Source: Octopus sinensis (lineage: Eukaryota). Taken from it: DNA of 64,000 nucleotides. Of the stretch, positions 1-64,000 are shown in pieces (positions within the stretch are counted from its first letter, which is position 1; each line of letters begins with the position of its first letter). Made by a program: the position numbers and the translations under genes. The DNA lies in assembly GCF_006345805.1 (NCBI RefSeq), contig NC_043007.1, forward strand, positions 56,048,001 to 56,112,000. The letters run 5' to 3'. Below the pieces are notes generated by a model that saw only the letters and a list, made by a program, of their open reading frames with translations, was not told where the DNA came from and made no database searches.

Positions 1-9
1 AATAGGATC

Positions 10-1876
<1,867 letters not shown>

Positions 1877-2046
1877 TGCGTCCATCCGTCCATCCGACTG
1901 ACAGTCTGTGTGCCAATCTATCAGTCTATCTGGCTATATATCTATATATATGTGAATGCATGTATAATTGTATACAGTTTCTTACATGTATATACATTTA
2001 CAAATACATACATATACACACATATATTTATGTATGCATGTATAAA

Positions 2047-2123
<77 letters not shown>

Positions 2124-2449
2124 TATATATATGAATATATATATATACATAAATACACAAAGATAAACATTTATGAACTGAAAAAATTGTTTATACTTGA
2201 ACATACGCACGCACACCCACACGCCCGCGCACACACAGATGTATATATATATATACAGTGGTTCTGCGTTAACACACACCACAGAAGAAACAAATAGCGA
2301 CAAAGAGAAACGTGCCTAGAAAACAAATGTATTCACCTCATTTGTTTATGATATATTTCATATAAATGCTTATGTATTTGTGTGTGTTTGTGCGTATGTG
2401 TGTATTTGTATAAGTGTGTATATGTATGTGTCTTTGTGCTTGTCCTTCA

Positions 2450-2575
2450 TCCCACCGCTTGACAACCAGAGCTGCTGTGTGTACGTCCTTGGGTCTTAAG
2501 TTCAGGGGCTGATTTTTTCGACTAAGGCCGAACCCCAGCGTGACCGCAGTCCAATAACTGAAACAGGTAAAATAT
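2450..2575 (+). mobile_element. Degenerate SINE 3' fragment
   Basis: cgcttgacaacc...cgactaagg...gaccgcagtccaataactgaaac matches the 3' half of the SINE at 48356-48760. Confidence 0.7.
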
Positions 2576-3623
2576 AAATGGTATACTCTATCAGTAATTG
2601 CTTATGCAAGATAGTAAAATATGGAAGTGGAAATCATGAAGGAAGTTAGGAGCAAGATAAGAAACGGATGATTCATATACTAGAATGTATATGATTACTT
2701 CAGCTCAATGTAGATTTTGACACTGTAGTACTGTTGTAACTGTACACTTTATCTGGTGTCTAGAAGAAACATTTATATAGTATATATTTCTCTTTATGTA
2801 CTGGTAACGCAAAGGGAAATTGTATCGAACTCTACAGTTACACATAAAGTGTCTTAGGTAGTGGAGAATTATTGGTTATATTGTTACTGGAGGTATTTGG
2901 GTGGCGAGAGTTGCAGGATCAGTAGTAATATTCATGTTGGGTCAAAATTTATTGAGCCGATTTAGAAAATTCGATTACTATTATATAAGTTACTGAAATT
3001 AGATTGTCACAAAGCTTAGTGTTCCTATTTAATCCATTAGCTACACGACTGTTTTGTGAAATAGAAGGGTTCGGATTTTGGTTTTGGAGAAATGATTTAA
3101 GAGTAATTGAGACTGGCAACTTTTCCCAGATTCGGCTAACGACAATTCCCAGTTGAGCCAGATTGATAGTAACAATAATATTATAGCCGGAAATATTTTC
3201 ATTGTTGTCTAAATTAAAATTTGCAACATCGTTTCTGTATTTACAGTAACCCTATTTAGACAGTCACCTATTTTTGGGACCTCGTTTTTGATGCAAACTA
3301 GAATGTATATACCTACGGGATTAATAACTTGTGTAGTCATTCGATCCCATTGTTATATTGATACCATCAGGTCTGCCCCGATTAGTAAAATTTTCACTAA
3401 GTTAAACAATTGTATTCCTAGCAGCTAAAATAGTATCAATATCCGGTTTGGATAGTTGGGAATTCTTCTTTATGTATGTATGTATGTATGTATGTATGTA
3501 TGTATGTATGTATGTATGTATGTATGTATGTATGTGTATGTGTGTGCATGTATGTATGCGCGTATTTGTGTATGCGTATATTTAATATATATACATTACT
3601 ATATACAAATATATATACATTAA

Positions 3624-4226
3624 TATAAAATCAAAATGAGGGTGAAAATTGGATATTAATTTGATAACATCAATTTTAACGCCAATGGTCTAGCATATAA
3701 AAATATGTATTACATACATAAATATAAGGGAATTTTTTACCACTATGTGGAAATCCTTATGCTAGAAAAGATCCGCTATGGTCTTAACCACTAAGAGTTC
3801 TGCAGAAAATTCTGCAAGCACCAGAAACGTAAGCGAGCAAGACAAATGAAAAGTAACAAAAATATAGACTAATCATAAACAATTGTTTCACTATTAATAA
3901 ATTACGTAATTTTACTTACGCAATTTATCTGTAGATCTTCAGTATGATCGTCTATAAAAACATAATTTGCAGAACTTCACGCCAGACATCAACACGATAT
4001 TGAAAATGTATGCAGTTGTACCTATTACATTTGTGGTTATTTTTAAAAGTCTTCGTATAGGTGCGCTAAATTACCGGAAATAGTACTGCATAAAATAATT
4101 CACTGCAGTAGACTTTATCCGGTTTGAGAACGTATTAATCTAAAATTAAAATCAAAATGAGCGGATCTTCTTCTAGCATAAGTGTTTCCACATAGTGCTA
4201 AAAAATTCTCTCTTATATTTATGTAT
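3624..4226 (-). mobile_element. ~0.52-kb non-coding hammerhead-bearing retroelement (retrozyme/PLE-like) with terminal redundancy and an inverted segment
   Basis: taaaatcaaaatgag repeated at 3626 and 4147 (521 bp apart). 3714-3777 is inverted at 4160-4226. 3624-3700 is homologous to the reverse complement of 60312-60378. Confidence 0.6.
3863..3956 (-). ncRNA. Type I hammerhead ribozyme (U10.1-U11.1 variant)
   Basis: Minus strand: stem I uauagac-gaucaua / uaugauu-a-gucuaua, core CUGAAGA, long stem II, GAAA, palindromic stem III AACAAUUGUU, cleavage triplet GUU. Confidence 0.75.
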
Positions 4227-4341
4227 ATACATTAATATATATAGTACTATATATTACATATATTGTAATATGTATAGTACAATTTGTATATAATATATAT
4301 CATATATTTATAAAATAGATAATACGCTATATATATATATA

Positions 4342-4868
4342 CGGGGTGGACCATAATGATGGGACACATTTTAAATGCTAGTATCGTGGATTATAAAAAT
4401 GTCATAGAGTACCAAATATATTTATTACATAACTGATATACAGGAGTTTAACATAGCTACGATTTTACTACTTTTTACAAGTAGTTGGTATTTGTGACCC
4501 TCATAATATTGTGGACTCCAAAAGAAATTGCACACATGGTCGAAGCATACTTCATTAGCCAAAGATACATCGTTGCAGCCCAAAGAAAAATTCGACAGCG
4601 TTTTTGAAAGTGACAGACACTATCTTGAAATCTGATCCTGTATACTGTTACAAACTTCCGTGAGAAAGGAGATTGCAGCCATTCCAGTTGATATGCTAAT
4701 CCGCAGTATACTTGATATGAGAAAGCGAGCTCGTGAATGACCATCACCAGGATGTAATATTCAAATCTTAGATAATATATTGAACTGCTGTATATCAGTT
4801 AAGTAATAATGTCATTTTTATAATCTATGTCATTTTTATAATTTAAAATGTGTCCCATCATTGATCAA
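4342..4868 (+). mobile_element. Internally deleted Tc1/mariner-superfamily element (DUF4817-like HTH N-terminus)
   Basis: Imperfect long TIRs (aatgatgggacacattttaaa... / ...tttaaaatgtgtcccatcatt) starting after TA. Remnant WTPKEIAHMVEAYFISQRYIVAAQRKIRQRF at ~4512. Confidence 0.7.
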
Positions 4869-4869
4869 A

Positions 4870-6420
4870 CAAGAACAGAAAAAGGAAAGGACTCAGACCG
4901 GAAATGCAACGAGAAAGGAAGCGGTAAAGGAAAGGTAGATGAGGAATTCAGCTGCTGCGGAAAGGTGCTTTCTAGTTACATCGGGCTTAGAATTCACCAA
5001 GGAAAGGTGTGTCAGAAGAAAGTGATTCAAAAGGTTGAAAAATCAGATGACGTGTGGCCAGAAATAAATCATAGCGAGGGTCATTCCACAGTTGATAAGA
5101 AGTAAAGCAATGAAACGTGATTTAGGGGAACAGGGACTAAAGGCAATTGATAGAACAACATTACCGGGGAAATTCAAATGCTGGATACTGCAATTTAGAC
5201 TGTACCCAAGGATAATGTGGCCAATGTAAATGTACGAAATAGCTTCGATCAGAGTAGAAAGGATGGAACAAAGACGCAGTGTGTTTATCAGAAAATGGCT
5301 TGGTCTTCCAAAACCACTGAATACAAGTGTACTACATGAAAAACCCGTACTGCAACTACCGATAACATCAATCGCCGAAGAATATAAGGCAGGAAAAGCA
5401 AGGACAGTAATGATACTAAGGTATTTGAAATTTCAGAACATCCAAGGAAACCCTCCAAAGGTATGAAGAGGGGGGAAATGGAAAGCGGAAGAGGCAGTAA
5501 ACAGGGCGATCGGAAAGCTAAAGTATGCCGATATAGTTAGAGCGACACAAGAAGCAAGAGCCGGTATAGGGTTGCGCCATTCAAGCCATTTTGCATGAAC
5601 AGTGTAAAAGAGATGAAAGAGGCAGTGGTACACGAAATGAGAAAATAGGAAGAAGAAAAGTGAAATGTACATTTGGTGCAATGTAGTCAACGGGGACAGT
5701 ACCTGAGATGGGGGGAACATGTAAGTCAGTCGCAGAATCTCATGGAAGGAACTTTGAGCTTGGGAATAAGCAAGAACATCTTTCCTGATCAAGTCCACCT
5801 TTGGACGGCCAGTTTAGTCCAGTAGAACATACAAACAACTGATGAATGTAGATGCGGAGAGAAAGCGACGGTGAGACATGTTCTGTCAAACTGCAGGCAC
5901 TAGACAGATATATATGGCGTCACAATCAAGTCCTAAGCGCAGCATTCAAGAAGATCGAGGGATATAATAGGGGAGAGTACCCAAAAGTAGAAAAGCGCGG
6001 GAAGATATACTCCCAGAAGGAGGGAAAAGGAAATAAGGCCGGGCCTTCAGATAAAGTATACGAGACAGACGAACGATGGAAGGGATACTGGGAGCCGGCT
6101 GCTGATTTGGAAAGACTGTTAATATTTCCACTCATTTAAACAACAAAAAGACCGGACTTAATCCTATGGAACACAGAAAGGAAAATTGAAATTTTGCTAG
6201 GGCTGAAAGTGCCATGGGAAGAGAACATTGCTAATACAGAGTAACGGAAGGAGAAGATGTATGAGAGATTAATCGAATAGTGCGGAGAACAGGGATGGAC
6301 TGTCGAGTATTACCACCTGGCAGTCAAGGCTTGAGGCTTCATTGAAAGGAAAATGGCAACGTTCTTTAAAAGAAGGTTTGCATTTTCGAGCTCAAAGCTG
6401 AGAAAAGTAATAAAGACTTC
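4870..6420 (+). mobile_element. Degenerate HERO-like RLE non-LTR retrotransposon, internally deleted
   Basis: N-terminal finger CCGKVLSSYIGLRIHQ; LPGKFKCWILQ..LYPRIMWP; FIRKWLGLPK; RYIWRHNQVL; RLE motif RPDLILWN...KVPWEE. Confidence 0.8.
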
Positions 6421-6879
6421 TTCGATTTTTTCATTTCATCTCAAAAGACTTTGTAAGAATGTAAGTGTTCGTGTGCGTCCTTTGTAATGTCCCTTTATAC
6501 CTTTTATGGGTAAATAAAGAAATACGCCCGTTGACATTCGTTGATGCTGTATCGAAGAAACCAAAGAAGAAAATAAAATAAGAGAAAGAAAAAAAAACAC
6601 TCATCACCTGAGCTGAAGACACCTCCGAAAGTGTGTGTGTGTGTGGTAGAGAGTAGGGGCCGACACCAGACGTGATGATGTCTTTAGCCACTGGATCCTA
6701 TAAAGGAGCTGTTGAGATAGCGAACCACGAAATGTGGTTGGAATCCTTATCTATATATTATATATAATATATATAATATATAATTTATATTCTGTATAAT
6801 ATATATCTTTATATATGGATATGTCTGTCTGACTATCTATCTATATGTATATACATCTCTCTCTCTCTCTCTCTCACTA

Positions 6880-7029
6880 TGCGTGTTTGGTGGGCCAAAT
6901 CAGATATGCAATCTATGTGGGTATCATTTCAGAACATTATCTAGTTTAAAAAGCCACATGAGATGCCATGATGGTTTTAAGGTGATTCAGGAGGTGGTCA
7001 AACTCTGCATAAGGGGTAAACAACCACCT
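6880..7029 (+). mobile_element. RTE-type LINE 3' end (C2H2 finger)
   Basis: CNLCGYHFRTLSSLKSHMRCH plus a short 3' UTR; similar to the finger at 8375-8435. Confidence 0.6.
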
Positions 7030-7214
7030 TATATTGAGAAAAAGGAGGCGGTCAGAATTTTGGATAATACTTTCTTAGTGCTTTCGTTCGTTTAACGGAA
7101 CTCTTCAAGACAAAATTAAAAACAAAAGTTTTGTTTCGAAGAGTTCGGTTAAACAAATGAGAGCGCTAATAAAGAATTATCCAAAATTCTGAGTACCTCA
7201 TTTTTCTCAATATA
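7030..7214. repeat. Fold-back inverted repeat (~85-bp arms) with a degenerate hammerhead in each arm
   Basis: tatattgagaaaaa...gaactcttcaagac pairs with tcgaagagttc...tttttctcaatata. Confidence 0.85.
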
Positions 7215-7442
7215 CAATAACTGTACGCCACTTCAAACACTCTATACTCACACACACATATGCGTGCGTGTGTGTGTATATACAAAACACGCAGACATAG
7301 ACACACACACACATATATACATATACACACTCATCCATATATATGTGTTTTTATAAACTATAAGACATTGATGTATAAATGCATTTCACTCTGTCACTCC
7401 CTCGCTGTATATATCCTTTTACTGATATTAATCTGAACAGGT

Positions 7443-7886
7443 TCACCGAGTAGTAGTAGACAATTGCCTGACGCGAATGTTATTATCTGTGTAAGCGGTA
7501 AACTACATTTGATCATCAGCAGACCAAGCCAATGACATACAGAGAAAATCATCAAGAAAAACAGTAACAGTGTTCAAATATCCAGCATGACGATAGTGAT
7601 TAGTCTTCAGCTTGAAGTTAGTAGGCTTCCACACCTTTACTATATTATCCCGGCCATAGGTCACAATGATAGAGTGTGTGGTGCTTGGAGAAAAACGGAC
7701 ACAGCGTATGTGACCCTCTTCAGTAATTGTGTAGTTGCAAACACCAAGGGTATTCCAAAATTTAATAGATTTATCACGGAGTCGGATATAATTGTCACTT
7801 GAAAAGGAAACGTTCAAAACATCTTTACACTGGCCAACAATAGACTGGCTAAGGTCCCAGAGTCGCATGGTTTTGTCCCAAGAACT
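7443..7886 (-). pseudogene. RACK1: Processed RACK1 (GNB2L1) pseudogene, 5'-truncated with internal deletions
   Basis: [91 protein letters not shown] matches RACK1 WD40 blades and C-terminus. No introns; premature stop. Confidence 0.92.
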
Positions 7887-7889
7887 TCA

Positions 7890-8500
7890 TGGAACATAAC
7901 CACAACATTAGGCGAGTAAAAGGTATAAAGATTGTATGAAGGGAAATCTGAAGAAACTAGATATGAACAAAAGTGATTGGGAAGTTTATGTTCTAGATCG
8001 GAACAAGAGGAGAGGTGCTGTTAGGACTGGTTGCAATGCCTGGGAGAAAAAGATGATTCAACAATGTGAGCTTAAAAGGGCCTGTCGCAGGGGAACAATT
8101 GGAAATGAAATCAACAGTGAACATTGGATATATATCATATGTGATCGTGTTCTGTTGCCAAAAGCAGGATACGTGAATTATATGAAGTCACATGAAAATC
8201 GAAATGCCCAGGTAGGTAATCTTGAACACAAACTGCCTCATATGACTTGTGTCATAGGTCACCAGACGTGTATAAGACAATATCTGGACTTCAAAGAAAT
8301 ATGCTAGTTCACAAAAGCATCCTTCAAAATCAGATTCCAAGGGGCAAAGTTATAGAAGAAACTTGAATAATATCTGTTACTTGTGTTTTAAACCCTGTCA
8401 GTCAGCAGCTAGTCTTAAAAGTCATCTGAGGGTGCAACAACGGAGACTGTGCTGTATGATGGGGTGTGGGGTGTGTTGATGGGACGGTTATCATCTGTCA
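7890..8500 (+). mobile_element. RTE-clade LINE 3' fragment
   Basis: KRYKDCMKGNLKKLDM..DWE...DRNKRRGAVRTG followed by degenerate C2H2 fingers (ICDRVLLPKAGYVNYMKSH; CYLCFKPCQSAASLKSHLR). Confidence 0.75.
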
Positions 8501-8516
8501 TATATGTATATTTGTG

Positions 8517-8587
<71 letters not shown>

Positions 8588-11324
8588 TTGTATGCCTGTG
8601 TGAAAATGTGTATACATGTATACACACACACACACACACACACACACGTATATATATAGGGAGAGTGAGAGATTAGATAGATAGATAGTTATACACATGC
8701 AGACACACTGACACACACACATATATATAAAGAGAAGGGGTATATATATATATATATATGTATAATATAATAGAGAGAGAAGTGAATGTGAAGAATTCCG
8801 CAAAGCAGAAATGTTATAAATACTAACATTTTCTAAAGGTTTAATTAAGATGTTTTCTAATTTGCTAATCAAAGCCAATACAGCGGCAAAATTGGTTATT
8901 GGCTGGCGCCTTTTCAGATGCTGGAGGTGTCTAGAGAAGCAAACATTAACACGCTACTCTATATGGGTCAGTTTTGCACTGAATTTAATATGTAGCCAAG
9001 GTAGAAACTTTTATCTGCAATATTTAATTTCTGCAGTTTGGAAATTGGCTCTCTCTTGCCAATGTTTATTAATTTTTTTAAAAATGAGCTTTATTTTCGG
9101 ACTGTTTCGACATGCAACCAGTTTTTGCACAAACAAAACTCAGCATACAGAGTAGAGAACAATCAACCAGGTAAAGCTCAGTGGTTCGTCTTCAACATAA
9201 GCACTGGTTTTTATTTGTCGTCGAAATACATAAACATCAATGACTCAAACTGTAATGATGCATCTCATGATAGTATCAACTAATTGTAAAGATGTACTTT
9301 AGGAATGGACCAACTAACTGTGAATATGTGTATCATGGTTGCCAAAAGACGTGGTAAAGTTTCCGAATGTTTATTTGTTTACAATCATGCATTCAACTTC
9401 GCCTTTAGCTTAAGATTGAAGAAACATGCTTTCAATCAAACTGACTTGCTCTGCGACTAAGTCTTCAGTGTTGTCATTACGATCTTATGAATTATAGCAA
9501 TGGCTATCGTAGTTATAGAACAACAAAGAAAGCAGCTGAATACTTACAGATGGCATGGCTTTGTTGTGGGCAGTTAAATCTCTCGACAATGAACAACACA
9601 GAAATGATTGAGTGTGCATTACTCTATGCAATATCGGCATAAATTATTCACATCATACTTGCAAGCTACGACCTTCGCTTATGTCTGAAATTACCAATAC
9701 AATAGCTACGTAATTTACACGACGTTAGTAACTATCAATAACGCTGCCAATACTACGATAAGTAAATAGACAATTCTATAATGTTGCAAACAACTGACAT
9801 CAATGTTGTTAATGAAATATAATTAACTTCAGCCACCCAGCATATTACTTTGTTTACTTCTAAGCAATTCTTATTGCGTAAGGCCGATCGAATAGATAAA
9901 TATATTGCTGTTACTTACGCCATGAATCTTAGTGGAAAGAAAACCAAACTGTTTCAGATGCGATTCGAACACTTATTGCAGAATTTGTGGCAGCGCAAGT
10001 AAACCCTTGAGGGGTTCTGTGATACAGTGTATCACCATTTCAAGTAACTCGTTGTCTTTGACCAAAACAGTTTTTGAATTTATAGCATCAATAAAACGTG
10101 CAGAAGAACAGCAGCTGTTACGCTTTCATACTTGGACCCAGTTCACTTTGTCCAACTATAATGTGGCCACAACTACAATCTAAGTGGAGGTCGCTACACA
10201 ATCACTCGACTTTCTAACAATAACAACCGAATCACCTTCAAGTCACACTCTACCGTTTAAGTAAAGAAGGATACTTTAGATAATGTAATTCCTGATATAC
10301 AAAAACACAGGATGATCATGGCTCGAGCGTCTTTGATCGTAGGTCAGCTCAATAACGACTAGCCAGAAGCTAAACAACAATAACAATCACTCAACATCAG
10401 AAAGTGAAGTATAGTTGCTAATTAGACTGATGTATGGTATATTTGCAGTTATTCAATTTGTGGATCGCACCTTGTGGTTTGGCCTATTATCTGTGTGCTC
10501 CGGGTGTACTTTATTAGGGAGGATCTGAGACTTCACCGGAACACTAATCACTGTTACTTGTAGCTATAATATCGATTTCTCCCGTCTAAGAACAATATCA
10601 ATTTTTACAGAGGAGGAAATATTGGCGATTTAACCAAACTCAATACACTACTGGAAGTTATTTTATTGATTCTAAAAGGATGAAAAGCAAAACTGACCCC
10701 AGCGGGATTTCAATTTGACATATGGATGGACAATAAAATAATTTTTGTGAAACATTCAGTAAAACTACACACAATTTCAGTCGACTTGCCATTCTTACTT
10801 GACTGAAACAGTTAAGTGTTTTAAAGTATTTAGTTGCATCTCTTTGAAACCAAAGATCAAATCTAGATGGCGTCGACAGTTTCTGCATTATAAACCTCCA
10901 GGGACGATAGAATGAGTAGCGGTACTACAATAGCATCGATTTAATAGAATTTACCCTGCTCCTGTGAATAGTTGACTTAATTCCAATGTAAGTATTCTAT
11001 GTCGATTCTATCGACTTTAGGTCAACTAAAAATGAATGACGGCCTATCGCTTCGTCAATCGAAATCAATAACTTGGCTTAGGACACCTATATTTCATTAG
11101 CGGTTTTTAAAGGAATCATATAGATCAGTACAACAATAATAATTACTCAATGTTAGAAACTGAGGCGAGCATGTGGAGCAATGAGTAGACTATGGTTCAG
11201 AGAAATTTACAGCGTTTTTCAGTCGTATACACACAACCATACAAATACACACACACATAGATGTACATGTGTGTATGTACATATTACATAACACGCACAA
11301 GTGTTTATATATGTATAAATATGC

Positions 11325-11356
<32 letters not shown>

Positions 11357-11481
11357 TATATATAATATACTGGAGTAAACACATAAATATAACAAACTCC
11401 GAGTAACAGGCTTTGTTGAATTTCTGCTGCTTTTAAATAAAGTATAATATAATATAATATAGGACAATCAGTTAATTGTCA

Positions 11482-11537
11482 TAATAATACTCAGAGTTTC
11501 AGATGCCGGGGTTAAAGGACATCCTCTTCAGTTATTA
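11482..11537 (-). ncRNA. Type I hammerhead ribozyme (minimal, PLE-type)
   Basis: Minus strand: uaauaa CUGAAGA ggauguc-loop-ggcaucu GAAA CUCUGA GUA uuauua. All core nucleotides present; stem I is 6 bp. Confidence 0.78.
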
Positions 11538-11705
11538 AAACAAAATGCTATGAAAAAAAAAAGCATTGAATAAAGGGAAGTTACTCTAATAGGCGTAGAA
11601 AAAAGTAAGTAAAGGTAAAAGATAGAAGATATGAAAATAGAACGACGCAAAGATAGACATCTTTGTTCATAAAATCTACTTACGTACACATGTATATATA
11701 CATAC

Positions 11706-11800
<95 letters not shown>

Positions 11801-12180
11801 TATATTTAGTACGACACGCGCATACACATACGTATTGACGAATACATACATGTATTGGAACTCATATATATAGGCACACACGCGCATGTATACATAAATA
11901 CACGCACATAGCATAAATATGTTTATATATTTGTACGTAACGCAAGATATAGGCGTTTGTGCAAAGTTTGACACATGCACACTTGTTAATACACTCACAT
12001 ATACAAATAAGTAAATATATACACGTGCACACATACATATACACATACACACACAGATACATATATGCATGCGTATACACATAAACATACACCACTGTAC
12101 ACGTATACTCATTCCTAAAGTTGACGGACATTTAGCTTTACGTAAAATCGAATCTCTAGTGAGACATTTTTATTTTTCTA

Positions 12181-12239
12181 TTTATTTGTGTACTCTAAGA
12201 GACCCAGAACGGATCGAAACATGTGTCGTACTAAATAAA
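12181..12239 (+). ncRNA. Degenerate hammerhead relic
   Basis: gtac-t-CT(-)AAGA-gaccc agaac ggatc-GAAAC ATGT GTC-gtac; G5 is missing. The 3' part is inverted at 11794-11817. Confidence 0.55.
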
Positions 12240-12381
12240 ATCTTTTTCTCCATCTATTGTATTAATACTGTTACCTCAACCACCACTATGAAGCTCCTGC
12301 AATCTACAGATAATAATAGGTAATTGAAACTGTGCTGGTGCTTTACTTATCATCCAGTTATACATTTTGTATAATTTCTCC

Positions 12382-12421
<40 letters not shown>

Positions 12422-12635
12422 TGTGTAGCTCGTCCTGTATTTGTTTTTCGTTTTCTTGTTTTTCGTTTTCCGTTTTCTTGTTTTTTGTTTTTTGGCTTTT
12501 TCCGTTTCTACGTCTTATTGTGATGTCCTGTACTCCCGTATAATTATTTATATATGCATGTATATATACATGTAGATGTAGGTACGTACATATATGTTTG
12601 TATGTATGCATATATTTTTATTTATCTCCTATATA

Positions 12636-12666
<31 letters not shown>

Positions 12667-12699
12667 AGAATATATGAACAATAACCCATCCACCCATTG

Positions 12700-13350
12700 G
12701 TGAGTCAATAGTGCTGGCCAAATCACTGCGTACGATTTCGTCCTGACTTTCAGCTTACCTACTTTCTCTCGCTCAAATACCAGAGAAAGACCTTTCCTGT
12801 TGACTCTCCTATCCTGTACAAAGCTACCTTTCTCACTCTTTGTCCTATTTCAGTGGTTCTAAGCATTCTCAATTCTGACTGGGCAGTGAATCCTCTGCAG
12901 ATACCTCAACAAGGAAAAGCAACACCTGCTGTCCTTTCTCCCTACATTCATGCAAAAGGTTCTGGTATTTTGCATGTTCCCATTCAAAGGTTTGATAAAA
13001 CACTTCCTTATGGGTTTATAAGCTCGATCAGGATTATTTTCTTTGCTTTTCAGATCGCAAAACCACGTCTGCCTGCAGTCACTTTCTTCTAGGTCTACTT
13101 TCATAACCTGTATTTTGGTAAATAGGCAGATCACACGCTCTCAAGTTCAAATAAGGCTGGAACTTTTCGAAAACTCGATAATACCCTGCTGGCATCGATT
13201 TTTTAAAGCTCAATCGAGCGTTTGAATGGAAATTCCCATAACGATGTTATTTTTTCCTGTAGCTTCTGCATTTTTTGTCCGAGTGTGATGAAAATCGATG
13301 AATGAGCGTGGCTTATGTCAATCAGTTGATGTTAGTATATGGCGCTGACA
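12700..13350 (-). mobile_element. HERO-like RLE LINE 3' fragment
   Basis: Frameshifted LQADVVLRSEK / KKIILIELINP / FEWEHAKYQNLLHECREKG..LFLVEV / CRGFTAQS. Confidence 0.7.
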
Positions 13351-15254
13351 AAAAACCGATAATTGCGCCTAAGCAGTTGTTTTATCAAATCAATAGGCTT
13401 TTTGCGTGCAAATACCCATAGTGATTTTACTTTGGGGCGTAACTTTTATATTTTCATGTAAATGGTCACATGGATTGTATTTTATGACATCACTTTAACA
13501 CTTTGTTTCGGATTTTGATGAGATTGGACACGATGATCAATTTTGCACAGTGGGTGACATTAAGAGGAAAGAAATAAACAGACATCACCCTCAACGAAAC
13601 GACGCGAGGGCGCTCAGTCATACAATAACTAGATCTTCTTCAATCCTCTACAGAAGGGTGCGTTCGGAGCATGTAACCTCAGTTTACAAGTCCTTTTGGC
13701 ATTCATGCGTTAGGTGGTTTGGAATGTTTTAATAATGATTCATATTTCTGAGAACAGACAGCATTTTGATTTGTTGGATTATGTAACAGTATGGTGCAAA
13801 TCTTTCCGATGTTCTATCGTAAGGTTTATTTTATATATATTTCAACAAACCTATGATTTATGTCGACAAAAATAACTGGTCTGAAAGGGTTTTTAGAATA
13901 GAATTGCTATGGAACAGCTAATATTTTTTCTTCTCATTTTAGTATTGTAAGTGTACTGTGATAGTCCGAGCGATTTTTCTAGTATTGGTTCGTTTTAAAA
14001 CCAAATGATTCTACACAATTTTGCTGAAAGATATTTCTACGTGTAATTTTGTTGATTATTTTAACGGCGGTGCATCAGCAGGGCCACAGCTATGAGCTGA
14101 AACTACAGAAAAAAATTTTAACTTCAAAGATGTTTCGGTCAACTGATATCAGCTTTAGAAATTTAATTATTAACTGTGAATACTTTCGTAAAATAAACTA
14201 TATAAACGAATTAATATACAATTTAAAGGGCTAGAACATGCTCGAACGGAAAGGATTTGATGTGTATAGCTGCTTCACATTTCGTGTATTATTTATAGCA
14301 ATATCATGTGTACAACAAATCTTAATTCAACTTATTTGAAATGAAAATCTTATAACTTCAATTTTTCGGAAGCTGTTTATGTAGTAAATAAAAAATTCTT
14401 AGTTGAAGTGGTATTTATATGAAGTTAATTGGAATATTAAACGAAATAGTTTTCTGTTTTGTAGTTTACAGTGTATGAGAATGAATAACATGATTTATGT
14501 AAATAATGTTATCATTTAAGGCTAAATTTTTACTGCTTCATTATATCTTATACGGGTCCTGCATTGTTAAAGATATATCATATGAAATATATAATATCTG
14601 TATACTAGTATTTTTCGCTAAATTCTTATAATGACATATGGGTGATGTGAAGCATTATTAATGTATTGTTGCTTAGATACTGTAATAATTTTTTATGCTC
14701 TCAGATCAGCAACTATTATTTCAATTTAACTTTTTAGTTTCAGCTCTGATTTCAAAATCTTTTGGTGAATTTTTTTTTTTAAAACCATAAAATTTTGAAT
14801 TTGTCCTGATTTCTCTCTGATTATGAATGGATTAATTGGTGCATTCTCACAACGTGGAATATATACCCGTATTATGGTGGAAAAAATCGACTCCTAATAT
14901 TTTTACTTAGTTTAACTCTTTTGAAATTTAGAGTTGCTTAGTTGAATTTGATTTGAGTAACAACTTGATTGAAATCATTATTTTCTGTTGGCATTCAAAC
15001 GAGGCAACATGCATTGTGTTATTAAACTTATGCACAATTAACTACTTTGCTTTGGATGAAAGCTACACGTTCAGAACATAAAGAATGAGATTGTCTGTGG
15101 GTCATGCCACTGACCAAGTCTTGAAATAAATATGCTAAGCCTTAACTAGAATTCGAACGTTACTGGCAGAATCAGCTAACTAATATTTTGCTATAGAACT
15201 CTCTTCACGCTGTATTATTGATTTGAAATTGTGGGAGAGGTAAATCTATTAGAA

Positions 15255-15394
15255 CTGCTTCTTATTTCATCGACACCGAAAGGAGGAAAAGTAAAGTCGA
15301 CCATGGCCGAATTTGAACTCAGAGTGTGAAGCCGGACGAAATGCCGCTAAGCATTTTGTCCGGCGTGCTAACGATCCTGCCATCTCGCCGCCTT
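15255..15394 (-). mobile_element. tRNA-derived SINE (5' part)
   Basis: Minus strand aaggcggcgagatggcaggatcgttagcacgccgg...gagttcaaattc (A/B-box-like); same family as copies at 24469 and 52753. Confidence 0.85.
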
Positions 15395-15631
15395 GCTACG
15401 CTATATTATTGAGAATGAAAAGTTAGCCGACCAAAATGCTTATTTGATTAGTCAAGGAGTTTTGAAGCGATACAAAGAGAATAACTGATTAGAAAGAAAG
15501 CTGGAGACGATGTTGCTGTTACTGGTTATGATGAGGTGGGTTATATGAAGAAATAGTAGTGGTGGTGAGAGTACAGAAAATATAAGAAGAATGGAAGATG
15601 AGGAGAATGGGTGAAAATAGAAGATAAAAGG

Positions 15632-15730
15632 GAAGAAGAAGAAGAAGAAGAAGAAGAAGAAGAAGAAGAAGAAGAAGAAGAAGAAGAAGAAGAAGAAGAA
15701 GAAGAAGAAGAAGAAGAAGAAGAAGAAGAA
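15632..15730. repeat. (GAA)n microsatellite
   Basis: Perfect trinucleotide run. Confidence 0.97.
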
Positions 15731-17109
15731 ACAAAATTGGTTCGTTTAAATATCGGAGGAAAAAGGAAAGATGGATGTTTTGAGACAATTTGTCTTGTGA
15801 ACAACGGACCGCGTGTGTCTGAGTCCGGTCAATAATGTTAACCATTGATCCGTTAGATTTCCAAAGCAATTCTGAATATTGACGGCAGACATAAGAGGAG
15901 AAACACTGCTCTGGCTGTGAGAATAGTATTCAATCGCTTGTCTGCCTCAGAACATTCTAGGTTTTATTGATAGGGAAGTTTTATTTAGCACACTGAAGGA
16001 GAGATAAATTAATTTCAAGAAATTTCCATTCCTCCAATGCAGAAACTGCAGTTCTTTGCTGTTATTTTCTTTCTTCCCAATAATTCTTTCTCTCCTAGTA
16101 TTTTTCTTTCCTTTTTTATACTTACATTTTTGATAGAATCGGACGTGTCGAATAGAGGTTTGCTGATTGAATATCAAACCTAGAGACTACGCGAGGACTT
16201 AGTTTTGGTAAAATGATTTGTATTTTCATTTGAAAATGTGGTATACGATAATAAAAACGTTAATAAAGCCAAGAGATTAGTGTGATTAAAGGTTTAAACC
16301 AGTTTAATACACAGTCGCAATAAGTTACAGTGGCATTGCAGTGCTTTATATATATTTTCAATCTTTGGTGGTCTTTAAGACGTGGAAATAAGAAATTATG
16401 AACTGTCAGTATGACTTCATAATTAATAATTCGTATATAGTGTGAGTAATTAAATTAAATTCCTCGAATGGTACGGTTTCAATTAAATTCAAACTTAGTT
16501 TGAATCAAGTTTACTTCATTTGACTCATTAACACATTTTAAAAGGCACTTGTTGTACATCCCTTAATATTCAGTTTTCTAAAATATTCATTGCTGGCTAA
16601 TATATGTTAATGATGTTAACATCGCATCGAGGCCCGTCGGTGGGCGAACGCAGCGCTTCTTAGAGGGATGGGCTGCAGAAATCTGCACGAGCGGGGCTGC
16701 ACACGCGTTACACTGGAGGTATCAGCGGGTACATCTCCCCCGGCCCGAGAGGTCGGGAAACCTCTGAACCACATCCCGTGATAGGGATCGGGACCTGGAA
16801 CCAACGCCGTGAACGAGGAGTTCAGAGTAGGCGCGGGTCATCAGCTCGCGTCGATCACGTCACTGTCCTTTGTATGCATGTATGTATATATGTATGTATG
16901 TATGTATGTATTATGAGTATGTATGCATGTGTGTATATGTGTGTATATATTATATATATTACATTTATATACGCATATATATTAGATATATGTGTGTATA
17001 TGTATTATATTATATATGTGTGCGTGTAGAGTGAAAGAGACAGATAGAGGGAGAGAGAGAGTGATGAGTAATTCCTCGTTACCATAGATATACTGCATAA
17101 AGTTGAAGT

Positions 17110-17525
17110 TTTAGCGGTGGATCTATACCAAACAGATGGTTAGGGAATTCACTTTGTGAACTAAGAGTGTTCTAGGCCTTCTTCTCCAGCGTTTGGCATT
17201 GAGCGTTCCTTCTAGTAATAGTCTTTGTATGCCTTGTCTCTTACTCTGTCACCAAGGCATCTGACTACCTTTTTTTTTGTTTTAATAGTTGAGATCAATG
17301 AACTTTTTGTATTTGCTAATTGTAGTACTCCTTCATTCGTTTTATGTTTTGTTCAAGATATTCTTAATCTTCTACATATCCACGTTTCAAAAGCTATTTT
17401 GTCTGATAGAATTTTCATCAATGTCAGTGTTTCTGCACTATATCATAGTGTGGACCATACGTAACATTTACACAGTACTTTTTCCTGTTTCTGTATGTAC
17501 ATTCCTAATTGTTCTATTGATGTTA
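17110..17525 (-). mobile_element. RTE-clade LINE 3' fragment
   Basis: CYVWSTL*YSAETLTL...AFETWICRRLRIS..KTNEGVL...QRLLLEGTLNAKRWRRRPR. Confidence 0.75.
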
Positions 17526-17549
17526 GGAGTTGTTATATATATATATATT

Positions 17550-17855
17550 TAGTATACACATTCGCATTTCGCTAAATCAGCCATACATTTTAGCTAAACC
17601 ATCCGATTCTCGGATGGTTTAGCTAAAAATAGCACCTATTTGCGAGATACAATAGTTTAAACCCTTAAAGCTGCATAAGCATACGTATGCATGCACTGAC
17701 ACGGGAGATAACCACCCATGAGCAAAACTGGAAATCACTGGACTAAACTCGCTTCGTCTGTTAATCGCAGAGTCATCAGCAATGTCTGTCTCCGATTCTC
17801 GGATGGTTTAGCTAAAATTTATGGCTGATTTAGCGAAATGCGAATGTGAGTACTA
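17550..17855 (-). mobile_element. ~190-bp unit with terminal redundancy, fold-back inversion and a degenerate hammerhead
   Basis: tccgattctcggatggtttagctaaaa at 17602 and 17791. 17550-17606 is inverted at ~17799-17855. Hammerhead-like motif at 17736-17784 (-). Confidence 0.6.
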
Positions 17856-17861
17856 TATATA

Positions 17862-17913
<52 letters not shown>

Positions 17914-18180
17914 TTTATTTAAAGCAGCAGAAAATACAACAAAACCTGTTACTCTGAGTTTCTCTGATGACCCGCGCCTACTCTGAACTCCTCGTTCACG
18001 GCGTTGGTTCCAGGTCCCGATCCCTATCACGGGATGTGGTTCAGAGGTTTCCCGACCTCTCGGGCCGGGGGAGATGTACTCGCTGATACCTCTCGTGCGG
18101 ATTTCTGCAGCCCATCCCTCTAAGAAGCGCTGTGTTCGTCCACACACACTCACATACAAACACCCCCCCCACATCCACAC

Positions 18181-18224
<44 letters not shown>

Positions 18225-20639
18225 GCTGTCAATTGCTCGGCAGCTGATAAAATAGTACTTTCCTTAACATGGATAAACATTTCACTTACATCTCTTTAGA
18301 TTTCCCGCGCCAGTTATCAATAACATTTTTGCTGCCAAGCTTTTATGACATTCATTTATCTTCTGTACTAGTAACCCATAATGAAAGCAGAAACGCTCTC
18401 CGTGCGCCTAACTATAATAATATAACGATGTAAATGTCGCAAGGTAAATATCACATGCCAGCCACTTCAGGATACCCTCTCCCACTCTCTCTCTCTCTCA
18501 GTGAAGAAGTAGTTAATAGATGAAAGGGACCGCTGGGAGCCAAGTGGCTGGAAGGTTAGCACGTGGCATTTAATTTTGTCTTAAATGTTTGCACCTTTAT
18601 ATTATTATGTTGGAAAAATGATACCAACTTTAAAACATTTTTCTAGTAAATATATAGAAGTGTGCAATGAAGATTTAGCAGTGAAACTGGTATTAATGAC
18701 GCGGTGGCAGTCTTACAGGAACTGACCTTCAATTATTATTTCGTGCCGTCTTCTAATCTTGCAAAATGGATAATCCGGTACAAGTCAGGGACCAAGGATG
18801 TCGAAAGATCTCTGATGTACCTGTACAATGTTGTGTGTGTCTGTGTGTGTGTGTATGTATAGGTGTGTGTGTACATATATGCATGCATAGGAAAAGAACC
18901 AATCTAATTTAATCAGCACCATAGTTGGAACGTACCACGAATATAACCAGGAGTTTGTTCATTTTAAGGTAACTCTTACTATTAACATACATATACCTAA
19001 GCTGTTTAATGCATATAATGTTGAGGTTAGCTATTCCTGTCTCCACCTCTTTCGTCGTCATTATAATCATCGTCATCATCATCACCATCATCATCATCTT
19101 CTTCCACTTCCTTCTCTTTTTCCTTCCTACTTATTTTTTATAATTTTTCATCTGATTTCTTCTTGTTCTCTTTCTTCCTTTTTGTTGCTGTCGTTCTTCA
19201 TCATCATCATCACCATCTTCTTTTTCTTCTTTCCTACTTATTTTTATACTTTTTCCTCCAGATTTTCTTTCTTATTGTTGTTGTTATTGTCGTTCTTGTT
19301 CATCTTCAGCATCATCATCTTTTTTGTTCTCTTTTTCTTAGAAGTTCTCCTTTCTTTGATAAACATCACTTCACAGTATACTCGATGTAAAAGTTGAAAT
19401 TACATCGACCAAGTAATTCTTCAATCTACTAATCACAATGGTATACAAGAGATGTCCACTCTACCTTTAAATTAGAGTGGAACTTAATGAAATACTACTG
19501 CACCATTTTCTTTCATCTAAGTCATAAACTTTATTGTTTATTTTTAAATTTCACTTTTACGGTTTTTTTAATAAACATTAACTCTCAAAAAGACACAGCA
19601 GCGTTGTACGATGATATATATAAATATACGTATATGTGTGTGTGTGTGTGGGTGTGTGTATGTCGGTGTATATATTTATGTATATTATACATTTATGTAT
19701 GTGTGTGTATATATATATATTATATATATATACATATATACGTATATATCTATAAGTACATATATGTATAAATGTGTGTGTGCGTGTATATAAATATACA
19801 CACACACATATATATATACATATACTCGTACTATGTTTATATACGTGCATTATATTATGTATGCAATATATATTTAATTGGTTTCGTATGTCTTGTACTT
19901 ATTCTAAAATAAAAACCAGAGTGACAGTCCCTTTGTAGTGGCCCGTACTGGCAAAAATTGTTTCATTAATTTGCAGATTCTAACAAGTGAGCAAGCCGTA
20001 AAACAAAACCCTTCTTGGAGAGAGGAATTTTAAGTATTTACGATAACACTGAGCAATTAGACTTGTTACATCTACAAGACAGAACTGTTTGCTTTGTGCT
20101 ATCCTACACTTAATTGCTCTCTCTCTCTCTCTCTCTCTCTGCTTTGTACATTAAATTTTATGCTTCCCTCAAAATCCTCGAATACAAACAAATTTAAATT
20201 TGTAACATATATTTCTGGTTTCTCAGTTAGTTCATTGTAATGTCAGCATGCTCAAATATACTTCTTTTTATATAAAGGAGGAAGAATATTTTTACATAAT
20301 TTTGCGAAGCTTGGAAACGATATTATAGATATCAGGTTGAATACTTAGTTTTGGATGGTGATGGCATTCTCTAATTCCATTACATACAACGAGCATACTG
20401 CAGTAACTTACTGGAAGAGTTGAGCCATGTTACCATTTAAAGATGCCTTAAATATACTGTAACTCGTTTAATTCGCTGGAGTTGAAGAATATCTACCGCC
20501 ATTCTTCGCCCGTCTGAAATACCTTGCAGAAATTCCTTAAGCTAAGTAATTGTTCGATTTGTACCACATGAAACTTTCAGTACTACATATTTATTGAATT
20601 GATAGTGATGATTACGTATGTTTAGATAGTTCTCACAAG

Positions 20640-20681
<42 letters not shown>

Positions 20682-20689
20682 CGCGTCTA

Positions 20690-20770
20690 GGCATGAGTGT
20701 GTAATAAGAAGCTTGCTTCCCAATCACATGAATCTGGGTTCAGTCCCACTGCATGGCACCTTTGACAAGA
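20690..20770 (+). mobile_element. SINE 5' fragment
   Basis: aagcttgcttcccaatcacatgaatctgggttcagtcccactgcatggcacc matches the SINE head at 48690-48760. Confidence 0.7.
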
Positions 20771-21200
20771 GTCTAAAACACTCAACCTGATTTCTGGGCT
20801 ATCAACACTGTCAGATTTCAGACTAATACCGAAAATCTTGAAGTGTAGAAAACCCTGGTATCACGACAGTAAAACCGTAGTTTGGGTGTGGCGAAGAGTA
20901 ATTTATAACCCAAATAATAAGGTAAAGACATTTTTTAACACATCTTGAACGTTTCGTTACAATTATCTCTGTACCAACTCTACTTGCAATACCAGTTTAC
21001 GCAAAACTTCGAATTGAAAATTTACGCAATGTTTGCGGTTTTAGACATTAGAGAGGTAATATATCAGACTTGCTTCTAAAGTGCACGCTTACACTGTGCT
21101 TCTTCCATACATGGTTTTTCTTTGATTATATCGGGAGGAAATAAAAAGAAAATTAAAGTGTGGTTAGGGGATGAACAATTAGTATAGAGATCATGTGGGA

Positions 21201-21240
<40 letters not shown>

Positions 21241-21730
21241 CGAAGAAGAAGAAGAAGAAGAAGAAGAAGAAGAAAAAGAAGAGAGGGGAAGAAGGAAAAA
21301 AGAAGAAAAATATGATAGTGGAAGAAGAAGGAGGAGGAGGAGAAAGGGAGAAAAAGGAAAAGAAGAAGGAGGAGGAGGGGGAGAAAAAGAAGGAAGAGGG
21401 GAGAGGGAGGAGAAAAAGGAGAAGAAGAAGGAGGAGAAAACGAAAAAAGGAAAAGAAGGGAAGGGGGAGAAGAAGGAGAAAATTAGAAAAGGAAGAATAG
21501 TAGTAGTAGTAGTAGTAGAAGAAGAAGATGAAGAAGATGGAGGAGGAGGAGGAGGAGGAGGGGGAGAAGGACGAGGAGGAGGAGAAGGAGGGGGAGAAGG
21601 AGGAGGAGAAGGAGGAGGAGAAGGAGGAGGAGAAGGAGGAGGAGAAGGAGGAGGAGAAGGAGGAGAAGAAGGAGGTGAAGAAGGAGGAGAAGGAGAAGGA
21701 AGAGGATTATAATGAGGAAACGACAATATA

Positions 21731-23810
21731 CAGGGTGTTTCAAAAAATTTGATATTTCGCAATCTAATAACTCTGCCAGTTCTTATTCAAATGACTTCAA
21801 ATCTTAACAGCATATGTAGAAACAGATCAAAATTTTATATTTACGAGGGACGTTCAATAAGTAATGCCTCTGACCCACTTGCAGTTGTTTGATCTAGCTG
21901 AAATGGTGCATGTGCAATCATTTATATCTCTATAGAGTAAGTGGCAAATTACAGCTCTGAATTAATTGTGGTTTCTGATTTACAGGTGTTTGAACCGAGT
22001 CAAGTGTGAAATGGAGCCTGTTGAGTGTCGAGCAGTGATCCGGTTTTTGTATTTGAAAGGACGCACACCACGGGAAACTTTTGATGAAATGAAAGTAACT
22101 TATGGTGATGATGCCCCATCATATGACCTTGTAAAACACTGGCATCGTGAATTCAAACATGGTCGGAACTCTGTGGAAACAGCTCCCAGATCTGGTCGCC
22201 CCTTCAGCCATTGATGAGGCATCTGTCCGTCAAGTTGAGGCTGCCATTTTGGAAGATCGACGCATAATTATTCGCCAAATAGCCTATGAGGTCAAGATTA
22301 GTACCGGGTCTGTGGAAACTATCATTCATGACCATTTGCATATGCAAAAGGTGTCTGCCAGATGGATTCCCAGGTTGCTCACGCCTTTCCAGAAGCAAGA
22401 ACGCGTCGAGTGCTCGAGGGTGAATTTGGAGATGTGCCAAGAAGATGAGTCAAAATTTTTCAAAAGACTGATTACACAGGATGAAACCTGGGTCCATCAC
22501 GATGATCCAGAGACCAAAGCCCAGTCAATGCAGTGGAAGCACCGTGACTCATCCCCCCCAAAGAAGGCAAGAGTGCAGCCCTCCGCTGGCAAGATCATGC
22601 TCACAGTCTTCTGGGACCAGGACGGAGTAGTGATGACAGATTTCCTGGCAAAGGGTACCACAATTGCAGGAGCTTATTATGCTTCACTTTTGAGGAAATT
22701 AAGAGAAGTTATCAAAATCAAGAGGCGGGGCAAGATCAGCAAAGGCATCCTCCTCCTTCAGGACAACGCTCCGGTCCACAACTCGCTTGTCGCCAGATCA
22801 GAAGCACAGGCGTATGGCTATGAACTCCTCCCCCATCCCCCTACTTTCCTGACCTTGCACCCTCTGATTTTCACCTCTTCCCAGTCATGAAGTTGTTTTT
22901 GAAAGGAAAGCATTTCCCAGATGATGCAGCCTTGGTTTCTGAAGTCACGTTCAGGTTGGAGGACCAAGCTGGGGTCTTCTACAAAAACGGTCTCCAGAGC
23001 TGCATCAAACAATGGGAGAAATGCGTAACTCTGGGTGGTTTCTATATAGAAAAAGACTAATAACTGTACCAAGTTTCGTTGCTCTACTGCTATGGGAAGT
23101 GGGTCAGGGGCATTACTTATTGAACGCCCCGCGTATCTTTCCAGGTATAGAAATGGCATTCACTAGAATAGAAAAGGCGTTTTTGTGTTGGAGTATGCTC
23201 GAGCACAATCGAACAAGACTAAAAAGTCACCAACGGCAATGCAGATTTGGATATGGCACAAAAAGTAGAAGGCTGTCTGTGCAGGGCTAAAGGATTTGGA
23301 CGACCACTAACATCGGAAGAGACGGTCGAGCGGGTTCGCCTAAAACTTTTGCGAAGCGCCCAAAAGTTCATAAGAACAAGTCTGGAAACCCAGATTCCTC
23401 CAACGAATATTTGGCGTGTCCTGAGGAAACATTTGTTAATGAAGCCCTACAGGCTGCAGGACATGACGATATATTACAAGCAAAAGCGCAAACAATTATA
23501 TGTTGATGTGCAAGAGAAACTTGAAACCGAGTTCAAGGAACGTCTTGTTTCCTGCAAGCCTAGAAGAACTTGAGCAGAGAATCGTTACAGCACTGGAGAC
23601 TGTTGCCTAAGAGATGCTGCAGCGTGTTTGAGAGGAGCTGGACACGTGTGCCGTGTCTCAGGCGGTGCGCATATTGAACATTTGTGAAATCGTTTATGGA
23701 ATCCACATACTTTAAAATTTCTCATTCAAATTTGGAGGAATAAATTTTGTTGCTCAAAATTAAGCCTGTTTCGTTTCATTTGTTTTAATCATGTAGTTTG
23801 AAACACTCTG
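21731..23810 (+). mobile_element. Tc1/mariner-superfamily (DUF4817-type) element, deleted, hosting a nested mariner
   Basis: TIRs cagggtgtttcaaa / tttgaaacactctg with TA on both sides. Transposase remnants MAFTRIEKAF.. and ..CRVSGGAHIEHL*. Confidence 0.85.
21844..23133 (+). mobile_element. Full-length (1290 bp) mariner DD34D transposon with a frameshifted transposase
   Basis: TIRs cgagggacgttcaataagtaatgcc / ggcattacttattgaacgccccgcg with TA TSD. ATG at 22011 (MEPVECRAVIRF); WIPRLL, ITQDETW, QDNAPVH, YFPDLAPSD. Frameshifts near 22200 and 22842. Confidence 0.95.
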
Positions 23811-24468
23811 TATATTGTCTTTTCTTAATTTATTAACGTCCTTAGCTTCTTCTTCTTCTTCTTCTTCTTCTTCTTCTTCTTCTTCTTCTTCTTCTTCTTC
23901 TTCTTCTTCTTCTTCTTCTTCTTCTTCTTCTTCTTCTTCTTCTTCTGCTTCTTCTTCTTCTTCTTCTTCTGCTTCTTCTTCTTCTTCTTCTTCTTCTTCT
24001 TCTTCTTCTTCTTCTTCTTCTTCTTCTTCCTTCCTTCCTTCCTTCCCCACATGATCTCTATACCAATTACTCACCCCTTAACTACACTTATTTACGTTTT
24101 GTTTCCTCCCGATATCAGTAAAAACAAAAAAAGATTAAGAAAATAAAAGAAGACACAATGTAAGAGTGCACCTTTTATGCAAATCTGATGAAGTGCCACT
24201 CTAATGTCTAAAACCGCAAACATTACATACATTTTTACTTCCAATTTTTGAGTGTAAACTGGCTTGCAAGCATTATTTGGCACTGACGGTTACAAAAACG
24301 TCAAAGTACGACTGGTTTCTAACAAATTGCTTTATGTTTAGCAAATTTTGAATGAATATGGGGTTTATCCATAAGTTCTGAATAATTAATAGACCGATAT
24401 CATATTTGCTGTAGAAAATCAGAAAACTTTTGCAACTTATTACTTTCATTCAGTATTACTTTCAAATT

Positions 24469-24680
24469 AAGGCAGCGAACAGGCAGAATCGTAAACACGC
24501 GGGGACAACTGCTTAGCGGCATTTCGTCTGTCTTTATGGTCTGAGTTCAAATTCTGTCCGCTTTCACTTTGCCTTTCAACCTTTCAGGGTCAATAAAATA
24601 AGTACAATTTGAGCACTGGGGGTCAATGTAATCAAGTTATCTCATCCCCTGATATTTCTGGCCTATTGCCAAAATTTGTA
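24469..24680 (+). mobile_element. tRNA-derived SINE
   Basis: aaggcagcgaacaggcagaatcg...gagttcaaattc...gcctttcaacctttcagggtcaataaaataagtac. Confidence 0.8.
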
Positions 24681-25343
24681 TTTGATATTATTTTCAAATT
24701 TCTATTATCTCAAGTTGAATAGAATAATGATATTGAGACAAGCAACCACATAATCTTTTTATCGGGTTTTGGGAGACAAATCATTATAGTATTCAGATTT
24801 AAAGGAAATGTTAAACAAAAAAAAAAGAATTAAAAAATAGAATAAAGGAAAAGAAAATCACAAAAGAAAGTGAAATTGATTTCAGGGGCGCCTTTGCCCA
24901 ACGAATTGGCACTTAAAATTTGAAATTCATTCTTTGAATGCAACTTTAAGAATATCTAGGAGCAACTATATTTTATTACCCTCGCTAATTCGGATAAGAG
25001 GAAATTATTAATTGTTTTTCTGAAAATACTTTTGGAAGCCATTAATGGAAAGACGTATGCCATTCCAAGTGAAGAACAGTCTATATAACCGACGGTTGAT
25101 CAGTTCTTCGAATGATTTGTATTCCAGTTTTTTTTTCTTTGTACATGATTTGATAACGCAGGGTTTGCAACTGTAAAGTCAATACAGTATTATCATGTTT
25201 TAAAACAATAAATGAAATAAAATAAAAAAAGAGAGAAAAGTTATCTCAATTAGACCCGTTCTTCATGACTGTTCTGCTCCGGTTACTCAAAAGACCTTAT
25301 ATGAGAAATATTCGTTTATTCACACGCGTATAAATATACTCAT

Positions 25344-25381
<38 letters not shown>

Positions 25382-25511
25382 ACACACACACACACACACA
25401 CATACACACAAAAGCACACACACATTATCTCAATCAGCTTCTTACATTTCCATCTTAAAGAATGAATCACAGTTTTTAAGTACTAATTTCTTGGACCATA
25501 TAAACCGTATG

Positions 25512-25545
<34 letters not shown>

Positions 25546-26258
25546 TGTATGTATGTATGTATGTATGTATGTATGTATGGATGGATGGATGGATGGATGG
25601 ATACATGGATGGATACATGTATGTATGTATGTATGCATGTATGTATGTATGTATGTATGTGTGTGTATGTATGTATGTCGGTAGGTAGGTACTACGTATG
25701 TAGGTCGGAATGTAGGTAAGTGCGGCGTGTGTGTATGTGTTTATATGAGTTGCTCATTTACATAAAGATATTCATATACTATTGTGTGCATCAATGGTAA
25801 GTATGGTGTGTATTTCCATTGGGAGGCAGATACGCAGGCAGAAAGATAGTGAGATAAAGAGAAAGTGAAGGAAAGAAACTAAGAAAAGGGAAGAAAGAGC
25901 TAGTGTGCAGTTACAATATATTGGTTTGCAGACAGTGGACACAGAGTTGCACAACATCAAATTAAATAAATGAATACGGAAAATAAAATAAAATAGAATG
26001 AATTTTTTTCCTCTAATCTGTTGGTTGAAATTTTACTACTACTACTACTACTACTACTACTATTACTACTACTACTACTACTACTACTCAATAATGACGA
26101 ATACGATCTGCATCGATCTGGACAGTAGTTTTATTTTACTTGTCCCCGCCTCATATGATTTCAATGTTCCATTCAATCCTGCTAAACCATTAGTATGTTG
26201 TGGAGATTTATTGTCATAATCTGATATATTCTGATCGATTTTTATCTCTCTGTGCATA

Positions 26259-26320
<62 letters not shown>

Positions 26321-26610
26321 TCTCGTCCGTTTCCAAGTTTGTTACGAACAGATAAATGTGTCTCTGTTGGTCTCTGTTGCCGTAAAATGAAGTACAGTAA
26401 ACGTAAACGGAGTACTAGACATGGCAATACGAAGTAAAATATAATGTGACAAAAAATACAAGAAAAACCAGAACAACAACAACAACACGTAGAAGAAGAA
26501 GAAATAGAATTTAGTTCCAATGTGTGCTTAATTTCTAAATAAATAGACAAATTCTTGTGAGTTCGGTTAAAACAAGTAATCTTTGAAATTGTTATTGAAT
26601 ACTTTATTTG

Positions 26611-27059
26611 GGATCTTTTCTTTTTGAAAGCCATATTTTTCAGATTTTTCTAGTTAACTAAATAATTTGAAACTTCGTATACTGGTAGAATGTGTCAAAA
26701 GAAAACAATAATTTCAACTAGTTTTTTTTGACAAAAATGTATTTTATAAGTTTAAACGTAGTTTAAATCTGCGAATTTTAACCAATCGTATTGTCTGTTT
26801 TCATTTGAAATTATTAGCTGCATAGTGTTAATGTAACGTAGATAGCTATTTTGTGAGTGGGTAAGCAGTAAGCAAACAGCTGTGGTAGATGTGGTTATCA
26901 TGGCAGTGGTGGTAGTGGTGACAGTGGATGTGTATGATGGCAGCAATTATAGAGTTGGTGTTTTTGTAGAGGTGGTGGTGGTGGTGGCGGCAGTGGATGA
27001 TGATGATAATGATGATGATAGTAGTAGTAGCATTGATTATGTTAGGATGTCTCATGGAT

Positions 27060-27095
<36 letters not shown>

Positions 27096-27289
27096 ATGGA
27101 TCAAAACAGTTTGATTCAAATTCTGTGGTACTTATATATTCATACATACATATACATGTAGATGTATATAACATATATATATTGTATGTAAACATCTTTT
27201 ATATATATATATAATGTATGCATCTATAATACACACACATTATAAATATATACACATATATGCATATGCATTAGAATATGTGTGTATAG

Positions 27290-27334
<45 letters not shown>

Positions 27335-27699
27335 TATGTTTGTATACATGTGTGTGTAGCTATTTAGGATCTACACAAATTTTATATATACTCCACGAAG
27401 TTTACGATAAGCGGAGATGTTTACATTTTAGCTATTTACATGTTTACGTTAACTACGTCACAAAATAGCTGTTTACGTCACAGTAACAATATTTTGAGAA
27501 GCAGTAAATAATATGAGGCCGAAAGAAAGAATATCATTGGTTAAAATTCGAATTTTTAAACAACGTTAAACTTAGAAATTACAATTCCGTTTTCATTTTG
27601 GTTTACAATTATGTTTTCTTTTGACACATTCTACCAGTATACGAAGTTTCAAATTGCTTAGTTAACTAGGAAAATCTGGCTTTCAAAAAGAAAAGATCC
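26611..27699. mobile_element. MITE with ~170-bp TIRs and an 8-bp TSD (TTTATTTG)
   Basis: Termini ggatcttttctttttgaaagcc / ggctttcaaaaagaaaagatcc. tttatttg at 26603-26610 and 27700-27707. Confidence 0.9.
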
Positions 27700-27924
27700 T
27701 TTATTTGTTTTATTTATTCTAATTAAGTTACGACCATTCTGGTAAAAAGAGTAGAGTGGCGGAAATGTCTTCAACTTACTGATGTCTCTTCGGGATCTGA
27801 TTTGACGCCTGACTAGAAGTTAGTCTATCTGTGATCCCTCTCCACTTGATGCATTATGCTGATTCGTTTGTGAAGGAATCACCATCGCCATCATCATCAT
27901 CGACAGCAGCAGCAGTAGTAGCAG

Positions 27925-27959
<35 letters not shown>

Positions 27960-28803
27960 CCACCACCACCACCACCACGAACGGTCTTATTCGTTGCTTT
28001 CATTTGGATATTCGTGAATATTATCTCAGGGCTGTGCCAGATATGCGAGTATCTGGTATGACGTGCACTCATCACATATGTATTTCGTGGAGGGGCCAGC
28101 AACTGATCAGAGCTGAAGTATTTTGTGCTACAGAAAAAGGAATCTTAGTTCATGGCATTTAGGTTTAGTAAGGTTATGCAATGAAAGACCGATAGAGATT
28201 CTGCAGTAACATAAAGTTTTAGTTGTGTGTTCTTCCCGAGTACTAAAGTGAAGATTTTTGTGTTATCATATGTGTTAAATGTTGCTAGGTTTTTTTTGGA
28301 GAATGTTTTCAAGATTTGTCTGAAGTACAAATCTGGTTTGAGGTGACTGGGTTACGTATGGGTGAGACTCATACGGAGATTGAAGTAGTTGTTGACATTG
28401 TAGTTATTTTTAAGCCACAGACAATCTCTGGTGGAGAAGCCCTCGGGACAAAGGTATTCACGTTTTGACTTTAAGGCTTTGTTTTCACGTACCATGTATA
28501 ACTAGAGCTACAGTATTAATTGAGCGCATAATAAAAATTCACAACATTTTGTTTTATATTTATATGATCTCTCTCCTCTTTGTCTCATAATCTTAATAAT
28601 GTTGTGCTTTTTTAAAATCAATTTATGCCCTATTTTTATCCTTACACTTTACATTGCGGATAGACTTTTATAAATATATGTGTATATGTGTGCACGCAAC
28701 AACACACATGTGTGGTTATGTCTACTTGTATGAGCATGCATACATATATAATATGCACACATACATAGACATACATACATACATACATACATACATACAT
28801 ACA

Positions 28804-28839
<36 letters not shown>

Positions 28840-28879
28840 TATACAGATATGCACATTTCTCTCAGTGTTCACTATTTTC

Positions 28880-29200
28880 CCCTCGTTCAGGTCTAACAAC
28901 CCTCCATGTTTGTTTTCGTTCGGTTTCTCTGTATGTCTCCACTGTCCTGTTTTTGTTCTTACGTTTGACCCCCCATAAACCCAAAGTTTTATTTTGGTAT
29001 TTATGGGAGCAACTGTCTTCGAAGACTCATGTTGTCGTTGAATGCTCCAAATGGGGGAGTAGATAGACAGCCGACAACTGAAGAAGGGTCATTCTTTGTA
29101 TTAATTGTCATTTTTTCTCTCTTTATTTGCTTATTTAAATTATTTGTCTTCGTATTTCATGTTGTTTACTGTTGATGATGTCTTGTACCCATAAATGCAT
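28880..29200 (+). mobile_element. Degenerate relative of the 59298-60073 repeat (hammerhead relic)
   Basis: ctgtct-tcgaaga...agacag-ccgacaactgaaga...gatgtcttgtac parallels ctgtctta...agacag-ttgacaactgatga...gatgtcctgtac. Confidence 0.5.
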
Positions 29201-30524
29201 ATATATATATATATCCTCAATTCTAATGAGATGCATTATTTTAGAAAAATAATATATTTCTCTCAGATTTTATCAAATTGTCAGATTCTTAGTTTATGGT
29301 AAGTGTAAATATATATTTCATATAAAATATTTCAAGTAAAAACCTTAAATATGGCTCTATTCCCTAAAACATTCTCTATATATTCTGCAATTTCACCAAT
29401 ACGTATTTTAATACCTCGTCAGTATTTTATGCACACAGATGCAACTTTTATTCGATAATCTGTTAATTATAATATTCAAAACAGAATATTGATTATTCTA
29501 TATGTGCAGAAACAGTTCTACGAAGTTTCTTAGTATTTCTCTCATTTGTTCTATTTTTGTTCTTTTTTCTTTTTATATATCTAAAATGTTTACTCTCTCC
29601 AGTTATTCAAGTTTCCGATTCTTTTCTTTTCCGATTATTGTCTCATCATTTAGGAAGTTTTGTCATGCTCAAATTGAAATTTTCAAAATATCTGACGTGT
29701 TAGAGACATCACACAAAGAAAAGAAACTCGCTTTACTATCTTTTTAGTGAAAAAATTCCTCAACTTAGAAAAACTGTAATGGACTGACATAAAAAATTCT
29801 TACTTTCTGAGAAACTAAAATTACCAAAATTATATGAATCTTGTCCAACTAAGCTTGTTAAAAACTGCTGTCGGTAAGTATTGAATTTATGATCTTCACT
29901 CAGGTGATTTGGCAAGCAAAACTCTATTTAAAGTTTCGATATTCCATTGAACTCCGCTACTGGTCAAAGATAAGAACATTACATTAAATGTGCTTGATAG
30001 TTCAGACAAAAATATATTAAGTATCGTTAGAATTTCTGAATTCGCTTTGCTTTTCGTGATGACTTGACTCACAAAAATGTATAAATGGCTTACAGATATT
30101 CAAAGGCTGCTGCATCGTTCGAATTTGATAAAAGTAAATACTCGGAGACTATGACTGATTCTACTCAGCGATGGATGCAAGGAAATAATTTGTTCTTTTT
30201 ACTGATAAGAATAATTATCTAACGGCAAACGTATAGACAGTAATTCTTCAGAATCATCTATTAAAGAAACACATCCAAGACGGGAGCAGAAAAATTGTAA
30301 TCAGCAAAGAAAGAGAAAGTAAAAGTAGAAAGGCAGATCAAAGGCTGCACTCTGCACTGTTACACACACACGCGCACACAAAATCGCGCACGCGCACATG
30401 CATACTCACACATCATACAGACAGATAGGAATATGGATGTATATATTTCTATATATGTGTGTGTGTATGTATATATATATATATATATATTTATATACGT
30501 GTGTGTGTGTGTGTAAGTACATAT

Positions 30525-30563
<39 letters not shown>

Positions 30564-30565
30564 TA

Positions 30566-30631
<66 letters not shown>

Positions 30632-30659
30632 AGTAATAATTTTATATTCAGGTATACAC

Positions 30660-32340
30660 CTTGAAGTATGATATTTAAAGCCCGTTCACAGTATTTGGCT
30701 ATCTGAGGTCGACGACAGTATGAAGGTATATGCTATTGGATTTACTTCAGGAATGCTTTGGTGTCCATAGAATTTATTTAGAAAAACAGAAAATAGAATT
30801 CATGAGACCCTTTATTCAGAACCTCTACGATCGTTTTGACCCATCATGCATCGGTGCCTTACAGACGAGATGCTGTACAATCATCATGCACGATAGGTGC
30901 AGGTATGTCTCCTCTGGTGACTTTTCAAAAATAATTCATTATGGAAACGGTTATATATAAATTTCCAAAGCGAAGGTATCAGATGTTACTTTGGATTCTT
31001 CGAATATATATTACCAATATATATATATTACCAATGCGTTTAAGAGTGCAAAGATGGATAACACCTCACTTCCAATGGTAGTGGTTAGCTCTTACCAAAG
31101 TCTACCCAAACGTGCCTACAAGCTAATTGATAGCCCACTTCAGTATTACCAAATACCAACACCGGTATTCGGTCTCATACTCTTGCATATGGATTCATTG
31201 AATATGAGGTTCCCCATGGGAAATTTCACCATTAATTCGCAGTGACTGAAACAAAAGGATATTATGGCGAGATGCAACATTTCTGTGATCCTATTTGTGG
31301 TGACCATAAACTTACTGCTAAAGGTGGAAAGAAAACAGTGGCGAGGACTCCAAACTAATTAAAACACTGGATACTCAGTCTACAAGGCCGACCATCAGTG
31401 ATGACATAACGGTCATGTCACCATCAACCCAATGGATGCTGAGAACACTGAGCTCGCTGGAAAAGATACTTACATGGCCACAAATAAAGTTCAATCCATC
31501 AAAATCTCGGTGACTGAACATCCTTAAATAAGACTGATAAATGAAATTTCAACGTTCAGTGATTTATGATTCCAAGAAGGAAAATAAAAAGGAATCCAAC
31601 AGGAAGAATTACGACTGTACCCTTAAGGATATTGGCATCATCGGAGATCCTACAAGAGAAATGACTAAGGGCAGTTGATAAAAGCCGGCTTATGACTATG
31701 GTATATCCAATTTGGGAACATACACACATGCAATGTCCATTTTCGAAGTTCTGCCTAACAATTTCATCGGTGATAGAGGAATTCAAAGACAGGAAGGCAT
31801 GAACAATCTCACATTACTTCAGTCTGAGTATGAAAACGTCAAACAAGCTAACAAGATCATAAAGTACTACAGACTGTGGAAGGCCCGAGAAAAAAGTAGC
31901 AATATACTGGTGACGCAAAGAGATTGTTGGAATATTCTATCAAGGATTTGGCAACTACGGTGTCAAGAGAAGGATGAAACACAAACGTTAGAAGCAAGTG
32001 GTAGCTCTTATTACAAAGGATCCGCGGGTCACGAGAGGACAGTCGTCGTGAAAACGTAGTAGGGATTGCCCACGAAGGACAATGGATACAGTGGGACCAG
32101 GCACTCGAGCGCCTACTATCATAGTAACAATTCCAGAGTACTAACCATGGAAAATTATCCTTCTGCCTACGTGCTGTCAATGATATCTTGCCAAACCCAA
32201 GTAAAGTTAAAATATGAAACAAAGAGGAAGGTCCAACTGGCAAGCAATGCTGAAAACACTTTGAACTTTGAATCACATTGTGACCGGATGCGTTTGAGCA
32301 CTGGGATAGTACAGGAATCTCAGGCCCAACTACTACCCTT
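30660..32340 (+). mobile_element. Highly degenerate HERO-like RT/RLE LINE
   Basis: LLDLLQECFGVH (RT domain-3-like), RLWKAREK, GQWIQWD, FCLRAVNDILPNPS. Confidence 0.55.
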
Positions 32341-32432
32341 CATACTACCCCACCCCTGCTACGCTTGCTGTTACTGCAACCACTACTGCTGTTGCACATA
32401 ACAATATTATCAGTGATATCAGTGATGATACA

Positions 32433-32463
<31 letters not shown>

Positions 32464-32465
<2 letters not shown>

Positions 32466-34512
32466 CAAACTGTTCCCAGAAGAGCAGAAAGGATGCCGCA
32501 AGGGCTCATATGACTGTAAAGATCAACTAATGATTAATAAAGCTGTAACTGAAGACAGCCACAGAAAGAAGAAAGGCCTCAGTATGGCCTGGATTGACTA
32601 CAAAAAGGCGTTTGATAGCATCCCCCACACATGGATCCTCGAAACACTAGCCATTAACAAAGTAGCACCAACAATCATAAAATTCATAGAGCACTCTATG
32701 AATAAATGGCGAACAGTCCTACACCTCCAAACAAAAGAGGGACTCATGAAAACCAAAGACATCCCCATTAGAAGAGGAATATTCCAGGGAGACACGCTCT
32801 CTCCACTCCTTTTCTGCTTGGCACTGTCACCTCTATCTGATATGCTAAATAGAACTGGATGCGGATATAAATGTTACGGCAAAACGATCAGCCACCTTTT
32901 ATATATGGATGACCTAAAACTATACGCTGCAGATGACAAACAGCTGGAAACACTATTAAAGACAGTTCATGGATTTACCAAAGAAATAGATATGAAATTT
33001 GGATTAGAAAAATGCGCCAAAGTAACCATGAAAAGAGGAAAACTAGTTAAGAGTAACAACATCACACTAGATAAAACCAATGAAATAAAAGAATTAGACC
33101 AAAGCCAAACTTACAAATACTTAGGAATCCATGAACTAGATAAGACACAACACACACAAATGAAAGAGAAAATAAAAAAAGAATATTATAGACGAGTTAG
33201 ATCAATACTAAAAACAGAGCTCAATGCTAAAAACAAGATAATAGGTATCAACACTTTAGCTGTCCCAGTTATAAGTTACAGCTACAATATCCTTAACTGG
33301 ACACGAAATGAACTGTCCAAAATAGATAGGAAAACAAGAAAAATACTGACAGGATCTAGGATGCATCACCCAAAATCTGACATAGAAAGACTATATATAC
33401 AACGTATAGAAGGTGGTAGAGGCCTTATACAGCTGGAAAACTACTATAAAATAACCACCATAGGACTGCAAAAATACCTACTTCAGAAGGAAGGAAAACT
33501 GATCCAGATAGCAGCAAAACACGAGCAAAACAAAAAACTGTTCTCAGTATTTAAGGAAGCTGACAAATACAAACAAGAAATCATACCACCTAATAAACAC
33601 AAAGAAGAAGAAGAAGATGATGAAGAAACAACAAAAGCTATAAAACAAATGAAATCCAAACTAAAAATAGAACAGCAACGAGCCATGATAAAACGATGGC
33701 AAGAAAAACCCCTTCATGGTAAATACTGCACTAAACTAAACGCAAAAGAAATAGACAAAGAAAAATCCCAGCAATGGTTGAGAAGCTCAGGACTCAAAGC
33801 AGAAACAGAGGGATTTTTAATTGCAGCACAAGACCAAAGCCTCCCCACCAGAAATTACCAAAAACATGTAATGAAAAGAAATATTACAAGTATGGCCACA
33901 GCTCATAAGCTGAAACTAGAATCAATCAATCAATCAATCAACTGCAGAATATGTGGAGATGGACAAGAAACAATAAATCATATTATCTCTAGCTGCCCAG
34001 TCCTGGCTAAGAAGGAATATATTCACAGACATGACAGAGTTGGAACCTACATACATTGGAAGCTATGCCAACATTATGGAATAACAACAGAAAAAAGATG
34101 GTATAGGCACACACCAGAAAAGGTCACAGAAAACGAGAAAGCAACCATACTCTGGGATATGCCGATACACACAGATAGAGAAATTAAGGCCAACAGACCA
34201 GATATAGTTGTCAGAGATCATGAAGAAAAAAAATGCTTTCTAATTGATGTATCAATACCGGCAGATGACAACGTGTCTCTAAAAGAAATGGAGAAACTCT
34301 CAAAATACAAAGATCTGGAAATAGAGGTAACTAGAATGTGGAACCTGAAAACAGAAACAATTCCTATCATAGTAGGTGCATTAGGCATGATAAAAAAATA
34401 TTCAGACAAATACATAACAAAAACACCAGGACTTACAAACACATATAACATACAGAAAATTGCACTACTAGGCACTGCACACATCCTACGCAGAACACTT
34501 TCCATACAATAA
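32464..34512 (+). CDS. R4/Dong reverse transcriptase-restriction-like endonuclease, uninterrupted but lacking the N-terminus
   Basis: EQKGCR, WIDYKKAFDS, GIFQGDTLSP, LYMDDLK, YKYLG, GGRGL, CRIC..ETINHIISSC, RHD, NRPDIV, IDVSIP, EKLSKY. The first ~33 codons of the annotated 715-aa ORF come from flanking sequence. Confidence 0.9.
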
Positions 34513-34606
34513 CCATCAGAGCATCACAACAAATCACAGCACATACCCAAGGCATACAGAGCTGCGCTCGGTAGTGAAGTGAAAGCACGCTATAAAAATA
34601 AAACTA

Positions 34607-34659
<53 letters not shown>
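32464..34659 (+). mobile_element. 5'-truncated R4/Dong-clade non-LTR retrotransposon inserted in (TAA)n
   Basis: (TAA)n on both sides (32432-32463, 34611-34659); RT, CCHC and RLE domains; short 3' UTR. Confidence 0.93.
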
Positions 34660-34660
<1 letters not shown>

Positions 34661-37600
34661 GTACTATGCATCCGCGAAAATCTCAACGATCCTATGTGGT
34701 GAAAAGATTAGAAGTACTATGCATCCGCGAAAATCTCAACGATCCTATGTGGTGAAAAGATTAGAAAACGGCAACGTTCCCACAAAAAGCCTTCTTGGCA
34801 AGAGCGTATCCAACATCAAATTAAACTACCCAGGTCTGACATTGAATGTATGGAAAACCTTAAGGTTGACAAGACTACCAAACCTACAAAAACCCCCAAA
34901 TTAAAGAAAAAATACATGAAAACTATACTTGATATTGATGCCACCATAGAAACCATCAAACAAAAAGTATCTGCTAAAGCTGCCCGCATAGCGAGGTATG
35001 AAAAGCGTGTTGGATTCTTCAAGGACAACAACATGTTCAAAAATAACCCCCAAAATTTTTACAGGAAGATAGGGAAAACACCAGTTACTGTAAAGTGTGT
35101 ACCATCAAAAGACGAAGTGCACGGTTTTTGGAATAAAATTTGGGCAGAAGAAAAAGCAAACAACGAAAAGGCCCCTTGGATTGATAGAATAGCTACGGAC
35201 TTGTACTCCTTAGAGGAGCAAAAGTGGGAGGGTGTCAAGGTAGAAGATGTAAGATCTGCTCTCAGGAGGTCAAGCAAATGGAAGTCTCCAGGAAAGGATA
35301 AAATTCTTAACTTCTGCTTGAATGCCTTCCCAGAGAGGCATGAACTGCTAACAGAACTTTACAATGATGCTTTGCAACACCCTAGTAGGATGCCTGCCTG
35401 GCTAGCTAATAGTTTAACATTCTTGCTCCCAAAAAGTGAAGAAACAAACGAACCAAAAAGCTATTGACCCATAACCTGCTTAACAACTATGTATAAACGC
35501 TAACATCTGTCCTGACGGAATATACCTATAGTTTTTAATAGACAGCAGCATATTCCCTAATGAACAGAAAAGATGTAAACGTGGATCCTATGGTTGTGAA
35601 GATCAGCTACTCATCAATAGGATGAACTTAGAAGATTGTCACAAACGACACAAAAACTTGTCAATAGCCTGGATAGACTATAAAAAGGCTTTTGAAAGCC
35701 TACCACATAGCTGGATAAAGAAATGCCTAGAAATGTACAAAATAGTGCCTACTCTGCGAAACTTTTTGTCTGTAAGTATGAGATCATGGAGAACCATACT
35801 GACTTTGAACAGTGACGATGAATCTCTAAATGCTGGTGATGTAAAAATTTCATGTGGCATTTTCCAGGGCGACTCACTATCACCACTCTTCTTTTGTTTA
35901 GCCTTAATACCTCTCTCATAATTGCTCAATCACGCATAGTGCGGATATAAAATGTTGGATAAAAATATAAATCATCTCATTTACACGGATGATTTAAAGC
36001 TCTTTGCAAAGAATGGTCAACAACTCAACAGCTTACTAACGATTGTTAAACAATTCATCGAAGACATCAGAATGCAAATTGGTCTCGATAAATGTGCAAA
36101 AGCTACTTTTATCAAAGGGAAAATGACGGAAACATCTAACGTTTACTTCGACCAGCAGAATGTCATAAATGAGTAAGACCCAGTGGAGAGCTACAAGTAC
36201 CTAGCGGTAATTGAAGGGGATGGAATAAGGCATTCAGTGATGAAGGAAAGGATCAGGAGAGAATGTTATCACAGAGCAAGAGCAATACTCAAGACAGAGC
36301 TGAATGCAAGAAACAGGATCGAAGCGATCAATGCTTTAGCCATACCAGTCGTGACTTACAGTTTCAATATCGTTAACTGGTCAATTACTGAAATATGTAA
36401 TCTTGACAGAAAAATACGAAAACTGTTGACAATGCATAGAATGCACCACCCTAAGGCAGATATATATCGACTTTATCTGCCAAGAAAAGAGGAGGACGTG
36501 GGCTTTTACAACTGGCAATAACAATGAAGATTGCTACATTTGGCCTAGATACCAACCTGAAAAACTCTGAGGACTAGATGTTAAAACTTGTCTCAAAACA
36601 TAAAAACAATAAAGCATCATACTCAGTAACAAAACAGGCAAAGGAATATCTAAGTGAATTCCGAATACAACAAATTCCGGAATTAGACACACAAGAAACA
36701 AGCACAGAAAAAGCTAAGCGCATGAAAACCCGTGCTAAAACTGCTGCCTCAGATATTCTGAATGATAAATGGCAAGAAAAACCTCTCAATGGCAAATACC
36801 CAAAGAGAGTGAATAATGCAGATGTTGACAAAGCCCTGACCCCTCAATGGCTAATGGCCTCTGGCTTAAAATCTGAAACAGAAGGGTTTATCATAGCAGC
36901 TCAAGATTAATGCCTACCTACAAGGAACTACCAGGCCAAAATATATTAAAGAACGGCAGTAGCCCGATATGTCATGTTTGTCAACAACAAAATGGAACCA
37001 TTGATCATGTTGTATCCAAGTGCAGTCTTCTTGCGCCTACAGAGTATCTTAACAGGCATGATAGAGCTGCACAATATATTCACTTGGTAATTTGCAGAAG
37101 CCTGGACTTGCTCCATGATAAAAACTGGTGGGAACAGAAACCACCTCCAGTGCTTGAAAATGACCACATCTCACTCCTCTGGAACTTCACCATTCAAACT
37201 GACAGAAAGATAGACGCGAATAGGCCAGACATCATATTAAAAGACTTCAGACGAAAAACATGCCTCCTCATTGATATGACTGTAATATAAACGTATCTGT
37301 CAAGACCTAGCAGAAACTGAGCAAATATAAAGATCTGGAAACAGAAATCAGCAAAATGGGGAACCTGAAGACTAAAACAATACCTGTTGTCATAGGTGCC
37401 CTGGGAATGATATTAAAAGGGGCTGATTGCTACCTAACTCAGATACCAGGAAACCCCCAAATGGCAGAAATTCGAAAGATAGTGCTCATATCCTATGCAA
37501 AATACTTTCTTTGTAATCTCAAGTTTTAAAGCAAACATAATTTTCGTATGGTTTTTTAGGCATTCACTAGCACAACACTAAGTACAAAACCAAATGTATG

Positions 37601-37729
37601 GCACCCTAGGCATAACATCAACATGACCTTCCAACTTGTTGTCTCTTGAGGTCTCTGGGTGAGACTTGGAGCCAACTTGTACAAATGTAAAGCAAAAGTC
37701 AAACATAGAATAATAATAATGATAATAAT
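34661..37729 (+). mobile_element. Second R4/Dong family element, degenerate, 5'-truncated, TAA tail
   Basis: WKSPGKD, WIDYKKAFES, GIFQGDSLSP, IYTDDLK, CHVC..HVVSKC, RHD, NRPDII. A 53-bp tandem duplication sits at the 5' junction (34661-34766). Confidence 0.9.
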
Positions 37730-40700
37730 GACCGGAAACGGGTTGAGCATCCTCCTCCTTATGGGCTGATTAATAATACATCTAGTGATGGTGTCACAAT
37801 AAACACACTGGTAATTGCGCAACCTGATAATCGCTACCTCATATGAGTGACAATGAAAGAACAAAATATTGCGAATAACGGTGGTGATGAAACTGAAGCC
37901 AATGATGGTGACAGTGTTACACCCGGTAGGCTCAGAGACTCTGGTGCGGCTCCAGCCTGTCGATATCTAGAAAGAGATATCCAGCCTGTCGATATCTAGA
38001 TGGAGCAAGCAAATCAATGCTGTGGTCATGGAGTGTTACTTTCTGAGCAGCCCGGTAGATGAAAATGGTGCTCAAGTTAGGGGTTACCGACAACGTATGT
38101 ATGACCATTAGACAGAAATCTACGACGATTTCATCTCAATCGAAGGAGAGGGGCTTTCTCCGTCCGGGTTGCGGATCCGTGGAATAAGCTGCCCGACGAG
38201 ATAGTGAAGATGCCAACGACCGCTCGGTTCAAAGTCTCTCTTGACCAGAAATGGCCTGAACTCTTTGTATGAACACCCTCCCTGTACATAACTCCATGTC
38301 TCCCTACATGACCTTGCTTTTGCTTTTTGAGCCAAAAGAATTAAATCAAATTAAACACGGAACAGAGACTATGTGATGAAGCTAGAGCAATAAGAAAAAA
38401 ACTGTTGTTTCACGGAAGTGGAGCTTGAAGCTATCAAAAGATGGGTCATGGAAAATACCAGCAGAGATAGCAATGGAAATACAGTTCTTACTAATAAGAG
38501 TAGTCTCATAGCACAGGAAAAGAGCAGTGGTAGTTTACTTGATGAGAGACATATAGATGATCTAAAAGAAGACAAGAAAACTAATGCTGACATAACAGAT
38601 GAACAAAAGGCAATCTACGACAGAGTAAAGGTAAGAATACAAGAGAACGATAGCGACATTATTTGCAACCTTAAAAAGGTTGATAGATGGAAATTGAACC
38701 AAGAAACGAAAAATGTCGATGAAATTCTGAAATACATCAGAACAAGCAATATCACAGAAACAAATAATTTGATCAAGGCAGCAAGTATTGTTGTAGCAGA
38801 AAACGTGGTAGTTGATGTCAGGAAAAAGAAACATAATGGGAGTGGGAAAAGAAAAGATCCATGGTGGAAAAGAAGAATCCAGGCAGGGTTAGACATGCTC
38901 TCGAAGGAAATCTTTGTGTTAGACCGAAAAGAGAAAGGGGAACTTAAAAGCGAACAAAAATACAGGGCGCTGAAAAAGAAGTATAATATTGAACGAAAGG
39001 GCCTGAAAGTGGTAATAGAAGAACTGAAACAGCGCCTCGTTGCAAAGAAAACAAAGCTGATAAGATACAACCAAAGAATGAAGGGTTATCACCAGAATAG
39101 GTTGTTCAGAGTAGATCTGAAGAGATTCTATAAAGAAAGAAATGGAGAGTGTACAGACGAAAAGTTGATACCAGATGACATTGAAAGTCAAAGGTTGGGA
39201 GTGACATCTGGAGCAAAGAGAAGGCGCACAAGAAAGATTCTGAATGGTTGCAAGAAGTGAAACAAGTAGTAGTCTGTCTAAAACAGGCAGAATTAGTCAT
39301 TTCAGTTAGGGAAGTGAAGGAAATCAGCAAAAAATGATCAACTGGAAGGCCCCAGGACCAGATGGAGTTCAGGGCTACTGGTTCAAAAGATTTGCTGAAT
39401 GTTATGCACGAACAGCTGCACAAATCAACACCTTGTTAAATGCCGACCAAGGAACACCAGAGTGGTTGACACTGGGAAGGACAATGCTGTGCCATGAAAA
39501 ACTTCGGAAAGGGCAATACGGTAGACAATTACAGGCCGATATCCTGTTTGCCACTTATGTGGAAGTAGTTATTCACTGGAATACTCGCAGAGTCAATGTA
39601 CGAACATCTGGAAAAAAATGGAATCCTGCCACATGAGCAGTAGGTTTCAAGCGTAAGTGCAGAGGTACCAAGGATCAACTCCTGATAGACAAAACTATAC
39701 TTAGAGACTGCAAGAGAAGGAAAAGTAACTTAGCCATGTCATTGATCGACTGTTGTAAGGCGTACGATGATCCCACATTCTTGGATTAGATTATGGAGTG
39801 TATGAACGTATTTGGTATTGCATCGAATGTCGAACGATTGCTTGAAAAAAGTATGGTGAATTTGAGGACGGACCTGACAGCATACAGACAATGTTTAGGG
39901 ACAGTAGAAATTAGGAGGGATATCTTCCAAGGCGACTGCCTGTCCCCACTGATCTTTGTACTGTGCTTGATACCACTAACACTGATTCTGAGGAACGCAA
40001 AAGCCACCAACAAAAATCAACCATTTGTTATTCATGGATGACCTTAAACTTTATGGTAAAGATGAAGCCCAAGTCAGTTCCCTCGTTGATATGGTTTATA
40101 CCTTCGGTGCTAATATCAGAATGGAGTTCGGACTGAGAAAGTGTGGTGTGTTAGTCTTGAAGAGAAGCAAAATCAAATGTATGGACGGGCTAACGATACC
40201 GTCGGGGGAGGTTATGAAGCAGATAGAAGAGACGGGCTATAAATACTTGGGGATTTTGGAAATGGATAAATTGAAGGAGAAAGAAATAGCAGAAAATTTA
40301 TGGTGGAGTACTTGCGCAGACTGAGACTGATCCTTAAGTCGAAATTAAATGGATGGAAGAAGATCGAAGCTATCAACACCTGGGCGGTTTCATTCTTAGA
40401 TATGGAGCTGTAGTAATCGCATGGACAGTAGACGAACTAAACAGCTTAGACAGAAAGACAAGGAAGTTGCTAACTAGATATGGGTCACTCCACCCAAAAA
40501 ATGACGCAGACAGATTGTATGTAGCAAGAAAAAGAGGGGGACGAGGATTTATTGGATGCAATCGCAACATTAGTGCAAAAGAAGACATAGCATGGTATGT
40601 AAAAAATGCCACAGAACCGCTATTATTAGAAGTAAAAAGGTCAGGCTTGTGTAGGATGAAATATTGCAAAGATAAAGCACTGTACAAGCAATTGAAAACG

Positions 40701-40916
40701 AATAAAACTGAAAATAGGTGGGTAAAGAAAAGAATGCATAGTCAATTTCGTAAGGATGTTGAAGATAAGACAGACGGAGAAAAAAGATGGCTATGGATGA
40801 ATAAAAGTGATTTAAGACCGGAAACGGAGGCTCTAATCTGTGCTGCCCAAGAGCAAGTACTAAGAATAAACTACATAAAATACAGAATAGACAACACAGC
40901 AGAAAGTGATAAGTGC
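37730..40916 (+). mobile_element. Third R4/Dong family element, degenerate, 3'-truncated
   Basis: DPWWKRRI, NWKAPGPDGVQGYW, DIFQGDCLSP, LFMDDLK, GGRG, ETEALICAAQEQ; breaks off at the first Cys of the zinc knuckle. Confidence 0.9.
38118..38356 (+). mobile_element. CR1/L2-type LINE 3' end nested in the R4/Dong element
   Basis: AFSVRVADPWNKLPDEIVKMPTTARFKVSLDQKW plus a short UTR and tail. Confidence 0.75.
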
Positions 40917-41551
40917 AATAGCCATAGATATATGTGAATGTTGAATTTGACCTGCGAAGTCTGCTCGTTATGAACTTTTGGACGTACTTGTGTGGAGGGA
41001 GTAAAAGACTTTTTTCAAGATGTATATGGATTTGACCTGTGGAAGTTTGTATACTTATGAACTTTGGGTGTATTTGTATGACGGAAGTAAAAGATTTTTT
41101 TCAAATATTTTTTCAAATATTAAAAAAAAAAAATTTTTGAAAATTTTAAAAATATTTTAATGACCTGATAAAACTATTTTAATTGGTGCATATTTATTTT
41201 TACCTTTATTTTATATTTGTCGATTAGGTTTTTGGAAGTTTTTGAATTTTTAGCCATTTAATATTTAACTTTTTGATAGGCCGTTCTGTTTGTATTTTAT
41301 TCGATTATATACTTTTACCTTCTGTGATTTTATGTATATGTATTATTATGTGTTTGGGAACCATGGTGAATTTCATATATGATTAAATGTTTGAGGGTTG
41401 GTGTTCAGTCGATCAACTATAGATCAATCGATTGATACAATGGAACTATGGCACTTGACCCTTGCTGTTAGCCTTCAATACATGTTGAGATCCTTTACTT
41501 GTGTATATTATATATAGATGTGTGTGTGTGTGTGTGTGTGTGTGTCTGTGC

Positions 41552-43394
41552 ACTAGCAGAGATACCCGGCATTGCCCGTGTCACATGTAATTGAAGAATT
41601 AGACTTTTGTATTTTCTCTAATGAACTGGAATACCTATGATCCGAATTTCATCATAATTGGAGATTAAGAATATTAACGGGGGTTATTTCCCTCTTTACA
41701 CACACTAACAGAAATTCTAATCATAACATATTTATCCCATACTACTCATCTTTATGCCCAGATTCCAAAATCAAAATCCTATAAAACCCATTCAAAGGTT
41801 TTTGCCCCTGAAAAATGGAGCACATGGGGCTCTAAAAGGCCCCTATTAAGGGAATCTTAAAAGTCAACCACAGAAGCTGAGTTGTTGGAAATTTTTTTTA
41901 ACTTGAGTCTTTTAACAACAGATATATTGTTCAAATTTCTCTGAAATCAGAAATATATGAATATTCACTGGGTTTGTAAAGAGAGCAAAGCTAGAAGACG
42001 AATGATCACAATAAGTATCCAGTTACCCTACCCTAGTTGTTATCACTCTCCAGTGTAGGATTCCTTACCATATAGCTGACTGACACAGCTGTAAGATGTA
42101 TTACGGATCTATAACAATTGGAAGCGCGTGACCCAACTTAAATAAACATTAACAACTGTGTGACGTGAGGGCTAAGGGGAAATGAAAGTGTCTCCTCTGG
42201 AGTTTGCCAATGATCACTAAGCTGATACGTAGCTGCAATCTATAAATCTCTTTGAATGACCAATCACTTATCTGGAAAGGCCTTGAAACCAATGTTACCT
42301 TCTGGAGACTATCTCTGACCCAGTGATAATAAATAACTCAAAGGAGGTCTGCAACCAAATAACTTTCCTCAAAATAACACCTTGCAAATGAATCAGTTTT
42401 ACTTGACAATTTATGCACCATAAAACAGAAATCACAATTTAAGTATATCTCAAAGCGAACTCTTACAGTTTTACACCATTGAATTACAAATAACGTTGAT
42501 CTTCTCTCGTCGGGTGACTTTACAGTTTCCAAGACTACAATTGTATTCGACTTAGCTTAGGAAAAATGACTAACTTGCGGGACTAACATAAGAAGTTGAA
42601 ATTTTAGGAATATCACTTCATTTGTGTCTAATATTTATGGTTAAAATTTCATCAACAACAATAATATATGAATTTTCATGGGGGTTATGCCCTCTCACTT
42701 TAAAACATAAACTGCATTACATCCGCCCTTATGCATAGAATATTATTTCCAAATTTCATAAAGCTCCGTTCAGTACTTTTGACCTTGTTTTAGATCATAA
42801 AAAATGACTAAAATTTGGTAGTTAAGGCCCCCATTAGGGGGTCTTAGAATCCTCATGAGAAGCGGAAACTTTGGGAATACTTCTTGATTTATGTCAATTA
42901 CCCATGGTTGAAATTTCTTCAACATCAGAAATTCATGAATTTCATGGGGGGTTCTGGCCGCTTTAAGCTCCCTCAAATTCAAACCAAACATACTACATTA
43001 TATCCGCCTTTATGCATTGAATTTTAGTTACAAATATCATAAGGATACATTCAGTAATTTTGGTCCATGAAAAATGACTAAATTTTGAGGATTAAGTCCC
43101 CTTTAGGAAGTCTTAGAATCATCCAGACAAATGGAAATTTTAGGTATATTTTTTAATATATTTCTAATACTTATGGTTCAAATTTCATCAAACTCCGAAG
43201 CATATGAATTTTCACGGGATGTTCTGCCTTCCCACCCTTTATACCCCCTCAAAATTGTATGAAGCATACTGCATTACCCTTCTCCCTAGGCTTGGGTTTT
43301 GTATTCCAAATTTCATTAGGATCGGTTCAGTAGTCTTCGAGTCTATAAGTAACACACGAACAGACAAACACACAGACGTTAACTTTTATATAAT

Positions 43395-43398
<4 letters not shown>
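41552..43398 (+). mobile_element. Helitron/DINE-like non-autonomous element with internal ~240-270-bp tandem repeats
   Basis: Begins actagcag..cccggcattgcccg and ends acagacaaacacacagac..ttttatataatagat. Repeat units are marked by aaaatgactaa near 42562, 42801 and 43071. Confidence 0.65.
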
Positions 43399-43459
<61 letters not shown>

Positions 43460-44199
43460 ATATATATATATAGAGAGAGAGAGAAAGAAAGAGAGAGAAA
43501 CAAAGAGAAAGAGAGAGTGAGTCACACGCGCGCTCACACACATAAAATAACAAACGAATGGGCTATCAAAAAATAATTATTACAATTGTTTCATTAGGGG
43601 GCTTTTATTTTGACGGTAGCATAATACAATAAGATTGTGTAATACATTACATATGTTACCGAACTTCTAACGTATCAGGCAATTGGATAAATAGATGAAC
43701 AACGACTTGATTAATCAACAAATTATGCATAAGTGATATTTCTATTCAGAATACTAACATTTAAGTATTTTTAAGTTGAGTGTATTTCCAAGCATTCAAA
43801 GAAAAGAATACATGGTGGAATAAGGTCATAAATATAAAGACATTTGGAAGTATGAAGATATATAAGAAATCATTGAACTTCGCAACCTCAGCTGCAAGTA
43901 ATGGATGTAAACATGTATTGAAGGCTTACATATATTTCCGTTTAATATTGCAGAAGTCTAGCTCCATAGTTCCATCGTACTAATTGATCGATTCATAGTT
44001 GATCGACAGAAAAAAAGAGAACAACCCCAACCTTTACCTCCTTCAAAGTCAGTGGAGAGAGAAGTTATCCAAATGTAGTAGATAATAGGCGCCAAGTAAA
44101 CCCTAAGGTGACAAGTTCAAAGGCAGTCGCAGATAATGCCCTAAACAAACAGTTTCTTGTACTATATTATTTTGCAGTCGGTATTAGTCTTTCTTTAAC

Positions 44200-44597
44200 T
44201 TGTGGCTGACGATATGTGCATCTCTGATCACGAGCAGAAGTAGTGGGGGAGCATCATAGCCATGTGTTGAGAGGGATTCTTTGGGGTTTGAATAATTCAC
44301 CTCTGGAAACATGGGTGGTTTTTTCAACATCCTTAAACAACCCTTATTCAGAGACCATTTGAGCGGGATGGGCTACTCAACCTGAAGAAATTTCTAACTG
44401 GGCCCCACCTGCAAGGTCATGTGCTGTTTATCTTGATATGAGATCACCATGTCGCGCATATATGGTTGTGATGCATGTGCCTGGTGTACCCTTATCAGAC
44501 GGGTAGTCATGATGGGTATATTGGGTTTCGTATATTTTACCCCAGTGTCACTTTGATGGCATGAACTGCTCTCTCACTCAATAATAATAATAATAAT
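44200..44597 (+). mobile_element. Non-coding interspersed repeat with a (TAA)n tail (SINE-like)
   Basis: GC-richer block ending in ctctctcactc(aat)n; no coding potential seen. Confidence 0.45.
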
Positions 44598-45199
44598 GAA
44601 TAGCTCCGGGCAAAATAACAACATGGACGTACACCAAGAAGCTCTCTCCATAAAACAAACTTAATCCAATAACATCGGTACAATGGAATGAAAACTTCGC
44701 GATACAGCTTTGGGGAAAGTCCTGTTAAAGAAAAGGAACTAAAAAATCAGAAAGATTTTTGTGACATACAGTGTAGTTTTTCTTAAATGCGTGATATCTT
44801 AATGTGACGTAAGCAAGACGTCGAAACCAGCGCCAGGATCCCTGAAAAACACATTATACATACAACTGTCCATGCATCCATGTGCACACCCTAATATTTA
44901 CAAGCAACATAAATAATGCCTACATGACAGACACCTACGCAAACAGAAAGTAAAAGAAAAACACTTGTCATGAGCGACGCCGTACCAAACAAAAACAGAG
45001 CGACAACCCACAAACGAATATAAAAAGGAGCAAATTAGTCACTCAGTTTAAAACATCACTAAACAGTTACGCCCGTAAACATAGCGCCCCCCCCCAAAAA
45101 AAAGAAATAGAGTCAATTTTTGATCTATCAGTCTAGGATATGATAAATATATCTATTCAAAGAACAAGGAAACGGTATCATGTCGAAAAGTCTACCTTG

Positions 45200-48000
45200 A
45201 ACAAACAGACCCATCTCCTATTGTCACTGTCAATGTTTTAATGACAAGCCAAAACTCATGCCGGATCGGTCATCGCCCGGGACAAGGACCGCGTTACCCA
45301 ATGGGGAAAAGAGATGTGTTGAGAGCTTTCTATACAGCCCAACTAAACTCAAACAATAACTTCATTGTACTAACATACACTTCATGTAGAAACTTAGTAG
45401 GCAACGAAGTACGCAGATATATAGATGCAAGTGAATTAAGTAATGTATGTAGAGACATCATTAAGAATAAACGGTTAACTGACATTGAAATTAGCAAAAT
45501 TAGGACACAAATATCCCATGGTAGACCAAATGAAAACAGCAACAATGCAGATGAAACAGGTAACAGATGCAAAGAACCCAATGTACTAGCAGTACAGTTC
45601 AACGAGGAAGCTGAAGAAAGAATAATGAAGAATAGGTATGCAGGAAAAGAGGACATAGTAGACCTACCTCAAGAACACCAGAATAGATATGACAGAATTT
45701 GATGTTAATAATAACGAAATCATAGAAACAAAAGAGAGAACTCAGCAAGATTGAGTTTACTGACATGATCAATTGAGAACCGCTACCATAGCTCTCAAAC
45801 AGTATAAAGGATAACAACACATTCGTAATATAGTACATTGCTCTTAGACAGATCTAAAGAAATGAACTAACAAACTTAAATAACCTCATCTATTCCACTG
45901 CTAAAGTTGTAACTACTCAATTAGGTATTGACCATGTCAATACACCTAAGCAATACAAAAACACATTCAATTTTTGCGGACGGACGTATCAGTTCTCGAT
46001 GAACCTGCTAGAGGAGTAAATGTTAAGACGAAACAAGCTAGAAAAATCAAGCAAAAATATAAAATCAGAGATTTTATAAACCTCCCTGCAACCAGGGAAC
46101 TAGTGAAACAACGAATACAACTGAAAGCCCAACGGCTCAGAAGGTATGACTTTTGTACGAGGAAATCTCAAGCAAACAGCTTCTATTAATTTAGGCACCG
46201 ACAATACCATCAAGAAACTTGTACCACAAGAAAGCTATAAATACTTGAGGATAAACGAAGGAGGTGGTATACAGCATGCTACTATGAAGGAAAACATACG
46301 GAAGGAATATTACAGAAGAATACGACTAAAAACTGAACTCAACTCCAAAAATAGCATCGAAGCCATTAACACTTGGGTACTTCCATTAACCCTATACAGT
46401 TTTAACATCATTAACTGGAGTCTTACAGAACTCCAACGCCTGGTACCAAGGATCACCTAGTCATCGATTAAACAGTTTTGAGGCATTGTAAAAGATATAC
46501 AAATATGTCTATGGCTTGCATTGTCTTCAAGAAGGCATATGATATGATGCCTCAATCTTGGATCGTTGAATGTCTGCAAATGTTTGGTGTTGCTGACAAT
46601 ATCACAAATTTTCTGATGCATAGCATGAAAGAGTGAAACACCAAATTGTATTCAAGTAATGTATTCCTTGGAGAAATTAATATTAAAAGAGATGTCTTCC
46701 AAGGTGACTCGTTTCCTCCGTTACTATTTGTAATTGCACTAATATCCATAACAATGACACTTGGGTAAGTTAAAATGGGCTACCGATGTAGGAAGAAAGG
46801 TCCATCATTTAACCATCTTCTGTTTATGAATGACCTGGAATTCTTTGGGAAATCTGAAAAACAGATAGATTCCTTAACCAAAACCGTCCAGAAATGTGGT
46901 ATGGACATCGGTATGGAATTTGGGATTACCAAATGCTCAGTACTTAATATGAAAAGAGGGAAGAAAGCATCCTGCAGATGATTGCGGTTACCATCAGGAG
47001 AAATCATGAGTGAACCCGACGGTAGTTGGTATAGATATAGATTTTGGAGCTGGATGACATTCTACGTAGAGAAATGAAAGTCAAGGTCAGCGATGCGTAT
47101 CAAATAAGGGTGAAGATGGTGCTGAAATCCAAGCTGAATGCCAAAATTTTTGATTGCCGCAATGAATATCTAGGCAGTTGCGGTAGTCAGATATAGTGCG
47201 TCCATCCTTAGATGGACTAAGGAGGAAATATCAACATTAGATAGAAGGATGAGGGGGTTGATAACGCTGCATGGGGCGCTACACACTAAAGCAAACGTAA
47301 ACAGACTGTATATGAAAAGAAAGAATGGTGGAAGAGGACTAATTAGTATAGACTATTGTATAAGGAGTGAAAGGAGAATGCTTGCCGACTATTTGATAAA
47401 TAGTAATGAAGACCTGCTGCAATATGCCGCGAAAGATGTGGGTGTAAATGCAAATTAAATGATGGGAAGGCAGAGTTTAATCAAAGAGTTGAGGAGAAGA
47501 GAAAAGAAGACTTTCTTGAAAGGAGAATGCATGGACAGTTTGAAAGGAATACACATGACGTTAAGAATAATACAGCATCGTGGGCAAGGCTTGAGCGAGG
47601 TGATTTGAAGGGTACCACCGAAAGCCTGATCATTGCTGCACAAGACCAGGTTCTCGCTACCAAGTCAGTGAGGTATAACATCTATAAAACATCTGACACC
47701 CAGAAATGTAGACTGTGGAAAGAGTGTGGAAAATGTGACCCTCTTGGTAAGTGGATGTGAGAGCCTTGCACAAAAAGAATACAAGTGATGCTACGATAAA
47801 GTGTGTATCTTCACTGGCTCTTATGTGAAGTAGCAGAACTGGTATGAGTATTTAGCAAGTAAAGTTATGCAGGAGGAGGGAAAAGTAACGATACCTTGGG
47901 ACTATGATTTTCAGACGGATCGTGTAATCGAACACTGTCGGCCAGATATTGTCATATTGAATAATAGAGACAAATACTGTCAACTCAATGATATAGCCTA
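45200..48000 (+). mobile_element. Two joined degenerate R4/Dong fragments (junction ~46440)
   Basis: N-terminal RDIIKNKRLTDIEI and RIQLKAQRLRRY, a jump to ESYKYL..TELNSKN, then a restart at GTKDHL..DVFQGDS..LFMNDL..GGRGL..AAQDQ..RPDIV. Confidence 0.85.
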
Positions 48001-48355
48001 TTGAAACTTCAAAACCTCTTAAGGCAACTGGAAAACCATCTTCTCAAGTTCTTTCATTCAAGCATTCTTTCCCATAAACTGAGTGTATGTTTCGAGTCGC
48101 TTCGACTGCAGAGTTTCCTTTTTTGTACTCATAAAGCATTATGTACCTCAAATGCTCTTTGGATACTTCCATGTTAGAAAGGGTTTCAATCAAAGAAGTT
48201 TTAATTCTATTATTCTGTAAAATAATATTTAATTAGTTTAAATGTACACAAATACATAAAATTAATTTTTAATTCCATTAGACATTCAAGAATGTCTAAA
48301 AAAGGTAAAATCGGACGGAACATATGAGGTGATCTGATAATTAAAAAAAAACTAT

Positions 48356-48554
48356 TCTTTTATTCTATTTCAGTCATTTGACTGCGGCCATGCTGGAGCA
48401 CCGCCTTTAGTCGAGCAGATCGACCCCGGGAATTATTCTTTGTAAGCCTAGTACTTATTCTATCGGTCTCTCTTGCCGAACCGCTAAGTGTCGGGGACGT
48501 AAATACACCAGAATCAGTTGTCAAGCGATGTTGGGGGGGACAAACACAGACACA

Positions 48555-48597
<43 letters not shown>

Positions 48598-48760
48598 GTA
48601 TATATACGACGGGCTTCTTTCAGTTTCCTCTACCAAATCCACTCACAAGGATTTTGTCGGTCCGAGGCTATAGTAGAAGACACTTGCCCAAGGTGCCACG
48701 CAGTGGGACTGAACCCGGAACCATGTGGTTGTAAGCAAGCTACTTACCACACAGCCACTC
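48356..48760 (-). mobile_element. Full-length tRNA-derived SINE with internal (TG)n
   Basis: Minus strand A box TGGCTGTGTGG and B box GGTTCAGTCC; 3' end ccagcatggccgcagtcaaatgactgaaa. Confidence 0.9.
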
Positions 48761-49269
48761 AAATTCAAACTATTAGTTCTCCAAATTTAATCAATAAAAT
48801 TCTCTGGCCACCTCAATCTACCATGCAGCATAATTACCATTCAATGGAACTCAGGTTACCCTTGAAAATTTTTAACTTAACAGAGACTATAAGGTGAACT
48901 TGTAAGAATACCATCTAGTGATGGTTTAGCTGCCCGAAATTTCAAAGTCACTATCAATATTATTTTTGTTAAAGAATAATACATTTTTACACTACCAAAT
49001 GTACTGAGTAATCATTCAATTTAATTTAAAACAATTTTTCTATTTTAACATAAAAACGCACAGACATACACACAAACATATGCAAACGAATGAGTGAATA
49101 AATGAAAGTAGCGCCCCAAACATTTGCTACGAGTTACATATGCTTTTAATATACTCAATATACTCGCCCACAAATCTTTAAGTCATACAGAACTGAGTCA
49201 AACTGCAATTAAATACACACGCGCGCGCGCAGGCACATAGATATGTATTTATGAATGATATGGGAAATC

Positions 49270-50313
49270 AAAGTGGAATATACTATAGACAGGCAGATAG
49301 GTAGATAGGGATAACGGATAAGGATATGTAATATAGTGAGTAGGAGAAAGAGAAATTTATTGATGAAGTCACTATGAGAGGAAATTCCTTTAAAAATAAT
49401 TAAAAGTCAATAAATCTTATCAAATCACTTGTATTTGTTCTGTCTATTTTTTATAAGCTTTCCCCCTCTTCTTTTTGTTTAGTGTTTATTTATTTTGTTA
49501 TATAATTATATATTTTTATGAAATATATTATGAAATAAGGGGCAATGAGTTATATTGTTTTCCGCGTTTCATTGGGTTGATATACGACGCACTGAGTCAT
49601 CTTGCTGCATAGGAAATCTGTTTAGTGACGTCATAAGCTGCTGACACCGGAATTTCCGTAATAAGCAACGAATGCCGTTAAAGTGCTTTTTCGATTAAGC
49701 TGGTTATATGTGTGACACGGCAAATCGGTCAACTTCAAATTTTTACTTAAATAGCTAAGCGAATGCCTCTATCATTGTCTCTCTCTCTTTCTCTTTCTCT
49801 CTCTCTCTGTCACCTCACTCATTTTCTCAAAATTTTTGCACATATATACACAGGCATACTTTTCGCATGTATGTCTTTCTATCTTTATCCCTCTTTTTTT
49901 CTATATGTATATAGATATAAAGAATTAGTTCATGATACCCTTTACTGCTCAGTTTTACATACGTACCTTCGATCAGGAAATTCCTGGTGAACAAGACTGT
50001 AGGGAAAAATAACACTGGTTGTGGTGGTCAGATGGTAAGAATTTTTATTGATTAAATTTGTGGAAGTGCTAATTGCTGGAATTTATTCATGCATGTTGAA
50101 TTTTGCAATTAAATATGTATGTTTAGGTGTGTCAGCTTTAGTTCATGTAGGTTCAGAAAATAATGTAATATAGTTAGTACGCAGATGGGTATTATTCGCG
50201 GTCTTTCACCTATGTGCATTGCAGCCCAATGATAGCTTAGCTGGACGAAACTTCGAAGTCACTGTTAATACAATTCTTGTCAATGATTCATATGTGTGTG
50301 TGTATGTGTGTAA

Positions 50314-50349
<36 letters not shown>

Positions 50350-51183
50350 ATCCAAGTATACATACACACACACACACACACATGAATGTATGCTCTTTGT
50401 CATTTTCATTTAGAGTAAATTTTGACCGGCCACCTGCTTGGATATTAAGGTTGTGAAGGAAAGCATCATGTTTTAACCTCAAGGAGGCCTTGTAGATTTT
50501 TATAGTCCCAGATATCGTAATCATTTGTAGTGTATGAATTAAGGATATGCATTCTCTTCCCAAGATACTTAGTTCAGACATATTTTGCCCCAGACTTGTT
50601 GGTATATATCCCGTTGCTCCAAAAATATTAGGTATGAAACTGAAAGTGTATCCTGGATACTGGATTTGCAAACGCCCTATGAATGGTCTATAGATTTCCT
50701 CTTTCTCTTGTATTCTTCTAACCACATTAGTGTCCATAGAGCAGCTGATTTCCATAACACAACGATATTTGGCCGGTTGTGTTCTAACTTGGCAATTGTT
50801 TTTTAATTTTTAAGTTCCACTTATATTCTTTTATCCCATCGGTCGCAATATGGTCAACTTCGTCAGTAGGTGTTTGTATTCTTCTTTGTTATCATGTTCT
50901 AGTTCTATGTGTATATGCATACATATAGGTTATCATATGTATGCATATATATGGGTTATGAAGTGGAATATACAATAGATAGGCAGATATAAGAGAAGAA
51001 TATAGAATATAGTGAGTGGTAGAAAAAGAAATTTATTGAGGAAGTCACTATGAGAGGAAATCCTTTTAAAAGTAACCAAAACTCAATAAACTCTATCAAA
51101 TCACTTGTTTATGTAAATTTGTGTTCTCTATTTTTATCTTCATTTTAACATATTCGCCTCTCCTTTTGGTGTAGTGTTTATTT
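49270..51183 (+). repeat. Diverged ~220-bp direct repeats (49270-49490 and 50961-51183)
   Basis: Both copies contain aagtggaatatac..gaaatttattga.gaagtcactatgagaggaaat..tatcaaatcacttgt..tagtgtttattt. Confidence 0.85.
50470..50830 (-). mobile_element. R4-like RLE LINE 3' fragment
   Basis: HNRPNIV / EISCSMDTNV..EKEEIY..LQIQYPGYTFSFIPNIFGATG..GTIKIYK. Confidence 0.75.
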
Positions 51184-52752
51184 GGATATTATGCTGGACA
51201 GAAAGCCCTGTCGCATTTCAAGATGGGAAAGAAACAAATGATTCTTTGTTCTTAAATGATATATTTAATCAAGAAACTATTTACCCTCATTGTTGATAAC
51301 ATAATCCCATCGATTTGACAAATTGTTAATAATTCGGGCGTAAAATTCTTCCGGTTTCGAAGCAAAGAAATAGTCAATATCATATATACAACTTCTTCAT
51401 AATTAATAATTGTTTTCCCTCTAGATGGTGCTGCAATGATCTAAGTCATAGATGGTGTAAGGTCATGAGAGTAAGGCAGATGAGACAAACCTTTTGTATC
51501 TTTTGCAGTGTGACTTTGGCAATATGTGCTCTTACATTACCGTATTTGAGTAGCACCCTGTCTATGAATGATCAATGATGGGCGCTTTTCTGCAAATTTC
51601 GGCGCTAGCTTCCAACTGACGACAGTAATTATCCGTATTAACTGCTTTGTTTGGATTTAACACTTCATGATAGACGACTTCTTTCGTATCCCACCAAACC
51701 CTGAGCATAACTCTTTGCGTGGGGTCGACCTGGTTTGGGGACAGTCCTTAATTTTCATTGGGTGCTAACCATTATCGTTTTCGTTGGAAATGATTATAGG
51801 CGATTCACATTTCATCACTTGTGAGGATTCCACTCAGGAAAGGTTTGGTAGCAAGTTTACTCTTCAACGGTGAGTAGAGGAAACAGTTAGATGTTGAGGC
51901 ACTGCATGCTGAATATTTGCATGAAGAAATATGCTCTTTATATATTTGTGACATTTTGTATCGATGATTAGTATTACTCTCTACATACATGCATATACAT
52001 ATATTTCGCTAAAACGCATTTGAAACAATGGACAACAGTCGAAATATCAATGGATGAGTAAATAAGCATCCTTAAAGTGAAATAACGCATTGGTAGATAA
52101 ACAAAGGTATCAACGAACAGAAGAGAGGGAAGGAAGCATCACCTTTCAAGTAACTCAGAATAGGTAAAGGTAAATGTTTAGTGCATGATCATCCTTGGGA
52201 CATAAGTAACGTGTGCGTAAAGTTTGGTGAAAATAGGTTGAGAATTGTGGAAATGTATGCATTAGTTATTATACACACACATACTGTGATTTATGTATAC
52301 TAGATTATCTGAGAACCCTAATAAGAGCATTTTAAACATGGATTGCTATGGTCCCGTAGAGGAAAGATTTACAAGAAATCTTAACAGCACAGCAATACCT
52401 GTTTTCTATTCTCTGCAATCTTTTTATGTTACATGTTTAAATATAAGTAAACTTCATCAATACGCCAACTCTTCTATCAGTATCCCGTACATATGCAAAA
52501 TCTTTCAATATCCTGTACATGTGTCAACTTCATCAGTGCCCTAGACGTACAATATCATCGTCGATATATTCAGACATACATCAATACTGTCCCAGGCACA
52601 CTGATAATCTGTGAAAAGAATTCAATATTTCTTTGACAGAAACAATATAACGTTGAATGAAATGGTTTGAGGTACTTCGTTTGCATCCTTCCATTTTTTA
52701 AAATTAGGATTCTTTAGGAGTTGTTATTCATGTTATTATTATTACTGTCATT

Positions 52753-52970
52753 AACGCGTCAAATTCGAGGAATCGTTAGCACGCCGGGCAAAATGCTAAA
52801 CATCTGTTAGTCTTTACGCTTTGAGTTCAAATTCTGCCGAGATCAACTTCACTTTTTATCCTTTCGGGGTCGATAAGATAAGTGCTAGTAGAACACTGGG
52901 GTCGATGTAATCGACTTACCTCTCCCTTAAAGTTTCAAGCCTTTGTGTCTATAACAGAAAGGATTAATAT
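52753..52970 (+). mobile_element. tRNA-derived SINE
   Basis: gaatcgttagcacgccgggcaaaatg..gagttcaaattc..cctttcggggtcgataa..cactggggtcgatgtaatcgac. Confidence 0.8.
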
Positions 52971-55022
52971 TGCCATTATTAATGCGGTATGCTGGCAGAA
53001 CAGTAGAAAAGATTATTATTGTTGCTGTCGTTGGGCCTGGTATTGTTGATGCTTTTGACCACGGCATTGAGTCTATGTTCAGTATTATCTTTTCTTTCTT
53101 TTCACTCTGTTGCGTATATACGTGGACGGTTGGGAGTATGTACCAGAGTCTGTCTTTGTCTAAATAAGTAAAAGAGGGCGTGACCACTGCCAGTATCCTC
53201 GAATCGACCTTTCTATCTTCTGTTTACTCCTTCCTACTGCTTAGCAATCTATCACCCCCGTACTCCTCCACTCCATTGGGGTTGCAGGCAATTTGCAGAA
53301 CAGGCATATATATTGAGCAAACGTAGAGCAAACACAACACTTTGTATTTTTGACCTGAATCACTGATGTGAAGTTCACTAAGATTAGCCAAACATTTGTG
53401 TAATCTTGTCCGTTGATTAACTGAAACGTGTATACGTTATATAAAGTTTAAAATATATAAAATGCTTTCTGTATTTTTCATTAATACAAACACACGCAAA
53501 TACACGCGTGCACGCATATATATATTTATGGTAATTACGGTGGGCATGCATTTTTATCTAATATAGCTGATATTGTTTACGCTGTGTTGCTTAGTCACAT
53601 CATTTGTTGACTCAAGTAGTTCATAAAAACAAAAGTCATTCAATAGGTAATATGATAGCGACTAAACAAACTCTATTTACGGTAGATTGGTCGTCGGAGA
53701 AAAGATTAGAGTGTAGAGCAGTTATTAAATTACTTTTCAATATCTGGATAAAGACTCCCTTGACTCGTTTTCAACAAAGTCTTCTATAATTAAGATTAAA
53801 AAGTTGTTTGAATATATATTCTATTTGATGGATACATAAATAGTGTGCAGTTCATTGTTGCTTGCAGATATATATCTATTGTTTGTCTTTCATTTATCTG
53901 ATTTTTCTATGTATTTGTTAACTCCACTTACATGTTTAGTATGTCTGTGGGTATATACATATTTATATATATAAATACATATATCATTAACAGATTATAT
54001 CATATGCTATATACTTACATAAATACAAACTCCATTTTTTTCATATATCTTCAGTGATAACTGTCCTTACTTATTAACTCTTAGATACAAGACTTGTTTT
54101 CACTATCTGAGGAAAACAGGAAAACTAATATTTCCAGCTTCGAGAAAATTAATTGTCTTCATATTGTTTTGTTTGTTAGATTTATGTAGCGATTAAATTG
54201 TTGTATGTCATGATTCAGATTTATTTTGCAAAATATCTTGCTATGACTGTTGCTAGAAGGATAAGGATCAAGAAAGGATTTTCGTGTAGAAGTGACTGAA
54301 TTCAATTGAAAAGGAAGCTTGAATTTCAATAAATCATAATGCTAGCTAATCCTACTTTCAGGAAATCTAGTCACGTGACATTGAATTCTAGATTGAGTTA
54401 AATACTATGCACAGGAACCGAATGATATTGACGGCTGATTAAATCCCTTTTCCCATGTCCAACCGATATTAGCAAACTGAAGGAAAACAATATGGAATGT
54501 TTTCTAAGAAACCAATGCGATAATAATCGTAGTAGATTGAACTCAAGTTAGACAATCGAAATAGTATATAAATAACTTATTCAAATCATCTTCTCTTCTA
54601 TTCAACGACTAGCTGAGAAGATAATCTACGGATAAGAAATTAACTAGAACGATCGGTAATTTGCAGCTGTTATGTGTTTAAGTAAGTCACAAATCTTTGT
54701 TGTATCCTTTAGATTACCTTTTTCGCTGGCCGGATTCCCACCGATTCAGAGACGATAACAGAAAGATTAAGTACAATATCTTCAGAACCAATGAAAAGCA
54801 AGTTGTTAATCCCGCACATCAACTGCCTGCAGGCCTTTCAATCTATTCCTTCTCCATACCGTTATGCTTTCTTTCTCAGAAATTGATGTCAAATATGTGT
54901 CTCGTGAATAATAGATAGTACCATTGATGCAAATAGATAATATGATGTGTGTGGTAGAAAATGTGTCTCTATTTCGGAGTGCGCATAAGCATGCACACTC
55001 GCACACGCACACCGCACCACAC

Positions 55023-55053
<31 letters not shown>

Positions 55054-55889
55054 CACACACACACACACACATACATTATACATGGTTCGGTTTATAAGTG
55101 TGTGTATGTGCGTATGTTGTTGACAGAAGAAAAAAAACAAGTAACGGAATATTTATACATGACAAGCCCAATTACAATGGCGTTCTACTCAACAATCAAT
55201 CGGTAATCAATTGGCAATCCTTCGACAAACGATTTCACTTTATTTATTGATCTGTGCTAGATATATCAATCGGCTTTTAATTGCTTCTTTAATGCAGAAA
55301 TGTATATCAATATATTATGTTAATGAGATACTCTATATGACAATCCTGGAAATAATGGTTTAGTTTCATGGGAATGCGCACGCGTGTGTATGTGTGTATC
55401 TGTGTGTATGTTAAAGAGAGAGAGAGAATTTTCCCATGTATTTATGAGTGTGGGTGTGTGCTTGTGTAGTGGGACGTGTTCTATGTGAGGTGTTCACTTT
55501 ACTTCCATATTTTCAGTTGTAGATATTGTTGTGTACAGTTCAAAGTCTTAAGGTTTTTTACTCCAAGGCCAGGAATTAAGAGAATGGGCTGGTCGATTCC
55601 GCTGACTTTAGTACTTTATTTTATCAACATTGAAAGAATGAAATGCCTGTGTATATATGCATTTACTAGCGTAAATATAGGTTTGGAAAAGTGTACGTTT
55701 CATACATATACACATTTGTTTGTTTGTGTGTGTGTGAGTGCGAGAATATCTGAGGTACATGAGTCTAGTGCGAGCGAAAGTAATTCAGAAAACGATTATA
55801 ACATTTTTTTTTACTATAAATGATCTTGAAATTCTTTTTACTTTACATAAAATATTCTTTACATTCTACTGTTGTTTTAGTGCTATTTA

Positions 55890-56781
55890 TTGTGTAATTC
55901 CCAAAATAATGCCAGTTTTTCAATTTCATGAACTGAAAGTCGGAGGGGGACGGAATAAACTACCTGCATCAACTTGCTATAAAAGCAGATAGTAACTTTA
56001 TCTTGTGCAAGTTTTGAAGAGTGTAGTCCGATTTTAACAGTTATTTTTTCAAAGCTACAATGGAAGCGACAAAGGAGCATATTCAGCATATTTTGCTTTA
56101 TGAGTTCAACAAAGGCAACAACGAAACGGAAAGTGCGAGGAATAGTAATGCAGTGTATGGGGGTCGGACTACAAGCGTTAGCCAGTGTCAGCGGTGGTTC
56201 CAGAAATTTCGAGCCAGAAAGTACAGCTTAGAAGACAAACTTCGTCCTGGAAGATCTGTAAAGCTCGACAAGGACATCCTGAAAACCCTGGTTGAACAAA
56301 AGCTCATCATAACTGTTGATGAACTAGAAGAGAGGCTTGGACTTGGTCATTAAATCATTCATTGACACCTGTATGCCATCGGAGAACGACCATCTTTGGT
56401 TTCAAGACGAAAGGTGTTCTTCCATCCGCATAACGCTAGGTCACATACAGCGAGGATGACATACCAAAGGGAAATGATGCACCACCGACAATATTCGCCG
56501 GACATTTCCCCATCTGATTATCATTTATTCCTCAGTCTTCAAAATCATTTGGACGGAAAAAAATATGAATTCTGTAGACGAGGTCAGAACAGTACTGGAG
56601 GAGTATTTTTCGTCATGAACAAGTGAATTTTGGAAAGGGGCCTTGCAAGTCTACGAGATAGATGGGAGAGCATTGCAGAAAATAAAGGAGAGCATATTTT
56701 AGATTAAAAGAGATCTTGATTTATCTTAATTTTGAAAATAAAAGTAGTACAAAAAATCGCATTACTCATGGGATGACCCAA
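55890..56781 (+). mobile_element. Degenerate, internally deleted mariner
   Basis: MEATKEHIQHILLYEFNKG..CQRWFQKFR..LEDKLRPGR; HNARSH; YSPDISPSDYHLF. Right TIR catgggatgacccaa-TA; left TIR decayed. Confidence 0.85.
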
Positions 56782-56908
56782 TATTTACGAGTATCATAAA
56801 TTTTATAGGCAACATATTCTTCTGGCAACGAATTACGATTTATAACATTGCTACTATGGGGAAATTATTGGTCTCCGGGAACAAATTCACTCGTATATCG
56901 AGGTATTA

Positions 56909-57009
<101 letters not shown>

Positions 57010-57023
57010 CATATATATACATA

Positions 57024-57410
57024 CAGGGTGCGATGCGTAAACTGTCGACATTTTATGTTCTTAATTTCGGGCATGCTCGTTTGTTTTTGGTTTTGTCGAT
57101 TACACAGTATAGTAGGGTCAGTTGGGAACTGTCTGTGAGAAAATCAGCACCATGACACAATTCGCTCTGCCAGAAATTTCGAAACGATATGCTGTACTGC
57201 TTGGCATTCGCGCCGGAAGCTCTAATACAAATATTTCAGAGTGTTTGGGTGTCAGTTCGAGGACAGTGCAATGCTTGTGTGGCCAGATTGATACCCAAAC
57301 ACTCTGAAATGTTCGTATTTGAGCTTCCAGCATGAATATCAAGCAGCACAAAATGTCGTTTCAAAATTTCGGGAAGAGTGAATCGTGTCGTGATGCAGCT
57401 TTTTTCACAA
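57024..57410 (+). mobile_element. Tc1/mariner-like 5' end folded back on itself
   Basis: Starts TA-cagggtgcg; N-terminal remnant MTQFALPEISKRYAVLLGIRAG; 57135-57256 is inverted at 57286-57410. Confidence 0.65.
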
Positions 57411-57639
57411 TGTCGTGATGCAGTTTTTACGTTCTCTGCGTTTCCCTTTTCTAAAATAATTTTTTTCTCTTCACCTATTACAATGAAAAAATAGGTTGTC
57501 TAATAAATCTGTGATTGCTTTGTACTGATGAGACTAAAGTGGTAGTAGGAAGAGGATATATGCGCTGTAACAGCACATCACTACATCCACCATTTTCAAG
57601 GTTGAAAGAGCACTGCAACATTCAGGCAACAACTCTCTA

Positions 57640-57911
57640 ACTTATGGTTCAGCTTTGGATAGTCGCTGTTGGTGAAAGTTTTACGAGGTCAGGATGCAAA
57701 TACTATCTCAGTCTCGTTTAGTCGCCTTTTACGACACGCAGAGGTAAAACGTTTAGTTTATTCTTTGAGATGCCGGTCTCCAAGAAGCACTAGAGCAACA
57801 CGAAATGAAGTGTTTTGCTGGAGAACACCACACGTCGTTCTACCCAAGAATCGAACCCACAATCTGACGACCGTTAGTGTGACACTCTAGCCACTAGGCC
57901 ACACACCTGCA
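57640..57911 (-). mobile_element. Degenerate tRNA-derived SINE
   Basis: Minus strand gtgtggcctagtggctagagtg (A box) ... gggttcgattc (B box). Confidence 0.7.
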
Positions 57912-58235
57912 TTAGGTATTCGGAATAAATATATACTTATATTAAGGATTTTATAGGTGAATGCGCATATTGAGAATTCTGTACGTGAAGCGAAAACAAA
58001 AGTTCAATTCAATTCAGTAAATGTATCATGACTATATGATGTACTCCGCATCAAATGCACTTTCGCTTCACTGACGAAAACAACATGAAAGAACATGATT
58101 CTCTCCCTTGTAGAGATGAAGAAACGATCAATGAAAAAGAGCTTGCAGTTATACATACATGCATATATACACACATACATACATACATACATACATACAT
58201 ACATACATACATACACACATGCATACATGGATACA

Positions 58236-58268
<33 letters not shown>

Positions 58269-58577
58269 GTACCACATACATCTGTATACATAGATATATG
58301 TAAGGGACACACAAATATATATAGCTATGTATGTATATATACATGCTGTATATATGTATGTATATGTATGTGCGTACGTACGTATGCATGTATATGTATA
58401 TATATATAGGGAGAGTTTACGAAAAAAACAGAAGACAAAGACAGGTGGTGTACAAAACAAACAGATGTATAAGTATAACGCTCAGGTATAGAAAAAGTCT
58501 GTTACGTTTCGAGCCTACGCTCTTCTACAGAAAGGGACACAAAAAAAAACAAGGTGAGCAAAAAATGTGTGCAGTGG

Positions 58578-58625
<48 letters not shown>

Positions 58626-59006
58626 TATATATATATATATATATGTACACGAAAGACGAATGAATGTCAAAATATATTTCGCTGGATATATCGTAAACAA
58701 TTCTAAATTATTTACGAGTATATCAGTAGCCAGAACATGCAATCAAAAATTGTTCATAAAAGGAGAGTGTATAATTGTGGATAAATCCCAATTATAACCG
58801 AGAAGGTTATAAAAACCCTTACATCCATAGAAATAGCAGACAAAGCCGCTAAAAAGCCACTATATCCACTCGTATTATATCTTCTCAACCATAAAAGCTG
58901 TCGGCGAGCGGCATGAAATAAAAATACAAAATTTAAATAAAAATAAATAGTTAGTCCACTATTGCAATTGGAAGTTAGGAACCAAAAGTGGATCCGTTCT
59001 TCCTGT

Positions 59007-59132
<126 letters not shown>

Positions 59133-59177
59133 TATATATATATAATATATATATAAATATATTATATATTTATAATG

Positions 59178-59210
<33 letters not shown>

Positions 59211-60164
59211 TTATGTATATATTATGTGTGTGTGTGTGTGCGTGTGTGTGTGTGTGGTGTGTGTGTGTGTGTGTGTGTGTGTTGTGTGTGTGTGTGTGTA
59301 GATGTCTCTCGTGTGTTTATGCATTTTTCACTCGTGGTGCTCGCTACTCAATAACTATTTTTTATTTATTTATAATTGAACGCAACGCAGCCTTGTCCAC
59401 TGTAAGTTCTTACATGTATATATAATTTCAACGACTCTACACTCTGTTTTCTTTCTTTCTCTCTATCTCTCTATAATCCTTTATATTTCTCGATTGCCCC
59501 CCTTCTTCTTTGCTGTCTTCTGTCTGTCTTTCTTCCACTCCTTAATATCTTTTGTTCCTTCTCCCTTCTGTATCCCTTAGTTTCTTTTCCTTATCCTCTC
59601 TCTTGTCCCCTTCCTCTCTGTCTCTTTCTCACCGTGACTACAGGCCATTTCTCTCACCCATGTCTTTACTGAACGTGACCGCCACCGCGCTGGATGTCGT
59701 TTCTCTCGCCTCCCGACATTTTTCTCTTCTACTCTTTACATCTCTTTATTCTATTTCCTTTATGGCGTTACCCATTAGAATTCGTCTTGGCCTAACAGCC
59801 CATAATGTTCGTCTTCGTTGATTGTTTCCATCCTACATCCTTTCTGTTGTTGTTTATTCGTTCGAAGCCCTAATTTTCCACAAGCTTTACATTTTAAAAT
59901 TTTCTGGATGCTACTGTCTTATGAGGTTTTCCTATTTTGACGTTAAAAGCACGAAATGCGTCAGTAAGACAGTTGACAACTGATGAGCGAGTTATCTTCT
60001 GGTATTTTTTCTGTACTAGTCTCTCGTGTCTTTACGTATTTTTCCCCCCATTGGTGATGTCCTGTACTTAATAAATAAATATATATATATATATATATAT
60101 TATTATATATATATATATAATATATATATATATATACACATAAATATATATATATATATATATA

Positions 60165-60792
60165 TTGGTTTTGTTAAGTTTGATCTGAGAACATAAAAAG
60201 TTTTTGGGTGGAGAATGGCGATTTGACGTCTATATCTAGCATGTTGACTGTCCACTTTTCGTGTGCAGTCCTTAATTGGTATATTTAAATATTTTAATCT
60301 TCGGATTCTTTCTTTAATATGCTAGACCACTGGTTCTAATTGATAAATATCAATTTTTACCCTAAATTTAATTTTATAAATATTTGTTCTCTAACCGATA
60401 AATTAACTGCTGCTAACTATTAGCTGCAGGCTAGTTTTCTCGGGTCTCATCGCGCCAAAGTAAAGGCATTTGAAATATATATTTCAAATGTAATAGGCCG
60501 GACTCCATGCACGCGATATTTTGGTGTCGTGTTGGCATTTAGTCCAGCAAATTACATTTTACATGGGACCATGCTGATGATGCTGCACTTTTCCTTGCGG
60601 AAAATAACAGCTGAAACTAAATTTAGTACATGGGTAAATATTTATTTCGTATATTTTTCACTTGTTTATTGCTTTGGTTTTGTTGAGTTTGATCTGAGAA
60701 CATAAAAATTTTTTTGTGGAGAATGGCGATTTGACGTCTATATCTAGCATGTTGACTGTCCACTTTTCGTGTGCAGTCCTTAATTGGTATAT
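60165..60792 (+). mobile_element. ~509-bp hammerhead-bearing non-coding retroelement with ~120-bp terminal direct repeat, inserted in (TA)n
   Basis: 60165-60284 is repeated at 60674-60792; (TA)n on both flanks; complete hammerhead inside. Confidence 0.75.
60569..60633 (+). ncRNA. Type I hammerhead ribozyme (U10.1-U11.1 variant)
   Basis: ccaug CUGAUGA u-gcug-cac-uuuucc-uugc-ggaaaa-uaa-cagc-u GAAA CUAAAUUUAG UA caugg; predicted cleavage after GUA at 60628. Confidence 0.85.
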
Positions 60793-60816
60793 ATATATAT
60801 ATATATATATACATAC

Positions 60817-60896
<80 letters not shown>

Positions 60897-60937
60897 ATAT
60901 ATGTTTAAATATTTGTTGTGCAAGATTTTTTATGTGA

Positions 60938-61279
60938 AGAAGCATAGGAGAACGGGTGAATGAACATTGGAGACAACTCAAGGAAGGTAAAAGCTCATCG
61001 ATTCTGTACCAACACGCCGAACAGGAACACGGGGAATCAATCAATAACATAGAGATTAAGATATTTCCACACATAGAACAGATGCAACAATTAGACAAAT
61101 TACAGAAGCTACACATATAATAGAAAATAAACCTAGCCTGAATAGAAAACTAGAATGGAGCAATAGCACACACCACAACATATGACGATAGAGGATCCCG
61201 AAAACATAATAAATAAATACACAGATAAATAAACAAATAGAAATGAATAACTATATATATGTATATATATCTATGTATG

Positions 61280-61334
<55 letters not shown>

Positions 61335-61790
61335 GTGTATATATATGTGTATATGTATATATATATATATATTTTTTTTTTTTCGATTAGATTTATTATT
61401 ATTATTACTAATATTGTTGTTATACATACATACAAGCATATGTAATGATAATAATGGGTGGATGTAAATACATGAACAAAATTAAAAGCAACAACAATAA
61501 AAACAAAATACAAATTACATGAATGTATATAAACAGAAGATACAAATATTACATGCATCCCCCCACACACACACTAAATAAACATAGACGCACATAGAGA
61601 TATAAGCATGCGCAAATGAAGACATACAATAGAAATACAAAATGGCTGACGGTTAGTAAGGAGAGACACAAATACGAAAGAAGAAAACAAAGGACCACTG
61701 ATGAGGTCACAGGAGTGTGAAGAAAGAACTCTGGCCGAAATAAGATTAAGATTAATGTAAAAATATCACTGAAGCAAAATAACACCAAAT
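60938..61790 (+). mobile_element. Penelope-like element 3' remnant: GIY-YIG endonuclease C-terminus plus 3' region with a hammerhead core
   Basis: [32 protein letters not shown].. (frameshift) ..[26 protein letters not shown]; CTGATGA-ggtca..tggcc-GAAA at 61698-61740. Confidence 0.75.
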
Positions 61791-61849
61791 ATATAGTGCG
61801 TGTGTTTTTATTGGCTAAACTGGCAATATGACCATTCCGAAATATAACA

Positions 61850-62419
<570 letters not shown>

Positions 62420-62445
62420 CAACTCGTGTGTTCCTTTTCACCCTT

Positions 62446-62490
<45 letters not shown>

Positions 62491-63251
62491 GTACAGGACA
62501 TCACCAACGGGGGAAAATACGTAAAGACACGAGTGACTAGTACGGAATAAATAACAGAAGAAAACTCGCTCATCAGTTGTCAACTGTCTTACTGACGCAT
62601 TTCGTGCTTTTAACGTCAAAATAGGAAAACCTCATAAGACAGTAGCATCCAGAAAATTTTAAAATGTAAAGCTTGTGGAAAATTAGGGCTTCGAACGAAT
62701 AAACAACAACAGAGTGGATGTAGGAAGGAAACAATCAACGAAGACGAACATTATGGGCCGTTAGGCCAAGACGAACTCTAATGGGTAACGCCATAAAGGA
62801 AATAGAATAAAGAGATGTAAAGAGTAGAAGAGAAAAATGTCGGGAGGCGAGAGAAACGACATCCAGCGCGGTGGCGGTCACGTTCAGTAAAGACATGGGT
62901 GAGAGAAATGGCCTGTAGTCACGGTGAGAAAGAGACAGAGAGGAAGGGGACAAGAGAGAGGATAAGGAAAAGAAACTAAGGGATACAGAAGGGAGAAGAA
63001 ACAAAAGATATTAAGGAGTGGAAGAAAGACAGACAGAAGACAGCAAACAAGAAGGGGGAAATCGAGAAATATAAAGGATTATAGAGAGATAGAGAGAAAG
63101 AAAGAAAACAGAGTGTAGAGTCGTAGAAATTATATATACATGTAAGAACTTACAGTAGACAAGGCTGTGTGGCGTTCAATTATAAATAAATAAAAAATAG
63201 TTATTAAGTAGCGAGCACCACGAGTGAAAAATGCATAAACGCACGAGAGAC

Positions 63252-63338
<87 letters not shown>

Positions 63339-64000
63339 CTGTATATACATACATACATACATATATATACATGTATATATATATGCATGTCTATCTATCT
63401 ATCTGTATATATTCTTGTATGTATATATACATATATATAGAGAGAGAGAGGGGGAGAGAGACAGTGAGAGACACACAGAGAGAGATGGAGATAGATAGAT
63501 AGTTATATAGATAGATAACTAGATAAATAAACAAACAAATAAATAGACAGATAGATATAGAAAGAGATATGTATATGTATGAGAGAAAAACACACGCGCA
63601 TGCACGTACACATACACGCACACACGCACACACACCTACACATATAATATTTTTAGCAAATAATAATTTCTCTCAGTAAAATTTCTTTGCTTTTATCGGC
63701 ACAGAATCTTGTTTGGTAATGAATCTCACTCTACCATAGGTTTTACTTCATATATATTTGTTCTGTTATGAACCTCATCCTTCATATGATTCTTATTTAT
63801 TCATTAATTCTTTATTTAACATTTTCCATTCAGTATTTACAAACGTTTTGCGTTTTCTTGCAATTTTTCTTCACATAATCCGTTCCCTCATTATATCTCT
63901 CATCTTCTCTTCTCTTTTCCACTATTTTCCTTTTTTTCTTTTACTTTTTTACTTCATTTTTCTTTATTTTCTTTCGGTCTTTCATTCATATTTTGTCGTT

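Follow-up and report, generated by a model that had tools for sequence, protein, structure and literature searches.

A U-U pairing at positions 10.1 and 11.1 of hammerhead ribozymes is already known and is not new. Perreault et al. 2011 (PMC3088659) reported a natural U10.1-U11.1 hammerhead, this being the best-tolerated mispair, and the axolotl ribozyme HHR_Amex2 carries U·U at the base of helix II together with a 2-bp stem III and a tetraloop (PMC7229834). HHR_Amex2 is present in ∼60 000 copies, its monomer cleaving by 22 % in 1 h and its dimer much better (PMC7229834). Hammerheads of Penelope-like elements (PLEs) have an unpaired base between positions 9 and 10.1, a long helix II, a short helix I and a palindromic helix III (PMC4209133), and cleave as dimers (review, PMC6765202); an extra base after A9 is also documented for a viroid hammerhead (PMC1636495). 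PLE insertions are laid out as partial tandems and inverted 5′-truncated copies, with a bias towards (TA)n (PMC8557442). The non-LTR retrozymes of Xenopus, which derive from PLE pLTRs, have units of 51–972 bp, many of them monomers, and one of nine predicted dimers cleaved in vitro, so that an intact motif is no guarantee of activity (bioRxiv 10.64898/2026.07.22.740005).

Here we describe two type I hammerheads, H1 and H2, found in a single 64-kb stretch of DNA (the window). We consider it probable that they belong to two related subfamilies of ∼510–520-nt units, likely a non-autonomous PLE (non-LTR retrozyme), and that the U-U of H2 is a minority form generated by the loss of one G.

Hammerhead motifs in the window

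Both strands of the window were scanned structurally for hammerheads, using 100 block-wise dinucleotide shuffles as background. Three hammerhead-like folds (H1, H2 and H3) were present in the real window, compared with 0.01 per shuffled window, and a U-U pair combined with a palindromic stem III occurred in 0 of the 100 shuffles, none of which gave any fold with U-U. The two ribozymes with this combination are:

3871–3949 (3863–3956 with the extended stem I), minus strand: H1, type I hammerhead from the structural scan
60569–60633, plus strand: H2, type I hammerhead from the structural scan

Both possess the CUGANGA and GAAA boxes, the UH, the three helices and the open helix I of type I hammerheads. 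The H1 core (CUGAAGA and GAAA) is intact, with U at both 10.1 and 11.1; stem I has 7 bp, the cleavage triplet is GUU, and past the U-U stem II has another 3 bp, followed by an internal loop and then a hairpin of 13 bp. GUU is a weaker hammerhead triplet. The H2 core (CUGAUGA and GAAA) is likewise intact, with U60581 (10.1) facing U60612 (11.1), a 5-bp stem I, the triplet GUA, and a stem II that continues past the U-U with 4 bp, an internal loop and a 6-bp hairpin. Complete cores, an elongated and internally looped stem II and U-U in place of G-C had been reported for both sites in a first-pass annotation of this DNA; all were recovered by our scan and folds, and structure is indeed retained whilst the stem letters differ. 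As read, both copies have U·U where type I hammerheads have a paired 10.1-11.1 (usually G-C), and neither has an extra base between 9 and 10.1. When 201-nt stretches were searched against Rfam 15, neither H1 nor H2 was matched at E-values up to 10. Ribozymes of this kind are missed by Rfam models, as well as by searches that require G-C.

The perfectly palindromic stem III claimed by the same annotation is present in both copies, although the 10-mer given for H1 takes in the core A14 and the cleavage-site U17. Counted from A15.1 to U16.1, the palindrome has 8 nt in H1 and 12 nt in H2, which as monomers would form 2 bp and 4 bp, respectively, each with a 4-nt loop. Computed energies were −6.4 kcal/mol for the H1 duplex against +2.4 for its hairpin, and −10.8 kcal/mol for the H2 duplex against 0.0 for its hairpin. 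This greater stability of the duplexes fits cleavage as dimers and, along with the literature, agrees with the earlier view of the palindrome as a sign of dimer cleavage. With its 4-bp stem III, H2 may also be able to act as a single copy. In neither ribozyme does the predicted minimum-energy fold leave the core open.

The third fold, H3 (11482–11537, minus strand), is another type I hammerhead, with G10.1·U11.1 and without the extra base; it has a 7-bp stem II, a near-palindromic stem III and TA tracts on either side. With its G10.1·U11.1, H3 is a further case in this genome of a hammerhead with U at position 11.1. A sequence link between H3 and either H1 or H2 was looked for and none was found. 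Further hammerhead-like elements were observed in the window. On the plus strand, 61698–61740 holds a hammerhead core with a G-C closed stem II, without a stem I partner. A GC-rich inverted repeat pair lying by microsatellites (16620–16860 and 17965–18130; 98 % over 134 nt) includes CUGAUGA with no GAAA nearby, and its flank at 17891–17961 recurs downstream of H3 (11394–11461).

Host units and their common descent

H1 and H2 each lie within a longer unit, for which we annotated the following features:

3641–4161, minus strand: non-coding H1 unit of ∼520 nt, a complete permuted monomer (from sequence)
3620–3640, minus strand: repeat of the first ∼20 nt of the H1 unit (from sequence)
4160–4229, plus strand: inverted, 5′-truncated copy of the 3′ part of the H1 unit, 70 nt, 88.6 % identical to 3711–3777
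3960–4033, minus strand: hairpin domain just upstream of H1, with a 9-bp closing helix, conserved with the H2 unit
4074–4123, minus strand: second hairpin domain of the H1 unit, conserved with the H2 unit
60165–60673, plus strand: non-coding H2 unit of 509 nt, with (TA)n in front of it (self-comparison and folding)
60674–60800, plus strand: partial tandem repeat of the H2 unit, ∼128 nt, 95 % identical to 60165–60292, followed by (TA)n
60485–60559, plus strand: hairpin domain upstream of H2, homologous to 3960–4033
60392–60443, plus strand: second hairpin domain of the H2 unit, conserved with the H1 unit

Over the ∼190 nt upstream of the two ribozymes, 127 of 203 aligned columns were identical (63 %; z 10.9 against 300 shuffles). 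A further segment of the two units was 72 % identical over 79 columns, and an invariant 13-mer (4021–4033 in the H1 unit) had exact copies only in the H1 and H2 units. The downstream parts alone showed weak homology (z 2.4), and MAFFT misaligned the ribozyme cores. This homology indicates that the H1 and H2 ribozymes are not independent, but go back to common descent of their host units, and the earlier statement that their stem sequences were otherwise unrelated does not hold. Since the host units are homologous, the shared architecture, previously ascribed to selection on structure, is better put down to descent, with selection on structure probable besides, than to convergence. Both units were also predicted to form the same two upstream hairpin domains, with changes that mostly preserve pairing (n=2, too few for covariation statistics). 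Conserved as they are outside the ribozyme, these domains are a candidate signal for the mobilising reverse transcriptase.

With GC contents of 0.30 (H1 unit) and 0.34 (H2 unit), longest stop-free frames of 44 and 93 aa, and predicted circular folds that are 66–68 % paired (z −4.75 and −6.6, respectively; 30 shuffles), the units have the short non-coding sequence, GC under 45 % and highly self-paired monomer RNA of non-LTR retrozymes. Their length of ∼510–520 nt is above the 170–400 nt of Cervera (2020) and inside the 51–972 range given for Xenopus (bioRxiv 10.64898/2026.07.22.740005). No RT or GIY-YIG ORF was found inside the H1 or H2 unit, both of which close on themselves and have no long frame. 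The inverted 70-nt copy precedes the H1 unit, and the outer ends of both sit in TA-rich DNA; taken together, the two loci show the partial tandem, the inverted 5′-truncated copy and the microsatellite target of PLE-type insertions. Each locus amounts to ∼1.0–1.25 units, and no copy with two complete hammerheads was found within the 64-kb window.

A number of other elements were seen in the window. Beside H2, 60938–61078 matched a 277-aa protein (E-value 2.4e-5; seven matches in all), whose motifs we take to be of the PLE GIY-YIG type, including a cysteine linker like that of Neptune, and the surrounding 60930–61190 (plus strand) resembles a broken 3′ fragment of such an endonuclease. This fragment had no Pfam GIY-YIG match, and a word-index search with it returned none; it may share just the TA target with the unit. 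Inverted arms of ∼770 nt (59283–60047 and 62509–63272; 97–98 %) surround H2 and the endonuclease-like fragment, and carry a degenerate minimal-hammerhead-like motif at 59913–59973 and a second CUGAUGA at 59980. A foldback element at 61968–62419 has 161-nt arms that are 98 % complementary, with a further long hairpin (62151–62238) inside. Decayed non-LTR retrotransposon fragments occupy 32284–34512, 34712–37290 and 38394–40937 (plus strand), the first with an RVT_1 match; a link of the units to these neighbouring RT-bearing fragments was ruled out, there being no shared sequence. The window also contains a mariner transposase fragment (22135–22890, plus strand; 89–92 % to unnamed proteins and, for a portion of its length, 87 % to an entry from a mantis shrimp), a decayed, RACK1-like WD40 retrocopy (7503–7886, minus strand) and a short dispersed repeat (2505–2566 and 48365–48427), which we take to be an abundant octopus SINE-like sequence.

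Relatives of the H2 unit in public contigs

The H2 unit, or part of it, was found in 20 of the 24 runs listed. Contigs of four of these runs, from organisms A, C and D, were aligned to 60283–60790 at 80 % likeness. This placed 1089 contigs for X1 (organism A), 485 for X5 (C), 214 for X12 (D) and eight for X11 (A), the last of which was taken as RNA by guess only and gave no cover across 60538–60639. Scans for the family pattern returned none in metagenome contigs and none in viral contigs. An extra G behind 60581 was present in at least 96 % of the depth in X1 (20777/21690), at least 67 % in X5 (3676/5500) and at least 39 % in X12 (433/1114); contig depth at these sites is not copy number, and the shares are minimum values, since any contig stopping at the fork is scored as G-less. 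With the extra G, a U is left unpaired after A9, and stem II opens with G·U, G-C, C-G, U-A and G-C. Going by these contig sequences, a bulged U with G10.1·U11.1 is the most frequent form among the H2 relatives of the two runs with the best cover, and the U-U of H2 reads as a minority allele that has lost one base (G). The H2-family majority has the extra base between 9 and 10.1, the long helix II and the palindromic helix III of the PLE type. The first-pass annotation had set its U-U against a possible G-C family consensus: for H2 the consensus is indeed largely not U-U, but bulged U and G·U take its place, not G-C. A single deletion can turn a PLE-type bulged U with G·U into what looks like a U-U hammerhead, which calls for caution when such ribozymes are called from single copies.

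Other positions also varied between runs. Position 60588 was G in 58397/64081 of the depth in X1 and 5276/6051 in X5, but in only 57/709 in X12; with this G, the stem II loop of H2 becomes CA/AA closed by G·U, identical to that of H1. One A of the palindrome was missing from 11049/87840 in X1, 4217/9057 in X5 and 0/1263 in X12, and the perfect H2 palindrome is therefore not invariant. A single X11 contig revealed a sibling with C11.1 and another 10-nt palindrome.

An alternative, possible but in our view rather unlikely, is that U10.1-U11.1 is fixed and functional in the H1 subfamily and in a minor H2 sublineage, having arisen from the bulged U with G·U by the loss of one G. The mismatch would be tolerated because the long stem II with its CA/AA loop docks on stem I, and weak activity of the monomer would lead to dimer-dependent cleavage, by analogy with HHR_Amex2. 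At least 96 % of the X1 depth has the G, however, and H1 is an old copy (internal repeats 88.6 % alike) with the weaker GUU triplet. The residual G-less depth (913 in X1, 1823 in X5 and 681 in X12) leaves room for a sublineage in X5 and X12, but is inflated by fork-ending contigs such as X12 record 20, which stops at 60582. Loss of the G is the sole indel of the H2 copy relative to the X1 majority among the 12 of 21 indel rows listed, and the H1 and H2 units, 63 % alike, both lack it; this is an odd coincidence, which favours a propagated G-less sublineage over private decay. Moreover, U-U is a natural and the best-tolerated mismatch (PMC3088659), and in HHR_Amex2 the U·U goes together with a stem III of 2 bp, the same length as in H1. 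As such, the U-U of H1 could be either the same G loss or, with the same rather low probability, a fixed subfamily trait as in HHR_Amex2. An extended scheme, which we consider speculative and unlikely, is that the lineage lost the conserved G-C stepwise, from the G-C of one sibling through the bulged U and G·U of the H2 family to a U·U that became fixed in that of H1, the conserved CA/AA loop in the long stem II compensating, within a multi-domain fold of ∼500 nt kept at 63 % identity. If true, it would provide a natural series for how weakening of the core tunes monomer versus dimer cleavage.

Head-to-tail joints with short spacers of variable length were present in all four runs examined, leading from 60790 back to 60286–60288 (X1, X5 and X11) or starting from 60767/60781 (X12). 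A complete dimer was not seen among these contigs, which are too short to reveal one. Joint depth in X1 was about 1150, small against the 21 000–95 000 over the ribozyme. Loose contig ends entered TA repeats at several positions, among those listed 60383 and 60457. On the evidence of these contigs, the H2-type unit is high-copy in three related animal species. The joints bear on whether the units, in place of a separately propagating non-coding element, might be pseudo-LTRs (solo or truncated) belonging to an autonomous PLE family. The PLE-type hammerhead traits, the inverted and partial tandem layout, the presence, 130 nt downstream of H2, of an endonuclease fragment resembling that of PLEs, and the relatedness of retrozymes and pLTRs (bioRxiv 10.64898/2026.07.22.740005) are all in line with such an origin. 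Nevertheless, both copies self-close after ∼510–520 nt, unit end is joined to unit start by short spacers only in contigs of three species, and the measured stop-free frames give no coding remnant in the unit, making a pseudo-LTR identity improbable. No autonomous PLE with the sequence of the unit came to light.

Proposed life cycle and comparison with described systems

As a non-autonomous retrozyme, the preferred reading, a unit of this kind would be mobilised as follows. By analogy with retrozyme work (PMC7229834), a transcript through head-to-tail units would be cut at each hammerhead, probably aided by an exchange of the palindromic stem III between two ribozymes, and the resulting unit-length RNA would likely be circularised. 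The reverse transcriptase/endonuclease of a PLE partner, acting in trans, could then copy this RNA into (TA)n tracts, and reinsertion would leave more-than-unit, 5′-truncated and inverted insertions.

The copies in the window may themselves be poor cutters, since there is one ribozyme per locus and the cores are not open in the minimum-energy folds. The same observations, together with some seven differences between the H2 copy and the majority sequence of X1, are in keeping with both copies being dead relics in which U-U and GUU represent neutral decay and neither of which cleaves. We give this reading a substantial though minority share of our confidence: the core letters are intact in both H1 and H2, and the reading applies to the two copies rather than to their family, so that it is compatible with the retrozyme explanation.

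No description of the H1/H2 repeat family or of G10.1·U11.1 was found in a literature search that mostly lay outside subscription journals, and repeat databases or supplements may list it. The units appear to constitute an undescribed high-copy retrozyme family, which is shared by three or more related animal species. With axolotl Rtz_353/HHR_Amex2 they share the type I topology, the U·U, a short low-GC non-coding repeat and, in the case of H1, the 2-bp stem III. Rtz_353, however, is 350 bp and forms long tandems, compared with ∼510–520 nt and about 1.0–1.25 units per locus here; furthermore, stem II is long and internally looped here, and the H2-family majority has the bulged U with G·U. The Xenopus retrozymes are vertebrate families, for which ‘active’ denotes two complete units, unlike the H1 and H2 loci. 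PLE pseudo-LTR hammerheads (PMC4209133) resemble H1 and H2 in the helix traits given above and in their partial tandem and inverted copies; in those ribozymes G10.1-C11.1 is highly conserved and an RT/GIY-YIG ORF lies between them, whereas in H1 and H2 position 11.1 is U, stem III is longer, at up to 4 bp, and the unit is without an ORF. The mismatch itself, as read in both window copies, is the same U10.1-U11.1 as in the variant of Perreault et al. (PMC3088659).

Follow-up and report, generated by a model that had tools for sequence, protein, structure and literature searches.

A circularly permuted, non-coding hammerhead repeat family in TA arrays of Octopus sinensis, very probably mobilised by Penelope-like elements

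The stretch of Octopus sinensis DNA analysed here (64,000 nucleotides of contig NC_043007.1, positions 56,048,001 to 56,112,000 of assembly GCF_006345805.1; hereafter the window) contains on its plus strand, at 60165-60792, an element (e1) that self-alignment resolves into 1.23 units of a non-coding repeat of 508/509 nt. The 5' copy of its terminal redundancy (60165-60284, +), a partial tandem resembling a pseudo-LTR, recurs at 60674-60792 with 96.7% identity over 120 columns, the period being 509 nt and then 508 nt after one indel. This bears out the 509-bp unit with about 120 bp of redundancy proposed in a preliminary description of the locus, as does the position of e1, likewise anticipated, between two (TA)n target arrays at 60071-60165 (from the repeat annotation of the window) and 60788-60902, the latter overlapping the last TATAT of the element. 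An 11-nt match between the continuation of the e1 unit and 60904-60914 leaves the exact 3' end slightly uncertain, and target-site duplications are unreadable inside TA arrays. Both terminal repeats carry a G (60265 and 60773) where T makes up 95-99% of the summed depth of family contigs in two public sequence runs (X1 and X3). Since this family-rare letter occurs in both repeats, the redundancy was probably regenerated from one unit; copying probably went round a single e1 unit more than one time, via a circle or a template jump.

Positions 60569-60633 (+) of e1 hold a type I hammerhead motif, recognised by a descriptor with a shuffled null, by folding and by helix III variants in contigs. 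Helix I comprises five base pairs (CCAUG/CAUGG); the core reads CUGAUGA at 60574-60580, followed by an extra U, a branched helix II and GAAA; helix III is the palindrome CUAAAUUUAG, and the GUA triplet ends at 60628, after which the cut is predicted. The minimum-energy prediction for 60555-60645 is a three-helix hammerhead, although the fold of this segment by itself has no exceptional stability (z -0.94; equalled by 31 of 200 shuffles). Descriptor and predicted fold thus agree with the earlier claim of a complete type I hammerhead in e1. A minimal-hammerhead descriptor gave five matches in the window against one in total over 30 block-shuffled windows; a descriptor match at 29422 (-), AT-rich and missing under a stricter descriptor, was dropped. 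Rfam assigned no hammerhead family to the window motifs (none among the 150 of 157 matches listed), returning only microsatellite-driven miRNA noise, and the hammerhead call therefore rests on our purpose-made descriptor.

A diverged relative (e2) occupies 3626-4161 on the minus strand and comprises 1.03 units of a 521-nt repeat, circularly permuted with respect to e1; self-alignment returned the period of 521 and the exact 15-nt redundancy (4161/3640) that had been attributed to it. It carries its own hammerhead motif (3871-3949, -; descriptor and fold), with CUGAAGA at 3942, a long helix II, the helix III sequence CAAUUG and a GUU cut at 3878. Aligned with each other in genomic order, the two elements give scores of 30 and 75, against 41±14 (maximum 85) for 200 shuffles; once rotated to the cut site they are identical in 334 of 470 columns (71%, score 234), or in 334 of 468 when exact units are rotated. 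Because the rotated units align end to end, the repeating unit is about 510 nt long and closes on itself, and the homology spans all of it, beyond the single shared block first noticed. That block lies 193 nt (e1) and 178 nt (e2) downstream of the predicted cleavage site, so the proposal that block and ribozyme have swapped order, with the block some 180 and 200 nt past the cut, holds. At its 5' end e2 adjoins an inverted, truncated copy of itself (4160-4229, +; 88.6% over 70 columns to 3711-3777), the two being joined 5' to 5' at 4160/4161 and the 3' end of the inverted copy facing out into TA-rich DNA. Read from the alignment, this 5' inverted copy is a hallmark of Penelope-like elements (PLEs).

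Neither unit has evident coding capacity. The longest ATG frames in tripled units are 44 aa (e1) and 30 aa (e2), a 93-aa stop-to-stop frame of the unit gave no Pfam match, and tblastn with eight PLE-type proteins found nothing in either unit; by ORFs, Pfam and tblastn, an ORF for reverse transcriptase (RT) plus GIY-YIG endonuclease is absent between the repeats of both window copies. With GC contents of 0.33 (e1) and 0.31 (e2), both are, on ORFs, Pfam and base composition, non-coding and below 50% GC, as non-LTR retrozymes are defined.

In both elements a U flanks helix II on each side and helix III is palindromic. The helix III sequence itself differs between them, and one contig of run X11 has a third palindrome. 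Duplex energies of helix III are -10.8 and -6.4 kcal/mol, and the isolated hairpins have 0. As the palindrome is kept across variants and forms a duplex but no stable hairpin, we infer from these predictions that selection may have favoured dimer-type cleavage via helix III. The preliminary description had called this ribozyme architecture unusual, which it is not for PLEs: the layout CUGANGAU...UGAAAC-palindrome-GUH equals that of published Hydra-clade PLE hammerheads (File S2 of PMC8557442), and the e1 and e2 ribozymes also agree with the PLE hammerhead features given in PMC4209133. Most of the Hydra-clade families listed in Files S1 and S2 of PMC8557442 insert into (TA)n, and one of them comes from Octopus bimaculoides.

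Outside e1, in the same cluster of TA arrays, lies a frameshifted C-terminal fragment of a PLE-type GIY-YIG endonuclease with its 3' UTR (60903-61251, +; tblastn to proteins P0121, P0125 and P0129-P0131). It emerged only through translation and homology: Pfam on 222 window frames found no GIY-YIG domain (R4/Dong-like RT, mariner and WD40 were found), and P0129 and P0131 have weak Pfam GIY-YIG matches below the cut-off. Among named proteins the fragment is closest to one from O. bimaculoides (51% over 43 aa), whose best longer match is an O. vulgaris RT protein. The RT motifs of the longer relatives of the fragment (P0128-P0133) did not turn up in the Hydra/Naiad/Chlamys supplement of PMC8557442; a Hydra-clade assignment of these relatives was dropped, their RT motifs differing from the Hydra alignment. 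With this fragment only 110 nt downstream, and with a hammerhead type and a (TA)n target that are those of autonomous PLEs, e1 and e2 might be taken for truncated tail ends (pLTR/UTR junctions) of such an element. We regard this as improbable, since two diverged copies, broken open at different points, each close on themselves at about 510 nt, which leaves no place for an ORF. The UTR of the neighbouring fragment has no similarity to e1 or e2, so that e1 is not its pLTR; no sequence shared between e1/e2 and an autonomous PLE terminus was found among six other window segments or in the Naiad/Chlamys/Hydra supplement; and 0-1% of the aligned family contigs of X1 and X3 continue into dissimilar DNA, a test that the short contigs (about 80 nt) limit.

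Three further intact hammerhead motifs lie in the window, 65-123 nt upstream of TA arrays. At 61975-62416 a fold-back of two inverted copies between TA arrays has an intact minimal hammerhead in each (cores at 62325, +, and 62062, -), both with the U3-A8 core covariation reported for Schistosoma PLEs (PMC4209133). The third intact PLE-type hammerhead, at 11362-11690 (-; core 11531, cut 11488), sits in a unit of about 330 nt between TA arrays that is unrelated to e1 and e2, and a degenerate hammerhead-like motif can be seen by eye upstream of a TA array at about 12140-12383 (+). Around e1 and the adjoining features stands an inverted pair, 59631-60077 (+) and 62481-62925 (-), 96.9% identical over 447 bp, with further segments at 59300-59434 and 63121-63255; both copies terminate in a TA array and contain, by eye, hammerhead-like remnants. 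Elsewhere, 7503-7886 (-) is a degraded WD40 frame (Pfam WD40), presumably a RACK1 retrocopy, and 32284-34512 (+) encodes a non-LTR RT with an open frame of 742 aa (Pfam RVT_1; about 55% to the best database matches). Degraded copies follow it at about 34712-37290 and 38394-40937, making three stacked elements, which we take to be R4/Dong-like. Mariner transposase remnants (Pfam HTH_48, Transposase_1) occur at 21966-22887, 48047-48232, 51565-51747 and 56027-56350. Both R4/Dong-like RTs and mariner are abundant in O. vulgaris (PMC13282606).

The e1/e2 sequence was found in 20 of 24 listed public runs, spanning five organisms, with half or more of the sampled words present in three. Contigs aligned to one unit (reference 60225-60733) numbered 1035 in X1 and 856 in X3, all 30 bins being covered; this is a multi-copy family with many variants, which contig depth displays while allowing no copy-number reading. 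A non-coding, multi-copy and non-autonomous hammerhead family had been postulated, and in neither window copy is a PLE ORF attached. Among the listed runs that contain the element, none is recorded as RNA. Two runs guessed to be RNA yielded 8 and 17 low-depth contigs, one of them spanning the cut site (X13 record 21); as contigs cannot show strand, level or ends, they are not used as evidence. Pattern scans of metagenome, viral and prokaryote collections gave 0 matches, and nine metagenome matches to a gapped core pattern were rejected as chance, helix I being present in none of the nine and BLAST similarity lacking.

Folded as circles, the units are predicted to be 69% (e1) and 66% (e2) paired and surpass their shuffles, with z-scores of -6.6 and -3.2 and 0 of 40 shuffles reaching the same level; the antisense strands fold well too (z -5.0 and -2.7). 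Base-level covariation between e1 and e2 depends on the alignment: for conserved pairing p ranges from 0.001 to 0.4, and for pairing conserved despite changed bases from 0.17 to 0.55. Of 16 common family letters placed in the fold of e1, ten fall at unpaired positions, three keep a pair and three lose one; 15 family letters applied jointly give -133.7 kcal/mol against -122±5.5 kcal/mol for random placement, with 1 of 60 as low, which is a weak hint. The common family letter at 60522 turns the loop of an e1 hairpin (60515-60526) into UUCG, and this loop suggests that the predicted fold of the family is tighter than that of the e1 copy.

A first 3'-end zone (zone A, 60284-60292, +; +164 to +172 nt after the cut) includes the end of e1 itself (60792, equivalent to 60284) and a family end at 60292, where 10 contigs of X3 enter (TA)n (among the 21 of 132 loose-end rows listed); the inverted copy of e2 ends at a roughly homologous place, the alignment being poor there. 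To a second zone (zone B, 60376-60383, +; about +256 to +263) belong family ends at about 60378 and 60383, with one contig each (X13 and X11) running into TA-type repeats, and the direct end of e2, which maps to 60376. The six 3' ends seen, window copies included, fall into these two zones about 90 nt apart, and 5' ends are dispersed at +46, +103, +242 and +337 nt from the cut, a family 5' end at 60457 being present in three contigs (among the 21 of 132 loose-end rows listed). Loose ends into TA-type repeats account for 4 of the 21 rows listed out of 132, three of them 3' and one 5'. Summed contig depth, an unranked quantity that is not copy number, peaks just upstream of zone A. All four 3' ends of the e1 family lie at positions ending in ATAT or TATA, which make up 3.5% of the unit, a coincidence subject to ascertainment bias, given that an end was identified by its transition into TA. 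This coincidence of letters hints at priming by TA microhomology, which differs from the result obtained with an anole PLE (PMC11167929).

Insertions of PLEs are marked by partial tandems, by inverted copies at the 5' side and by a one-sided tail (PMC8557442), which has been attributed to reverse transcription starting at two internal sites (PMC11167929). Partial tandems and variable 5' truncation are present in e1, e2 and the family contigs, as in PLE-mobilised elements; a 5' inverted truncated copy with a one-sided tail is seen in one example, e2, whose inverted end lies near zone A and direct end in zone B; and an insertion bias towards microsatellites is apparent, both window copies and 4 of the 21 loose-end rows listed running into TA-type repeats, in line with the TA targeting first suggested. 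The dispersed, permuted copy starts expected from the preliminary description were found only in part: the 5' ends are dispersed, and the 3' ends keep to two zones in the ordinary PLE pattern of tail and 5' truncation. Two 3' start zones combined with 5' truncation therefore explain the permutation between e1 and e2 without random priming on a circle. We consider it very probable that this is a non-autonomous element mobilised by a PLE. Permuted copies of more than one unit can also arise from DNA circles, and e1 and e2 could be dispersed satellite remnants spread at the DNA level, by unequal exchange or circular DNA, with the ribozyme as a relic. Satellite-type amplification of retrozyme units has indeed been proposed (bioRxiv 10.64898/2026.07.22.740005). 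The 5' inversion, the strand-polarised 3' ends at two zones, the TA targeting and the conserved catalytic core point instead to RNA-templated insertion, and spread at the DNA level is the least probable of the explanations weighed here.

As to the template, the reading we favour, at about an even chance, is that a non-coding repeat of about 510 nt is copied into (TA)n by a PLE RT and endonuclease, most likely from ribozyme-cut, religated circular RNA; given mobilisation by a PLE, the circle as template commands a little over half of our confidence and stands slightly ahead of a linear multimer or a template jump. Longer copies with two ribozymes would be transcribed, two palindromic helix III strands would pair as a dimer and release unit-length RNA, and a host ligase would close it. 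The (TA)n-targeting PLE protein would nick a TA array and begin to reverse transcribe at an internal position, +164-172 or about +256-263 nt past the cut, at short ATAT/TATA words. Copying would then pass backwards over the cut and continue beyond a complete unit, the outcome visible in the DNA as 1.23 and 1.03 units, and would stop at variable 5' points, perhaps adding an inverted truncated copy, of which the DNA likewise displays the outcome. Both e1 and e2 are longer than one unit and read across the predicted cut site with no letter gained or lost; if cleavage belongs to the cycle, reverse transcription that starts at +164 and passes the cut would require religated RNA or an exact jump. 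Each window copy has one ribozyme, so that neither e1 nor e2 itself would release a monomer; a copy with two ribozymes was seen neither in the window nor among the family contigs, which at about 80 nt are too short to display one. Related retrozyme units yield circles in coral, mussel and axolotl (PMC7229834).

What counts against the circle is that 3' ends cluster rather than scatter, in the 21 of 132 loose-end rows listed and with two of the ends represented by a single contig each. The same PLE-dependent, non-autonomous element could be copied from a linear template, either an uncut read-through multimer or by an RT template jump, the permutation reflecting only two RT start zones and variable 5' truncation and any circles being by-products. 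Two 3'-end zones with variable 5' ends fit the PLE tail signature and internal initiation on unprocessed RNA; in vitro work on the one PLE assayed so far had uncut RNA as the chief substrate, insertion unaffected by mutating the ribozyme, and reverse transcription beginning at sites non-homologous to the target (PMC11167929). Moreover, pLTRs and head-to-tail copies are also formed by the non-autonomous PLEs of the Chlamys group, most of which is without canonical hammerheads (PMC8557442), PLE-type hammerheads are of low activity in vitro (PMC4209133), and only one of nine Xenopus retrozyme dimers was cleaved in vitro (bioRxiv 10.64898/2026.07.22.740005). A linear template alone, however, leaves unexplained an intact core and swapped helix III palindromes across 29% divergence, and plain linear partial-tandem copying would not place a rare letter in both repeats without a jump or homogenisation. 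We put the linear template somewhat short of even. The circular reading can be extended, more tentatively still, to an old cephalopod lineage in which a dimer-cleaved circle of about 510 nt would be reverse transcribed in a rolling fashion; the enzyme would be a PLE protein directed to (TA)n, and TA microhomology would prime it at two fixed sites.

A model of copying from a circle past unit length, and an origin of animal retrozymes from PLEs, have already been published (PMC4209133, PMC7229834, bioRxiv 10.64898/2026.07.22.740005), the published link between PLEs and retrozymes resting on co-occurrence and pLTR similarity. A 0.5-kb unit that combines 5' inversion, tail, TA target, Hydra-type ribozyme and permutation is small enough to assay, and the family makes circular versus linear templates for PLE partial tandems testable; if the extended circular reading is true, the genome itself would directly link the circles of retrozymes to the mechanism of PLEs and offer a way into the origin of PLE partial tandems. 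Among the papers listed we found, by title or abstract, none on cephalopod retrozymes, and the Zenodo, Repbase and Dfam libraries may hold a consensus under another label; the supplement of a 2026 O. vulgaris repeat annotation contains no ribozyme terms.

Metazoan non-LTR retrozymes, as described in PMC7229834 and bioRxiv 10.64898/2026.07.22.740005, share with e1 and e2 a non-coding low-GC unit, a type I hammerhead whose palindromic helix III is weak, a unit RNA predicted to pair strongly with itself, occurrence in many copies and a proposed PLE mobilisation from circles. The unit of about 510 nt compares with 150-450 nt in the former account and 51-972 nt in the latter. Those retrozymes form tandem arrays, and an 'active' retrozyme is defined by arrays of two or more ribozyme-bearing units (bioRxiv 10.64898/2026.07.22.740005), whereas e1 and e2 comprise 1.0-1.2 units with one ribozyme, neither reaching at least two ribozyme-bearing units. 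The ribozyme here belongs to the PLE type, its helix II being long or branched, in contrast to the canonical ones of metazoan non-LTR retrozymes, and TA targeting, 5' inversion and two 3'-end zones are features not found in the parts of these two accounts consulted. On the other hand, the PLEs of PMC8557442 likewise have a U on each side of helix II, a palindromic helix III, a (TA)n target, partial tandems, 5' inverted copies and a one-sided tail; e1 and e2 differ from them in having no ORF and a tail of about 90 nt versus 30-40 nt. Six short motifs from e1/e2 were searched in the consensus sequences available from that source (0 of 6 found), and visual comparison with the ends of Hydra-1_Obim suggests no relationship. 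Compared with the minimal hammerheads of PLEs (PMC4209133), the motif here belongs to a self-contained, ORF-less unit with a helix III of 6-10 nt. Non-autonomous Chlamys PLEs such as MRC1 are likewise ORF-less, pLTR-forming, head-to-tail parasites of PLEs, but they come from green algae, most lack canonical hammerheads and their 3' sequence is shared with a known autonomous partner (PMC8557442). We conclude that e1 and e2 likely represent a new family of an already described kind: non-autonomous, PLE-dependent and of the non-LTR retrozyme type.
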